Assembly: GCA_963749455.1 (NCBI GenBank)
Contig: CAVVMX010000045.1
Coordinates: 39,181 to 103,180 of the forward strand
DNA length: 64,000 nucleotides
Direction of reading: 5' to 3'
From: an uncultured Chloroflexia bacterium
GTDB taxonomy: Bacteria > Chloroflexota > Anaerolineae > JAAYZQ01
Shown: positions 1 to 64,000 of the stretch, piece by piece
How positions within the stretch are numbered: the stretch's first letter is position 1
How the letters are laid out: each line of letters begins with the position of its first letter
Program-made: the position numbers and the translations under genes
Notes under the pieces: generated by a model
Databases searched by the model: none
What the model saw: only the letters and a program-made list of their open reading frames with translations
Told to the model about the DNA's origin: nothing

Positions 1-328
1 TTGACGAACAGCGCCCGCCGGCGGCGGGCCAGCCGTTCCAGCTCGGCCAGGACGCGCCCGGCCAGGTCCGCGTCGGTCCAGTCCAGGGCCGGCCCCTTGG
101 GCACGTACAGGATCGCCACCGGCAGGTGGGGCAGCCGGCGCTGCAGGACCGATGCGGCAGCCACCGTCCGGCCGCCCTTCTTCGAAGAGGAAGCGGGCTC
201 GCGCTCCAGCCGTGCTGCGACTTGAACTCGCCCCACGCCCACGATTGCAGAATGTGGGGGTTGGGCAGCGCCAGCAGGGCCCGATCCCAGCCGCCGGGAT
301 CAGTCACCTGGACCTGGACCGTGCGCAT
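1..328 (-). CDS. FemAB-family peptidoglycan aminoacyltransferase, 5' part (runs off window start; frameshifted)
   Basis: Reverse ATG at 328-326 forms an ATGA overlap with the stop of the upstream paralog. It gives MRTVQVQVTDPGGWDRALLALPNPHILQSWAWGEFKSQHGW. The frame breaks near ~200 and resumes as ...AILYVPKGPALDWTD...LERLARRRRALFV, the same conserved blocks as the 328..1434 paralog. Confidence 0.6.
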   Translation of the reverse strand, partial: MRTVQVQVTDPGGWDRALLALPNPHILQSWAWGEFKSQHGWSASPLPLRRRAAGRWLPHRSCSAGCPTCRWRSCTCPRGRPWTGPTRTWPGASWPSWNGWPAAGGRCSS

Positions 329-1434
329 CAGCCGCCTGCCTCTCCTCCGGGCGGGGATACCCTGCCCGCACTGCTGCCATCCGCGCCCCGATGCGAAATC
401 AGGCGGGCCTGCAATCGAAGCGCGGTGTTGTACAGCCAATAGCGCAGCGGCGCATAGACCAGATCCCAGGCGCCGACCGTCCGCACCAACCGCCCGCCAA
501 ATCCCCGCTTGAAGCGGTACACCCCCCACAGCCCATCGCCGCGCTGCGCAAACTCGGCCTCCAGCGCCGGCTCGTCCTCGTCGGGCACGCCCCACAGGTC
601 GTAGGCGCGGCAGCCGCGCTCCCGGGCCCACAGCATCGCCTCCCACTGCAACAGGTAGCTGGGCATCAGCTCGCGCCCCTCGTCGGCGGACGCCCCGTAC
701 AGGTAGCAGGCCGTATCGCCCAGGGCCACGGCCACCAGCCCGGCCAGCAGCCGGCCCTCATACTCGGCCAGCAGCAGGCGTCCCTGGCCGGCCGGCACGA
801 ACAGACGGTGTGCAGCCTCGTAGTAGGCCTGGCTGTGGATGGCAAAGCCGTCGCGCCGGGCCGTGGCCTCCATCAGCCGGTAGAAGGCAGGCAGGTCTCC
901 CTCGCCGCCAGGCCGGACGGCCACCCCCTTGCGCCCGGCCAGGCGGATGTTGTAGCGGGTCTTTTGTTTCATCCGGGCCAGGATCGCCTCCGGCTCGGCG
1001 TCCAGGTCGACCACGATCGTCCGCCGGGGCTGGATCGGCTGCGGGCTGGGGCGAAAGCCGGCAGCCCGCAGGCGTTCAGCCCGGCCCGGACTGTCCTCCA
1101 GGTCCGGCTCGATCTTGAGGCAGATGGCCCGCCGCCGCCGGGCCAGAGGGCGGATCGCCGCCAGCAAGTCGCGGAGGGCCTGGCCGTCGTCCCAGTCCAG
1201 CAGCGGCCCTTTGGGCACGTAGGCGATGCTGCCCACGCCGCCCGGCAGGGACCGGAAGAGCACCTGGGCGCCGGCCGAGTCCAGGCCAAGCCGCTCGACG
1301 CGCCAGCCAAAGTGGCTCTTCAACTCACCCCACGCCCAGCTTTGCAGGACGTGTCCGCCCGGCGCGGCAGCGACCCGCCCATCCCAGGCGTTCTCATCCT
1401 CTGCCCGATCAAAGGTCTGCACCACAGGTGTCAT
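328..1434 (-). CDS. FemAB-family peptidoglycan bridge-formation aminoacyltransferase
   Basis: ORF 328..1476. The likely start is the internal ATG at 1434 (MTPVVQTFDRAED...). FemAB-like blocks are present: HVLQSWAWGELKSHFGW, IAYVPKGPLLDW, KTRYNIRLAGRKG, ACYLYGAS, YRFKRGFGG. Confidence 0.8.
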   Translation of the reverse strand: MTPVVQTFDRAEDENAWDGRVAAAPGGHVLQSWAWGELKSHFGWRVERLGLDSAGAQVLFRSLPGGVGSIAYVPKGPLLDWDDGQALRDLLAAIRPLARRRRAICLKIEPDLEDSPGRAERLRAAGFRPSPQPIQPRRTIVVDLDAEPEAILARMKQKTRYNIRLAGRKGVAVRPGGEGDLPAFYRLMEATARRDGFAIHSQAYYEAAHRLFVPAGQGRLLLAEYEGRLLAGLVAVALGDTACYLYGASADEGRELMPSYLLQWEAMLWARERGCRAYDLWGVPDEDEPALEAEFAQRGDGLWGVYRFKRGFGGRLVRTVGAWDLVYAPLRYWLYNTALRLQARLISHRGADGSSAGRVSPPGGEAGG

Positions 1435-1504
1435 GGCCCGGATTATATCATGGCTGCTGCTACCAGGGAAATCCACAAATTCTGTAAATCCGCTGTTCTA
1501 TGAC

Positions 1505-1533
1505 TTGCCTTTTGTATCGACTTGTGGCATAAT
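1505..1533 (+). promoter_or_regulatory. sigma-70-like promoter upstream of nuoA
   Basis: TTGCCT-N17-CATAAT with a TG at the extended -10 position. It is followed by the AAGGAGG RBS and the GTG start of nuoA at 1570. Confidence 0.4.
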
Positions 1534-1569
1534 AGCGACCGCTTGAACCCCTGACAAAGGAGGTAGCAC

Positions 1570-1932
1570 GTGCTATCGGATTATAGCTTCATCGGGGTGT
1601 TTCTCGTCGTGGCCATCCTGTTCGGCTTTGTGGCCCTGGGAGTGGCCTGGCTGCTCAGCCCCAGAAAGCCAAACCCCGTCAAGACCAGCACCTACGAGTG
1701 CGGCCTCGAAACGATCGGCGATACCTGGGTCCAGTTCCGCGCCCAATACTACATCTATGCGCTGGTCTTTGTCGTTTTCGACATCGAGGCCGTTTTTCTT
1801 TTCCCCTGGGCGGTCGCCTATGGCACCAAGGGCATCGGCCTGTGGGCCCTGGGCGAAGCGTTCCTGTTCCTGGCCATCCTGACCGTGGGCCTGGTCTACG
1901 CCTGGCGCAAGGGCGCGCTGCGCTGGATGTAG
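1570..1932 (+). CDS. nuoA: NADH-quinone oxidoreductase subunit A
   Basis: 120-aa intact ORF with YECG, FDIE.VFLFPWA and 3 TM helices, typical of NuoA/ND3. Confidence 0.9.
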
Positions 1933-1984
1933 CGGCGCGGTCAGAGAGGTCACAGCGAGGAAGGATCAGCGAGAGGAGAAGCAT

Positions 1985-3243
1985 ATGGATTATGTGCTGA
2001 ACCTGTGGGTGAAGCTGGCCACGGAGCCTGTATGAGCTGTTTCGCGGCTGGGGCCTGCCAGAGTGGGGCGCCAAGCTGATCATCGACTTTATCATCATCC
2101 TGATCCTGGTCATCCTGGGGGTGCTGGCGGTCATTGTCCTCACGCCGATGGAGCGCAAGGTGATCGCCCGGATGCAGGATCGGCCCGGTCCGAACCGGGC
2201 CTGGCCCTATGGGCTGAGCCAGGCCTTCGCCGACGCCATCAAGATGCTGACCAAGGAGATGATCCTGCCCCAGCGCGCCGACCGGCTGATCTACACCGCG
2301 GCGCCGATCCTGATCGTCATCCCGGCGCTCATGATCTACGCCGTGCTGCCGTTCGGTCCCCAGGCGGCTGACGCCAAGGTGCAATTGGGCGCGACGAACC
2401 TGAACGTGGGCGTCCTCTATTTCGTGGCCCTCGGCTCGATCGCATCGATCGCCATATTGATGGCCGGCTGGGGCTCGAACAACAAGTTTGCCCTGCTGGG
2501 CGCCTTTCGCGTGGTCAACCAGTTGCTGGCCTACGAAGTGCCGATGATCCTGTCGCTCCTGGCGGTCGTAGTGCTGACCGGCACCATGTCCACGCAGCGG
2601 ATCGTCGAGGTCCAGTCGATCCCGTACCTGATCGTCATGCCGATCGCCGCCTTGACGTTCCTGGCCAGCGCCATGGCCGAGTTGAACCGTTCCCCCTTTG
2701 ACCTGTTGGAGGCCGAGTCGGAGCTGGTGGCCGGGTACCAGGTGGAGTACGGTGGCATGAAGTTTGCCATGTTCTACATCGCCGAATATGTCAACATCCT
2801 GTCCACCGTCGATCCTGTTTTCAGCCCTGTTCCTGGGCGGCTACAAGTTCTTTGGCCTGGAGAGGGTGGCCCCGGTGCTGACGCCGTTCATCGTGTTTGG
2901 CAAAGCGATGTTGGTCTTCTTTTTCATGCTGTGGACCCGAGGCACCTTCCCCCGCATCCGCCTCGACCAGCTCGTCGGCTTGGCCTGGAAGTTCCTGGTC
3001 CCCCTCAGCCTGGTCAACCTGGTGCTGGTTGCGCTGGTGGTCAAGCTGACGGCCAACACCTGGGCCCAGGCTGGCCTCCTGTTGCTCGGCAACCTCGTCA
3101 CAGTGGCCGTGGCCTTCCTCATCATCATCCTGGTAGAGCGCCGGCAAAAGACCGCCGAGTCTGTTGTGCTGCCCGTCCTGGCCGGCGGGCCAGGGAGCGA
3201 AGCGAAACCTCACCTCTGCGGCAGAAAGGTAAAGAGCCTATGA
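1985..3243 (+). CDS. nuoH: NADH-quinone oxidoreductase subunit H (frameshifted at ~2030 and ~2810)
   Basis: Stitched: MDYVLNLWVKLATEP / ..GLPEWGAKLIIDF..LTPMERKVIARMQDRPGPNR...ELNRSPFDLLEAESELVAGYQVEYGGMKFAMFYIAEYVNI / ..SALFLGGY...FFFMLWTRGTFPRIRLDQL. These are classic NuoH/ND1 motifs. Confidence 0.85.
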
Positions 3244-3737
3244 GCGTGCAGCATGTCGTCTTTATCATCCTGAGCGCGATCGCCCTGATCGGCGCCCTGG
3301 GCGTCGTCCTGAATCGCCGCCTGTTCCGCAGCGCTCTCTTCCTGGTGCTCTCCTTCGTGGGCGTGGCCGGGTTCTACATCCTGCTCGAGGCCGAGCTGCT
3401 GGCGATGATCCAACTGCTGGTCTACGTGGGGGCCATCGCCATTCTGATCATCTTTGCCATCATGCTCTCCCGGCAGGCGATGGCCACCGACGACAAGGTC
3501 CTGAACGAGCAGTGGATTCTGGGTGGGATCGTGGCGGTGGCTCTGTTCGCCGTCCTGGTCTACGTGCTGGTGCAGGTCAATTGGCCGGTTGTCGAGACGG
3601 CGGTACCTGCCAACAGCATTCAGCGCCTGGGCGAGGCCCTGGTGAACCCGAACGGCTTTGTCCTGCCCTTTGAGGTGGCCTCGGTGCTGCTGCTGGTGGC
3701 TCTGGTCGGCGCCGTAATCATCGCCCGCGAAAAGTAA
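3240..3737 (+). CDS. nuoJ: NADH-quinone oxidoreductase subunit J
   Basis: ATGA overlap with the nuoH stop. [23 protein letters not shown]...[24 protein letters not shown]...[16 protein letters not shown], the ND6/NuoJ pattern. Confidence 0.85.
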
Positions 3738-3750
3738 GGAGGGAACGCCT

Positions 3751-4069
3751 ATGCAAGTCCCATTGTCCTGGTATCTGGTCGTCGCCGCCGCGCTGTTCTG
3801 CATCGGCCTGTACGGCGTGCTCTCCCGGCGCAACGCCATCGGCATCCTGATGGGCGTGGAGCTGATGCTCAACGCCGTGAACGTCAACCTGATCGCCTTC
3901 TGGCGGTACGTCGAGGTGGTGCGGGAGCACGCTGGCCGGCCAGGTGTTTGCCATCATCGTCATCACCGTGGCCGCTGCCGAAGCCGCCGTCGGCCTGGCG
4001 CTGATCATCGCCGTCTACCGCAACCGCCACACGGTCGACGTCGAAGAAGTGGACCTGATGAAGCTGTAG
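3751..4069 (+). CDS. nuoK: NADH-quinone oxidoreductase subunit K (one frameshift near ~3920)
   Basis: [50 protein letters not shown], then a second frame gives ..[43 protein letters not shown]. Confidence 0.8.
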
Positions 4070-4085
4070 AGGAGCGAGGGAGTCG

Positions 4086-6267
4086 ATGACTGCCAATCTC
4101 TTTTTCAACCTGACCTGGCTGATTCCGCTCTTTCCCCTGGCGGCCTTTGCCATCATTGTGCTGTGGACCAACCGCAACCGGCTGCTCAGCACCTGGGTGG
4201 CCTGGATCGGCATTGGGCTGGCGTGGATCCTGGGCTGGATCATCTTCTGGCTGGCCGGGTACTATGCCCAATACCTGACCGCGCCCGGCCGAAAGCTACC
4301 CGGTGCCGCTGTTCAGCATCCCCACCGGCTCCACCGAGCTTCAGGCTGGGCTTTCAGGTGGACACGCTGACCGGCTTGATGCTGTTCATGGTGCCCTTTG
4401 TGTGCCTGATGATCTTTATCTACTCCAAGGGCTACATGAACTATGGCACCAAGGCGGTCGATTCGCGCTACTCCCGCTTCTTCGCCTACATCTCGCTCTT
4501 TGCCTGCGGCATGCTGGGCCTGATCGTGTCCGACAACCTGGTCACGCTGCTCATCTTCTGGGAGCTGATGGGCCTCTGTTCCTACCTGCTCATCGGCTTC
4601 TGGTTCGACAAGAACTACGCCGACCCCAACCGCATCACGCCCAAGCAGGCCGGCCTGAAGGCCTTCCTGACCACCCGCATCGGCGACGTCCTCATGCTGG
4701 CGGGCATGTTGCTGCTCTACGCCCAGACCGGCACGCTGACCTTCCAGCGAGATCTTTGCCGACGAGATGCTGCACAAGCTGGCCACCACCTACGCCTTTG
4801 GCCAGCGTGCCGTGGGCCACGCTGATCGCCATCCTGATCTTTGGCGGGGCGGTGGGCAAGAGCGCCCAGTTCCCGCTGCACGTCTGGCTGCCCGACGCCA
4901 TGGAAGGCCCGACCCCGGTCAGCGCCCTCATCCACGCCGCGACGATGGTCTCGGCCGGCGTCTACCTGGTGGCCCGCACCTTCCCCCTGTTTGTGGCCGT
5001 GGAGGGCGGCACCCAGCTCGCGGTGGTGGCCTTTATCGGCGCCTTCACCGCCCTCTTTGCCGGCACCATCGCCCTCGCCCAGAACGACATCAAGCGGGTG
5101 CTGGCCTATTCGACGATCAGCCAGCTCGGCTACATGATCGCCGCGCTGGGGATCGGGGCCTACGTGGCGGCCGTGTTCCACCTGATCACCCACGCCTTCT
5201 TCAAGGCGCTGCTCTTCCTGGGCTCCGGCTCGGTCATCCACGGCGTGGAGCATGGGCACCATCACGCCGAGCACGCGAGCATGGCCACGAGTCCCACTGA
5301 AGGGGATCGCCGTGGCAGCGAGTTCGACGCCAACGACATGATGAACATGGGCGGCCTGCTGCGGCGGATGCCGCGCACCGGCTGGACCTTCATCGTCGGC
5401 GCGCTGGCGCTGACCGGCATCTTTCCCTGGGCCGGCTTCTGGAGCAAGGACGAGATCCTGGCCGACGCCTGGAACGCCTTCATGCACGGCGGCGAGTTTG
5501 GCGTGGCCAAGTTCTGGCCCTTCTTTGTCTGGCTGATGCTCACCCTGGCGGCCTTCCTGACCGCCTTCTATACCGGCGCGGCAGATCTTCCTGACCTTCA
5601 CCGGCCAGCCCCGCACCGAGGCGGCTCGCCACGCGCCCGGAGAGCGTGCCCAGCATGACCTGGCCGCTCATCATCCTGGCCGTCTTCGCCACCTTCCTGG
5701 GCCTGTTCGGCACGCCGTGGGCCAACCAGTTCTACAACCTGCTCGGCAAGCACGGCACCATCCTGGGCGAGCACATCCCGCACGGCGAGTTCAACCCGCT
5801 CGTCGCCGGCATCTCGCCTGCTGGTGGCTGGCCTGGGCTGGCTCGTTGGCCTGGCTGCTCTACGGCCGCAAGCCGCTGGCCGAGGCGGTGGATCCGCTGG
5901 AAAAGCCGCTGGGCCCGGTCTACACCCTGCTCAAGAACAAGTACTACATCGACGAGCTCTACCAGAAGCTGCATCATCCGTCCGGTCATCGGCCTGGCCA
6001 GCGCCTGCCTTCGCCTTTGACGACCGGTTCGTCATCGACCCGATCGTCGACGGCGTGGGCCGCTTTGGCCGCTGGCTGTCGGAGTGCGCTGAAAAAGGTC
6101 GTGGACAACCCGATCGTGGACGGCGCGGTCAACGGCGTGGGCCGGGTCGACCGCCTGGCTTTGGCGAGTTCATGCGCGCCACCCAGACCGGCCAGGTGCA
6201 GAACTATCTGCTGGTGGCAGCCGTGACGGTTCTGCTGCTGCTGGCCCTGTTCCTGGTGCGCAGCTAG
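4086..6267 (+). CDS. nuoL: NADH-quinone oxidoreductase subunit L (at least ~6 frame breaks)
   Basis: Stitched from ORFs 4086.., 4163.., 4303.., 5646.., 5717.., 5824... Blocks: [98 protein letters not shown]. Confidence 0.85.
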
Positions 6268-6326
6268 CTGACCATGACGAACGGTCGCAACGACGAGTGG
6301 CATTCTGTACATCGAGGAGGAAATAG

Positions 6327-7881
6327 ATGGCGAATTACCTGCTGACCTTCATCACCTTTGTGCCGCTGATTGGGGTGTTGCTGATCCTGCTCATCCCCAA
6401 GGAGGAGGAGCGGACCATCAAGCAGATGTCCATCGGCATCAGCTTCGTCCCGTTGCTGCTGGCGATCTTCCTGTGGTTCGCCTACGACCAGGCAGGCGGG
6501 CGGCATCCAGTTCGAGACGATCGCGGCGTGGATCCCGGCCATCAACGTCAACTACCACGTCGGCGTCGATGGCCTGAGCATCCCGCTCATCTTCCTGACG
6601 ACGCTGCTGACCACGCTGGGCCTGATCTACTCGTCCTACACCATCACCAAGCGGGTCAAGGAGTTCTTCCTGCTCTTCCTGCTGCTGGAGATGGGCATGT
6701 TCGGCGTCTTCATCTCGCTCGACTTGGTCCTGTTCTACGTCTTCTGGGAGATCGGCCTGGTGCCGATGTACCTGCTGATCGGCATCTGGGGCCAGCCCAA
6801 GGACCGGCCCCAGTACTCGGCCATCAAGTTCTTCCTCTACACCCTGGTCGGCAGCGTGGCCATGCTGCTGGCCATCCTGGGCCTCTACTTCTAACCACGG
6901 CACCTTCGACATTGTCAGGCTGTCCACCGAGCTGGGCCGCGACAACCCGGTCTTTCACGGCAACGGCTGGGCGGCGGCGGCCGCCTTCTGGGCCTTCTTC
7001 ATCGCCTTTGCCATCAAGGTGCCCGCTCTGGCCGTTCCACACCTGGCTGCCCGACGCCCACACGGCGGCGCCCACGGCCGGCAGCGTCATCCTGGCCGGC
7101 ATCCTCCTGAAGCTGGGCGGCTATGGCATGCTGCGCATCCTCCTGCCCATCTTCCCCGAGCAGTTCAAGTTCTATACCTGGGACGTGCCGATCATCCCCA
7201 TCCTGGCCCTGATCAGCATCGTCTACGGGGCGCTGGTCTGCATGGCCCAGTGGGACCTCAAGCGGCTGATCGCCTACTCGTCGGTGAGCCACATGGGCTA
7301 CTTTATGCTGGGCCTGGCGGCGGCGGCCGCCGCCTGGGGCAACAGCCGAGCTCGAGCGATGCCGCGGCCATGGCCATCAACGGCGCGGCGCTGCAGATGT
7401 TCAACCACGGCATCATCACCGGCGGCCTGTTCTTCCTGGTCGGCGTCATCTACGAGCGGGCGCACACCCGCGACCTGAAGACTTTCGGCGGGCTGGGCAA
7501 GATGACGCCCTACTACTATGGCATCATGCTGGTGACGGCGCTGGCCAGCCTGGGCCTGCCCGGCCTGGCCGGCTTCTGGGCCGAGTTCTTTGTCTTCCGG
7601 GGCGCCTTCGAGATCATGCCCTGTGTTCGCCGCCATCGGCGTCATCGGCATCGTCGTGACGGCGGCCTACATCCTGTGGAAGATCATCCAGTACGTCTTC
7701 CTGGGCGAGTTCAACCAGGAAAAGTGGGACGAGGTGACCCACGGCGCCAAGCTGACCGACATGCTGACCTTCGAAAAGGTGACGATGTGGCCGCTCGTCC
7801 TGTTCATGATCGGCTTTGGCGTCTTTCCCACGCCGCATCATCAACTTCTTCAACAGCTTTGCCCAGAAGCTCTTTGGCTAG
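6327..7881 (+). CDS. nuoM: NADH-quinone oxidoreductase subunit M (multiple frame breaks)
   Basis: MANYLLTFITFVPLIGVLLILLIP...; fragment 6691..6894 FYVFWEIGLVPMYLLIGIWG; HTWLPDAHTAAPTAGSVILAGILLKLGGYG; LIAYSSVSHMGY; NHGIITGGLFFLVGVIYERAHTRD. Confidence 0.85.
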
Positions 7882-7943
7882 GCGGATCCTGAGCGCGGCT
7901 GTGCCCATGTGGCAGCGCTACGGGAGGTGAGTTTTGATCTCAG

Positions 7944-9435
7944 GTGAACACGTTGCGACTGCTCTCACCCGAACTGATCCTGCTGTTCACCGGCCTGGTG
8001 GTCCTGTGTCGTGGATCTCATCTGGCGGGATCGAGCGCCGGAAAGACCCTGTGGGTGCCGGCCCTGGCGCTCGTCGGGCTGGCGCGCGGCGCTGGCGGCG
8101 ACGATCCTGCTGTGGGGCACGCGATCCGACCACCGTCCTGGCGATGATGGCCGTGGATCCCTTTGCCCTGTTCTTCAAGATCATCGCCATCGCTCACCGT
8201 GGGGCTGGTCGATCCTGGCCGTCGGTGCCCTATCTCCAGGGCCGCACCCCCTACCGCGGCGAGTTCTACGCCCTGCTCGTCTTTGCCGCGCTGGCCATCT
8301 GCCTGGCCTCGTCGGCCATCAACCTGATCTCGGTCTACCTGGCCATGGAGTTCCTGAGCATCACCTCCTACGTGCTGGCCGGCTACCTGCGGGGCGACAC
8401 CAAGTCGAACGAGGCGGGCCTCAAGTACTTTCTGTACGGCGCGGTGACTTCGGCGGTCATGCTGTACGGCATGTCGCTGCTCTACGGCGCAACCGGCACC
8501 ACCAACCTGGCCGGGATCGCCCAGGCCCTGGCCGCCGGCGATCCGGCCTGCAGTGGCTGGCCGTGGCGGCCATCGTCCTGCTGCTGGCCGGCTTTGGCTT
8601 CAAGATCGTGCTGGCCCCCTTCCACCAGTGGGCGCCCGACACCTACGAGGGCGCGCCCACGCCGGTGACCGCCTTCCTGTCGGTCGGCTCCAAGGCGGCC
8701 GGCTTTGCCATCCTGATGCGCGTGTTCCTGACGGCGCTGTCCGACTTCCGCTGCGGACATCGGCTGGATGGCCTTCCTGATGGCCCTGTCCATCATCTCC
8801 ATGATCCTGGGCAACCTGATCGCCCTGCGCCAGACCAACATCAAGCGCATGCTGGCCTACTCCAGCATCGCCCAGGCCGGCTACATCCTCATCGGCTTTG
8901 TCTGCCTGGCGACCGACGTCGAGCAACACCTTCCAGGGCATCAACGGCACCCTGTTCTACCTGTTCGGCTACCTCTTCACCAACCTGGCCGCCTTTACGG
9001 CCGTCATTGCCTTCGAGAATGCCACCGGCTCGACCGACATCGCCGACTATCAGGGGCCTGGTCAAGCGCTCGCCGTTGCTGGCCGGCGTGCTGCTCATCG
9101 CCCTGCTGTCGCTGGCCGGCATCCCGGGGACGGTCGGTTTCCTGGGCAAGTTCTTCGTCTTTGGCGCGGCCATCCAGGTGGGCCTGTGGCAGACCCTGAT
9201 CCTGGCCATCGTCGGCATCGTCACCAGCGTCATCGGCGCTTTCTACTACTTGAACGTCGTGCGCTATATGTTCTTCGAGCCGGCCGACGAAGGGGCTGCC
9301 CCTATCGCCGTGCCGGTCGGGCTCAAGGTTGGGTTGGCCCTGGCGGCGGTGGGCATCCTGCTGATCGGCATCTATCCACAGCCGTTCATCGACCTGGCCA
9401 CCCAGTCGATGCAGATGCTGGCAGCGGCGTTCTAG
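7944..9435 (+). CDS. nuoN: NADH-quinone oxidoreductase subunit N (multiple frame breaks)
   Basis: GTG start [21 protein letters not shown]. Blocks: [105 protein letters not shown]. Ends ...MQMLAAAF*. Confidence 0.85.
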
Positions 9436-9480
9436 CCTGCAACCTGTCAGTCCGACAATCGTATAGGTACGAGAGCAAAA

Positions 9481-9519
9481 GAAACCCGGTTTCATCGGCC
9501 GCATGGGAAACCGGGTTTC
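9481..9519 (+). terminator. 13-bp stem hairpin after nuoN
   Basis: GAAACCCGGTTTC (9481-9493) pairs with GAAACCGGGTTTC (9507-9519). An A-run precedes it and TTTCT follows. The U-tract is weak. Confidence 0.4.
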
Positions 9520-9547
9520 TGACAAAAGAGGGTTGAAGGGAGGTTAC

Positions 9548-9751
9548 ATGGACGATAGACCTGGGTGCTTGGGCGGACTGCTGCGACTCACCATCATAAC
9601 AGCAGCTTTCGACTGGCTGCAGAAGCGCTTTGGCTTTGGACGCGGAGTGTCGTGCAGCGGCTGCGGCTGCGGCGTGATTCTGCTGCTCATCTTTATCGTG
9701 CTGGTGTGCGGCACCTGCTCCGGCACCAATTGGTTCGACTTCTCATTCTAA
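9548..9751 (+). CDS. small Cys/Gly-rich membrane protein, hypothetical
   Basis: ORF 9503..9751. The likely start is ATG 9548, after GAAGGGAGG. MDDRPGCLGG...CSGCGCGVILLLIFIVLVCGTCSG. No family recognised. Confidence 0.4.
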   Translation: MDDRPGCLGGLLRLTIITAAFDWLQKRFGFGRGVSCSGCGCGVILLLIFIVLVCGTCSGTNWFDFSF

Positions 9752-9755
9752 GCAA

Positions 9756-9796
9756 GAACCCCGGTTCCTCACTCAGGGAACCGGGGTTCTTCTTTG
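9756..9796 (+). terminator. rho-independent terminator between convergent genes
   Basis: GAACCCCGGTTCC (9756-9768) / GGAACCGGGGTTC (9777-9789), followed by TTCTTTG. Confidence 0.55.
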
Positions 9797-9798
9797 TC

Positions 9799-10496
9799 CT
9801 AGTCGCCGCCGCCGGCCTCCGGATCAGGATGAAGAAAGTAGTAGAGCAGCGTCGACAGGGACTGGGCCAGGGCCGCCACGTAGGTCAATGCTGCCGCATT
9901 CAAAACCGCTTTCGTCTGCTGCAGCTCTTGCCCGTTGGCCAGTTGGTAATTCTCGAGCATCTGCTGGGCCCGCTTGCTGGCGTTGAGCTCGACCGGCAGG
10001 GTCACCAGGGCAAAGACGGCCGTGCCGGCAAAGAGGAAGCAGGCCGATCCAGGCCACCGTGGTCGACCCGGTGTAGGTGCACAGCAGGAGGCCGACGAGA
10101 AAGACGATCGGCCCCAGCCAGGAGCCGATGTTCACGATCGGCACCAGCCCGGCCCGCAGCCGCAGCGGGCTGTAATTGGTCGCGTCCTGGGTGGCGTGGC
10201 CTATCTCGTGGGCGACAATGCCCAGGGCTGCTACGGACGGGCTGTTTGCTACCCCGCTGGACAACCTCAGGACGTCCTTGCCCGGATCGTAGTGGTCGGT
10301 GAGCGTGCCTGACGTCCCTTCCAACCTGATGTGGTCCAGCCCGGCGCTGCGCAGCAGGATGCGGGCGGCTTCCTGGCCCGTAATCCCCCGTGCGTTTGGC
10401 ACCTGACTGTAACGGCTATAAGTCGACTTGACCTTCCACTGAGCATACAATGCCAGCAGCAGGGCCGGCAGGGCAATGATCAAAGTAGGTCAACAT
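9799..10496 (-). CDS. YugP-type zinc metallopeptidase (frame breaks near ~10040 and near the start)
   Basis: ..IIALPALLLALYAQWKVKSTYSRYSQVPNARGITGQEAARILL...GIVAHEIGHATQD. The C-terminus continues in ORF 9799..10005 (LPVELNASKRAQQML...). HExxH motif and the membrane topology of the Zn_peptidase_2 family. Confidence 0.75.
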
Positions 10497-10711
10497 CTTG
10501 TCTTCACCTCTATTACCGCTGTGAATTCGAGGGTTCTCTTGAGCACCATCGCCTTCATGACACCCACCTGCGGCAGATTGTCATAATCACATTCGCACGG
10601 CCCACCTTGGGCGCAGCCAGGGCAACAATAGGCCTTGCCGTCCACGATGGTGGGCTGCCAGCGGATGGCGATCCCACAATTGGCGCAAACCGGAGGCTTC
10701 GCATGGTGCAT
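10490..10711 (-). CDS. small Cys-rich putative metal-binding protein
   Basis: MHHAKPPVCANCGIAIRWQPTIVDGKAYCCPGCAQGGPCEC... The CxxC ... (Y/F)CCxGC pattern resembles the N-terminal metal-binding domain of cation-transport ATPases (FixI/CcoI-type). A TGGTATAAT box and GGAACAGGGAG RBS lie just upstream of the ATG at 10711. Confidence 0.5.
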   Translation of the reverse strand: MHHAKPPVCANCGIAIRWQPTIVDGKAYCCPGCAQGGPCECDYDNLPQVGVMKAMVLKRTLEFTAVIEVKTRC

Positions 10712-10846
10712 GGTGAGCAGACTCCCTGTTCCATTATACCACATATGCAGCCATTTTAGCCAGTCAGTATTAGACGAATGCTAGAACGCCGTTAGAGTTA
10801 CGTTAGACTCCCGGGAAAAACAGCTGGAGCCTACAGATGGAGATAT

Positions 10847-10875
10847 TTGCCAGCTTGAGGGTTCTAGGGTACAAT
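10847..10875 (+). promoter_or_regulatory. sigma-70-like promoter
   Basis: TTGCCA-N17-TACAAT, upstream of the GAGGAGG RBS and GTG at 10916. Confidence 0.35.
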
Positions 10876-10915
10876 TTCTCTTCTGATCGAGAGGCGCCAT
10901 TGAGGAGGTGGCATT

Positions 10916-11158
10916 GTGAGCTTTCTGAAACAGTCAGTTCACTACCTGGGTTTGTTCGCTGGCCTGGCGACCATCGGGGCTGCCGGGGCGGTCTTGCTCA
11001 CCTATCTGTTCACCGGCAGGCTGCCTGTGATCAAAATGGCAAGGGGATGAAAAGCCCAAGTTGCAGCTTTGTTCCCCTGACGAGATCGTAACCCTGATGC
11101 GTCAGCACACGAGCGGCGCCGAAGCAGCCGCCAAGCCGTCGGTGGAGATAGGAGAATA
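10916..11158 (+). CDS. small membrane protein, hypothetical (possible frameshift near ~11045)
   Basis: GTG 7 nt after GAGGAGG gives VSFLKQSVHYLGLFAGLATIGAAGAVLLTYLFTGRLPVIK.. A neighbouring frame continues ..GDEKPKLQLCSPDEIVTLMRQHTSGAEAAAKPSVEIGE*. Both pieces are below the ORF-track cutoff. Confidence 0.3.
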
Positions 11159-11164
11159 ACAGCC

Positions 11165-11545
11165 ATGGACAAGCGCAAGAGCAAGTCGGGTGGGGTCCTG
11201 GGTAGCCTTCTGGCCCTGCCCTTCGACTTTATCTCCGGCTACCTCGTCGGCCTGCTTGCACCCGTTGCCGCTCTGGCCGCCATCGTCGGCGGCATCTACC
11301 TCTTGACCCGCAAGGTGCCCTTCCTGAGCCATACCTGGCCTGACCGCGACGCGGAGGGAGAGCAGCATCTATCGCTCAAGCTGATGCCACCTGATCAGGC
11401 TCAGGCAGTATTTGTCCGAGAAAAGGAACGGATTAGCGCAGATCTGAACGCCATGGGTGCCGAGATCAAGGCCCTTGCCGAGCAGGCCAAGGGCCAGCCG
11501 CCAGAAGCAGGCGGCACGCGAGCTGCCATCTCTAAGGAAGACTAG
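11165..11545 (+). CDS. hypothetical membrane protein
   Basis: 126-aa ORF with a hydrophobic N-terminal half and a charged coiled C-terminus. No family recognised. Confidence 0.5.
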   Translation: MDKRKSKSGGVLGSLLALPFDFISGYLVGLLAPVAALAAIVGGIYLLTRKVPFLSHTWPDRDAEGEQHLSLKLMPPDQAQAVFVREKERISADLNAMGAEIKALAEQAKGQPPEAGGTRAAISKED

Positions 11546-11554
11546 AACCGCAGT

Positions 11555-13505
<1,951 letters not shown>

Positions 13506-13517
13506 GGTGAGTGCAGA

Positions 13518-14174
13518 ATGGTAAAACGCCTGGTTCTCGTCGCTGGCAACATCGGTACCGGCAAGACATCCCTAACCGAACGGCTGGGCGCCCGCCTGGG
13601 CTGGCGCACTAGCTTCGAGTCGGTGGCCGATAACCCCTACTTGGCCGATTTCTACGCCAATATGCGGCAGTGGTCCTTTCACTTGCAGGTCTTCTTCTTG
13701 GGCCACCGCGCCCAACAGCACCTTGCCCTGACCAACTGCCCCGAGTCGGCCATATCCGACCGCAGCATCTACGAAGACGCCTACATCTTTGCCCGCGCCC
13801 TGCATCACATGGGCAATTTGAGCGAGCGCGACTATGAGTCCTACCGCCGGGTCTTTGACCAGGTGGTGGCCGGCTTGCCCCATCCTGACCTGTTGCTCTA
13901 CCTCCAGGCGCCCGTTTCTGTGCTCATGAGGCGGATCGGCCGCCGGGGTCGGGCCATCGAAACGGGCATCACAGCCGACTATTTGGCGCTGCTCGAGACG
14001 TTCTACGAGGAGTGGCTCCAGACCTTTGACTTGTGTCCTGTGCTTACCCTCCGCAGCGACGACCTGGACTTTGTTCACAAGCCCAAGCATCTGGATATCG
14101 TGGTGCAGCGCATACAGGACAAACTGGCCGGAAAAGAGGAGTTGGTTTTTCCCGCGAACTCTGGGGCGGTCTAG
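13518..14174 (+). CDS. deoxynucleoside kinase family protein
   Basis: Intact 218 aa. P-loop GNIGTGKTSL, E..ADNPYL.DFY, DRSIYED, LLYLQAP.. as in dNK (PF01712-type) kinases. Confidence 0.85.
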   Translation: MVKRLVLVAGNIGTGKTSLTERLGARLGWRTSFESVADNPYLADFYANMRQWSFHLQVFFLGHRAQQHLALTNCPESAISDRSIYEDAYIFARALHHMGNLSERDYESYRRVFDQVVAGLPHPDLLLYLQAPVSVLMRRIGRRGRAIETGITADYLALLETFYEEWLQTFDLCPVLTLRSDDLDFVHKPKHLDIVVQRIQDKLAGKEELVFPANSGAV

Positions 14175-14440
14175 AGTCCTTCGTCCTTGCGGAGACGCAG
14201 CGATCGCCTGGATTCGCCCCGCGGCATGTCCTTTTCCTCTCTACAACTTGATAGTCTCGCGGTTTGTGATAAAACGACTGTATCCCCAGGGCATACCGGG
14301 CATAAGCACACATCCGGTTGAGGCAGTAGGTCCGTGAGAACGGAGGCTGAGAAAAAGGAGGTGAGGCGACAGGCAATAATCCAGATCGAGTTTGAGGTGA
14401 TTCATGCTTACCAGGACCCGTCAAAAGGAGGATTGAAGCA

Positions 14441-15802
14441 ATGAAACGCTATTCGTCGATCATTAGCCTGACCCTGGTTGCCGTAGTGTTGGTCACGATG
14501 GCAGCCAACTGCGGCTCAACGCCCACCCCGCAGATCGTCGAGGTCACCCGCGTGGTGGAAAAGGAAAAGGAAGTAGTAGTTACATCGACCCCGGCCCCCC
14601 TGCCCGAGGGCGCCAAGATCATTCTGCGCGTCGGCACCGGCGACAGCGGCGAGGGCCTGAACCCGCACCAGGAGATCATCGCACAGTTTGAGGCGGCCAA
14701 CCCCGACATCCTGATCCAGCTCGAGGCGGTAGCCGGCAACGATTACTATGCCCGGCTCCTGACCCAGATCGCTGCTGGCGATGCCCCTGACATCATGCAG
14801 ATCGGCGACGACGCGGTGCCGATGTTCGTGGACAAGGGCGCACTCACGCCGCTGGACTCGTTTATCAGCGGCAAGTATCCACTGGACCCGAGCATCTACT
14901 TGTCCGGCACGTTCCAGCCCGGGCAGTACAAGGGTCAGCAGTGGTGCCTGCCGAAGGACTTTTCGCCGATGGCCGTATACTATAACAAGAAGCTGTTCGA
15001 CGCGGCCGGCGTAGAGTATCCCAAGGAAGGCTGGACGTGGGATGACCTGTTGGCTACAGCTCAAAAGCTGACCGATCCGGCCAAGGGCATCTGGGGCATC
15101 CAGCTCACGGCTAACTGGACGAGCGGTTTTGAGTATTGGGTGGGCGCTGCCGGCGGCCGTCTGATCAGCGAAGATGGGACCAAGTATGTCGGCTACATGG
15201 ACTCGCCCGAGACGATCAAGGCAGTGCAGTTCTTTGCCGACCTGTACAACAAGTACAAGGTTGCGCCGCCCCCGGCCGACTTTAACCTGTGGGCGGGCGG
15301 CAATGCCGAGTTCGACAACGGCAAGGCCGCGATGCGCCTTTTCGGCCGGTGGCCGCAGGCCGGATACAAGACAAATCCGAACATCGACCTGGGCGTGGTG
15401 CCGCCGCCAGCAGGCGATCAACCGGCCGACGTGCTGTTCTGGGGTGGATTCTGTGTGTTCGGCGGGACCAAGAACGCCGAGGCGGCATGGCGGTTCCTGA
15501 GATTTTACGTTGGCGAGGAAGGCTCGCAGGTGTGGAAGAACTGGGCCATCCCGCCGGTTGCTTCAGTGGCCGAAGAAGCCGGCCTGACAACCGACCCGAT
15601 CGAAGGGGCATGGATCAAGGGCCTGGACATGCTGGTGGACCGTGCGTACGTCTTTACGCCCTACTGGGGTGAGACAGCCGACCCGGCGCTGCGCAAGGCG
15701 CTGGAGACCGTGCTGATCGATCCGAACGCCGATGTGGCGGCGACGATGCAGGCCGCTGCGCAGGAAGCCCAGGCCGCGCTGGATGAAAAGCTGAACAAAT
15801 AA
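14441..15802 (+). CDS. ABC transporter extracellular solute-binding protein (sugar type, family 1)
   Basis: Intact 453 aa with an N-terminal lipoprotein-like signal (..MAANCGSTP). Followed by two MalF/MalG-type permease genes. Confidence 0.85.
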   Translation: MKRYSSIISLTLVAVVLVTMAANCGSTPTPQIVEVTRVVEKEKEVVVTSTPAPLPEGAKIILRVGTGDSGEGLNPHQEIIAQFEAANPDILIQLEAVAGNDYYARLLTQIAAGDAPDIMQIGDDAVPMFVDKGALTPLDSFISGKYPLDPSIYLSGTFQPGQYKGQQWCLPKDFSPMAVYYNKKLFDAAGVEYPKEGWTWDDLLATAQKLTDPAKGIWGIQLTANWTSGFEYWVGAAGGRLISEDGTKYVGYMDSPETIKAVQFFADLYNKYKVAPPPADFNLWAGGNAEFDNGKAAMRLFGRWPQAGYKTNPNIDLGVVPPPAGDQPADVLFWGGFCVFGGTKNAEAAWRFLRFYVGEEGSQVWKNWAIPPVASVAEEAGLTTDPIEGAWIKGLDMLVDRAYVFTPYWGETADPALRKALETVLIDPNADVAATMQAAAQEAQAALDEKLNK

Positions 15803-15871
15803 GCGGACTAGGGCGATGTAGGGGGCCAGGGCGTCTCGCCCTGGCCCCTTGCCTACCGATAGGAGTCGGCA

Positions 15872-16816
15872 ATGACGACGATAACAACAGCACTGGGACG
15901 GGCGGCACGGCTGCGGCGACCGAGGATACAGCGGCTGCGGACCAAAGAGGCGCTCGCTTTCTATCTGTGCATTTCCCCGTGGCTGTTGGGGTTTCTGTTC
16001 TTCTACCTCGGGCCAATGCTCGCGTCGTTTGCGCTGAGCCTGACCGATTGGGACCTGTTGACCCCTCCCAACTTTGTGGGGCTGGCGAATTACGTCAGGA
16101 TCTTCACCAAGGATGCGCTGTTCCTCAAGTCGCTCAAGATCACAGGCATTTATACCTTCAGCTGCGTATCCCTAGAGCTGGTGTTTGCCCTGGGCTTCGC
16201 CCTACTGCTGAATCAGCGGATCCGGGGGATAGGGGTATTCCGCACGATCTATTACTTGCCGTCAGTGCTGGCCGGGGTGGCGTACGTGGTGATGTGGATG
16301 TGGATCTTTAACCCGCGGGCGGGACTGATCAACACGTTGTTGGGTTACGTGGGCATCCAGGGACCGCGCTGGCTGCAGGATCCGAACTGGGCTTTGCCAG
16401 CGCTGATCATCATGTCGCTATGGGGCGTGGGACGGAGCATGGTCATCTACCTGGCCGGCCTGCAGGACATCCCGACGTCGCTCTACGAGGCGGCCAAGAT
16501 CGACGGAGCGAACCGCTGGCACGAATTCTTTAAGATCACGCTGCCACTTCTGACACCCTCGATCCTGTTCAACCTGGTATTTGGCATCATTATGACCTTT
16601 CAATCGTTCACCAACGTATATGTGGCGACGAACGGCGGGCCGTTGGACTCGACGCTATTCTATGTAGTGTATCTGTACCGCAAGGCGTTCGAGCACCTGG
16701 CAATGGGTTATGCATCGGCGCTGGCGTGGATCCTGCTGCTGATCGTGCTGGTCTGCACGCTGATCATCTTGCGCAGCTCGGGACGGTGGGTGTTTTACCG
16801 GGGAGAGATGGAGTGA
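15872..16816 (+). CDS. carbohydrate ABC transporter permease (MalF/UgpA-like)
   Basis: Intact 314 aa with 6 TM and the EAA loop YEAAKIDGANRWHEFFKITLPLL. Confidence 0.85.
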   Translation: MTTITTALGRAARLRRPRIQRLRTKEALAFYLCISPWLLGFLFFYLGPMLASFALSLTDWDLLTPPNFVGLANYVRIFTKDALFLKSLKITGIYTFSCVSLELVFALGFALLLNQRIRGIGVFRTIYYLPSVLAGVAYVVMWMWIFNPRAGLINTLLGYVGIQGPRWLQDPNWALPALIIMSLWGVGRSMVIYLAGLQDIPTSLYEAAKIDGANRWHEFFKITLPLLTPSILFNLVFGIIMTFQSFTNVYVATNGGPLDSTLFYVVYLYRKAFEHLAMGYASALAWILLLIVLVCTLIILRSSGRWVFYRGEME

Positions 16817-16821
16817 GCGCC

Positions 16822-17664
16822 ATGATTCAGTCGATGAGAACCGGGGAGCGCGTTCGCCGTGTGGTCATCTGGGCACTGCTGTTGGCTGGGGCGGTCGTGT
16901 TTCTGCTGCCAATCTTCTGGGCCCTGTCGTCATCGTTCAAGCCTGACTACCAGGTGCTGGATGTGCCACCCAGGTGGCTGCCGAACCCGATCCGCTGGCA
17001 GAACTACCCGGAGGCGCTGACCTACATCCCGTTCGGGCGCTACACGCTGAACACGCTGGCGATTGCGATACTGGCTATCACCGGGAATATTGTGTCATGC
17101 ACGCTGGTGGCATACGGCTTTGCCCGGTTGCGGGCGCCGGGGAAGAACGTGCTGTTTGTGATCATGCTGGCGACGATGATGCTGGTGGACCCGGTGCGCA
17201 TCATTCCGCTGTACATCGAGTTCAACGCCCTGGATTGGATCGATACCATCAAGCCCCTGGTGGTGCCGGCGTTCTTTGGCAGCCCGTTCTACATCTTTTT
17301 GCTGCGGCAGTTCTTCATGGGCATCCCGCGCGAGCTGGAAGACGCGGCGCTGATCGATGGAGCGAGCCGCCTGCAGATCCTGTGGCGGATCATCATCCCC
17401 CTGTCCAAGCCGGCGCTGGCGGCAATCGCCATTTTCAACTTCCAGGGCGTGTGGAACGATTTTCTGCAACCGCTGATCTTCCTGCACGATCACAACAAGT
17501 TCACCATCGCGTTGGGGCTCAACTTTTTCCGTAGCTCGTACGACGTGCACTGGGGTTACTTGATGGCCGCGTCGCTGGTGGCGATGCTGCCAATGGTGAT
17601 TGTCTTTTTCCTGGCGCAGAAGCAGTTCATCGAGGGCATTTCGTTCAGCGGCATCAAGGGCTAG
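16822..17664 (+). CDS. carbohydrate ABC transporter permease (MalG/UgpE-like)
   Basis: ATG 16822 within ORF 16726..17664. EAA loop EDAALIDGASRLQILWRIIIPLSKPAL. Confidence 0.85.
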   Translation: MIQSMRTGERVRRVVIWALLLAGAVVFLLPIFWALSSSFKPDYQVLDVPPRWLPNPIRWQNYPEALTYIPFGRYTLNTLAIAILAITGNIVSCTLVAYGFARLRAPGKNVLFVIMLATMMLVDPVRIIPLYIEFNALDWIDTIKPLVVPAFFGSPFYIFLLRQFFMGIPRELEDAALIDGASRLQILWRIIIPLSKPALAAIAIFNFQGVWNDFLQPLIFLHDHNKFTIALGLNFFRSSYDVHWGYLMAASLVAMLPMVIVFFLAQKQFIEGISFSGIKG

Positions 17665-17796
17665 AGGCAACGCATCATGGCCGCGCATCGTTGGCCCGGC
17701 CTCCAGTGCCGTGATGCGCGAGCTGTCTGCTCTGCTGGTGCTGGCCTATTCGGTGCGGCTGGTGGCGCTCAAGGACCAGGCGGAACGGCCCAGATC

Positions 17797-18408
17797 CTAG
17801 GGGATCAGCGGCGCCCAGGCACTGGTCTGCAGGTCGTATGCCTCGACGGTGCCTGTGTCCAGGTGGTACACCCACCCCACCAGCGCCAGGGTCCCCGCCC
17901 GTTCCGCCTCGCGCACCGGGTCGTAGGAGCGGAGGTGCTCCAGCTGTAGCAGCACGTTTTCGCGCACGGTCGCCAGATGACATTCCTCTGCCGGCAGACC
18001 ACTGGCCTGGACCTTGGTCTTGGCCGGTCGCGCGTGCTCGATCCAGCGGGCGATGTGCGGCTCACGATCCCAATCGGCTGGGCATCGAGAGCTTTGATCC
18101 CGCCGCAGTCGGTGTGGCCACAGATGATGATCTGCTGGACGTGCAGGTGGCGGACGGCGTATTCGACGACGGCTCCCACCGCCACCTCGCCCGCTGCCGT
18201 ACGGCGGCACGATGTTCGCTATGTTGCGTGTGACGAACAGGACACCTGGCTCGGCATCGACGATCACCTCCGGCGGCACGCGCGAATCGGAGCAGCCGAT
18301 GAACAGCACCTCCGGGGCCTGTCCCTCGTCTGCCAGGCGGCGGTAAAGCTCCAGATTCTGCTCACGGCGATCCTGGAACCTGCGGACCCCTTCCATTATG
18401 TCTTGCAT
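17797..18408 (-). CDS. beta-class carbonic anhydrase (two frame breaks)
   Basis: [14 protein letters not shown]...[38 protein letters not shown], then frame 17805..18185 ..[27 protein letters not shown], then ..[20 protein letters not shown]. Beta-CA CxDxR and HxxCG signatures. Confidence 0.8.
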
Positions 18409-18413
18409 GGCGT

Positions 18414-19483
18414 TTACCCCTCGCGCTTGGTTCTGGCTCGGTCGAGCAAGAGCTGGCTGGCAGCATATGGATCCAGCTCGTCGCCGCGCGATCTGGTCGA
18501 TCAGCGCTGCCAGCTGCGTGCCGATCGGTGTGGGCCAACACCCGGCGCAGCGCCTCTTGCTGGATGATCGTTTCCAGCTCGGCGGCGGCCCGCTCCCGCT
18601 CGCGCCATACCAGGTTGCCGGTCTGCTCCAGGTAGGCGCGGTGGGCCACGGATGGCCTCGACCAGCCCGTCGATCCCCTCCCCACGCGTCGCCACCGTCT
18701 TGTGGATCGGCGGGCGCCACGCCGGCGTGCGCGGCGGCTCTGGCCGACCCTGCCCTTTGGTCGCAGCCACCTCCATCAGCCGGCCGTGGTGCATGACGGC
18801 CTGCGGGCCCGACGAATTCAGGTCCAGCATCATCTGCAGCACCTGGACTGCGTGGTCGGCCCCCTCGTGATCGGCCTTGTTCACGGCAAAGACGTCGGCG
18901 ATCTCCAGGATGCCGGCCTTGATCGCCTGGATGTCGTCGCCCTAGCCCCGGCACCTCGACCACGACCGTCGTGTGGGCCGTCCTGGCAATGTCCACTTCG
19001 GCCTGGCCGGCGCCGACCGTCTCGACGAAGATCAGGTCATAGCCCCCGGCGTCCAGCACCCGGACCGTATCGGCGGTGGCCCAGGCCAGCCCGCCCAGGC
19101 TTCCCCGGCTGGCCATGCTGCGGATAAAGATCCCGGGATCGCCGGCCAGGTCCCTCATCCGGATGCGGTCACCCAGGATCGCCCCGCCGGAGAAGGGGCT
19201 GGTGGGGTCTATGGCGATGATGCCCACCGTCTGCGGCGGATGGCCGGCGCTGCCTCGCCGGAAGCTGCAGCGCCAGGTCGTTGACCAGGGTGCTCTTGCC
19301 GCTGCCCGGCGGCCCGGTGACGCCGACGATGTGCGCCCGGCCGGTGTGGGGGTGGAGCGCGGCCAGGATCGCCTGGGCCTCGCCGCCGTCGTTCTCGACC
19401 AGGGTGATGGCCCGGGCGATGGCCCGCCGCTGCCCGGCCAGGACGACCGCTCGCTCGACGATCCGGCGGACGGCATGCGGCAC
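18414..19483 (-). CDS. meaB: methylmalonyl-CoA mutase-associated GTPase MeaB/ArgK (several frame breaks)
   Basis: [14 protein letters not shown]-loop [73 protein letters not shown]-terminus ..[22 protein letters not shown] with stop at 18414-18416. Confidence 0.8.
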
Positions 19484-19501
19484 AGGGAACTGCGCTCGCC
19501 G

Positions 19502-19898
19502 TCACGACACCTGCTCGCGGATGAAGTCGACGATCTCGTCGGTCGGCGTGCCGGGGCCGAACACGCCCTGGATACCCATCTCGTTCAGGGCCGGCACGTC
19601 TTCGTCGGGGATGATGCCGCCGGCCACGACCAGCACGTCGTCCAGTGCCGTTCTCGCGCAGCAGGTCCACGATCCGTGGAAAGAGGGCCATGTGCGCCCC
19701 CGACAGGATCGACAGGCCCACCACGTCCACGTCTTCCTGCAGCGCCGCTTCGGCGATCATCTCCGGCGTCTGGCGGATGCCGGTGTAGATGACCTCCATG
19801 CCGGCGTCGCGCAGCGCCCGGGCGATCACCTTCGCCCCCCGGTCGTGGCCGTCCAGGCCGGGCTTGGCGATCAACACGCGGATCTTTTTATCTGGCAT
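19502..19898 (-). CDS. methylmalonyl-CoA mutase B12-binding small subunit (one frameshift near ~19660)
   Basis: [69 protein letters not shown] (DxHxxG B12 motif), then ..[42 protein letters not shown]. Confidence 0.85.
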
Positions 19899-19948
19899 CC
19901 AGTCTCCTCCAATTGCTCGATGTCGACAACGTGGTCACGCATCACGCA

Positions 19949-21639
19949 TCAGATGATCGCCGGCTCGCGATACTCGCCAAACACCTGCCGGAATACGCCC
20001 ATGATCTCGCCCAGGGTGGCGTAGGCGCGCACGCAGTCGAGGATGTAGGGCATCGTGTTCTCCGTGCCGCGCGCCGCCTGGCGCAGCGCCTCCAGCGTCG
20101 CGCCCACCTGCTCGTTGTCCCGCTCGCGGCGGACCCGCTCCAGCCGTGCGACCTGGCGCGTCGTACCCCTGCGGGTCCATCTCCAGCAGCGGGATGCGGA
20201 CCGGCTCCTCTTCCACGTAATCGTTGACCCCGACGACCGTCCGCTGGTGGGTGTCGATCTCCATCTGGTAGCGGTAGGCCGACTTCGGCGATCTCGCGCT
20301 GCAAGAAGCCCTTTCTCGATGGCCGGGATGACGCCGCCCAGCGCCTCGATCTTGTGAAAGTAGTCGTACGCTTCCTGCTCCATGCGGTTGGTCAGCGCCT
20401 CGACGAAGTAGGAGCCGGCCAGCGGATCGACCGTGTTGGTCACGCCGCTCTCGTGGGCGATGAGCTGCTGGGTGCGCAGCGCGATCTTGACCGCGTACTC
20501 GCTGGGCAGGGCCAGCGCCTCGTCCATGCTGTTGGTGTGGAGCGACTGGGTGCCGCCCAGCACCGCCGCCAGCGCCTGCCAGGCGGTGCGCACGATGTTG
20601 TTCTCCGGCTGCTGCGCAGTCAGGCTGCAGCCGGCCGTCTGGGTGTGGAAGCGCAGCAGCCAGCTCCGCGGGCTCTTGGCGCCGAACGTCTCGCGCATCT
20701 CCCGCGCCCAGATGCGCCGCGCCGCCCGGAACTTGCAGATCTCTTCGAAAAAGTCGTTGTGCGAGTTGAAGAAGAAGGACAGCCGCGGGGCAAAGTCGTC
20801 GATCTCCAGCCCGCGCGCCGATGCCCCAGCGCACATACTCCAGGCCGTCGGCCAGGGTGAAGGCCAGCTCCTGGACCGCCGTCGCGCCCGCCTCGCGGAT
20901 GTGGTAGCCGCTGATGCTGATCGTGTTCCAGCGGGGCAGGTATTGGCTGCCGAACTCGAAGGTATCGACCACCAGGCGCATCGACGGCTTGGGCGGAAAG
21001 ATGAACTCCTTCTGGGCGATATACTCCTTCAGGATGTCGTTCTGGATGGTGCCGCCCAGCACCTCCATCGGGATGCCCCGCTTTTCGGCCATGGCGATGT
21101 ACATGGCCCAGATGACCGCCGCCGGGCTGTTGATCGTCATCGACGTGGTGATCTGGTCGACCGGGATGCCGTCGAACAGCACCTCCATGTCGGCCAGCGA
21201 CGACACGGCCACGCCGCACTTGCCGAACTCGCCCAGGGCCTCGGGGGTCGTCGCGTGTCGTAGCCGTACAGCGTGGGCATGTCAAAGGCCACCGACAGGC
21301 CGGTCTCGCCGTGCTCCAGCAGGTACTTGTAGCGGGCGTTGGTCTCTTCGGCCGTGCCAAAGCCGGCGAACATGCGCATCGTCCACAGCCGGCCGCGGTG
21401 CATGGTGGGGTGGACGCCGCGGGTGAAGGGGTACTCGCCCGGGAAGCCCAGGTCGCGCTCATAGTCCAGGCCGGCCACGTCCAGCGGCGTGTACAGCCGC
21501 TCCACCGGCGCACTGGAGGTTGTCACGAACCTGTCCGCAGGATCCGTTCCGGGCGCTCGGCCAGCGTCTTCTTGAGCGTGGTCTCTTCCCAGCGCTCCTC
21601 TTGCTCCTGCAGTAGCTTCAGCTTGTCCTGGTCAAACAT
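19949..21639 (-). CDS. methylmalonyl-CoA mutase catalytic (N-terminal) subunit (several frame breaks)
   Basis: Starts [31 protein letters not shown] (ATG 21639 after GGAGGCAACC). Continues ..[70 protein letters not shown], ..[48 protein letters not shown], ..[41 protein letters not shown]... Ends GEYREPAII*. Confidence 0.85.
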
Positions 21640-21661
21640 GGTTGCCTCCAGGGCGATCGCG

Positions 21662-22074
21662 CTAACCCGCTGCCGTATCCGGCTGTCGTGCTCCACCAGC
21701 TCCAGCAGCACGCCGTGCATGCCCTTGGGATGGACAAAAGCCACCCGCCCATGGGCCCCTTGCCGTGGAGCCCTGTCGATCAATGGCACGCCGTTGGCCT
21801 TGAGGCGCTCCAGCGCCGCCTCGATGTCGTCCACTTCCAGGCAGATGTGGTGGATGCCCTCCCCTCGGCTTTCCAGGAACCTGGCGACGCCGGTGTCGTC
21901 GGCTGTGGGCTGCACCAATTCGAGGTTGGTCTCGCCTACCGGCAGAAAGGCCACCTCGACCTTTTGCTCCGGCACCTCGACGATTTCTGCTAGCTGCAAC
22001 CCCAAGGCTTCCTGGTAGACCTTGAGCGCCTCCTGGATGTCACGCACGGCGATGCCGATGTGGTCAATTTTCAT
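21662..22074 (-). CDS. methylmalonyl-CoA epimerase (VOC/glyoxalase fold); 3' end uncertain
   Basis: ATG 22074 after [91 protein letters not shown]. As assembled the frame reads on to 21523 through the N-terminus of the MCM gene. A TAG at 21664-21662 in a neighbouring frame would give a normal ~137-aa protein. Confidence 0.8.
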
Positions 22075-22578
22075 CCTCGTTCCTCCTCGTAACCCCAATG
22101 TCGCATGCTCGAGGCGGCGCGTTGTCACAGGCAGGCAATGCTCTGCCTGGCTGGACAAGCGGCTAATAGGCTTGATCCCATTCTCGATCTGACTGAATCC
22201 GTTTCAGCTCCGGCGGCAAGGGCGATGGCAGCCGGCGTCTCCATCCAGGCAAACGGCTGCTTGACCGATGGCGTCTCTGTCAAGTGCCGGGGCTCAGGCT
22301 CTGTCGCGTTGCTTCTGGCCTCGGCTCCTGTCGCCTTCTGGAACAACGCCGTCAGCTCGGCCAGCAGGGGAAACTGAGGGTCTAGGCAATAGAACACCCG
22401 GTTGCCCTCTTCGGCGCGGACAAGCAGGCCGATCCCCTCCAGCCGATCCATCTCGCGCTGCACGGCCCGGATCGGCTGTCCGGTCTCCCGCCCAATCTCC
22501 CGCTGGTAGAAATGCCGGCCCGGATTCAGCAGGAACAGGCGCAACACCTCAATCCGCGCCGTTGACGAAAAAAGAACC

Positions 22579-24281
<1,703 letters not shown>

Positions 24282-24340
24282 CTTGCAACTCCAATTCCAC
24301 TGGCTGTGTTACGCGAGCCTGCCCGATGCTCAGCCATCGG

Positions 24341-24841
24341 TCATTCAATCTCGGCCAGCACCGCTCCTCGCTCCACGTCCTGGCCCGGCTGGACGTGGAG
24401 CACCTTGACCGACACCTGCCCGCGGCGCTTTGAGCTCGTTTTCCATCTTCATCGCTTCCAGGATACAGACGACATCCCCCGCGGCCACTGCGTCTCCCTT
24501 CGCTACCAGCATCGCGGATGATCTTGCCCGGCATGATGGCCGTCACTGCTCCCTCGCTTGCTGCCGAGGCGCTTCGGGCTGTCTTGCGGCCGTCGTCCGT
24601 GTCTGCGGCTGCTCTTGCCTGAGGAGCCTCCGCCAACCCCTCCACACCCAGGCTGTAGGTGATACCTCCGACGACCGCCTCGCCCACTCTCCACCTTGAC
24701 GTCGTAGGGGGCGCCATCCACCAGGACCTTTTCCCCATCCAGGCCGACGACGAACGGCTGGCCGTTGACCAGCATCGTGTTGCCGTCGACGACGATCTTG
24801 TATGCCACTCCATCCAGCGTCAGGGTGAACTCGCGCTTCAT
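24341..24841 (-). CDS. biotin carboxyl carrier (1.3S-type biotinyl/lipoyl domain protein; frame breaks)
   Basis: [20 protein letters not shown]...; C-terminal domain ..VTAIMPGKIIRM..GDVVCILEAMKMENEL..VLAEIE*. The EAMKM biotinylation motif was read directly from the reverse strand at ~24450-24470. ATGA overlap with the 5S gene stop. Confidence 0.75.
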
Positions 24842-26395
24842 CGCGACCCTCCTGCCCCGTCGATCAGCCCGCCCCAGCGGCCGGCCTGCGGCCGCCAGGC
24901 CGTCTTCCACGGCGATGGGGCCGTGCCCGGCCTTTCGGTGGCCGCTGCGCGCTCACGCGTGGCCGCTTCTGCGCTCTGCTGGGCTTGGGCGACCAACCGG
25001 GCGGCGATGGCCGCCACCAGCGCCTCCTTGGCCGCGCCGCCCTTGGCCCGCCGCTCAAGGAAGGGCCGGGCGACCTGGGGGAAGAGGGCGTAGCTGAGCA
25101 CGTCCTCTTCGCTTTGGGCCAGGTCGCCGATCTCTTGCCGCGCCTGCTCCATGCCGGGTGGCGATGAGGTCGGCCGGGCGGCAGTCGATCGGCTCTTCGT
25201 CGCCGATCACCTTCTTCTGCACCTCGGGATCGATCGGCGCGGGCGGTCGCCCGTAGTAGCCCCGCACATAGTTCTTGACCTCGGCCGGGATGACCTTGTA
25301 GCGCTCGCCCAGCACCACGTTGAGCGTCGCCTGGGTGCCGACGATCTGGCTGCTGGGCGTGACCAGCGGCGGGTAGCCCAAGCTCCTGGCGGACGCGCGG
25401 CACCTCGGCCAGCACCTCGGCGTAGCGGTCCTCGGCGCCCTGCTCGCGCAGTTGAGATACCAGGTTGGAGAGCATGCCACCCGGGATCTGGAACTGCAGG
25501 ACGTTGACGTCCACCCCAACTCATGCCGCTCTCGAAGGCGGCGTACTTTTTGCGCACCTCGGCGAAATAGCTGCTGATCTCGGCCAGCAGGTTCAGGTCC
25601 AGCCCGGTGTCGCGGGGCGACTCCTGCAGGATGCGGACCAGCGTCTCGGTCGGCGGCTGCGAGGTGACCATCGCCAGCGACGAGATGGCCGTGTCCACGA
25701 TGTCCACCCCGGCCTCGATCGCTTTGAGCACGGTGGCCATGGCCATGCCGCTGGTGTAGTGGGTGTGAAGCTGGATGGGCGCCCGGCACTCGGCTTTCAG
25801 ACGGCTCACCAGCTCGTAGGCGACGTAGGGCGACAGCAGCCCGGCCATGTCTTTGATGCAGATGGTGTCAGTCCCTATCTCTTCCAGGATGCGGGCCATC
25901 TGGACAAAGGCGTCCACGCTGTGTACCGGGCTGATGGTGTAGCGAGATGGTCGCCTGGACGTGGGCTCCCTCCCGCCTGACCACCTCCATCGCCTGGCGC
26001 ATGTTGCGCACGTCGTTCAGGGCATCAAAAATGCGAAAGACGTCGATGCCGTTTTCGTGCGCCTTGACGATAAAGCGCTCCAGCACGTCGTCGGGATAGT
26101 GCTTGTAGCCGACGATGTTCTGGCCGCGCAGCAGCATCTGGAAGGGCGTGTGGGGCATCCTGGCCTTGAGCTTGCGGATCCGCTCCCACGGGTCTTCGTT
26201 CAGAAAGCGCATGGCCGAGTCAAAAGTGGCGCCGCCCCACATCTCCACCGACCAGTAGCCCACCTGGTCCAGCTTTTCGGCAATGGGCATGGCCGGCGTC
26301 CGATCATGTCGTCGGTGCGCATCCGCGTGGCCAGCAGGCTCTGGTGTGCGTCGCGCAGGATCGTATCACAGATGCGTACAGGTTTCTTGTTCCAT
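24838..26395 (-). CDS. pyruvate/oxaloacetate carboxyltransferase (transcarboxylase 5S / OadA / PycB-type; several frame breaks)
   Basis: ..[26 protein letters not shown] / [84 protein letters not shown] / [48 protein letters not shown]-like carboxyltransferase domain plus conserved C-terminal region. Confidence 0.8.
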
Positions 26396-26439
26396 TCTAC
26401 CCGTCTTTCACTCAGATCCCCTGCGGAGGATCTGGCCTC

Positions 26440-26763
26440 CTACTCGGCAAACAGATGGGCGGCCTTGAACAACAGAACCAGCGCCTCCTTTTCGGCGCGG
26501 GAGCGGTGGCGCTCGCCGGCCCGCACGACCAGGGTCTCTCCCTGTGCGCAGCGGGACACTGGGGCCGTCGTAGTAGTCGATAAAGATCTCACCCTCGATG
26601 CACCATAGTACATCTCGTCCTTGGCATGCTGGTGAAACCTGTAGCTGCCCAGGAAACGGCTCAGGTAGGCGCAATAGTCGTCCACCTGACCCAGGATAGT
26701 ATGGGTGAAGGGCTGGGTCAGCCGCGCGGCCGCCTCGTCAACGCTCGTCTTCCGCTCAGGCAT
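26440..26763 (-). CDS. cupin domain protein (two compensating frame breaks)
   Basis: MPERKTSVDEAAARLTQPFTHTILGQVDDYCAYLSRFLGSYRFHQHAKDEMYY / VLEGEIFIDYYDGPSVPLRTG / ETLVVRAGERHRSRAEKEALVLLF. Cupin beta-barrel motif pattern (H.H...E ... G....P.g..H). Confidence 0.6.
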   Translation of the reverse strand: MPERKTSVDEAAARLTQPFTHTILGQVDDYCAYLSRFLGSYRFHQHAKDEMYYGASRVRSLSTTTTAPVSRCAQGETLVVRAGERHRSRAEKEALVLLFKAAHLFAE

Positions 26764-26798
26764 TTGTCCTGCTCCCTGTAGCTGGAAACTTGCCTTCC

Positions 26799-28350
26799 CT
26801 ACAACGGAATGTTCCCGTGCTTCTTCGGTGGGTTCGAGTCGCGCTTGTTCCGCAGCATCTGCAGCGCCTCGATCAGCCGTGGCCGCGTCTCCTTGGGCTC
26901 GATGACATCGTCGATATAGCCCCGCGCTGCCGCCACGTATGGGTTGGCAAACGTCTCGCGGTACTCCTGCACCAGCCGCGCCCGCTCGGCCTCTGGGTCG
27001 CTCGCCTGGGCAATCTGCTTGCGAAAGATGATGTTCACCGCGCCATCCGGCCCCATCACCGCAATCTCGGCCGATGGCCAGGCATAGCTGATGTCGCCGC
27101 GGATGTGCTTCGAGCTCATAACGTCGTATGCCCCGCCATAGGCTTTGCGGGTGATGATCGTGATCTTGGGCACCGTCGCCTCGCAGTAGGCATACAGCAG
27201 CTTGGCCCCGTTGCGGATGATGCCGCCGTGCTCCTGCGCCACCCCCGGCAGAAAGCCGGGCACGTCCTCGAAGGTGATGATCGGGATGTTGAAGCAGTCG
27301 CAAAAGCGCACGAACCGCGCCGCCTTGATGCTCGAGTCGATGTCCAGCACGCCCGCCAGCACCATCGGCTGCTGGGCGACGATGCCCACAGAAAAGCCCC
27401 CCAGCCGGGCAAAGCCGACGATGATGTTCTGCGCCCAGTGCTCCTGCACCTCGAAAAAATCGCCGTCGTCCACCACCCGGCGGATCACCTCCTTGATGTC
27501 GTACGGTTTGTTGGGGTTGTCGGGAATCAGGCTGTTCAGCGCCTCGTCCATCCGGTCGGACGGGTCATCGGTGGCCAGAAAGGGTGGGTCCTCCGTGTTG
27601 TTCTGTGGGATGTAGCTCATCAGCTTGCGGATCTGGTAGATGCAGTCCTCCTCGTCCTCGGCAGCAAAGTGGGCCACTCCACTCTTGGCGTTGTGAACCA
27701 TCGCCCCGCCCAGATCCTCGGAGGTAACCTCCTCGCGGGTAACGGCCTTGATCACATCCGGGCCGGTGATGTGCATAAAGCTGGTCTTCTTGACCATCAG
27801 GATAAAGTCGGTCATGGCCGGCGAGTAGACCGCTCCCCCGGCGCACGGTCCCATGATGGCGCTGATCTGCGGCACCACGCCCGAGGCCAGCACATTGCGC
27901 AAAAAGACGTAGGCGTAGGCGGCCAGGCTGACCACGCCTTCCTGGATGCGCGCCCCACCCGAGTCGTTGAGGCCGATGACCGGGGCGCCGTTCTTCATCG
28001 CCAGATCCATCACCTTGCACACCTTCTCGGCGTGGACCTCGCCCAGTGACCCGCCAAAGACGGTAAAGTCCTGGCTAAAGACGTAGACCAGCCGGCCGTC
28101 GACCTGCCCCCAGCCGGTGACGACGCTGTCGGCCAGGTATTTCTGCTCTTCGATGCCAAAGCCAACGGTACGGTGGGTGACAAACGGGATCGAGCTCGCG
28201 GAAGGTGCCGGGGTCAAGCAGCTTGTCGATCCGCTCGCGAGCGGTGAGCTTGCCCTGGGCATGCTGGCGGTCGATCCGTTCCTGGCCACCGCCCTGCTGT
28301 GCCTGAGCGCGGATGTCGTGAAGCTTCTGGATCTTGCGGTCCACGGCCAT
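26799..28350 (-). CDS. acyl-CoA carboxyltransferase (methylmalonyl-CoA carboxyltransferase 12S / propionyl-CoA carboxylase beta; one frameshift near ~28195)
   Basis: [50 protein letters not shown], then ORF 26799..28289: [99 protein letters not shown]. Confidence 0.9.
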
Positions 28351-28434
28351 TGTCCCTCTCCTCGTCGGTGGAATGACGGCTATAGTATAGCACAAGGCCC
28401 CAGGCTTGACAACTGATCGTTAAAGGCAAGCGGC

Positions 28435-28463
28435 TTGACAGAAGTCGGCCTTGCCGGTATGAT
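28435..28463 (+). promoter_or_regulatory. sigma-70-like promoter for the DUF4416 gene
   Basis: TTGACA-N17-TATGAT, 20 nt upstream of ATG 28484. Confidence 0.45.
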
Positions 28464-28483
28464 GGATTGGAAGAGGCCGAAAC

Positions 28484-29008
28484 ATGGGTACTGCTCGCGA
28501 ACCAGCACCTGTCAAGCTGATTGCCAGCTTGCTGACCGGCGATATTGACCTGCTGTCAGCAGTCAAGGCAGCTCTGGTCCACGCCTTTGGTCCAACGGAC
28601 CTGGAAAGTGAAATCCTGCTCTTTGACCACACCGACTATTATGCCGCCGAGTTTGGGCCGGCTCTGCAGCGGCAGATCGTGACCTTTGAGCAACTCATCG
28701 CCCCGGATGACCTGCCCGCCGTCAAGCGCCAGACCAATGAGCTTGAACAGTCACTCGCTCGGGAAGGGCGGCGACGGGTGAACATCGACCCCGGCTACGT
28801 CTCGCTGGCCAAGCTGGTGCTGGCCACCACCAAAGACCACGCCCATCGCCTCTACCTGGGTCAGGGCATCTACGGCGAAGTGACTCTGGCCTATCAGCAG
28901 GGCCGCTTCCGCCCCTGGCCGTGGACCTATTCCGACTATGCCAGCGACCGTTACTGCGCGCTTTTCATGGAGATCCGCAAGCGTTACAAAGCACAGATCA
29001 GAGGGTAA
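28484..29008 (+). CDS. DUF4416-like protein
   Basis: Intact 174 aa: PVKLI..L, FDHTDYYAAEFG, KRQTNELEQ, RRVNIDPGYVSLAKLVLATTKDHAHRLYLGQGIYGEVTL, WTYSDY. This matches my recollection of the DUF4416 family pattern. Confidence 0.65.
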   Translation: MGTAREPAPVKLIASLLTGDIDLLSAVKAALVHAFGPTDLESEILLFDHTDYYAAEFGPALQRQIVTFEQLIAPDDLPAVKRQTNELEQSLAREGRRRVNIDPGYVSLAKLVLATTKDHAHRLYLGQGIYGEVTLAYQQGRFRPWPWTYSDYASDRYCALFMEIRKRYKAQIRG

Positions 29009-29016
29009 GACAGGGC

Positions 29017-30239
29017 TACTCGAGGAGAAGCTGAACCTCTGACACCAGGCTGTCGTAATTCCAGCCTGAGGCATAGATGGTCAGGCCGAGTGATGTGCGC
29101 CGGCGTGTTGTCACCCAACAGGACCAACAGGTTGCCCGACTCGTAGGGGAACCACACATCTTGAGGGATCTGTTCGCCGCTCGGCCGCCCCCACGGGTCG
29201 GGGCCTATGGCATAGCCGGCCTGGTTTTGATAGTAGAACCCATGCGTCCAAAAGTTGTCGTTGCCATAGATGTCTTTGTAGTCTAGCCGGACGATGATCG
29301 GAAACTCGGAACTCTGCATCCCTCCACCCGACAGGCTTTGAAAACTTAGCTTGACGTCGAGCACTACCTCCAACCGCGCGAAATCGCGCACGTCGTAGTC
29401 GAGTGGTTGCCGGATAACGGCTTCGGTGTGGTTGCCATTGTCTGCTTCGCGCCGCGCAAAGCGGACGGCGGTCCGTCCCCCGTTCTCAACCTGTTCGATG
29501 ATCGGCGGTTTGACCGACGTGGTCAAGACTACAGTGCTGGTCACCCAGGCAGGTTCGAGCGGCTCCTGAAAGTTGCCATTCAACAGCAGGTTCTGCACAG
29601 CCGGGACGGGTGTGGACGGCGTGCCATCCAGTCGCAGCCTGACTGCGGGTTCCCTGGACAAGAGTGATCTGGCTAGAGCCCCGACCCACCACTGCTTGCC
29701 CCCGCACCACCGTCACCTGTGTTCCCTCGTTGGTCACCTCGATCCGGTAGCTGCCCTCTTGCAGAGAGATGTCTGTATGGGGCGTCAGCACCTGAAAGTC
29801 GACGGCTCGTTCGCCCGCTGATGGCAGCGCAACGCCCACCCGCATCAGGCCCCCTGTCAGGTTCAGGCGGATCTCGTCAAGGCGATCGCTCACCTCAAAG
29901 CGGGGGGTCCACATCCTTTCCAGGGTAAGGTCTGTATTGCTGTACAGGTCGAGGCGACTGCGCTCAAAGAGGTCCAGCGTGGCCCTCGATGTGGCGTCGG
30001 TGATCACCTGGTCCCCTTGCTCCAAGGTGCTGGCCTGGGTGACCCCGATCGGATCGCTCCCATTGGCTTTCTGCACCAGGATCGTCCCGCCGATCACTTG
30101 CAGTTGGGCCTCCTGGCTTCTCATGGGCGTTGATCAGGTAGGATCGAACCCCCAGCGGTGTGCCGATAGCCAGGATCCAGCAAGTGGCAAACGCGATCCA
30201 GAGAACTGTCCAGGCGATCCGTTCCGGGTTCTTGCGCAT
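29017..30239 (-). CDS. membrane-anchored hypothetical protein with FecR-like beta-sandwich region (about 3 frame breaks)
   Basis: Stitched from ORFs 29964..30239 (MRKNPERIAWTVLWIAFATCWILAIG, TM anchor), 29486..30124 (..QLQVIGGTILVQKANGSDPIGV..GDQVITDATSRATLDLF..) and 28984..29661. C-terminus ..AHITRLTIYASGWNYDSLVSEVQLLLE* with stop at 29017. Confidence 0.5.
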
Positions 30240-30521
30240 CTAGTGGCGCACCTCGAAACGCTGGAATTCGTCGGTTGGCGCCAGCCATTGAACGTCCACG
30301 CCGGTGACAAACGCAGACCGCGGCCCGACCCGGAGGAAGGCCAGCAACTCATCGACGACCGCCCGCGTCCCCTCGGCCACGACCTCGACGCTCTCGTCCC
30401 ACAGATTACGAGTATATCCGGTCACGCCCAGCTCGCGGGCACGCTGCACGGTATAGTAACGAAAGCTGACACCCTGCACCCGCCCATGGACGATAGCGTG
30501 CAGGCGTACCTCTACCGCCAT
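30240..30521 (-). CDS. acyP: acylphosphatase
   Basis: MAVEVRLHAIVHGRVQGVSFRYYTVQRARELGVTGYTRNLWDESVEVVAEG. Acylphosphatase signatures V.G.VQGV.FR and G.V.N..DG.V. Start taken at the internal ATG 30521 of ORF 30240..30665. Confidence 0.85.
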   Translation of the reverse strand: MAVEVRLHAIVHGRVQGVSFRYYTVQRARELGVTGYTRNLWDESVEVVAEGTRAVVDELLAFLRVGPRSAFVTGVDVQWLAPTDEFQRFEVRH

Positions 30522-30640
30522 CCAGTTTCCCCCGTCATGAGCTCGATTATAACACGAGTCGGGCAAGATGCAAAAAAGGTGCAGGCCGGCCCCTGAGCCC
30601 CAGCCGACCTGCACCGAGCCCTCACTCACAAACCAGATGT

Positions 30641-32155
30641 CTACCGGCCGAGCAGTTCTGTCCACAAGTGGATGCGGGCTCCCCCGGTGGCTTCAAAAAA
30701 CTCGACCTTGACGGTATGCAGTCCCTCGTCGAGATAAATGTCCTCAGTTATGTTGTCATAGGGGCCATCGTCCCAGGCGCGGATCAGCCGGTGATTGTCC
30801 ACCCACACACGGGCGCCGTCGTCCACCGCCAGGTGAAAACGATAATTGCCGGCCGGGAACCACCGGTTTTGCGTCCATCGCGCCGAAAAGTCGTCCGATG
30901 GAACCTGTGGGCCGGGTGAGCCGAGTCCCCAGTTCAAATCCAGCTCTTGTCCCACATGGTCCAGGGCAAGTACCGGATCGCCCTCCAGCTGGCGATTAGC
31001 GAAATAGAAGCCATGCCATGCATCGGAGGGCACCGGCGTACTGGAAGTCGGCGTGGGGGTTGGCCCCTCGACCTGCTGCCAGTCAAACTGGATCATGGCC
31101 CCCCCGGAATTCTCATAATATTCGATGCGCAGGGCGTGTGCGCCTGGCGTCAGGCGCAGATCGTCGACATAGGTCCCTAACCCATCATGCCATTCGTCGA
31201 TCAACAGCGTGCTGTCAATCCACAGGCGGGCGCCGTCGTCAGCAGTGATCGTGAAACGGAAGGTTCCCTCACGGAACTGCCGGGTGCGTGTCCATCGTGC
31301 CGAAAACCCATTCACAGGGACGGTCGGTCCCGGCGAGCCCTCACCCCAGTTAAAGTCCACATACCCGTCGTTTCGGACGAGCACCGGATTGCCCTGCAGT
31401 TCGCGGTTCGCATAATACTCGCCCCGCCAATCGGTGATCACAAGAGCGGTGGGGGTGGGAGTCGGCGTCGGGGTGCCAGTCGGCGTGGGTGTATTGGTGG
31501 GCAGCACCGGCGTGGGCGTTTCGGTCGGCGGGAAGGTTGGCACCGGCACCGTATTGGTGGGAGTGGGCGCCACCAATGTGAACCGGACGATCGTCTCTAT
31601 TTTGGAGCGGGTGCCCCGGCCGATCACATCAGCCCATGGCTGTCCAACCCAACGAGCTTCGTTGGGAAAGGTAAAGGCGGTACGGATATTGCCCGTGTCG
31701 TCGGCTACCGCAGCAGCATAGGAGAATCCACGGCCCTCCCCTTCTTGCGGTGAACGGAGAAAGACAAAGACCGGCTCCCCCGGCCACCAGCCCTGGCCGG
31801 TGACGGTTACCAGGGTATTGATGTAGCCTTCGCCAGGGTCAATCCTGATCTGAGCCTGGCCTGACGCCTCTGATGAAGCTGTCGGGCTTGGGCTGACCAA
31901 TGTGGCCACAGGGGTCCCAGTGCCGTTGCTAGGAGGCAGGACAGGCGCATCACGCTTCAACAGGAAGACGATCAGCACGGCCAGGACGCACACGACCGCC
32001 AGGGCAAGCAGGGCCAGAATTGCCACTGCGTAGCCTGAAACACCCCTGGAGGTAGGTTCTTCCTCCTGGGAATAGGCAGGTCGAGTCCAAGTGTCTTGCC
32101 CTTGCGATGACGATCGATCCGGTCGAGTCTGAGTCCCACCCCTTTGGGCAGTCAA
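30641..32155 (-). CDS. membrane-anchored protein with two PA14 domains and PT-rich linkers
   Basis: Intact 504 aa: TM helix, TPTPTGTPTPTPTPT linker, then two copies of ..W.GEYYANRELQG.PVL...D..VDFNWG.GSPGP.VP.D.FSARWTR...F..G.YRF....DDGAR.W.D..L.I..W. This is the PA14 pattern. Confidence 0.75.
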   Translation of the reverse strand: MTAQRGGTQTRPDRSSSQGQDTWTRPAYSQEEEPTSRGVSGYAVAILALLALAVVCVLAVLIVFLLKRDAPVLPPSNGTGTPVATLVSPSPTASSEASGQAQIRIDPGEGYINTLVTVTGQGWWPGEPVFVFLRSPQEGEGRGFSYAAAVADDTGNIRTAFTFPNEARWVGQPWADVIGRGTRSKIETIVRFTLVAPTPTNTVPVPTFPPTETPTPVLPTNTPTPTGTPTPTPTPTALVITDWRGEYYANRELQGNPVLVRNDGYVDFNWGEGSPGPTVPVNGFSARWTRTRQFREGTFRFTITADDGARLWIDSTLLIDEWHDGLGTYVDDLRLTPGAHALRIEYYENSGGAMIQFDWQQVEGPTPTPTSSTPVPSDAWHGFYFANRQLEGDPVLALDHVGQELDLNWGLGSPGPQVPSDDFSARWTQNRWFPAGNYRFHLAVDDGARVWVDNHRLIRAWDDGPYDNITEDIYLDEGLHTVKVEFFEATGGARIHLWTELLGR

Positions 32156-32557
32156 AACAACCTCCCTTGCACGAGTCCGTCCCCTATATAACGTCCGGGA
32201 CCCGCATCCAGTTCCGATCCCTCCGGCTGTGGGCCAGGAACTGGCTGAATTCTTGTCGCAGGCTGATTTTCGACCAAAAAGATTCCTGTGTCATTATTGT
32301 AGCGCAAAGTGCCCCAAATGGCAACTTCTATCTTCTAATCATGGCACCTGCCTTAACCGAGCGGATAGCCAAGGCAAGAAGTAAAGCACCAGATGAGTCC
32401 GCCGCCGCATTGCCCATTGCGGCGATCGCCGTCTTGACGTGGGCCAGCTCCACCCCTACCCTGTCGTCGCCCTGGACAAGCACGAGGCCCGGCGGATTGC
32501 CGCGCAGCTCCAGGGCGAGGTCATCAGGCAGAGCCCGCACCTCTCACAAGTCACCGG

Positions 32558-33217
32558 TCACGGGTGCCTCGTGCCGTCGGGCATAATCGCCCCGGTCAGG
32601 TTGGTCCCACTCATATGGGCCCCGCTCAGGCGAGCCTCGCCTAGATTGGCACCTGTCAGGTTGACCCCGGTCAGGTTGGCATTGGTCAGGTTGACCCGGG
32701 TCAGGTTGGCCTTGGTCAGGTCGGCACCATCCAGGATGGCCCTGCGCAGGTCGGCCTCGCTCAGGAAGGCCCCGCTCAGGTTGGCCTCGCTCAGGTCGGC
32801 CCCGCTCAGGTCGGCCCCGATCAGGTTGGCCTCGCTCAGGTTGGCCTTGTGCAGGTTGGCCTTGTGCAGGTTGGCGAAGAGCAGGCTGGCCCTTTCCAGG
32901 TTGGCCCCGCTCAGGTTGGCCCTGCACAGGTTGACCTCGCTCAGATAGGCCTTGACCAGGTCGGCCCCGATCAGGTCGGCCAGGTTCAGTTTGGCCATGT
33001 TCAGTTTGGCCATGTTCAGGTTGGCCCCGCGCAGGTCGGCCACGGTCAGGTCGGCCCCGATCAGGTCGGCCTCGCTCAGGTTGGCCCCGCGCAGGTCGGC
33101 GTTGTGCAGGTGAGCCGCGGTCAGGTCGGCCCCGATGAGGTTGGCCCCGCCAAGGTCCGCCCCGGCAAAGTCCCGCTCCCCTGCCTCATACCTTCTGACA
33201 AGCTCCTTGGCGTCCAT
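32558..33217 (-). CDS. pentapeptide repeat protein
   Basis: MDAKELVRRYEAGERDFAGADLGGANLIGADLTAAHLHNADLRGANLSEADL..., about 40 consecutive A(D/N)LxG-type pentapeptides. Start taken at ATG 33217 in ORF 32558..33298. Confidence 0.9.
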   Translation of the reverse strand: MDAKELVRRYEAGERDFAGADLGGANLIGADLTAAHLHNADLRGANLSEADLIGADLTVADLRGANLNMAKLNMAKLNLADLIGADLVKAYLSEVNLCRANLSGANLERASLLFANLHKANLHKANLSEANLIGADLSGADLSEANLSGAFLSEADLRRAILDGADLTKANLTRVNLTNANLTGVNLTGANLGEARLSGAHMSGTNLTGAIMPDGTRHP

Positions 33218-33574
33218 TGTGTCAACCGGCTCCTTTCGCCCATTCGTCGTGATAGACAAAGGCCGCCCACTTGTGCGAGCGGCCCATCTGTGCCACACTA
33301 TCCCTGCCGGACCGTTCGCGCGGTCTTGGCCGTCGCCCGAGGTGTTGATGCACCGTCGGGCGTTTTCATTCTACATCTGCATTATACCGGCTTTTCCCGG
33401 AAAAGCAAGGCAATCTCAGGCCGCCGCCGCCTGCCGCTTGCGGGTGACTTGGACAGGCCCAAGCACGAGGCGGGCGACCAGCAGCCAAAGGTTTTTCGTG
33501 CATTGCTCGCTGCTGCCTGTGTCAAGTTTACAGGAAACCGGGTCTATGGTATAGTCTGCAAAGGAGGTACTGGC

Positions 33575-34952
33575 ATGAAGAGGGTTGTGATCACCCTGGC
33601 CATGCTGGCAGTGGTGGGGATCGTTGGGCTGTGGGCTTATCAGAATCTGATCGCCAAGACCGAGCAGCCACAGCAGCAGCGTGAGGATCATAGGGTCCAG
33701 CGCGGGACGCTGGCGGCCTTGGTAAACACTACCGGAACGATCCTGCCCGAGAAGCAGACAACTCTGAGCTTCAAAGGTGCTGGTCTCGTGGCCGAGGTGT
33801 GGGTTACTGAGGGCCAAGTGGTGGATGCCGGGCAGCCTCTCGCCAGGCTTGAAACGACAGACCTCGAGGCATCGGTTGCCGAAGCCGAGCTGGCTTTGGC
33901 TCTGGTGCAGGCTCAACTGCTTCGCGCCCAGCGCCCGCCTTCCGAGTATGACCTGGCCGCGGCCCGGGCAGCGCTTGAAAGCGCCCAGGCCGCCTATCAG
34001 AGGCTGCTGGACGGCCCGACGGAGGAGGAGATCCAGGTGGCCCGGGCCACCCTGGACCAGGCCAAGGCAGCACTGGACCAGGCTCAGGCTGCCTATAACC
34101 AGGTGGCCGACCGGCCCGACGTGGCGATGCTGCCCCAGGCGCTCCAGCTCCAGCAGGCAACCATTAACTACAATGCTGCCCAAGCCAGTTTTGACCTTAC
34201 CCAGCGCAAACCATCCAGCGCCGAGCTGGCCGCTGCCAAAGCTTCGATCGCCCAGGCCGAGGCGACCCTGGCCCGCCTGCAGGAGGGGGCAGCTGCTGAA
34301 GACCTGATGATCGCCCAGCTCCAGGTCGAGCAGGCCCAACTGCGCTTGGATCAAGCGCGCAATCTGTTGGCGGGCGCTACCCTCACTGCGCCTCACGCCG
34401 GCACGATCACGACGGTGGGCGTCAAGCAGGGCGAAATGAGCAGCATTCAGCCGGCCTTTGTCCTGACCGATCTGTCCCGGTATCACATCGATGCCATGAT
34501 CGACGAAATCGACGTCGGCCGCATTGCTGAGGGCCAGCCGGTGACGATCACCCTCGATGCACTGTCCAGCGAGACACTGACCGGTCGGATAGATCGGGTC
34601 GCTCAGACTGCCGCAGGTCGACACGGGTGTCGTGACTTACAAGGTGACCATCAGTCTTGACCCGACGACTGCTGCCCTACGGGCGGGCATGACGGCCAAC
34701 GCCGACATTGTCATCGAGCGGCGGGATGGCGTTCTGCTTGCGCCCAATCGCTTCATACGCATCGACCGGCAGACGGGCGAGACATTCGTCGACCGGCTGG
34801 TCAGCGGCCAGCTTCAGTCGGTCGAGATCCAGATCGGCTTGCGTGACGAATTCTCGAGCGAGGTGTTGGCCGGATTGGCTGAAGGAGATCTGATCGTCTT
34901 GATTGAGGAATCCAGCCGCGAGCAGCTGCAGCAGACATTTATGCAGCCATAG
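33575..34952 (+). CDS. HlyD/MacA-family periplasmic adaptor (one frameshift near ~34615)
   Basis: ATG 33575 after AAGGAGG. TM anchor, long coiled coil (..[24 protein letters not shown]..), [29 protein letters not shown], then frame 34632..34952 [10 protein letters not shown]...[21 protein letters not shown]. Confidence 0.8.
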
Positions 34953-34995
34953 TGCCGGCCTGCCCTTTCGACTGCGTGCTCGTGCCAGTATCGAC

Positions 34996-35703
34996 ATGAC
35001 AAGCCACAATACAAACGGCAGCCTGATCACAATCGAGAATGTGACCAAGGTCTACCAGATGGGCGACGTACAGGTCCACGCCCTGTGTGGCGTATCGCTG
35101 CACGTCACCAAGGGCGAATTCGTCGCGATCATGGGACCGTCTGGCTCGGGCAAGTCTACCCTGATGAACATCATCGGCTGCCTGGACCAGCCGACCTCTG
35201 GCCGTTACTGGCTGGACGGCATCGACGTCGGCGGGCTCAACGACAACAGGCTGGCCGAGATCCGCAACCGCAAGATCGGCTTTGTCTTTCAGACCTTCAA
35301 CCTCCTGCCCCGGAACGCCGCTTTCCAGCAGGTAACATTGCCGTTGATCTATGCCGGACTCGGCGCGCGGGAGCGCCGTGAGCGGGCCAGGGCTGCCCTG
35401 GAGGCAGTGGGGTTGGGCGATAGGCTGAACCACCGCCCCAACGAGTTGTCGGGCGGCCAACAGCAGCGGGTTGCCATCGCTCGCGCCCTGGTTACCCAGC
35501 CGGCCATCATCCTGGCCGACGAGCCAACCGGCAACCTGGATACCCGCTCTGGCAAAGAGATCCTGGCCATCTTTCGCCAGCTGAATGAGGAACGGGGTAT
35601 CACCATCGTCTTTGTGACGCACGATCCGGGGATCGCCCAGCAGACCCGCCGCATCATCCACATCCGTGACGGGCTCGTGGAAAGTGACGAGGCGCTCGGC
35701 TAG
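34996..35703 (+). CDS. ABC transporter ATP-binding protein (MacB/LolD type)
   Basis: Intact: Walker [11 protein letters not shown]-loop FVFQTFNLL, signature [15 protein letters not shown], Walker [13 protein letters not shown]-loop VTHD. Confidence 0.9.
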
Positions 35704-35704
35704 A

Positions 35705-36940
35705 ATGAATGTTGCTGAGAGCATCCACATCGCCCTCCGAGCGCTGTTGTCCAACAAGCTGCGCGCCGTCTTGACCATGCTCGGCATTATCATCGGCGTG
35801 GGAGCGGTTATTACCCTCATGTCAGTCGGCAAGGGGGTTGAGCAGTTTGTCCAGCAGTCGTTCCAGAGCCTGGGCTCAAACCTGCTCTTCGTCTTTCCCG
35901 GCACGCTCGAGGGCAGCACGACCAAAAGCCCAGAGATGACCTTGGCCGACTATCAGGCCCTCGCCGATCCCTTCCAGGTTCCGCACACTATTGGCGTAGC
36001 ACCTGAGCTGTCTGCCCGGGCCAACATCGTGGCCGGCAGGCGCGACGTCCGCACCGAGATTGCCGGCGTGACGCCCGATTACTTGAGCCTGCGCAGCCTG
36101 ACTGTGGCCGACGGCGACTTTGTCACCGACGCCGACGTCAACGCCCGCTCGCGCGTGGCGGTGCTCGGCAGTCAGGCCTACGAGAAGCTGTTCGAACAGG
36201 GCGCCTATCCGATCGGCCAGACAATCAAGATCAACCGCGTGCCTTTTCGAGTGGTCGGCGTCATGGCCGAAAAGGGAGGAGCTTCCTTCGGCAACACAGC
36301 CGACAGCACGGTTTACGTTCCGCTGACCACCGCCCAAGCGCGCCTCTACCCGTTGTGGCGCAACCGCAAGGGTGAGCCGCTCCTGTCGACGGTATATGTC
36401 CAGGTGACCGACAAATCGGTCATGGACGAGGTAGCCGAGCGGATCGCGAAGTGCTGCGCGAGCGCCACAAGATCACCTTTCGCGACGAAGATGACTTTAC
36501 GATCATCAAGCAGACCGACGTTGTGGCTATCCTCGGCGATATCACAGGCGTGCTGACCATCTTTCTCGGCTCGATCGCCTTTATTTCGCTCCTGGTGGGC
36601 GGCATCGGCATTATGAACATCATGCTCGTGTCGGTGACTGAGCGCACCCGCGAGATCGGCATCCGCAAGGCCGTCGGTGCAAAAAAACGGGACATCCGCA
36701 CGCAGTTTCTGGTGGAAGCGATGGCCCTGTCGCTCATCGGTGGGCTGATCGGCATCGCATTGGGTATTGCCGGATCGCGGGTGATTGCCAGCCTTCAAGA
36801 CCGGCTGAATCCGGTCGTAACCTGGGATGTGATCCTGCTGGCCACGGCTCGTCTCGACAGCAGTTGGCCTGTTCTTCGGCCTTTATCCTGCCATCCGGGC
36901 GGCGCGCCTCAACCCGATCGACGCCTTGCGCTATGAGTAA
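35705..36940 (+). CDS. ABC transporter permease, MacB/FtsX type (two frame breaks)
   Basis: [36 protein letters not shown].. (MacB_PCD), then frame 36451.. [40 protein letters not shown]-terminus ..[20 protein letters not shown]. Confidence 0.85.
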
Positions 36941-38471
36941 CACTGTGGCAAGTGCTGTGCGCAAGCCTGCTGTCTTCCTGATCCTGGGCGCAGCCCTCAT
37001 GCTGCTGGCGGCGTGCGGTGCTCAGCCCAGTCCGACGCCGACGGCCATCCGATTGGCGGAGCGGATCGTGGCGGCGACGGCCACCCTGGCCCCTCAGCCC
37101 GATCGCCAGGGACAGGAGGCACTCCCTTCGGTCGCGGCAACCCGGACGTTGACCGTATCGCCCTCACCGTCGCCCGCGCCCAAAACGACACCGCCGGCTG
37201 GCCTCTCGCAGCTCGACAATCTGCTTGTCGACCGGACGGTCGCCGATTTCCTGGCGCGTCTGGCAGCAGGGGATGCTGACAATGCCTTCCGGCTTCACCT
37301 GACGGACCAGGCCCAACAGCAGTACGGCGCGACGCTTCTGCCTCAGTTTGCTTTGACCAGCCCGCAGTTGGCCGAGGTCAGGTTGCTGGAGCTGCGACGG
37401 CCGGTGACCAGCGGCTATGAGGCCCACGTGCTCCTGCGTTGGGCAGAAGCCAGTGGGGCAGGGGCTGCCTCCCAGACAATGACGCTCCAGATCGTGCCCG
37501 AGCGTGGCCTGTGGCAGATCGGGACCATCACCCTGGGCGACCGGCTTGTTGCGACGCCAACCCCAACACGCCGGCCTGCTGCCAACCGGCGCGCGCCGGG
37601 GCTTACCGGCCGGCTGGCCTTCCAGGTCAGCAGCGGCGGTGACATCTACACCGTCAATGCCGATGGCAGCGGCCTCCGTCGACTGACCGACGGCCTGGAT
37701 CCCGCCTGGTCGCCGGGCGGAGATCAAATTGCCTTGAGCCGGTGGCGTTCCCCATGGGGCATCTATCGCATCCAACCCGACGGCAGCGGAGAAGAGCGGG
37801 CTGTGGATGGCAACCTGCTCAAAGAGCCGGCCTGGTCGGCCGACGGGTCTCGCTTGGCGTTCAGCATCAACTATAGTCTCGGCGGGGGCGGTGAGGTCTG
37901 TTTCTTTGGCTACTGCTTCACCCTGCCGCCCACTTCTGTCGGTCAGATATGGATCGCCGATCTGAATACCGGCGAGTTCCTGAGCCTGCCGCTGGACGAC
38001 AAGGCGCCACATTCGCCGGCCTGGGACCCGCTGGGGGACCGGATCGTCTATGCCGGTGATCGGGGCCTGGCCTGGATCGAGCTGAGGGAGCGAATCTCCA
38101 CCGGCCGCTTTGCAGGCAGCAGCGCTTGGGACGGCTCGCCCAGCTTTTCGCCCAATGGCAGCCGCATCGCCTTTATGGGCCGCGTGCACAACCACTGGGA
38201 GATCTTTAGGATGAACGCAGCAGACGGCTCGGGGCGGGCGCAGCTCACCCACAGCGACCCGGACCTGGACCAACCGCCCAGCAACGTGGCCCCGGCCTGG
38301 TCGCCCGACGGAAAGCATGTCGCCTTCCTCTCCAACCGCGACGGCCCATGGCGCATCTATGTGATGAGCGCCGACGGCTCCGGGCAGCAGCCCATGTTCG
38401 GCGATCGCCTCGACCCCCTGGGCATCCGCTACGAGTGGGCCAGTGAGCGGGTCCTCTCCTGGACCAAGTAG
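36933..38471 (+). CDS. lipoprotein with TolB-like beta-propeller (PD40/WD40-like repeats)
   Basis: ATG 36933 overlaps the permease stop. Signal plus lipobox LMLLAAC. Repeated ..P.WSPDG..IAF.S.R.G...IY.M.ADGSG..., the PD40 pattern. Confidence 0.75.
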
Positions 38472-38477
38472 GGCAGT

Positions 38478-38506
38478 TTGCCAAGTTACGCGACCTCTGT
38501 TATAAT
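38478..38506 (+). promoter_or_regulatory. near-consensus sigma-70 promoter upstream of asnS
   Basis: TTGCCA-N17-TATAAT, leaving a ~200-nt leader before ATG 38710. Confidence 0.5.
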
Positions 38507-38709
38507 ATCCTGCGGCCGCTAAGCGCATGCGGTACAGTGGAGGTGCTCATGGCAGCAAGAGGAACCCCGATCGCGATACAGTTCGGCCGGTTCGTCGGCT
38601 GCCAGGCGAATTCGTGCCTGGCATTCGTCGAGCTACTCCGTTGATTTCAGTAGCGCAGGGATAGCAGGTTTTTCCCTGCTCACCAGGACAACCCGAGGAA
38701 GAGGAAACA

Positions 38710-40057
38710 ATGGCCGAACATGTCTACGTCGAAAAGATCGCCGATCATGTCGGCAAAGAGGTAACTATCAAGGGCTGGCTCTATGCCAAGACCGGCAAGG
38801 GCAAGCTCCAATTCCTGCAGGTCCGCGACGGTACCGGAATCATCCAGTGTGTCGTCTTCAAGAAGGAGGTCTCTCTCGAGGCCTTTGACGCGGCCCAGCG
38901 GCTGACACAGGAATCGTCCCTGGTCGTCACCGGCCTGGTCCGCGCCGACGAGCGCGCGCCGGGCGTCCCCGGCGGCATCGAGATCGACGTGACCGACCTG
39001 GAGGTCGTCCAGTTGGTCACCGATGAATACCCGATCACCCTCAAAGAGCATGGCATCGACTTTTTGCTGAGCAACCGCCACCTGTGGATCCGCTCCTCGC
39101 GGCAGTGGGCCACATTGCGGGTGCGGGCCACGATCATCAAGGCCATCCGCGACTGGCTAGACGACCATGGCTTTATCCTGATGGATACGCCTATCCTGAC
39201 GCCGGCTGCCTGTGAGGGGACGACCACGCTGTTCGAGACCGACTATCACGGCACACCGGCCTACCTGAGCCAGAGCGGGCAGCTCTACAACGAGGCCGAC
39301 ATCATGGCCTTTGGCAAGGTCTACTGCTTTGGACCGACCTTCCGCGCCGAAAAGAGCAAGACCCGCCGCCACATCCAGGAGTTCTGGATGGTCGAGCCGG
39401 AGATGGCCTACGTGGATCTGTGGGGGAACCTGGAGGTCCAGGAGCAGTTCGTCAGCTATGTCGTCCAGACCACGCTCGAGCGAGCGGCGCAACGAGCTCA
39501 AGCTGCTGGGCCGCGATCTGAGCCACCTGGAAAGGGTGCAGCCGCCCTTCCCGCGCATCCACTACGACCAGGCGGTGGAGATGATCAACCGTGCCGCCGC
39601 AGCCGGGCTCGTGGTCCCGCCCAATGACGAGCCGGTGCCGGCCATTACCTGGGGGGACGATTTTGGCTCGCCGCACGAGACCTACGTGGCATCCCAGTTC
39701 GACCGGCCGGTCTTTGTCCATCACTACCCGACCGCGGTCAAGGCTTTCTACATGGCCCAGGAGCCAGACCGGCCTGAGACCTGCCGCTCTGCAGACCTGC
39801 TGGCGCCGGAGGGGTATGGCGAGATCATCGGCGGCGGCGAGCGCTCCGGCGACCTGGCCTTCCTGGAAGCTCAGATCGAGCGCCACAACCTGCCCCGCGA
39901 CGCCTACCAGTGGTACCTGGACCTGCGGCGCTACGGCTCGGTGCCGCACAGCGGCTTTGGTCTGGGCCTCGAGCGGACCGTCATGTGGATCTGTGGCCTG
40001 AGCCATATCCGCGAGACGATCCCATTCCCGCGCCTGCTCGGCCGCATCTATCCATAG
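38710..40057 (+). CDS. asnS: asparagine--tRNA ligase (one frameshift near ~39480)
   Basis: OB-fold N-terminus ([18 protein letters not shown]), class IIb core: [28 protein letters not shown], then frame 39311.. [54 protein letters not shown]. Confidence 0.9.
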
Positions 40058-40104
40058 GTGTAGTTACTCAACCTCCCGCAGGCATGCCTGCGGGAGGTTC
40101 TCTC

Positions 40105-41192
40105 TTAGGTTGGCAGCCAGAAGAACGCCAGCCCGATGATGACATAGATCGCCAGCAGCATCGCCCCTTCCAGCCAGTTCGACTCGCCGTCCATCGACAC
40201 CCACCCGGCGATAAACACCGCCGCCATCAAGGCGATCAGCTCGAACTGGTTGAACACCAGCGTCAAGGGGTTACCCATCAGCAGGCTGATGAATACCAGC
40301 AACGGCGCCACAAACAGGGCGATCTGCAGGCTGGATCCCACCGAGATCGCCAGGCTCAGCTCCATCTTGTTCTTGAGCGCCACCTGCACTGCCACCAGGT
40401 GCTCGGCCACGTTGCCGATGATCGGAATGATGACGATCCCGAGGAAGAACGAGGGGATACCGATCTCGGTCACCACGTGTTCGACGGTACCCACCAGGAT
40501 CTCACTCATCCAGGCAATAGCCACCGTGGACAGCACCAGCACGATCCCTGCCTTGCGCACCGACCAGTGAGGAGCCTCCTGCTTGGCCACCGCAAACTCT
40601 TCGTCATAGGTCATCTCAGTAGGCTGCTTGAATTGAAAGACCATGGCCAGGACGTACATCACGATCATCACCCCGGCCACGCCCAGGCTCAGGTACTCTA
40701 CGGCGGCATGGTTGACCTGGTCGATCGTGTGGCTGAACAGCGACGGGATCACCAGCGCCGCAACGGCCAACAGTAACAGCGTCGAATTGACTCCAGCGTG
40801 AGTCCGGTTGAATTTCTGAACGCCGTGTCGCAGCCCACCCAGCAGGATGCTAAAGCCAAGTACCAGCAGGATGTTGCCCAGGATAGAGCCGGTCAGCGAT
40901 GCCCGCACCAGCTCCAAGCAGCTCATCGCGCACGGCCGGGTTGATCACGCCCTCGCGGATGGCGACAACGGTAATGATCAGCTCGGCGGCGTTGCCCAGC
41001 GTGGCGTTGAGCAGTCCTCCCACGCGTGGCCCGACGTGAGTGGCCAGCGCCTCTGTGGACTGGCCGATCAGCCCGGCCAGACGGGATCAAAGCCAGGCCC
41101 GAGGATACAAAGACGATGAGGGGATTCCATCCCGCCAGCTCGGCGGCAACGGCCACGACGCAAAAGACGAGTAGCAGGTTGAGATATTTCAC
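40105..41192 (-). CDS. Ca2+/H+ antiporter, CaCA/ChaA family (frame breaks in the N-terminal third)
   Basis: Two alpha-repeats: ..GLLNATLGNAAELIITVVAI (stitched region 40930-41060) and IIPIIGNVAEHLVAVQVA (ORF 40105..40926). About 10-11 TM helices. Confidence 0.8.
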
Positions 41193-41951
41193 GACGCATC
41201 TCCGGTTCTGTGATCCTCGGGATGGCGCTCGCCCGATAACTCAGGTTGGTTTTCTTGCAGGCCGCCGCGACTGTCTCGATTGGCGAAGCCGATCGAATCG
41301 GCACGCGGCGCCTGGGCCATGCCGGGGGGGATGAAAGGTTTCTTGGGCGGTTGCCATCCACCGGCTTCGCCGCCCGTCATCCGCCACACGTGGACCATGC
41401 GTTGCAGCGCGGTAAACAGGCTGGCCACGACCAGGACGATGAGCATGATGAGCACCTGGTGCAGTAGCAGGCCGACCACAGTGACGGTCACGCGGACGGC
41501 CCGTGTAAACAGACCCTCCTGGCAGGCTACACCCAACCCCTCGGCCCGTGCTCGCGTATAGCTGACCATCAGCGAGCAGGCTACTGCGGCCAGGATTAGA
41601 GGGGGCTCCCACAGGCTGCCCAGCCGGGCATAGTAGACGGTCAGGCCCAGAAAGAGGATCACTTCTTCAAAACGATCCAGGGTCGAGTCCAGAAATCCGC
41701 CGAAACGGCTGCTTCTGCCGCTGACCCGAGCCAGCGTCCCATCCAGCGCATCGCACAGAGCGCCGGCAACATAGACTACTGCAGCCCACCGAAACAAACC
41801 CACCCCGGCCAGCACGCCGGCCCCGATCGTCACAACCAGCCCGGCTCCTGTCACCCAGTTGGGGGCGATGTGTGCCCGGGCGAGTACCCGCGCCTATCGC
41901 CTCCAGAACCGGCCGGCTGATCTCACGGGCTCGCTGCTCAAGAGAGGCCAT
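41189..41951 (-). CDS. CDP-alcohol phosphatidyltransferase (PI/PIP-synthase-like; frameshift near ~41870)
   Basis: Signature D-x2-D-G-x2-A-R-x8-G-x3-D-x3-D read as CDALDGTLARVSGRSSRFGGFLDSTLDRFEE. N-terminus in ORF 41667..41951 (MASLEQRAREISRPVLEAI..). Confidence 0.8.
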
Positions 41952-43106
41952 GGTCTCTCAATCTCCTTTGTTCCAAGTTCGTTGTAGTAAGCCAATACCT
42001 CGGCGGCTACCCGGTTCCAGGCGAACGACGCAGCTCGCTCCCGCCCGTTACGCCCCATGCGCTCCTGCTGTTCCTTGTCGGCCAACAAGCGCAGCAGTGC
42101 CGCCGCCAACCCTTCTTCATCCCCAGGTGGGACTAGTAGGCCTTCGACCTCATGGCGCACCACTTCGCGGTAGCCTGGAATGTCTGATGTCACCACCGGG
42201 CGGCCGGCGGCCATCGCTTCCACCAGGACTAATCCAAAGCTCTCAAACCCGGTGGACGGAGCGCACAGGAGGTCGGCCGTCCGGTAAAAGCGGGCCAGCA
42301 TGTCGTTCGACGGCCAGCTTCTAAAGTGCACGTCGTGCAAGCCATCGGCTTCTGCCTGGCGGGCAAAAGGCTCTTTTTGTTTCTCGTCGAACGCGCCGGC
42401 CACGATCAACCGCGCTTGTGGCATCTCGGCCTGGACTTGAACGAACGCCCGCAGCAGGTGTACAAACCCTTTGCGCTTTTCCAGGCGGCCTACGAACAGG
42501 ATGTTCGGTCGCCCATCGGCAAACTCTGGGATGGGTGCCAGGCTGCTATCTCCAAAACGAGACAGGTCAACACCGTTGGAGATAACTCGGTAGTCGCCTG
42601 GGAAGTAGCGGGCAGTATACTCCTTCGCTGCCTCGGAAACGACAATCCGGCCGTCGAGCCGGCCCAAGCATCGGCCAAGAATCCGGCGGCCGTACTTGTA
42701 GCCGGCATTCTTCTCGCGGTAAGCGTGAAAAGTGCCCAACACCAGTGTCTGAGGGTGCACCTTGGAGTGGTACAAGGCCAGCGGGCAAATGACCGGCATC
42801 AACGGTTCATGCAAGTGAATGACGTCAAAGCGTTCCCGGTTGAGGATTGCTTTCAGCCGGTGGGAAAAGCGGGACGAAAGCACAACTCGTGCCTCCGATC
42901 CGCTCGTCGGCAGTGGTACAACTGGGCCTTCGATCTGGATCAGATTCGGTGACAACGTGCTCCCCAGTGTGTCGGTTGGGTGAACTGGCGGCTATGATCT
43001 TGACTTCGTGCCCGGCGACCGTGAACTCCTGAGCCAGAGCTTCTATGTGATGTTTCACCCCACCGGGAACCGCCCAGTCATACGGCGCAACGAAACCGAT
43101 CTTCAT
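41894..43106 (-). CDS. GT4-family glycosyltransferase (PimA-like; frameshift near ~42960)
   Basis: MKIGFVAPYDWAVPGGVKHHIEALAQEF..., then ORF 41894..42955 with ..ILFVGRLEKRKG.., STGFESFGLVLVEAMAAGRPVVTSDIPGYREVV (E-x7-E region). Confidence 0.8.
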
Positions 43107-44088
43107 CCTTGATCCACTCCGCTGGCGCTTTGGGACTCGCTTTGCTCAAGTTGCTCCGCGGGGCCGCTGGGAGCAGGCGCCCCAGGCCAGACGGGCACCG
43201 ACAGCGTCCACTGCTCCGGGTGCCGGGAGATATGGCGCTCCATGGCGACTGCCATCTGCTTCATGCCGGCCGTCACATCCGCCTCTGTCTCGCTCTCGCT
43301 TTTGCGCGTCACTCCCTCCGGCTGCAACACAGGTTCAATGGTTACGCGGAATGTGTCGTCAGACAGGCGCTCCGTAAATCCGGCGAGCAGCGGTGTGCCG
43401 GTGCGGAGGGCAAGCCGCACCGCACCATCGGGAAGCAGCGCCGGCGAGCCAAAAAAGGGTACCCGATAACCGTTGTCTGTCAGTGCCCGGTCACAGGCCA
43501 GGCCCACGATCTCCCCCCGCTTCAAGGCCCGGATCAGGCCTATCATCGGCCCGTCAGACGGGATCAGGTTCAGCCCGTGACTGAGCCGCTGCTCCAACGC
43601 GTAGCGGTACACCCGTTCAGGCTTGATATGCTCGACCACGCCCGTGACCGAATAGCCATACACAGCGGGAATGTGCATCACCAGATCCAGGTTGCCCAGG
43701 TGAGCTGAGACCATGATGACCCCTCGACCTCGGGCCAGAGCGTCCAGCAGGATCTCCTCGCCTTCGATCTGCACCTGACTTCTTGATCTCGTCGGCGTCC
43801 AGCCGGTCGGCGCGGAACAGATCGTAGTAGTTCTTGAGCATGTTGGTGCAGATCCCACGCACACACGCTTGCACCTGCAGCTTCCAGCGCATCCGGCCCC
43901 AATACGTGCCGCATATTGTCGCCCGCAGTGCGCCTGAGTTTGGGTGAAAGCCTGTAGGCAACCCCGCCTCCCCATCCTGCGATCCAATAGGCAGCGCGCG
44001 GGGGCATCAAGCGCGCCAGAACGCCTGCGAGCCGGTACAGGCTGTAGACGACATAATCGCGCAATCCGGTTCCTCTCCCCTTTGACAT
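43103..44088 (-). CDS. lysophospholipid/lipid A-type acyltransferase (HtrB/LpxL family, PIM acyltransferase-like; frame breaks)
   Basis: MSKGRGTGLRDYVVYSLYRLAGVLARLMPPRAAYWIAGWGGGVAYRL.., then ..GRGVIMVSAHLGNLDL (HX4D), ..FFGSPALLPDGAVRLALRTGTPLL... Confidence 0.7.
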
Positions 44089-44116
44089 AGAATCTTACCC
44101 GAAATGCCCACCCCTG

Positions 44117-45774
44117 TCAAGCTTGCCAAAGGGCAGGTTTTGTGCGACCAGACCCAACTGACAATGTTTCTTCGATTGGGCGTAGGATGCAGCTGACGTG
44201 GGCCACTTTCTGTCCATTTTCTACCGCAAGCGTAACCCGCACATCCAAATCCTCGATAACTCTGCGCTTTTCGGCAAAGTCTGCATTTGCCAAATTTAAC
44301 CCCCGGCTCGCTTTGGCCGCAAACCCCTGCAGACTCCGAATCTGACCGGGTGTGAGTGTCCGCTTTTGCAGGTGGGCAACTAGAACGACCCGCTCTCTTT
44401 CCAGAGCTTTTATGGTCGTTTCCAGCCGTGCCTCTCTGTCAGAAAGTATCTCCTTTGGAAAGCGTGCAGAAAGGTACAGGTCCAGCAGCCGCTCCAGTTG
44501 TGTGCGATTTTCGGCCAATAGGTCATCAATTACCTTCAGCCGGCCCCGGATCGGTTCGGTTTCCCGCTCGCACTGCGCTTGGTGCTCGTCCAATCCCCGC
44601 TTCAGTGCTTCCGGATCGCTGAGAAGGGACTTGGCCCATCCCCACACAGCGGCATCAACCCGATCTACTCTGAACCCGGTCAGGTTGCACTTGCGTGCTG
44701 TCGTCATCGTACTGGTGTGCCCTGGACACTGGTAGTACAACGATGTGCCAGCTGGGTGTCCTGTGGCACGATTGGCCTTACCTGTCATCTTTAGTCCACA
44801 GTCCCCGCAGATCACACGGCCGCTGAGAAGGTAGTCTCGCTTCCGGTTGCGCCTGGAGTTTTGCCGATTCTCAGCTAACCGCTCCTGGACTGCTTCCCAC
44901 ATCGGTTCCGACACAATCGGCGGCACCCTTACAATGAGGTGGGTCTCTTGGGGAGTCTGTACCCGCTTCCCGTTGCTGCACTTGGTCTTGCCGTACCGCC
45001 AGACACCCTTGTAGGTTTCATTCTTCAATATCTCGTAGATGACTGAGCGAGACCACTCCCCCTGCCCCCGCTTCTTCCAGCCGCGATCCACCGGGCAGGT
45101 GTCGCTATGGGTCGGTATCTTCATACTGGTGAGCCCTCTAGCTATATCAGACAGGTTCATAGGTGTGGCGTTGGCGTCTCCCTCAACGTAATAGTGATAG
45201 ATGAGACGAACAACCTCAGCTTCTGGCTCATAAACCACCAGCGCAAACCTGCCTTCTTCTTCAACCTCTCGATACCCGTAAGGCGTGATCCCGTGGGTCA
45301 GCACACTTCCGGCTTTGACCTTGTCGTGGCTGACCACGCACCATTCTTTCTGTGATCTTTTCCCGCTCATACTCGGCGATGGTCGCCCGGATGTGCTTGT
45401 TGAGGCGTCCTTCGGGCGTGTCGGCGTACTCGCGCAAGCGCATACTCGATACGCACGCCGGCCCGCCTCAATTCCTCTTCGACGATCAACTGCTTGGCGA
45501 GGTTGCGGCTCAGACGGTCGAATTTCACGCGGTATCAGCACGTCAAACTCGCCGGCCTGTGGCCATCTCTCGGATACGAGTCAGCCCTTCCAGCTCAAAG
45601 GCCGCGCCGCTCGCGCCCTTGTCATCTTCGCTTAGCTCCGCCACGATCGTGATAGCCCTTTGCCTATGCATACTGCCGCGCCATCTCCAGTTGGCCGGCG
45701 AGGTTGCGCCCGTCGGTGTCCCGGTCGTCATAGCTCGTTCGGGCGTACAGCACCGCCCGTTTTGCCGTTGCCAT
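44117..45774 (-). CDS. large serine recombinase (about 4-5 frame breaks in the N-terminal resolvase domain)
   Basis: MATAKRAVLYARTSYDDRDTDGRNLAGQLEMARQYA / ..GEFDVLI.REFDRLSRNLAKQLIVEEELRRAGVRIEY / ..EGRLNKHIRATIAEYEREKITERMVRG / ORF 44117..45541 with recombinase domain, Zn-ribbon (CGDCG ... YYQCPG) and C-terminal coiled coil. Confidence 0.85.
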
Positions 45775-45830
45775 TTCCGTTGTCGCTCATTGTTCTTGGT
45801 CCTTTCGCCCGCTTGTGCTACAATGCGGGG

Positions 45831-45912
45831 TGGGCCGGGTTACTTTGCTTTCCAGGGCCAGCAACCCGACCCATCAGTGGGCTGGCGTGCAAACGCCAGC
45901 CCGCACCTTTTA
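45831..45912 (+). ncRNA. candidate ~80-nt small RNA (promoter plus hairpin terminator), antisense to the 3' end of a small minus-strand ORF
   Basis: TTGGTC (45796-45801)-N17-TACAAT (45819-45824) with TGTG extension. Hairpin GGGCTGGCG/CGCCAGCCC (45879-45902) followed by GCACCTTTTACT. No ORF in this orientation. Confidence 0.3.
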
Positions 45913-46136
45913 CTCCGCCTGCCCGGCAGTTACCGGCCAGCCGCTGGGCTGTTTTCCAAGCCACTCGGCGCTGACCACCGCCAGCCCGGCCTTGCGTTCC
46001 AGCAGGGCCAGGAAAAAAAGCCCCATCCGCGTCTCGAACAGAAACCACCTTACGATCATTGTTCCTTCCTTTCATCGTTGTTGTCTGCCTGACTGGATCG
46101 AACCGAAAGCACCCTGTCTCTATCTATCGCTCCATC

Positions 46137-46913
46137 TCACCCCCTTTCCAGCACCTTGACGCCATTGCCGTCGTCCCGGCTGATGCGCCCTGACTGCTCA
46201 AGCTCGGTGGTGTAGTTGTAGACAGTGTTGCGGTGCACCCCCAGCAGCCGCGCCGCGTCGGTTGCCCCCAGGTTGGGATCGGCTTCGTATGCCCTCAGCA
46301 GGGCATCCAGGCGTGCAGCCCGCACCGCCTGTCGTGTGCGGTTTACCGCGTCCAGAACGGCGTTTTGGGCACCTGGTTGGGCAACCAGCTGCCCACCAAG
46401 GCCGGTATCTTGTGCGCCCCGGAAACCACCCACGTCGTGCGCTCGGCGGGCATCCCTCCGCTCTTGTCTTTCCGCTTCGATAGCGGTCAGCCGTTGTCTA
46501 TGGTCGGCCCGTAGAGCCAGAACAGCCACTCCCGACAGGCTCAGGATCGGGAATGCCAGAGGTGCATAGGTCGCCAGGGCCGGGGTCGTGTCCAGCAGGA
46601 TGGTCAGCATGGTGATGCTCCCGAAATACACCCCCACCAGGCTGATGGCCAGACCCACGGGCGCCGTCGGATCCGTCTTGCGCCGGGTCTTGTTGTACTC
46701 CCTCAGGGTCAGCGCCGTTGCCGTCGCCGCCAGGCCCAGGCATTCTATGATGACGCCAGATATGATACCCATTGGCGTTGGCCAGTTCAGGTGGCGCACA
46801 GTCGCCCGCATCGTCAGATAGGCCGTGGGCAAGGGGGAGACCCACGGCGCAACCTTGGCCACGAGGTCGACGGCAATTGCTTCGATCCGGTTCAGTGTAT
46901 CCAGTATGCCCAT
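46137..46913 (-). CDS. membrane protein with C-terminal helix-turn-helix domain, hypothetical
   Basis: Intact ORF 46137..46931. The likely start is MGILDTLNRIE after AAAGGAACAGGAGA. About 4 TM helices, then ..ATDAARLLGVHRNTVYNYTTELEQSGRI (HTH). Confidence 0.55.
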   Translation of the reverse strand: MGILDTLNRIEAIAVDLVAKVAPWVSPLPTAYLTMRATVRHLNWPTPMGIISGVIIECLGLAATATALTLREYNKTRRKTDPTAPVGLAISLVGVYFGSITMLTILLDTTPALATYAPLAFPILSLSGVAVLALRADHRQRLTAIEAERQERRDARRAHDVGGFRGAQDTGLGGQLVAQPGAQNAVLDAVNRTRQAVRAARLDALLRAYEADPNLGATDAARLLGVHRNTVYNYTTELEQSGRISRDDGNGVKVLERG

Positions 46914-46938
46914 TCTCCTGTTCCTTTTCACAACAAAA

Positions 46939-46979
46939 AGCGGCCAGCCGTCCCCACTGACTGAAGACGGCTGGCCGCT
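46939..46979 (-). terminator. rho-independent terminator (minus-strand sense)
   Basis: AGCGGCCAGCCGTC (46939-46952) / GACGGCTGGCCGCT (46966-46979). On the minus strand it is followed by CTTTTTGTTG. Confidence 0.45.
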
Positions 46980-46984
46980 CTAGG

Positions 46985-47014
46985 TTGACGCAAAAGCCCG
47001 GTCTGTGCTACAAT
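46985..47014 (+). promoter_or_regulatory. strong sigma-70-like promoter with extended -10
   Basis: TTGACG-N18-TACAAT preceded by TGTGC. It shares the 11-mer TGTGCTACAAT with the box at 45814-45824. Downstream is a 14-bp hairpin (47069-47104) followed by GATCTTGTCTT. Confidence 0.55.
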
Positions 47015-47154
47015 AGCATCAGCCCGGCTCGCTGCTCTGGCTGCAAGGTCCGTCAGCGGGTTGGGTCAGGGCCGTGTTGGTGTTGGCTAGCACCAGCACG
47101 GCCCGATCTTGTCTTAGGTTCTCAAGGTTCTACTCGTTGCCTCTTTGCTCAGGC

Positions 47155-47264
47155 TCAGGAGAGATGGGGTTGGCAAGTCCCACGCACCCAAGACCGCAGC
47201 CACCAGCGGATCACCTGTGAGAGCGTCACGTCTTCGGCATCCGCCTTTGCCTTGGCTGCATCAT
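47155..47264 (-). CDS. small ribbon-helix-helix-like protein (apparent frameshift just after the start)
   Basis: AAGGAG (47275-47270) plus ATGATG (47264-47259). The neighbouring frame reads ..HDAAKAKADAEDVTLSQVIRWWLRSWVRG.., typical of the CopG/Arc helix A-helix B pattern. Confidence 0.3.
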
Positions 47265-47355
47265 GCAAGCTCCTTGGGTGTCGGACTGTCAACCTGTATC
47301 TGTATCCTTACTCCACGCTGTCATCCCTGTTCGTACTCGCTTCAGACAAGTACTC

Positions 47356-56347: not shown

Positions 56348-57689
56348 ATGACCGGAATCAGCGAGTGCCACACCTGCCCGGCTTTCGGGGAGTTCTGCGA
56401 GGGGAGCGCCGAAGTGCGCCGCCGATTGCCGCGAGCTGGAAGGCTGGCTCGATCCGATCGGCGGCCTGGCCCTCGACGCTGCCCCTGGCGCCTCAGCCCT
56501 GGTTCGACCTGCCGCCCTTCTTCCCCCAGCTGCTGAACGGCCTGGAGGTACCCTCGGTGCTGGCCCGCGAGCCGGCCGTCGCGGTGGGCATCGCCAAGGC
56601 GCTGACGCCCAGGGGCAGGGTCTCCCACCGCGCCATCCCGGCCCCCTACTCCACCCGCAGCCTGCGCGCCCAGTGGGGCATCGGCCAGGACACGCGGCTG
56701 CTGTGCCTGGGCAACTACGTGGACGGCTACCTGGAGCGGCTGTGGGCGGCGCAGGCCGGCGAGAACGCCTGGGGCCACCTCCAGGCGCTGGGCTTTGACG
56801 CCGCCACCAGCCTCAACTTCTCCATCTACCTGGACCGCCCTCGCCTGGAGCACCTGGTCAACATCAAGCGCTCCTGGCTGACGGTGCGGCGGATGCAGGA
56901 GACGAGCGGCCTGGTCCCCATCCCCCACCTGCAGTGGGCCACCATCCTGGATCTCGAGCGGCAGCTCCGCTACGCCCAGGAGCAGGGCTTCCACACCCTG
57001 GCGCTCAACCTGCAGATGATCAAGCGCCAGGGCTGGGACACCGTGGCCGCCGGGCTGCCGGTCATCCGGGAGCAGGCGCCCGAGATCCGCCTGCTGTTCG
57101 CCGGCGTGGCCTCGCTGCGGCGGATGGCGCAGCTGGCGACCCTGTTCCCCACCGCCTCTTTCACCAACACCACCGCCCACTACCTGGCCCAGCGCCACGT
57201 GCGGCTGCGGCGCGACGGCATGCGCCTGATCAAGGAGCCGGTCGACGGCCACCCCGACCTGATCCTGGCCGAGAACGTCCGGCTGTACCGCGATTTCGTG
57301 GCCGAAGCAAGGGGCCAGAGCGCCGAGTCCCCAGCGCCCTCGCCGCAGGCCGGCAACCACCTGTACGCAGCTCAACAGGAGGTTGCGGCTGCTCTGCAGG
57401 CCCGCTTCGGCTACGACCCCGAGCAGGCAGCAACCGCCGCCGAACGGCTGGCCGTGGACGAGGCGATCCTGGCCGCCTGCCAGCACTGGCTGCGCACCGG
57501 CTCCCTGGACCGTGACTTCCAGGGCTCCTTCCCCGACTGGCCGTGCGCCGGCTGCGTGCCCCATCCCACCCTGGGCGACCTCCTGGACGGCGGCAGGTCT
57601 CCCGCTCGAAGCCTTCCTGCACCTGGCCGGACCTGGCCCGCCAGGTGGACGAGGAGATCCAGGCCTTCGCCGGCCTGGCCGGATATTGA
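56348..57689 (+). CDS. hypothetical protein with N-terminal Cys-rich (zinc-ribbon-like) segment (about 3 frame breaks)
   Basis: MTGISECHTCPAFGEFCEGSAE / CAADCRELEGWLDPIGG / ..QPWFDLPPFFPQLLNGLEVPSV...LLCLGNYVDGYLERLWAA..ATSLNFSIYLDRPRLEHLVNIKRSWLTVRRMQETSGLVPIPHLQW... No confident family assignment. There is a loose resemblance to DUF4417-type proteins. Confidence 0.4.
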
Positions 57690-57701
57690 GGGGGTAGAGC
57701 G

Positions 57702-60700
57702 ATGGGTTGGGCAAAGAGCTCAGGCCCGAAACGGACCGCCTACCGGCTCGGCAAACCGCCGGCTGCGGCGCTGCGCGAGACGCCGCCCGGCACAGGTGCA
57801 GGCATCGGTCTTCGCGTCAGGCGGCTCTGCGAGGGCGGCAGTTGAGCTCCCGGCTGAGACTGCCGGCCAGGGCGCCAGAAGTGACGAGCGCCACCAAGCG
57901 CGACCGCCGGGCGCTGCCGGTCTATGACGTGGCCACCGGCCAGGACCTGGAGACGCCGGTCAACCTGGACAACACCCTGCTGCAGGCCATGTTCCCCGAC
58001 CTGCGGATCGCCCTCGGCCAGGTCCCGCCACCGCCGGCGCACAGCTCCCCCGAGCAGCTCGAAGCCTACTACCAGGCCGTCATCCAGGATCTCGCCAGAG
58101 ACCTGGCCGATCAAGAAGGTCTGTCCCTCGACGTGGCCACCGGCGCCCGCAAGGAGGGCCGGTTCATGTACACCGACGGCCAGGTGGGCCGCAAGGTGGC
58201 CGACACCTTCGAGAAGGTCATGGCCTACGGCGGCCTGCTGGCCTCCCCCTGCCAGCACCCGCCCCAGCTCGTGGAAGGGCTGCGCGTCCTGGTCGTCAAG
58301 CAGGGCGAGATGGGCACCGGCGACTGCGCCGGCAAGATGAGCGCCCGCCTGGCCGAGCTCTTCGGCAAGGACGGCACGCAGGCCGGCCAGTTCCGCCTGG
58401 GCGTCCAGCTCGACGAGGACACGATCCTCGTCGGCAAGGGCACCCTCAAGCTGATGGACCGGGTCGATGTGGACGCCGAGGGGCGAGGCTACGACCTGAT
58501 CCTGCCCGACCGCTCGTTCAAGGGCAACGCCCCGGCCCTCGGCGAGCACACCTGGGACTGCCACCTGGGCTTTGTCGCCTGGTCGCAGGAGCGGCGGACC
58601 AGGCTGAGCTACCAGGCCCTGCAGTGGTTCACCCCCGAGGTCGTGCAGCAGACCATCTTCCCCCGGGCCGACGCCCAGATCCCGATCCTGCTGGAGGCGA
58701 TGGCCACCACCGAGGGCGCCTGCAAGTACCTGAGGATCGAGCGGGAGAACCTGGACGCCGAGGCCCGCGAGACGCAGCGGGGCGAGCTGGCCGTCGAGGA
58801 GCTGCGCGAGCCGGCCGTCCTGGAGGAGGTGCTGGCCGCCGACACGACCGGCGAGATGATCGACCACCCCTACGTCCAGGCCGGGCTGCGCCGGCGGCTG
58901 AGGCAGTCGTGGCACGACCTGGCGGTGGGCGGCGGGGTGCGGGTGCCGTCGTTCATGGGCCTGCCCGACTCGTTCCGGGGGCACGTGGACTGGCTGCCCG
59001 ACGGCTGCATCGTCTGCCCCGACCTGCCGCCCGGCGAGGTGCTGGCCACCCGCTACCCGATCCGCACCCGCCACGACGTGCAGATCTGGCGCAACCTCGA
59101 CTGGGACAGCGCCTTCAAGCTCGACCGCCCTGGGCGGGCGGATCGACCCGGCGACCATGCGCAGCTTCTTCAGGTACGCCCAGCAGCACAAGGGCGTGGT
59201 GTTCATGAGCCACGCCACCGCGGCCAAGGTGGGCGGCGACTTTGACGGCGACAACTTTCAGATCATGCCGGTCTCCCGGCAGCACAGGCCGCTGGCCGAG
59301 ATCCGCAACCCCAACCGCGACTGGTCGGACCTGACGCCGCTGGTCGAGCAGGTGCGCCGCGAGGGGTGGGGCCAGGAGGTGACCACGCCGAAGGTCAAGC
59401 GCCGCCTGGCGACCCACGTCGCCCCCGAGCGGCCGGAGGATGTGACCGACAGGAACCGCCCCTGGCTGGCCTCGGCCGCCATCCACCAGGGCGGCCACCG
59501 GCAGCAGTTCCTGGCCGATCTCGGCCAGCACCTCGATGCCCAGGCCCTGGATGCCGAGAGCCCGGCAGAGCTGCTGCCAGACCCTGGCCGACGCCGCACA
59601 ACACCCCGACCAGAGCCTGGATGCCGCCGTCGAGGTCGCCCAGGCCCACGGCTTTGACGCCCATGCCTGGATCAGCCGAGCGCGAGCCGGACCTGTTCGC
59701 TCTGGCGAGGGCCTACAACCGCGAGCAGCTCGCCCGCCAGGCGCTCAAGAACATGGACTCGGACCTGGGCCAGATCGTCTACACCATCTCCCGGGTCAAC
59801 GCCTCGGACAGGTACGCGCCGGAGCAGAGGGAGCGGCTCATCCTGCGCCTGGCCGAGGAGCTGCAGGCCGAGGTGGACAAGTTCAAGTACGACACCGCAG
59901 CCGACATGGAGTTCGTGGACGCGGTCCGCAAGGAGGTGGGCCGCGACCTGGTGTGGCTGGACGTGCACAAGGACCCCGACACCTTCTCCCGGACGACCCA
60001 CCTGTCGCCCAAGCCGGACGCCGTGTCGCACCTGTGGAACCACGTCACCGGCCAGTTCCGGGCCTGGGAGCGGGCGCCCCAGCCGCCGAAGCACTTCCAG
60101 GGGATGCTGCCGGCCGAGTACAGCCCGGAGCAGCTGGCCGAGGCCCGGCAGCGGGTGCGGGCCTACAACCGGGCGGTGGCCCGCGTCGATCCAGACCGGC
60201 GACGAGAAGGCGCTGGTCAGCGCCATCCAGGAGATGGAGAGCTGGAGCGACTCGGTCACCGACCCGCAGGAGCGGCGCACCTGGGCGCAGGCGGTGTGGC
60301 ACGCCGCCCACGACACCGACCGGCCGGGCGCCACCGCCTCGGCGGCCTTCCACGCCTTCCGGCCCGAGGTGCTGGAGCAGCTTGGCCGGCCCCAACCCCG
60401 CCCCATGAGCGAGATCGTCATCCTCGGCGCCCAGCACCCCAACAACCTGGGCGAGCGCATCGCCGAATATGAGCAGCCGCGCACGGTCCGGCTGCAGGTC
60501 CTGCTGGAGGATTACCAGGACACCTACGGCCGCCCCGAGCGCCGCCTGGCCGCCTACGAGCTGGGCGACGACGACCGGCCGGTCCAGCGCATCGGCTACC
60601 TGCCCAAGGACGCGCCCCGCCAGCGAGGGCAGTTACCTGGCCACGCTTCAGAGGCAGGAGGGCAAGAGGCGCATTGAGGGCAAGCTCAGCCCACTCAAGG

Positions 60701-60726
60701 GCTACGAGGATGGGAAGGATGCCTGA
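57702..60726 (+). CDS. large (~1000 aa) two-barrel polymerase-like protein resembling cellular RNA-dependent RNA polymerases (about 6 frame breaks)
   Basis: Stitched from ORFs 57707..59245, 59157..59657, 59366..60472, 60234..60677 and 60469..60726. Colinear blocks: GTGDCAGKMSARLAE; AGQFRLGV..GKGTLKL; DLILPDRSFKGN; LSYQALQWF; GEVLATRYPIRTRHDVQIW; GVVFMSHATAAKVGGDFDGDNFQIMP (DbDGD metal-binding signature). Confidence 0.55.
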
Positions 60727-60788
60727 CAGAACGCACCCGGCGGACCGATCCGACGCCGGAGGCGGACACACCCGCTTTCACCTTCTAC

Positions 60789-61430
60789 ATGGCCGACCTT
60801 CTTCGGCTGGAAGAGATCATGCCGGAGCCTGACCTCCGGCAGGATCTCGCCGACCGGCCAGCTCGGGTTCGTCGTGCGCGCGGCCCGGCGCATCGCCCGG
60901 CGTTACCCTGGCGTCGATCTGGACATCCTGGACCTGATCCAGGAAGGCAACCTGGCCCTGCTGCAGGCGGTCAACGAGTGGCTGGACTGCCCGCCGCGAG
61001 CTGCTCACTTCCACACCTTCATCGCCCGGCGGGTCGAGAAAGCCATCCGGCAGTGCGCGGATGGCGCCTGGCGGGAGAGCGCCAGGTCCTGCTCGCTGGA
61101 GGAGCACTGGGACGAGCTGTGCCAGGTGGAAGCGCCCGCGCGAGCTCGAACCGGAGGAGCGCCTGATCTATCGCGAAGGACAGGAGACCATGATCGCGGT
61201 GCTGGGCTCCCTGGACCGCAGGCGGAGAAAGGTGGTCGCCCTGCGCTGCGGCTTCTGCGACGGCCGGCAGAGGACATTCGAGGAGATCGGCCAGGCGATC
61301 GGCGTCAGCCGATGCGCGGGCGGGGCAGTTGATGGCGTCGGCCAAGAGGATCCTGCGCCACCCCATCCGCTCCCGCAAGCTGAGGGATGTCTGGCTGCGA
61401 TCTAGGGCTAGTGACGGGGAGGCAAAGTGA
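60789..61430 (+). CDS. sigma-70-family factor (about 3 frame breaks)
   Basis: ..VRAARRIARRYPGVDLDILDLIQEGNLALLQAVNEW...FHTFIARRVEKAIRQ (regions 2.1-2.4), ..LEPEERLIYREGQETMIAVLGSLDRRRRKVVALRCG....RTFEEIGQAIGVSR.R..Q (region 4 HTH). Confidence 0.65.
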
Positions 61431-61438
61431 ACGGTGAC

Positions 61439-62512
61439 ATGGCTTTGACGACGACAGGCAATGCCCCGGCAGCGGGGCTCCCGGACGACGCGACCGTCTG
61501 GCGCAGGCGGGATGATCACCCTGCACCGTCGGCGACATCCCGGAGAGGATGAAGCGCAGCAGGTTGGGCAGCTCACTGGACGATCTTTGCCCGGTTCCTG
61601 CGGCTGCGCGTGGCCGACGGCGACGCCAGCCCGGCCACGATCTACACCTACCACACCCAGGCGGCTCAGTTCGTGGCCTGGTGCCAGGGAGCGTGACCTC
61701 CAGCCTGCCGCCGCGACCGAGGAGGACATCATCGCCTACCGCAAGCACCTGCGTGGAGGCAGGCTACAGGCGGACAACGGTGGCCCTCAAGCTGGCCGTC
61801 GTGAAGCGGCTGTACGAGGCGCTTCGTCTGGCGCGGGCTCAGGGCAGACAACCCGGCAGCCGGGGTGAAAGCGCCGCGGGACCGCACCGTCCAGGATGAG
61901 CGGGTGAAGTACCTCCCGCTGGATGGGCTGAAACGCCTGCTGGTTGCTCCCCAGGGGGACAGCCCACAGGCGAAAAGGGACAGGGCGGTCCTATCTCTGA
62001 TGGGCATGCACGGCCTGCGCGTGGCCGAGGTGGCAGGCCTGCAGTGCGACGATGTGGACCTGACCGCCGGTGTGGTCAGGGTTCTGGGCAAGGGGCGAAA
62101 GATGCGCACGGTCTATCTCATCGAACAGACGGCGGAGCTGCTGGCTGCCTGGCTGGAGGTGCGAGGAACCGTAGCCTTGGGTGAGGTCTGTTCCTTCTTT
62201 GTCGCGGTTGGTCCGAACGGCACCGGCACAGCCCTCACCACACGCGGCGTCCGCTACCTGGTCGACAAGTATCTCGCGGCTTTGGGCCTGAAAGCGGAGG
62301 GGATCTCCTGTCACGCCCTGCGCCACAGCGCCGCGACGTGGGCGCGGGCGGGGGGCGCCAGGCTGGATGCCATCGCCGGCATGTTGGGCCACACCAGCAT
62401 CACCACGACGAGCATCTATGCCAGGCTCGTGGATCGGATGACCGAGAACCCGGCGCGGTATCTTGAGGCGATGATGGGAGTCCAGCTTCCCCAGCAGACA
62501 GAGGGGCGGTGA
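61439..62512 (+). CDS. tyrosine recombinase/integrase, XerC/D-like (about 4 frame breaks in the N-terminal SAM-like domain)
   Basis: ..FARFLRLRVADGDASPATIYTYHTQAAQFVAWC / EEDIIAYRKHL / EAGYRRTTVALKLAVVKRLYEAL / intact ORF 61865..62512 with GLRVAEVAGLQCDDVDL, VLGKGRKMRTVYL, HALRHSAATWA, LGHTSITTTSIYA (catalytic Y). Confidence 0.85.
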
Positions 62513-62635
62513 GGCATCGAACTCATCGTGATTCTATGACCTATCCCCGAGCCGTTGACGGGTAGAACAGGGGGAGATCCACAAGGCAGGTTCGTTCTTC
62601 AAGCCATTGCCTCGACTGCTGGCTGATACAGGGGT

Positions 62636-62679
62636 TATCAGAGGTTAATTCGTCAGAGACCAGCCCAGTATCAGAGGTT
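62636..62679. repeat. direct repeats TATCAGAGGTT x2 (with a related TCAGAG between them)
   Basis: Copies at 62636-62646 and 62669-62679, with CGTCAGAGAC at 62651-62660. They lie in the lower-GC non-coding stretch just downstream of the integrase. Confidence 0.5.
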
Positions 62680-62837
62680 GGTCCTGTGCCGAAGAGGATA
62701 TTTGCCGAAAGCCTGTCGTGAGAGCCTCTTTTGGAGGCGAAACACTTGACATCGACCACAGTATAGCACAGACTTGCGGCAGGTGCAAACGTGCGCGCCT
62801 TGTTCTGGCTGGAAGAGCATGTCTGTCACGGCCGATT

Positions 62838-63290
62838 CTAGAACGGATGTACTATTCGGCCAGAACAGGGCACTTGCAGGTGCACGCCTTCTTGCAGGCG
62901 CAATCCGCAGGCGTAGATGATGCCCAGGCAGACGCGATAGCGTGGCAGACGCAGGCAGCCCAGGATGCGTTGCACTTCCTCCACGCTGAGCACGACGGGC
63001 AACTTATGCTCCCGTTCAGGGCGTGCCAGCTCGAAGGTCGCCCACTCGCGCCGGAGGGCGCGCCGTAGAAGCACTTGATCCCACATAGCGCAATCGTGAA
63101 CGCGCTGGCGGATGCCCGCTTATTATCATTCTTGAAGTAGAGCAAGTATTGGCGCAGTTCTTCTTCGCTGATGCAGTCAGGGGACTTGTGGTAGTGTTCG
63201 CCATCCTGCGCGGACCGATGAAATCGTCCACGTGTTCCGGCCATGCCGTCCACTCATCGGAGCGAAGCGACGCCAGCAAGATCATTGTAC
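62838..63290 (-). pseudogene. tyrosine recombinase fragment (N-terminal SAM-like/core-binding part only; frameshifted and 3'-truncated)
   Basis: ..HYHKSPDCISEEELRQYLLYFKNDNKRASASAFTIALCGIKCFY / RRALRREWATFELARPEREHKLPVVLSVEEVQRILGCLRLPRYRVCLGIIYACGLRLQEGVHLQV, then similarity stops (..PCSGRIVHPF*) before the expected DID...GKG..R catalytic region. Confidence 0.6.
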
Positions 63291-63291
63291 A

Positions 63292-64000
63292 TCAAGTGGT
63301 CGGCATGGGCAAGGGAGAGCCGGTCTTGCGCCGTGACTCGCCCTTGAGGGTCAGCCGATAGGCGTTGTGAACCAGGCGATCGAGGATCGCGTCGGCGATC
63401 GTCGGATCCGGGAAGCGGGCGTGCCACTCGGCCACGGGCACTTGAGTGGCCACCAGCGTCGAGGATCGGTCGTAGCGATCGTCCAAGATCTCCAGCAGTT
63501 CTTGAGACTGGGGTCGGGTCAGCGGATCCCGGAGCCAGTCGTCGAGGACCAGGAGCTCGACATGGGCAAAGTCGTCGAGGAGTTGGCGATAGGAGCCGTC
63601 GGCGTGGGCCAGGGTGATCTGGTGCAGGAGGCGTGAGGTGCGCTCGTAGCGGACATGGAAGTCGTGGCGGCAGCAGGCGTGGGCCAGTGCACAGGCCAGG
63701 AAGGTCTTGCCGGCACCGGTCGGGCCGAGGACGAGGATGTTGAGATGTTGGCGGATCCACTCGCCCTCGGCCAATTGGAGGACGAGGCGACGGTCCAGGC
63801 CGCGAGAGGGAGCGAGGTCAAGGTCTTCGATGGTCGCTGGCGATGGCAGCCGCGCAGCCTTCAGGCGTCGTTTCAGACGGTTGTTGTCGCGGTGCAGGCA
63901 TTCGCGATCGACCAGTAAGCCGAGACGATCCTCGAAGGGCAGGTCGGCGTACTGGGGATTGTGGAGCTGCTCTTCGAGAGCGGCGCGAAAGGCAGGCAGC
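63292..64000 (-). CDS. istB: IS21-family helper ATPase IstB (5' end beyond window)
   Basis: The frame is open to the window edge: ..FEDRLGLLVDRECLHRDNNRLKRRLKAARLPSPATIEDLDLAPSRGLDRRLVLQLAEGEWIRQHLNILVLGPTGAGKTFLACALAH (Walker A)..LLVLDDW (Walker B)..TLVATQVPVAEWH..ADAILDRLVHNAYRLTLKGESRR. Confidence 0.85.
   Translation of the reverse strand, partial: LPAFRAALEEQLHNPQYADLPFEDRLGLLVDRECLHRDNNRLKRRLKAARLPSPATIEDLDLAPSRGLDRRLVLQLAEGEWIRQHLNILVLGPTGAGKTFLACALAHACCRHDFHVRYERTSRLLHQITLAHADGSYRQLLDDFAHVELLVLDDWLRDPLTRPQSQELLEILDDRYDRSSTLVATQVPVAEWHARFPDPTIADAILDRLVHNAYRLTLKGESRRKTGSPLPMPTT
63292..64000 (-). mobile_element. partial IS21-family insertion sequence (istB present; istA expected beyond window end)
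   Basis: IstB is normally encoded directly downstream of istA within IS21-family elements. The terminal inverted repeat was not identified. Confidence 0.55.

Follow-up and report, generated by a model that had tools for sequence, protein, structure and literature searches.

A predicted two-barrel RNA polymerase of the QDE-1/RDR2 branch on an integrated Anaerolineae element of conjugative or mobilizable type

RNA silencing in eukaryotes requires a polymerase for which a prokaryotic ancestry has been deduced from sequence only, and reviews trace this silencing polymerase to uncharacterised phage proteins (PMC5303251). A locus in a 64,000-nucleotide stretch of Anaerolineae (Chloroflexota) DNA, referred to at its full length as the window, encourages us to ask what a bacterial relative of this polymerase is, whether it is intact, and what function it performs. 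The sequence-only reading of the window had stitched five overlapping reading-frame pieces into one protein of about 1000 aa, with the conserved blocks of cellular RdRPs, on a bacterial mobile element.

The locus, 57702-60726 on the forward strand, is a single gene of approximately 985 codons once its frames are repaired, and it runs from an ATG at 57702 (MGWAKS...) to a TGA at 60724-60726. Homologs, intact or partial, align collinearly across the whole interval in alternating frames (tblastn). The single protein was therefore seen correctly, with intact orthologs and 985 aa without internal stop, but the number of pieces was not: there are seven segments, joined by six frame changes (table 1). 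The pieces are 70-80% identical to proteins from other Anaerolineae assemblies, including intact genes of 954-1062 codons, and the reading frame is therefore real and not a product of chance. A clade-specific helical insertion of about 110 aa is located after the catalytic loop.

Table 1. Positions of the segments and motifs of the polymerase gene and of neighbouring genes in the window
Feature	Position	Strand	Remarks
Type IV coupling protein (VirD4/TraG/TraD-like) ORF	52569-54728	+	T4SS-DNA_transf E 5.6e-18, TraG-D_C E 3.3e-17
HU-family DNA-binding protein gene	55017-55589	+	Interrupted by an out-of-frame patch and stops
Gene immediately upstream of the polymerase gene	56348-57700	+	Cys-rich N-terminus and TIM barrel resembling tRNA-guanine transglycosylase and DpdA
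Segment A	57702-57803	+	Frame 3; N-terminal MGWAKS... leader, matches N-termini of P0002-P0005
Linker after segment A	57804-57865	+	Poorly conserved; frame shifts to 2 inside
Segment B	57866-59125	+	Frame 2; N-terminal domain, first (beta-like) barrel, start of second barrel
GTGDCAGKMSARLAE	58313-58357	+	Holds D187; aligns with SDGIGKIS of plant RDR2
AGQFRLGV	58382-58405	+	Holds Q209 and R211; aligns, with GKGTLKL, to FQIRYGGYKG of RDR2
GKGTLKL	58433-58453	+	Holds K225 and G226
DLILPDRSFKGN	58493-58528	+	Holds P248 and invariant K253 (84/84)
LSYQALQWF	58604-58630	+	Motif present
GEVLATRYPIRTRHDVQIW	59033-59089	+	Second (beta-prime-like) barrel, R-x-P element; aligned counterpart in RDR2 and QDE-1: TKNPCLHPGD
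Segment C	59127-59576	+	Frame 3; catalytic loop and beginning of the clade-specific helical insertion
GVVFMSHATAAKVGGDFDGDNFQIMP	59193-59270	+	Contains DFDGD
DFDGD (D492, D494, D496)	59238-59252	+	Predicted catalytic metal-A triad; aligns with GGDLDGD of RDR2 and QDE-1
Segment D	59578-59676	+	Frame 1
Segment E	59675-60184	+	Frame 2; conserved C-terminal helical region
LQAEVDKFKYD	59861-59893	+	In segment E; counterpart of family motif LQ.AVD.LK
Segment F	60189-60623	+	Frame 3; motifs AQAVWHAAH and ASAAFHAFRPEV; C-terminal beta-rich domain
Segment G	60625-60723	+	Frame 1; C-terminal tail
Small sigma-70-family gene	60789-61405	+	Pfam Sigma70_r2; broken over three frames
Tyrosine recombinase (integrase)	61549-62512	+	Pfam Phage_integrase E 6e-29; one frame break

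The encoded protein is almost certainly a single-chain two-barrel (double-psi β-barrel) nucleotide polymerase of the RdRP-like/YonO-like branch, together with QDE-1 and RDR2. When the profile of 84 family members was run against PDB sequences, the best matches were maize RDR2 (7w82, E 1.2e-8), Arabidopsis RDR2 (5e-4), QDE-1 (4e-3) and the P23-45 RNAP (5e-3), and each of the nine best matches is a two-barrel RNA polymerase. Three collinear HMM stretches to maize RDR2 span both barrels and the C-terminal region, the third of them (profile positions 593-685) falling in segments E/F downstream of LQAEVDKFKYD; the order of the cellular RdRP blocks, recognised earlier from the letters, is kept over the whole catalytic region. 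The AlphaFold (AF2) model of the repaired protein (pLDDT 83.6, pTM 0.79; residues 1-46 disordered) leads in Foldseek to 7w82 (E 2.8e-13), with a TM of 0.45/0.47 over 940 columns, which is a moderate value obtained with a predicted model. QDE-1 (5fsw, E 4.9e-12) and RDR2 (7eu1, chain entry 7eu1_M, E 9.5e-12) follow, and the alignments to RDR2 and QDE-1 cover 926-991 columns at a sequence identity of 11-13%. The phage single-subunit two-barrel RNAPs 8f5m, 8f72, 8h2m and 6vr4 come next (E 4e-8 to 2e-5), all matches at E<=1e-3 (13/13) are two-barrel polymerases, and the BFVD matches of the model are phage proteins annotated as RdRP. Judging from the Foldseek matches rather than from a direct view of barrel topology, two double-psi β-barrels appear to form the active-site cleft.

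Pfam RdRP (PF05183) is the sole Pfam match of the repaired protein, with 12.8 bits (E 0.046) against a gathering threshold of 23.8, and the protein is therefore a relative within the superfamily and not a formal Pfam member. P0005 and P0016 score 12.8 and 13.2 bits, and a Pfam scan of the intact ortholog P0023 gave no RdRP match. On the other hand, 11 of 30 long, more distant family members match Pfam RdRP at E<=1e-3 (best 1.5e-8). Alignment of the family profile with the single YonO sequence by hhalign gives E 0.002 with a probability of just 13.8%, over 374 collinear columns that pass through all motifs. A tblastn search of 50,697 GenBank phage records found no match to the family.

All motifs quoted in the sequence-only reading were located, within 58313-59270, and residue conservation was counted over the 84 family sequences. 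Asp187 is kept in 83/84 members and would be, by alignment, the counterpart of the additional Asp that binds metal in two-barrel RNAPs (QDE-1 D709, Rpb2 D837). The counts for further motif residues are as follows: Gln209 and Arg211 (83/84 each), Lys225 and Gly226 (84/84 each), Pro432 of the R-x-P element (82/84; Arg430 65/84), and Gln701, Asp705 and Lys708 of LQAEVDKFKYD (83/84, 78/84 and 83/84). At position 250, the Ser found in 81/84 relatives is replaced by Arg in the window copy. The three Asp residues of DFDGD are found in 83/84, 84/84 and 83/84 sequences (D492, D494 and D496), and the triad is retained even in cyanobacterial plasmid homologs at 23-30% identity. Besides the metal-A loop, the invariant residues of two-barrel enzymes include another Asp and a pair of Lys on the side of the beta-like barrel, and the Arg and Pro of R-x-P in the beta-prime-like barrel (PMC2919709). 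The window protein has the complete predicted catalytic set, D187, K225, K253, R430-x-P432 and D492-F-D494-G-D496, whose putative equivalence to Rpb2 D837/K979/K987 and Rpb1 R446/P448 comes from the HMM alignment to RDR2 and not from superposed coordinates. Profile and structural matches to two-barrel polymerases, pieces that belong to one gene and a conserved DFDGD block all agree with the identity proposed earlier.

The likeness to eukaryotic RdRPs (PF05183: Neurospora QDE-1, plant RDR2/RDR6) comprises a single chain in which both catalytic barrels follow each other in the same order, a shared succession of motifs (D-G-x-G-K-I-S, Q-x-R, K-G, [RK]-x-P and G-G-D-x-D-G-D), an alignable C-terminal helical region and a fold that matches over about 940 columns. 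The differences, apart from low identity, a score under the Pfam cut-off and the insertion of about 110 aa, concern the setting: the window gene is bacterial and located on a conjugative DNA element without RNAi partners. The similarity to YonO of Bacillus prophage SPbeta, likewise a two-barrel polymerase made of one chain and encoded on a mobile element of bacteria with an HU-like gene adjoining, is far weaker than that to RDR2; moreover, YonO is a phage enzyme for late genes (Forrest et al. 2017), whereas the window family is found on conjugative elements and plasmids. The phage RNAPs (Thermus P23-45 gp64/gp96, P74 gp62, P32 gp64; crAss-like phi14:2 gp66) share the two-barrel catalytic core, but their Foldseek scores and coverage are under those of RDR2 and QDE-1, and they are transcriptases, some of them virion-packaged, with other accessory domains.

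In this Anaerolineae genome the polymerase gene rides on an integrated element that is conjugative or mobilizable, and the proposed bacterial mobile element is borne out by the coupling protein, HU and tyrosine integrase genes. The island extends from about 51.5 to 62.5 kb (approximately 11 kb, 70% GC) and carries the integrase at its end. The coupling-protein ORF belongs to the NCBIfam VirD4-like CD1115 family and is syntenic with the coupling protein of the related locus L008, and the true gene might extend across several frames. The order of coupling protein, HU and integrase is repeated in L008, whose integrase maps onto 61583-62485 of the window (tblastn). The TIM-barrel gene upstream of the polymerase gene keeps its position in L007, L008, L009 and L011, and the AF2 model of its product (pLDDT 81) matches TGT (7a4x, E 4.4e-5) and DpdA (7ui4, E 1.6e-4) in Foldseek; in L011 a DUF6884/DpdC-like protein is among the immediate neighbours of the polymerase gene. 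Neither of the orthologous loci, L008 or L009, has the sigma-70-family gene at this position; in both, the integrase is directly 3' of the polymerase gene. An IS21 IstB fragment adjoins the island, and an SSB gene is located 8 kb upstream. No relaxase, VirB4 or complete set of mating-pair genes was recognised among the scanned ORFs of the window, neither a flanking direct repeat nor a tRNA target was found for the island, and PADLOC gave no defence-system match. The scanned ORFs of the island include no DnaG, AEP or other polymerase, as had been noticed before.

The six frame breaks of the gene most likely reflect erroneous single-base insertions in the assembly. The five 3'-ward breaks (approximately 59107, 59576, 59676, 60184 and 60624) are single-base insertions relative to four intact orthologs, and breaks in the same +1 direction affect the adjacent sigma and integrase genes as well as an asparaginyl/aspartyl-tRNA-synthetase-like gene at a distance of 20 kb, which suggests assembly-wide indel errors rather than decay of the polymerase gene. 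It is improbable that the window copy is a true pseudogene on a decaying integrated element, with real breaks and without function in this genome. Six breaks within 3 kb are compatible with such decay, but all five mapped breaks are insertions, and natural decay in bacteria is biased towards deletions. The HU, sigma and integrase genes of the island are likewise broken, with in-frame stops in the HU region, and the IstB fragment lies beside the island; however, the tRNA-synthetase-like housekeeping gene with +1 breaks is far outside it. The Arg that replaces a nearly invariant Ser speaks for a dead gene, whereas just one of the 28 highly conserved columns deviates, which equals the family median, and the 985 repaired codons contain zero nonsense codons. 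Finally, the related loci L008, P0003 and P0014 in other assemblies are broken as well, but intact orthologs are present in L007, L009, L011 and, from nucleotide alignment, L013. As the breaks are most likely assembly errors, the native gene is probably intact.

Together with its relatives the window gene forms 314 clusters at 50% identity. Homologs are located on 37 cyanobacterial plasmids, 20 of which are typed conjugative or mobilizable, and other family members adjoin TraM and SLT, or P-loop_TraG, integrase and resolvase. Within the family there are fusions to RNase H (recovered here as P0081), AlkB, Macro and DUF4326, and some members reach about 1900 aa with a polyvalent-like architecture. 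An HU-like gene adjoins the polymerase gene in the Phormidium and Anabaena plasmids, in the Anaerolineae element and in SPbeta (yonN-yonO). The homolog on a Gloeocapsa plasmid adjoins an AAA ATPase, dnaN and dnaX, the one on the Phormidium plasmid is near VapE and ParA, and Rho-N domain proteins are encoded upstream of the homologs in Pseudanabaena and Synechocystis plasmids. In the examined neighbourhoods, small-RNA genes such as those for Argonaute or a Dicer-like RNase III were absent.

Relatives of this kind have been described before, and their lack of functional characterisation holds less fully than the sequence-only reading had stated. A 'cyanobacterial family' of YonO-like proteins was listed earlier (PMC2919709; Ruprich-Robert & Thuriaux 2010), and the cyanobacterial plasmid homologs of the present analysis may be part of it. 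Iyer & Aravind (2012) predicted that novel selfish elements of bacteria carry RdRP cognates, and according to the summary in PMC3417536 this is the same predicted class, with cyanobacterial versions fused to RNase H and a proposed primase role; the REase/URI nuclease neighbours named there were not seen in the loci examined here. RdRP-like enzymes of selfish elements were thus already known from computation (PMC2919709, PMC3417536), and YonO is a proven DNA-dependent RNAP (PMC5467207). The conjugative primases (Sog, TraC, and the Toprim/AEP domains of polyvalent proteins) occupy the same genomic niche, but they have no sequence or fold relationship to the window family, for which priming is predicted, and the analogy is functional only.

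What, then, does the polymerase do? The best explanation overall, to which we give a probability of roughly 0.5, is that an element-borne two-barrel polymerase makes RNA primers on the single-stranded DNA of the element. The enzyme would polymerise NTPs de novo on element DNA, the most likely template being the SSB/HU-coated single strand from conjugative transfer or rolling-circle replication, and the RNA product would prime complementary-strand synthesis by the host replicase. The polymerase would then serve the element as a primase unrelated to DnaG and AEP, in line with the proposal of Iyer and Aravind for the class according to the summary (PMC3417536). The support for priming is circumstantial. 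On the one hand, no DnaG, AEP or other polymerase was found among the scanned ORFs of the island, the SSB gene is upstream, and the family includes fusions to AlkB and to RNase H, which acts on RNA-DNA hybrids; the dnaN/dnaX/AAA ATPase genes beside the Gloeocapsa homolog and VapE and ParA near the Phormidium homolog point in the same direction, as do the nearest solved relatives QDE-1 and RDR2, which copy single-stranded templates. As an RNAP, QDE-1 uses DNA as well as RNA as template (PMC9508822). On the other hand, the immediate neighbours are TGT/DpdA-like and, in L011, DUF6884/DpdC-like, with no replication genes among them, and the fusions are not specific to priming, since anti-defence 'polyvalent' proteins typically carry AlkB, Macro, DUF4326 and RNase H domains as well. 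The adjoining HU gene has its parallel in yonN-yonO, and YonO, which alone among the bacterial and phage relatives has been characterised, is no primase but a transcriptase that works on double-stranded DNA and depends on promoters (PMC5467207).

The main rival, which we hold to be possible but doubtful, is that the enzyme is an element-specific DNA-dependent transcriptase, YonO-like or like the non-virion RNAPs of Thermus phages, for a subset of element genes. These could be early or 'establishment' genes, perhaps transcribed straight from the incoming strand without any need for host RNAP. YonO, with which the family is collinear in alignment, has been shown by experiment to act as DNA-dependent RNAP on the late genes of SPbeta (PMC5467207), and Koonin predicts DNA-dependent RNAP activity for the phage relatives (PMC5303251). 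P74 gp62, P32 gp64, P23-45 gp96 and crAss gp66 are among the structural matches, but the top matches in sequence and structure are RDR2 and QDE-1, which copy ssRNA/ssDNA, and not the phage transcriptases. The recurrent HU-like gene, from SPbeta through the Phormidium/Anabaena plasmids to the Anaerolineae element, and the Rho-N proteins upstream in Pseudanabaena and Synechocystis plasmids would suit transcription, whereas the RNase H fusions and the dnaN/dnaX neighbourhood suit replication better. The element's own sigma-70-family gene points to the use of host RNAP, yet this gene is not conserved in the orthologous loci. A genuine RNA-dependent RNA polymerase, which copies or amplifies element transcripts, antisense RNA or invader RNA, is very unlikely; employed in regulation, anti-defence or defence, such an enzyme would do in bacteria something analogous to RNAi amplification. 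Among the solved relatives, RDR2 and QDE-1 come closest in both profile and fold and are RNA-templated enzymes, but in part of its function QDE-1 favours DNA as template (PMC9508822). Some family members match Pfam RdRP (to E 1.5e-8), and the fused Macro, AlkB and RNase H domains are able to act on RNA; against this, the setting is consistently one of conjugative DNA elements and plasmids, the examined neighbourhoods hold none of the small-RNA genes named above, and PADLOC found no defence system. Priming on single-stranded element DNA is accordingly our preferred reading.

The enzyme class was already predicted computationally in 2010-2012, and the window gene adds a member from an Anaerolineae conjugative element. 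For this genome, the gene is real and probably intact in nature, and its frame breaks flag an error-prone assembly. What is at stake is a third, unrelated kind of primase in conjugative elements, and a reason why HU-like genes accompany the polymerase. A tentative further view, less likely than the alternatives to it taken together, is that, of all prokaryotic lineages, this family stands nearest to the RNAi polymerases of eukaryotes and works as a conjugative element's primase or early RNA polymerase on incoming ssDNA. If this is true, the enzyme may be delivered with the DNA inside polyvalent proteins, and eukaryotic RdRPs would descend from a priming enzyme of plasmids or ICEs and not from a phage transcriptase. 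The ancestral ssDNA-templated RNA synthesis, which QDE-1 has retained, would then be directly testable in bacteria. The enzymology of an intact member bears on the activity that existed before eukaryotes, be it priming, transcription or RNA copying.

The polymerase gene of the window does not form a single long ORF. Both the ORF listing and the reading of the sequence give overlapping ORFs in rotating frames, and homologs from other assemblies are collinear on the window (tblastn) in the frame order 2, 3, 1, 2, 3, 1, ahead of which the MGWAKS N-terminus is found in frame 3. Seven stitched segments, separated by six frame changes, yield a protein of 985 residues with no internal stops and a TGA at 60724-60726. 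The sequence-only reading had described five pieces; this count was too low, whereas the start, the end and every motif it quoted were recovered. The intact orthologs in other assemblies (see table) support its view that the pieces are one gene. The first frame break is located within the non-conserved N-terminal linker, and each of the five breaks towards the 3' end is one inserted base when aligned at the nucleotide level with four intact orthologs. The adjacent sigma-like gene has two further breaks of the same +1 direction, and the integrase has one. An asparaginyl/aspartyl-tRNA-synthetase-like gene far outside the island, used as a spot check, also contains one +1 frame change; therefore the single-base insertions of the assembly are not limited to the island. 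A GC3 frame plot over the window was too noisy for counting frame breaks. The repaired protein is off-consensus at one of the 28 columns with at least 85% conservation, and the family median is also one deviation. Considering these single-base insertions, the same-direction breaks elsewhere and the single deviation, the breaks most probably stem from systematic insertion errors in the assembly. That they mark a dead gene in this genome, a very recent pseudogene, is improbable, and this question is orthogonal to that of the role. The deviant column is residue 250 (codon 58499-58501, CGC), which is Arg in the window but Ser in 81 of the 84 family sequences, among them every close relative; the Arg may be a substitution error or else a genuine change. 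This near-invariant position adjoins the catalytic K253.

Eight residues are invariant in all two-barrel RNA polymerases, namely three Asp of the metal loop, one more Asp, two Lys, an Arg and a Pro (Ruprich-Robert and Thuriaux, PMC2919709). All eight have counterparts in the window polymerase, and seven of them are kept in 82-84 of the 84 sequences of our family alignment. In this alignment K225, G226, K253 and D494 are invariant, D187, Q209, R211, P248, P432, D492 and D496 are near-invariant, and a C-terminal LQ.AVD.LK motif is conserved; the DFDGD block singled out from the sequence is thus conserved among homologs. The raw frame pieces had no match in Pfam, and the repaired protein matched RdRP alone, below threshold (E 0.046, 12.8 bits, cut-off 23.8), which places it outside PF05183 by Pfam's formal threshold. 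Since the signal is absent from the raw pieces, intact or profile queries are needed for detection. When 1.84 billion representative proteins were searched exhaustively with phmmer, 314 clusters emerged at E<=1e-3; of 30 long family members, 11 gave a Pfam RdRP match (best 1.5e-8). Against PDB sequences, phmmer with the repaired protein found nothing relevant, whereas the highest-ranking matches of the 84-sequence profile were without exception two-barrel RNA polymerases: maize RDR2 (7w82/7w84; three collinear stretches, E 1.2e-8), Arabidopsis RDR2 (E 5e-4), QDE-1 (E 4e-3) and Thermus phage P23-45 RNAP (E 5e-3). The proposed kinship with cellular RdRPs therefore missed the PF05183 cut-off but held at the level of the family profile. 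The hhalign comparison with YonO is weak (E 0.002), yet collinear across every motif. No match to GenBank phages was obtained with tblastn, and the sole link from phage-database searches is PHROG 34895, whose function is unassigned. NCBIfam and PADLOC matched neither the polymerase nor its upstream neighbour, so that membership in a known defence system is unsupported.

The AlphaFold2 model obtained for the repaired protein from the family alignment is confident (pLDDT 83.6, pTM 0.79). Its Foldseek matches are maize RDR2 (E 2.8e-13, TM 0.45/0.47 over 940 columns), QDE-1 (E 4.9e-12), Arabidopsis RDR2 and the phage single-subunit RNAPs P74 gp62, P32 gp64, P23-45 gp96 and crAss gp66; matches to beta-prime subunits of multisubunit RNAPs all have E>0.008. 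The predicted fold thus agrees with the earlier expectation of likeness to QDE-1 and two-barrel RNAPs. The best named matches in BFVD come from phages and bear the annotation RNA-dependent RNA polymerase. Together, the invariant residues and the profile and structure matches identify the window polymerase as a genuine two-barrel enzyme, in the RdRP/YonO branch of that superfamily.

The island (~51.5-62.5 kb) has 70% GC against about 62% for the window, which is consistent with foreign origin; the rise from about 62% to 70-73% extends over ~52000-62000. It is syntenic with a locus of another Anaerolineae assemblage (L008), the order being VirD4/TraG-type coupling protein, HU, one or two unknown genes, a conserved ~445-aa gene, polymerase and tyrosine integrase. 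The presence of coupling protein, HU and integrase in one island, in a shared order, upholds the mobile-element setting first read from the sequence, and no other polymerase or primase is recognisable in the island, as had been noted. Between polymerase and integrase the window has, in addition, a small gene of the sigma-70 family (regions 2 and 4); it is absent at the orthologous position in L008 and in a further homologous locus, L009, where the integrase is directly 3' of the polymerase. The borders of the element were not located, since the search gave neither convincing flanking direct repeats nor a tRNA gene. Just upstream of the SSB gene, five or six 10-bp units in tandem (ACGACGCCCT) have an iteron-like look. 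A 50-nt inverted repeat, 80% complementary, encloses a 3-kb segment with the SSB gene plus an ORF of 517 codons that has no annotation, and may represent the ends of a nested insertion. A large serine recombinase with no detectable N-terminal resolvase domain and a truncated IS21 IstB ATPase flanking the region are further signs of mobile DNA near the island.

Coordinates of the polymerase gene, its neighbours and related loci (L, loci of homologs in other assemblies or plasmids; P, homologous proteins)
Feature	Locus	Coordinates	Remarks
Polymerase gene	window	57702-60726 (+)	985 aa after repair
Single-base insertions in polymerase gene	window	about 59107, 59576, 59676, 60184, 60624
Intact ortholog	P0023/L007		954 aa, 74% identical
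Intact ortholog	L009	9869-12868	999-codon ORF
Intact ortholog	L011	9641-12829	1062-codon ORF
Upstream gene	window	56348-57700 (+)
Upstream gene	L009	8477-9859
Upstream gene	L011	8292-9785
Upstream gene	L007	8585-9835
Upstream gene	L008	7487-8902
Sigma-70-family gene	window	60789-61405 (+)	three frames
HU-family gene	window	55017-55589 (+)	out-of-frame patch, stops
HU gene with polymerase gene	L014	20834-21112, 21356-23875
HU gene	L005	3706-4236
HU gene	L006	10758-11273
RNase H/RVT_3 fusion	L016	3564-9266	1900 aa
DUF4326 fusion	L018	6173-11872	1899 aa
AlkB-like oxygenase fusion	L017	2443-6108	1221 aa
Macro fusion	P0150
Gloeocapsa replication cluster	L023	1-8222	pGLO7428.02
Tandem 10-bp units	window	48222-48355
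SSB gene	window	49056-49478
Inverted repeat	window	48079-48128, 51173-51222
517-codon ORF	window	49708-51261
Serine recombinase	window	44117-45541 (-)
Truncated IstB	window	63292-63774 (-)
tRNA-synthetase-like gene	window	38710-40057 (+)	ORFs 38710-39627, 39311-40057

Close relatives of the polymerase are limited to Anaerolineae/Chloroflexota MAGs (five close loci in the single-protein scan), and distant homologs of 23-30% identity are carried by 37 cyanobacterial plasmids, 11 typed conjugative and nine mobilizable. An HU gene lies directly downstream of the homolog on Phormidium and Anabaena plasmids, and in SPbeta the HU-like yonN neighbours yonO; together with the Anaerolineae element, these cases show that the HU-polymerase linkage spans phage, plasmid and ICE members. 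On the Gloeocapsa sp. PCC 7428 plasmid a 1185-aa homolog divergently adjoins AAA ATPase, dnaN and dnaX, a plasmid-borne replication gene cluster. Some homologs are near ParA or ParM, and on metagenomic contigs they adjoin TraM and a lytic transglycosylase, P-loop_TraG and recombinases, or an orphan DNA methyltransferase. Family members of up to 1900 aa contain fusions to RNase H/RVT_3, AlkB-like 2OG oxygenase, Macro or DUF4326. These giant or fused members, located on other conjugative elements, resemble 'polyvalent' proteins; the paper on the latter (PMC5512222) does not mention an RdRP-like domain.

The gene directly upstream is conserved at every Anaerolineae locus, and more than 140 close homologs of it were found. 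Its protein has no similarity to what is encoded ahead of the polymerase homologs in Planktothrix and Anabaena; a partner shared with the cyanobacterial plasmids was therefore rejected, and the gene is a lineage-specific neighbour. Its product combines a Cys-rich N-terminus with a predicted TIM barrel (pLDDT 81), best matched in Foldseek by tRNA-guanine transglycosylases and the DNA preQ0 insertase DpdA (E 4e-5 to 2e-4, TM about 0.4-0.5); a weak DUF4417 match (E 0.015) was unconfirmed, the structure favouring the TGT/DpdA-like barrel. In L011 a DUF6884 gene, whose product gives a weak DpdC-like match, lies ahead of it. With moderate confidence, the modelled fold and this neighbour suggest that the element also carries a putative module for DNA base exchange or modification, with an establishment or anti-restriction function rather than that of a polymerase partner.

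What does this polymerase do for its element? It has a complete two-barrel catalytic centre and belongs to a family resident on conjugative elements and plasmids. By inference, it would polymerise NTPs in a template-directed manner, and RNA made on the element's single-stranded DNA would prime complementary-strand synthesis. We favour this reading, with a probability of about 0.5 for two-barrel identity and priming jointly, because the island shows no recognisable primase or polymerase besides this one, SSB and HU accompany the gene, a link to RNA-DNA hybrids and replication is indicated by the RNase H fusions and the dnaN/dnaX neighbourhood, and the closest relatives of solved structure use single strands as templates. 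The activity of QDE-1 is DNA- as well as RNA-dependent (PMC9508822). A primase role was already proposed for the RdRP-like class by Iyer and Aravind, as relayed in PMC3417536, and this too favours priming. The main rival, YonO-like transcription of the element's own genes, is possible at a clearly lower probability, and is supported by the sole biochemistry available, that of YonO (PMC5467207), and by an HU linkage resembling yonN-yonO. A true RNA-dependent polymerase is very unlikely, being without support from the gene context.

On the one hand, the window polymerase belongs to a class already defined computationally and is no surprise to specialists: a 2010 catalogue listed YonO-like proteins from firmicutes, cyanobacteria and Bacteroidetes, one distinct family being cyanobacterial (PMC2919709), and a review by Koonin in 2017 traced the RNAi RdRP back to phage polymerases that are uncharacterised (PMC5303251). 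Given three earlier descriptions of the class, that of Iyer and Aravind included, the locus is a further member and not a new class. On the other hand, the host phylum Chloroflexota is new, the conjugative-element context is clear, and the polymerase is worth attention because it represents a bacterial group, without any biochemically studied member, that is proximal to RDR2 and QDE-1.
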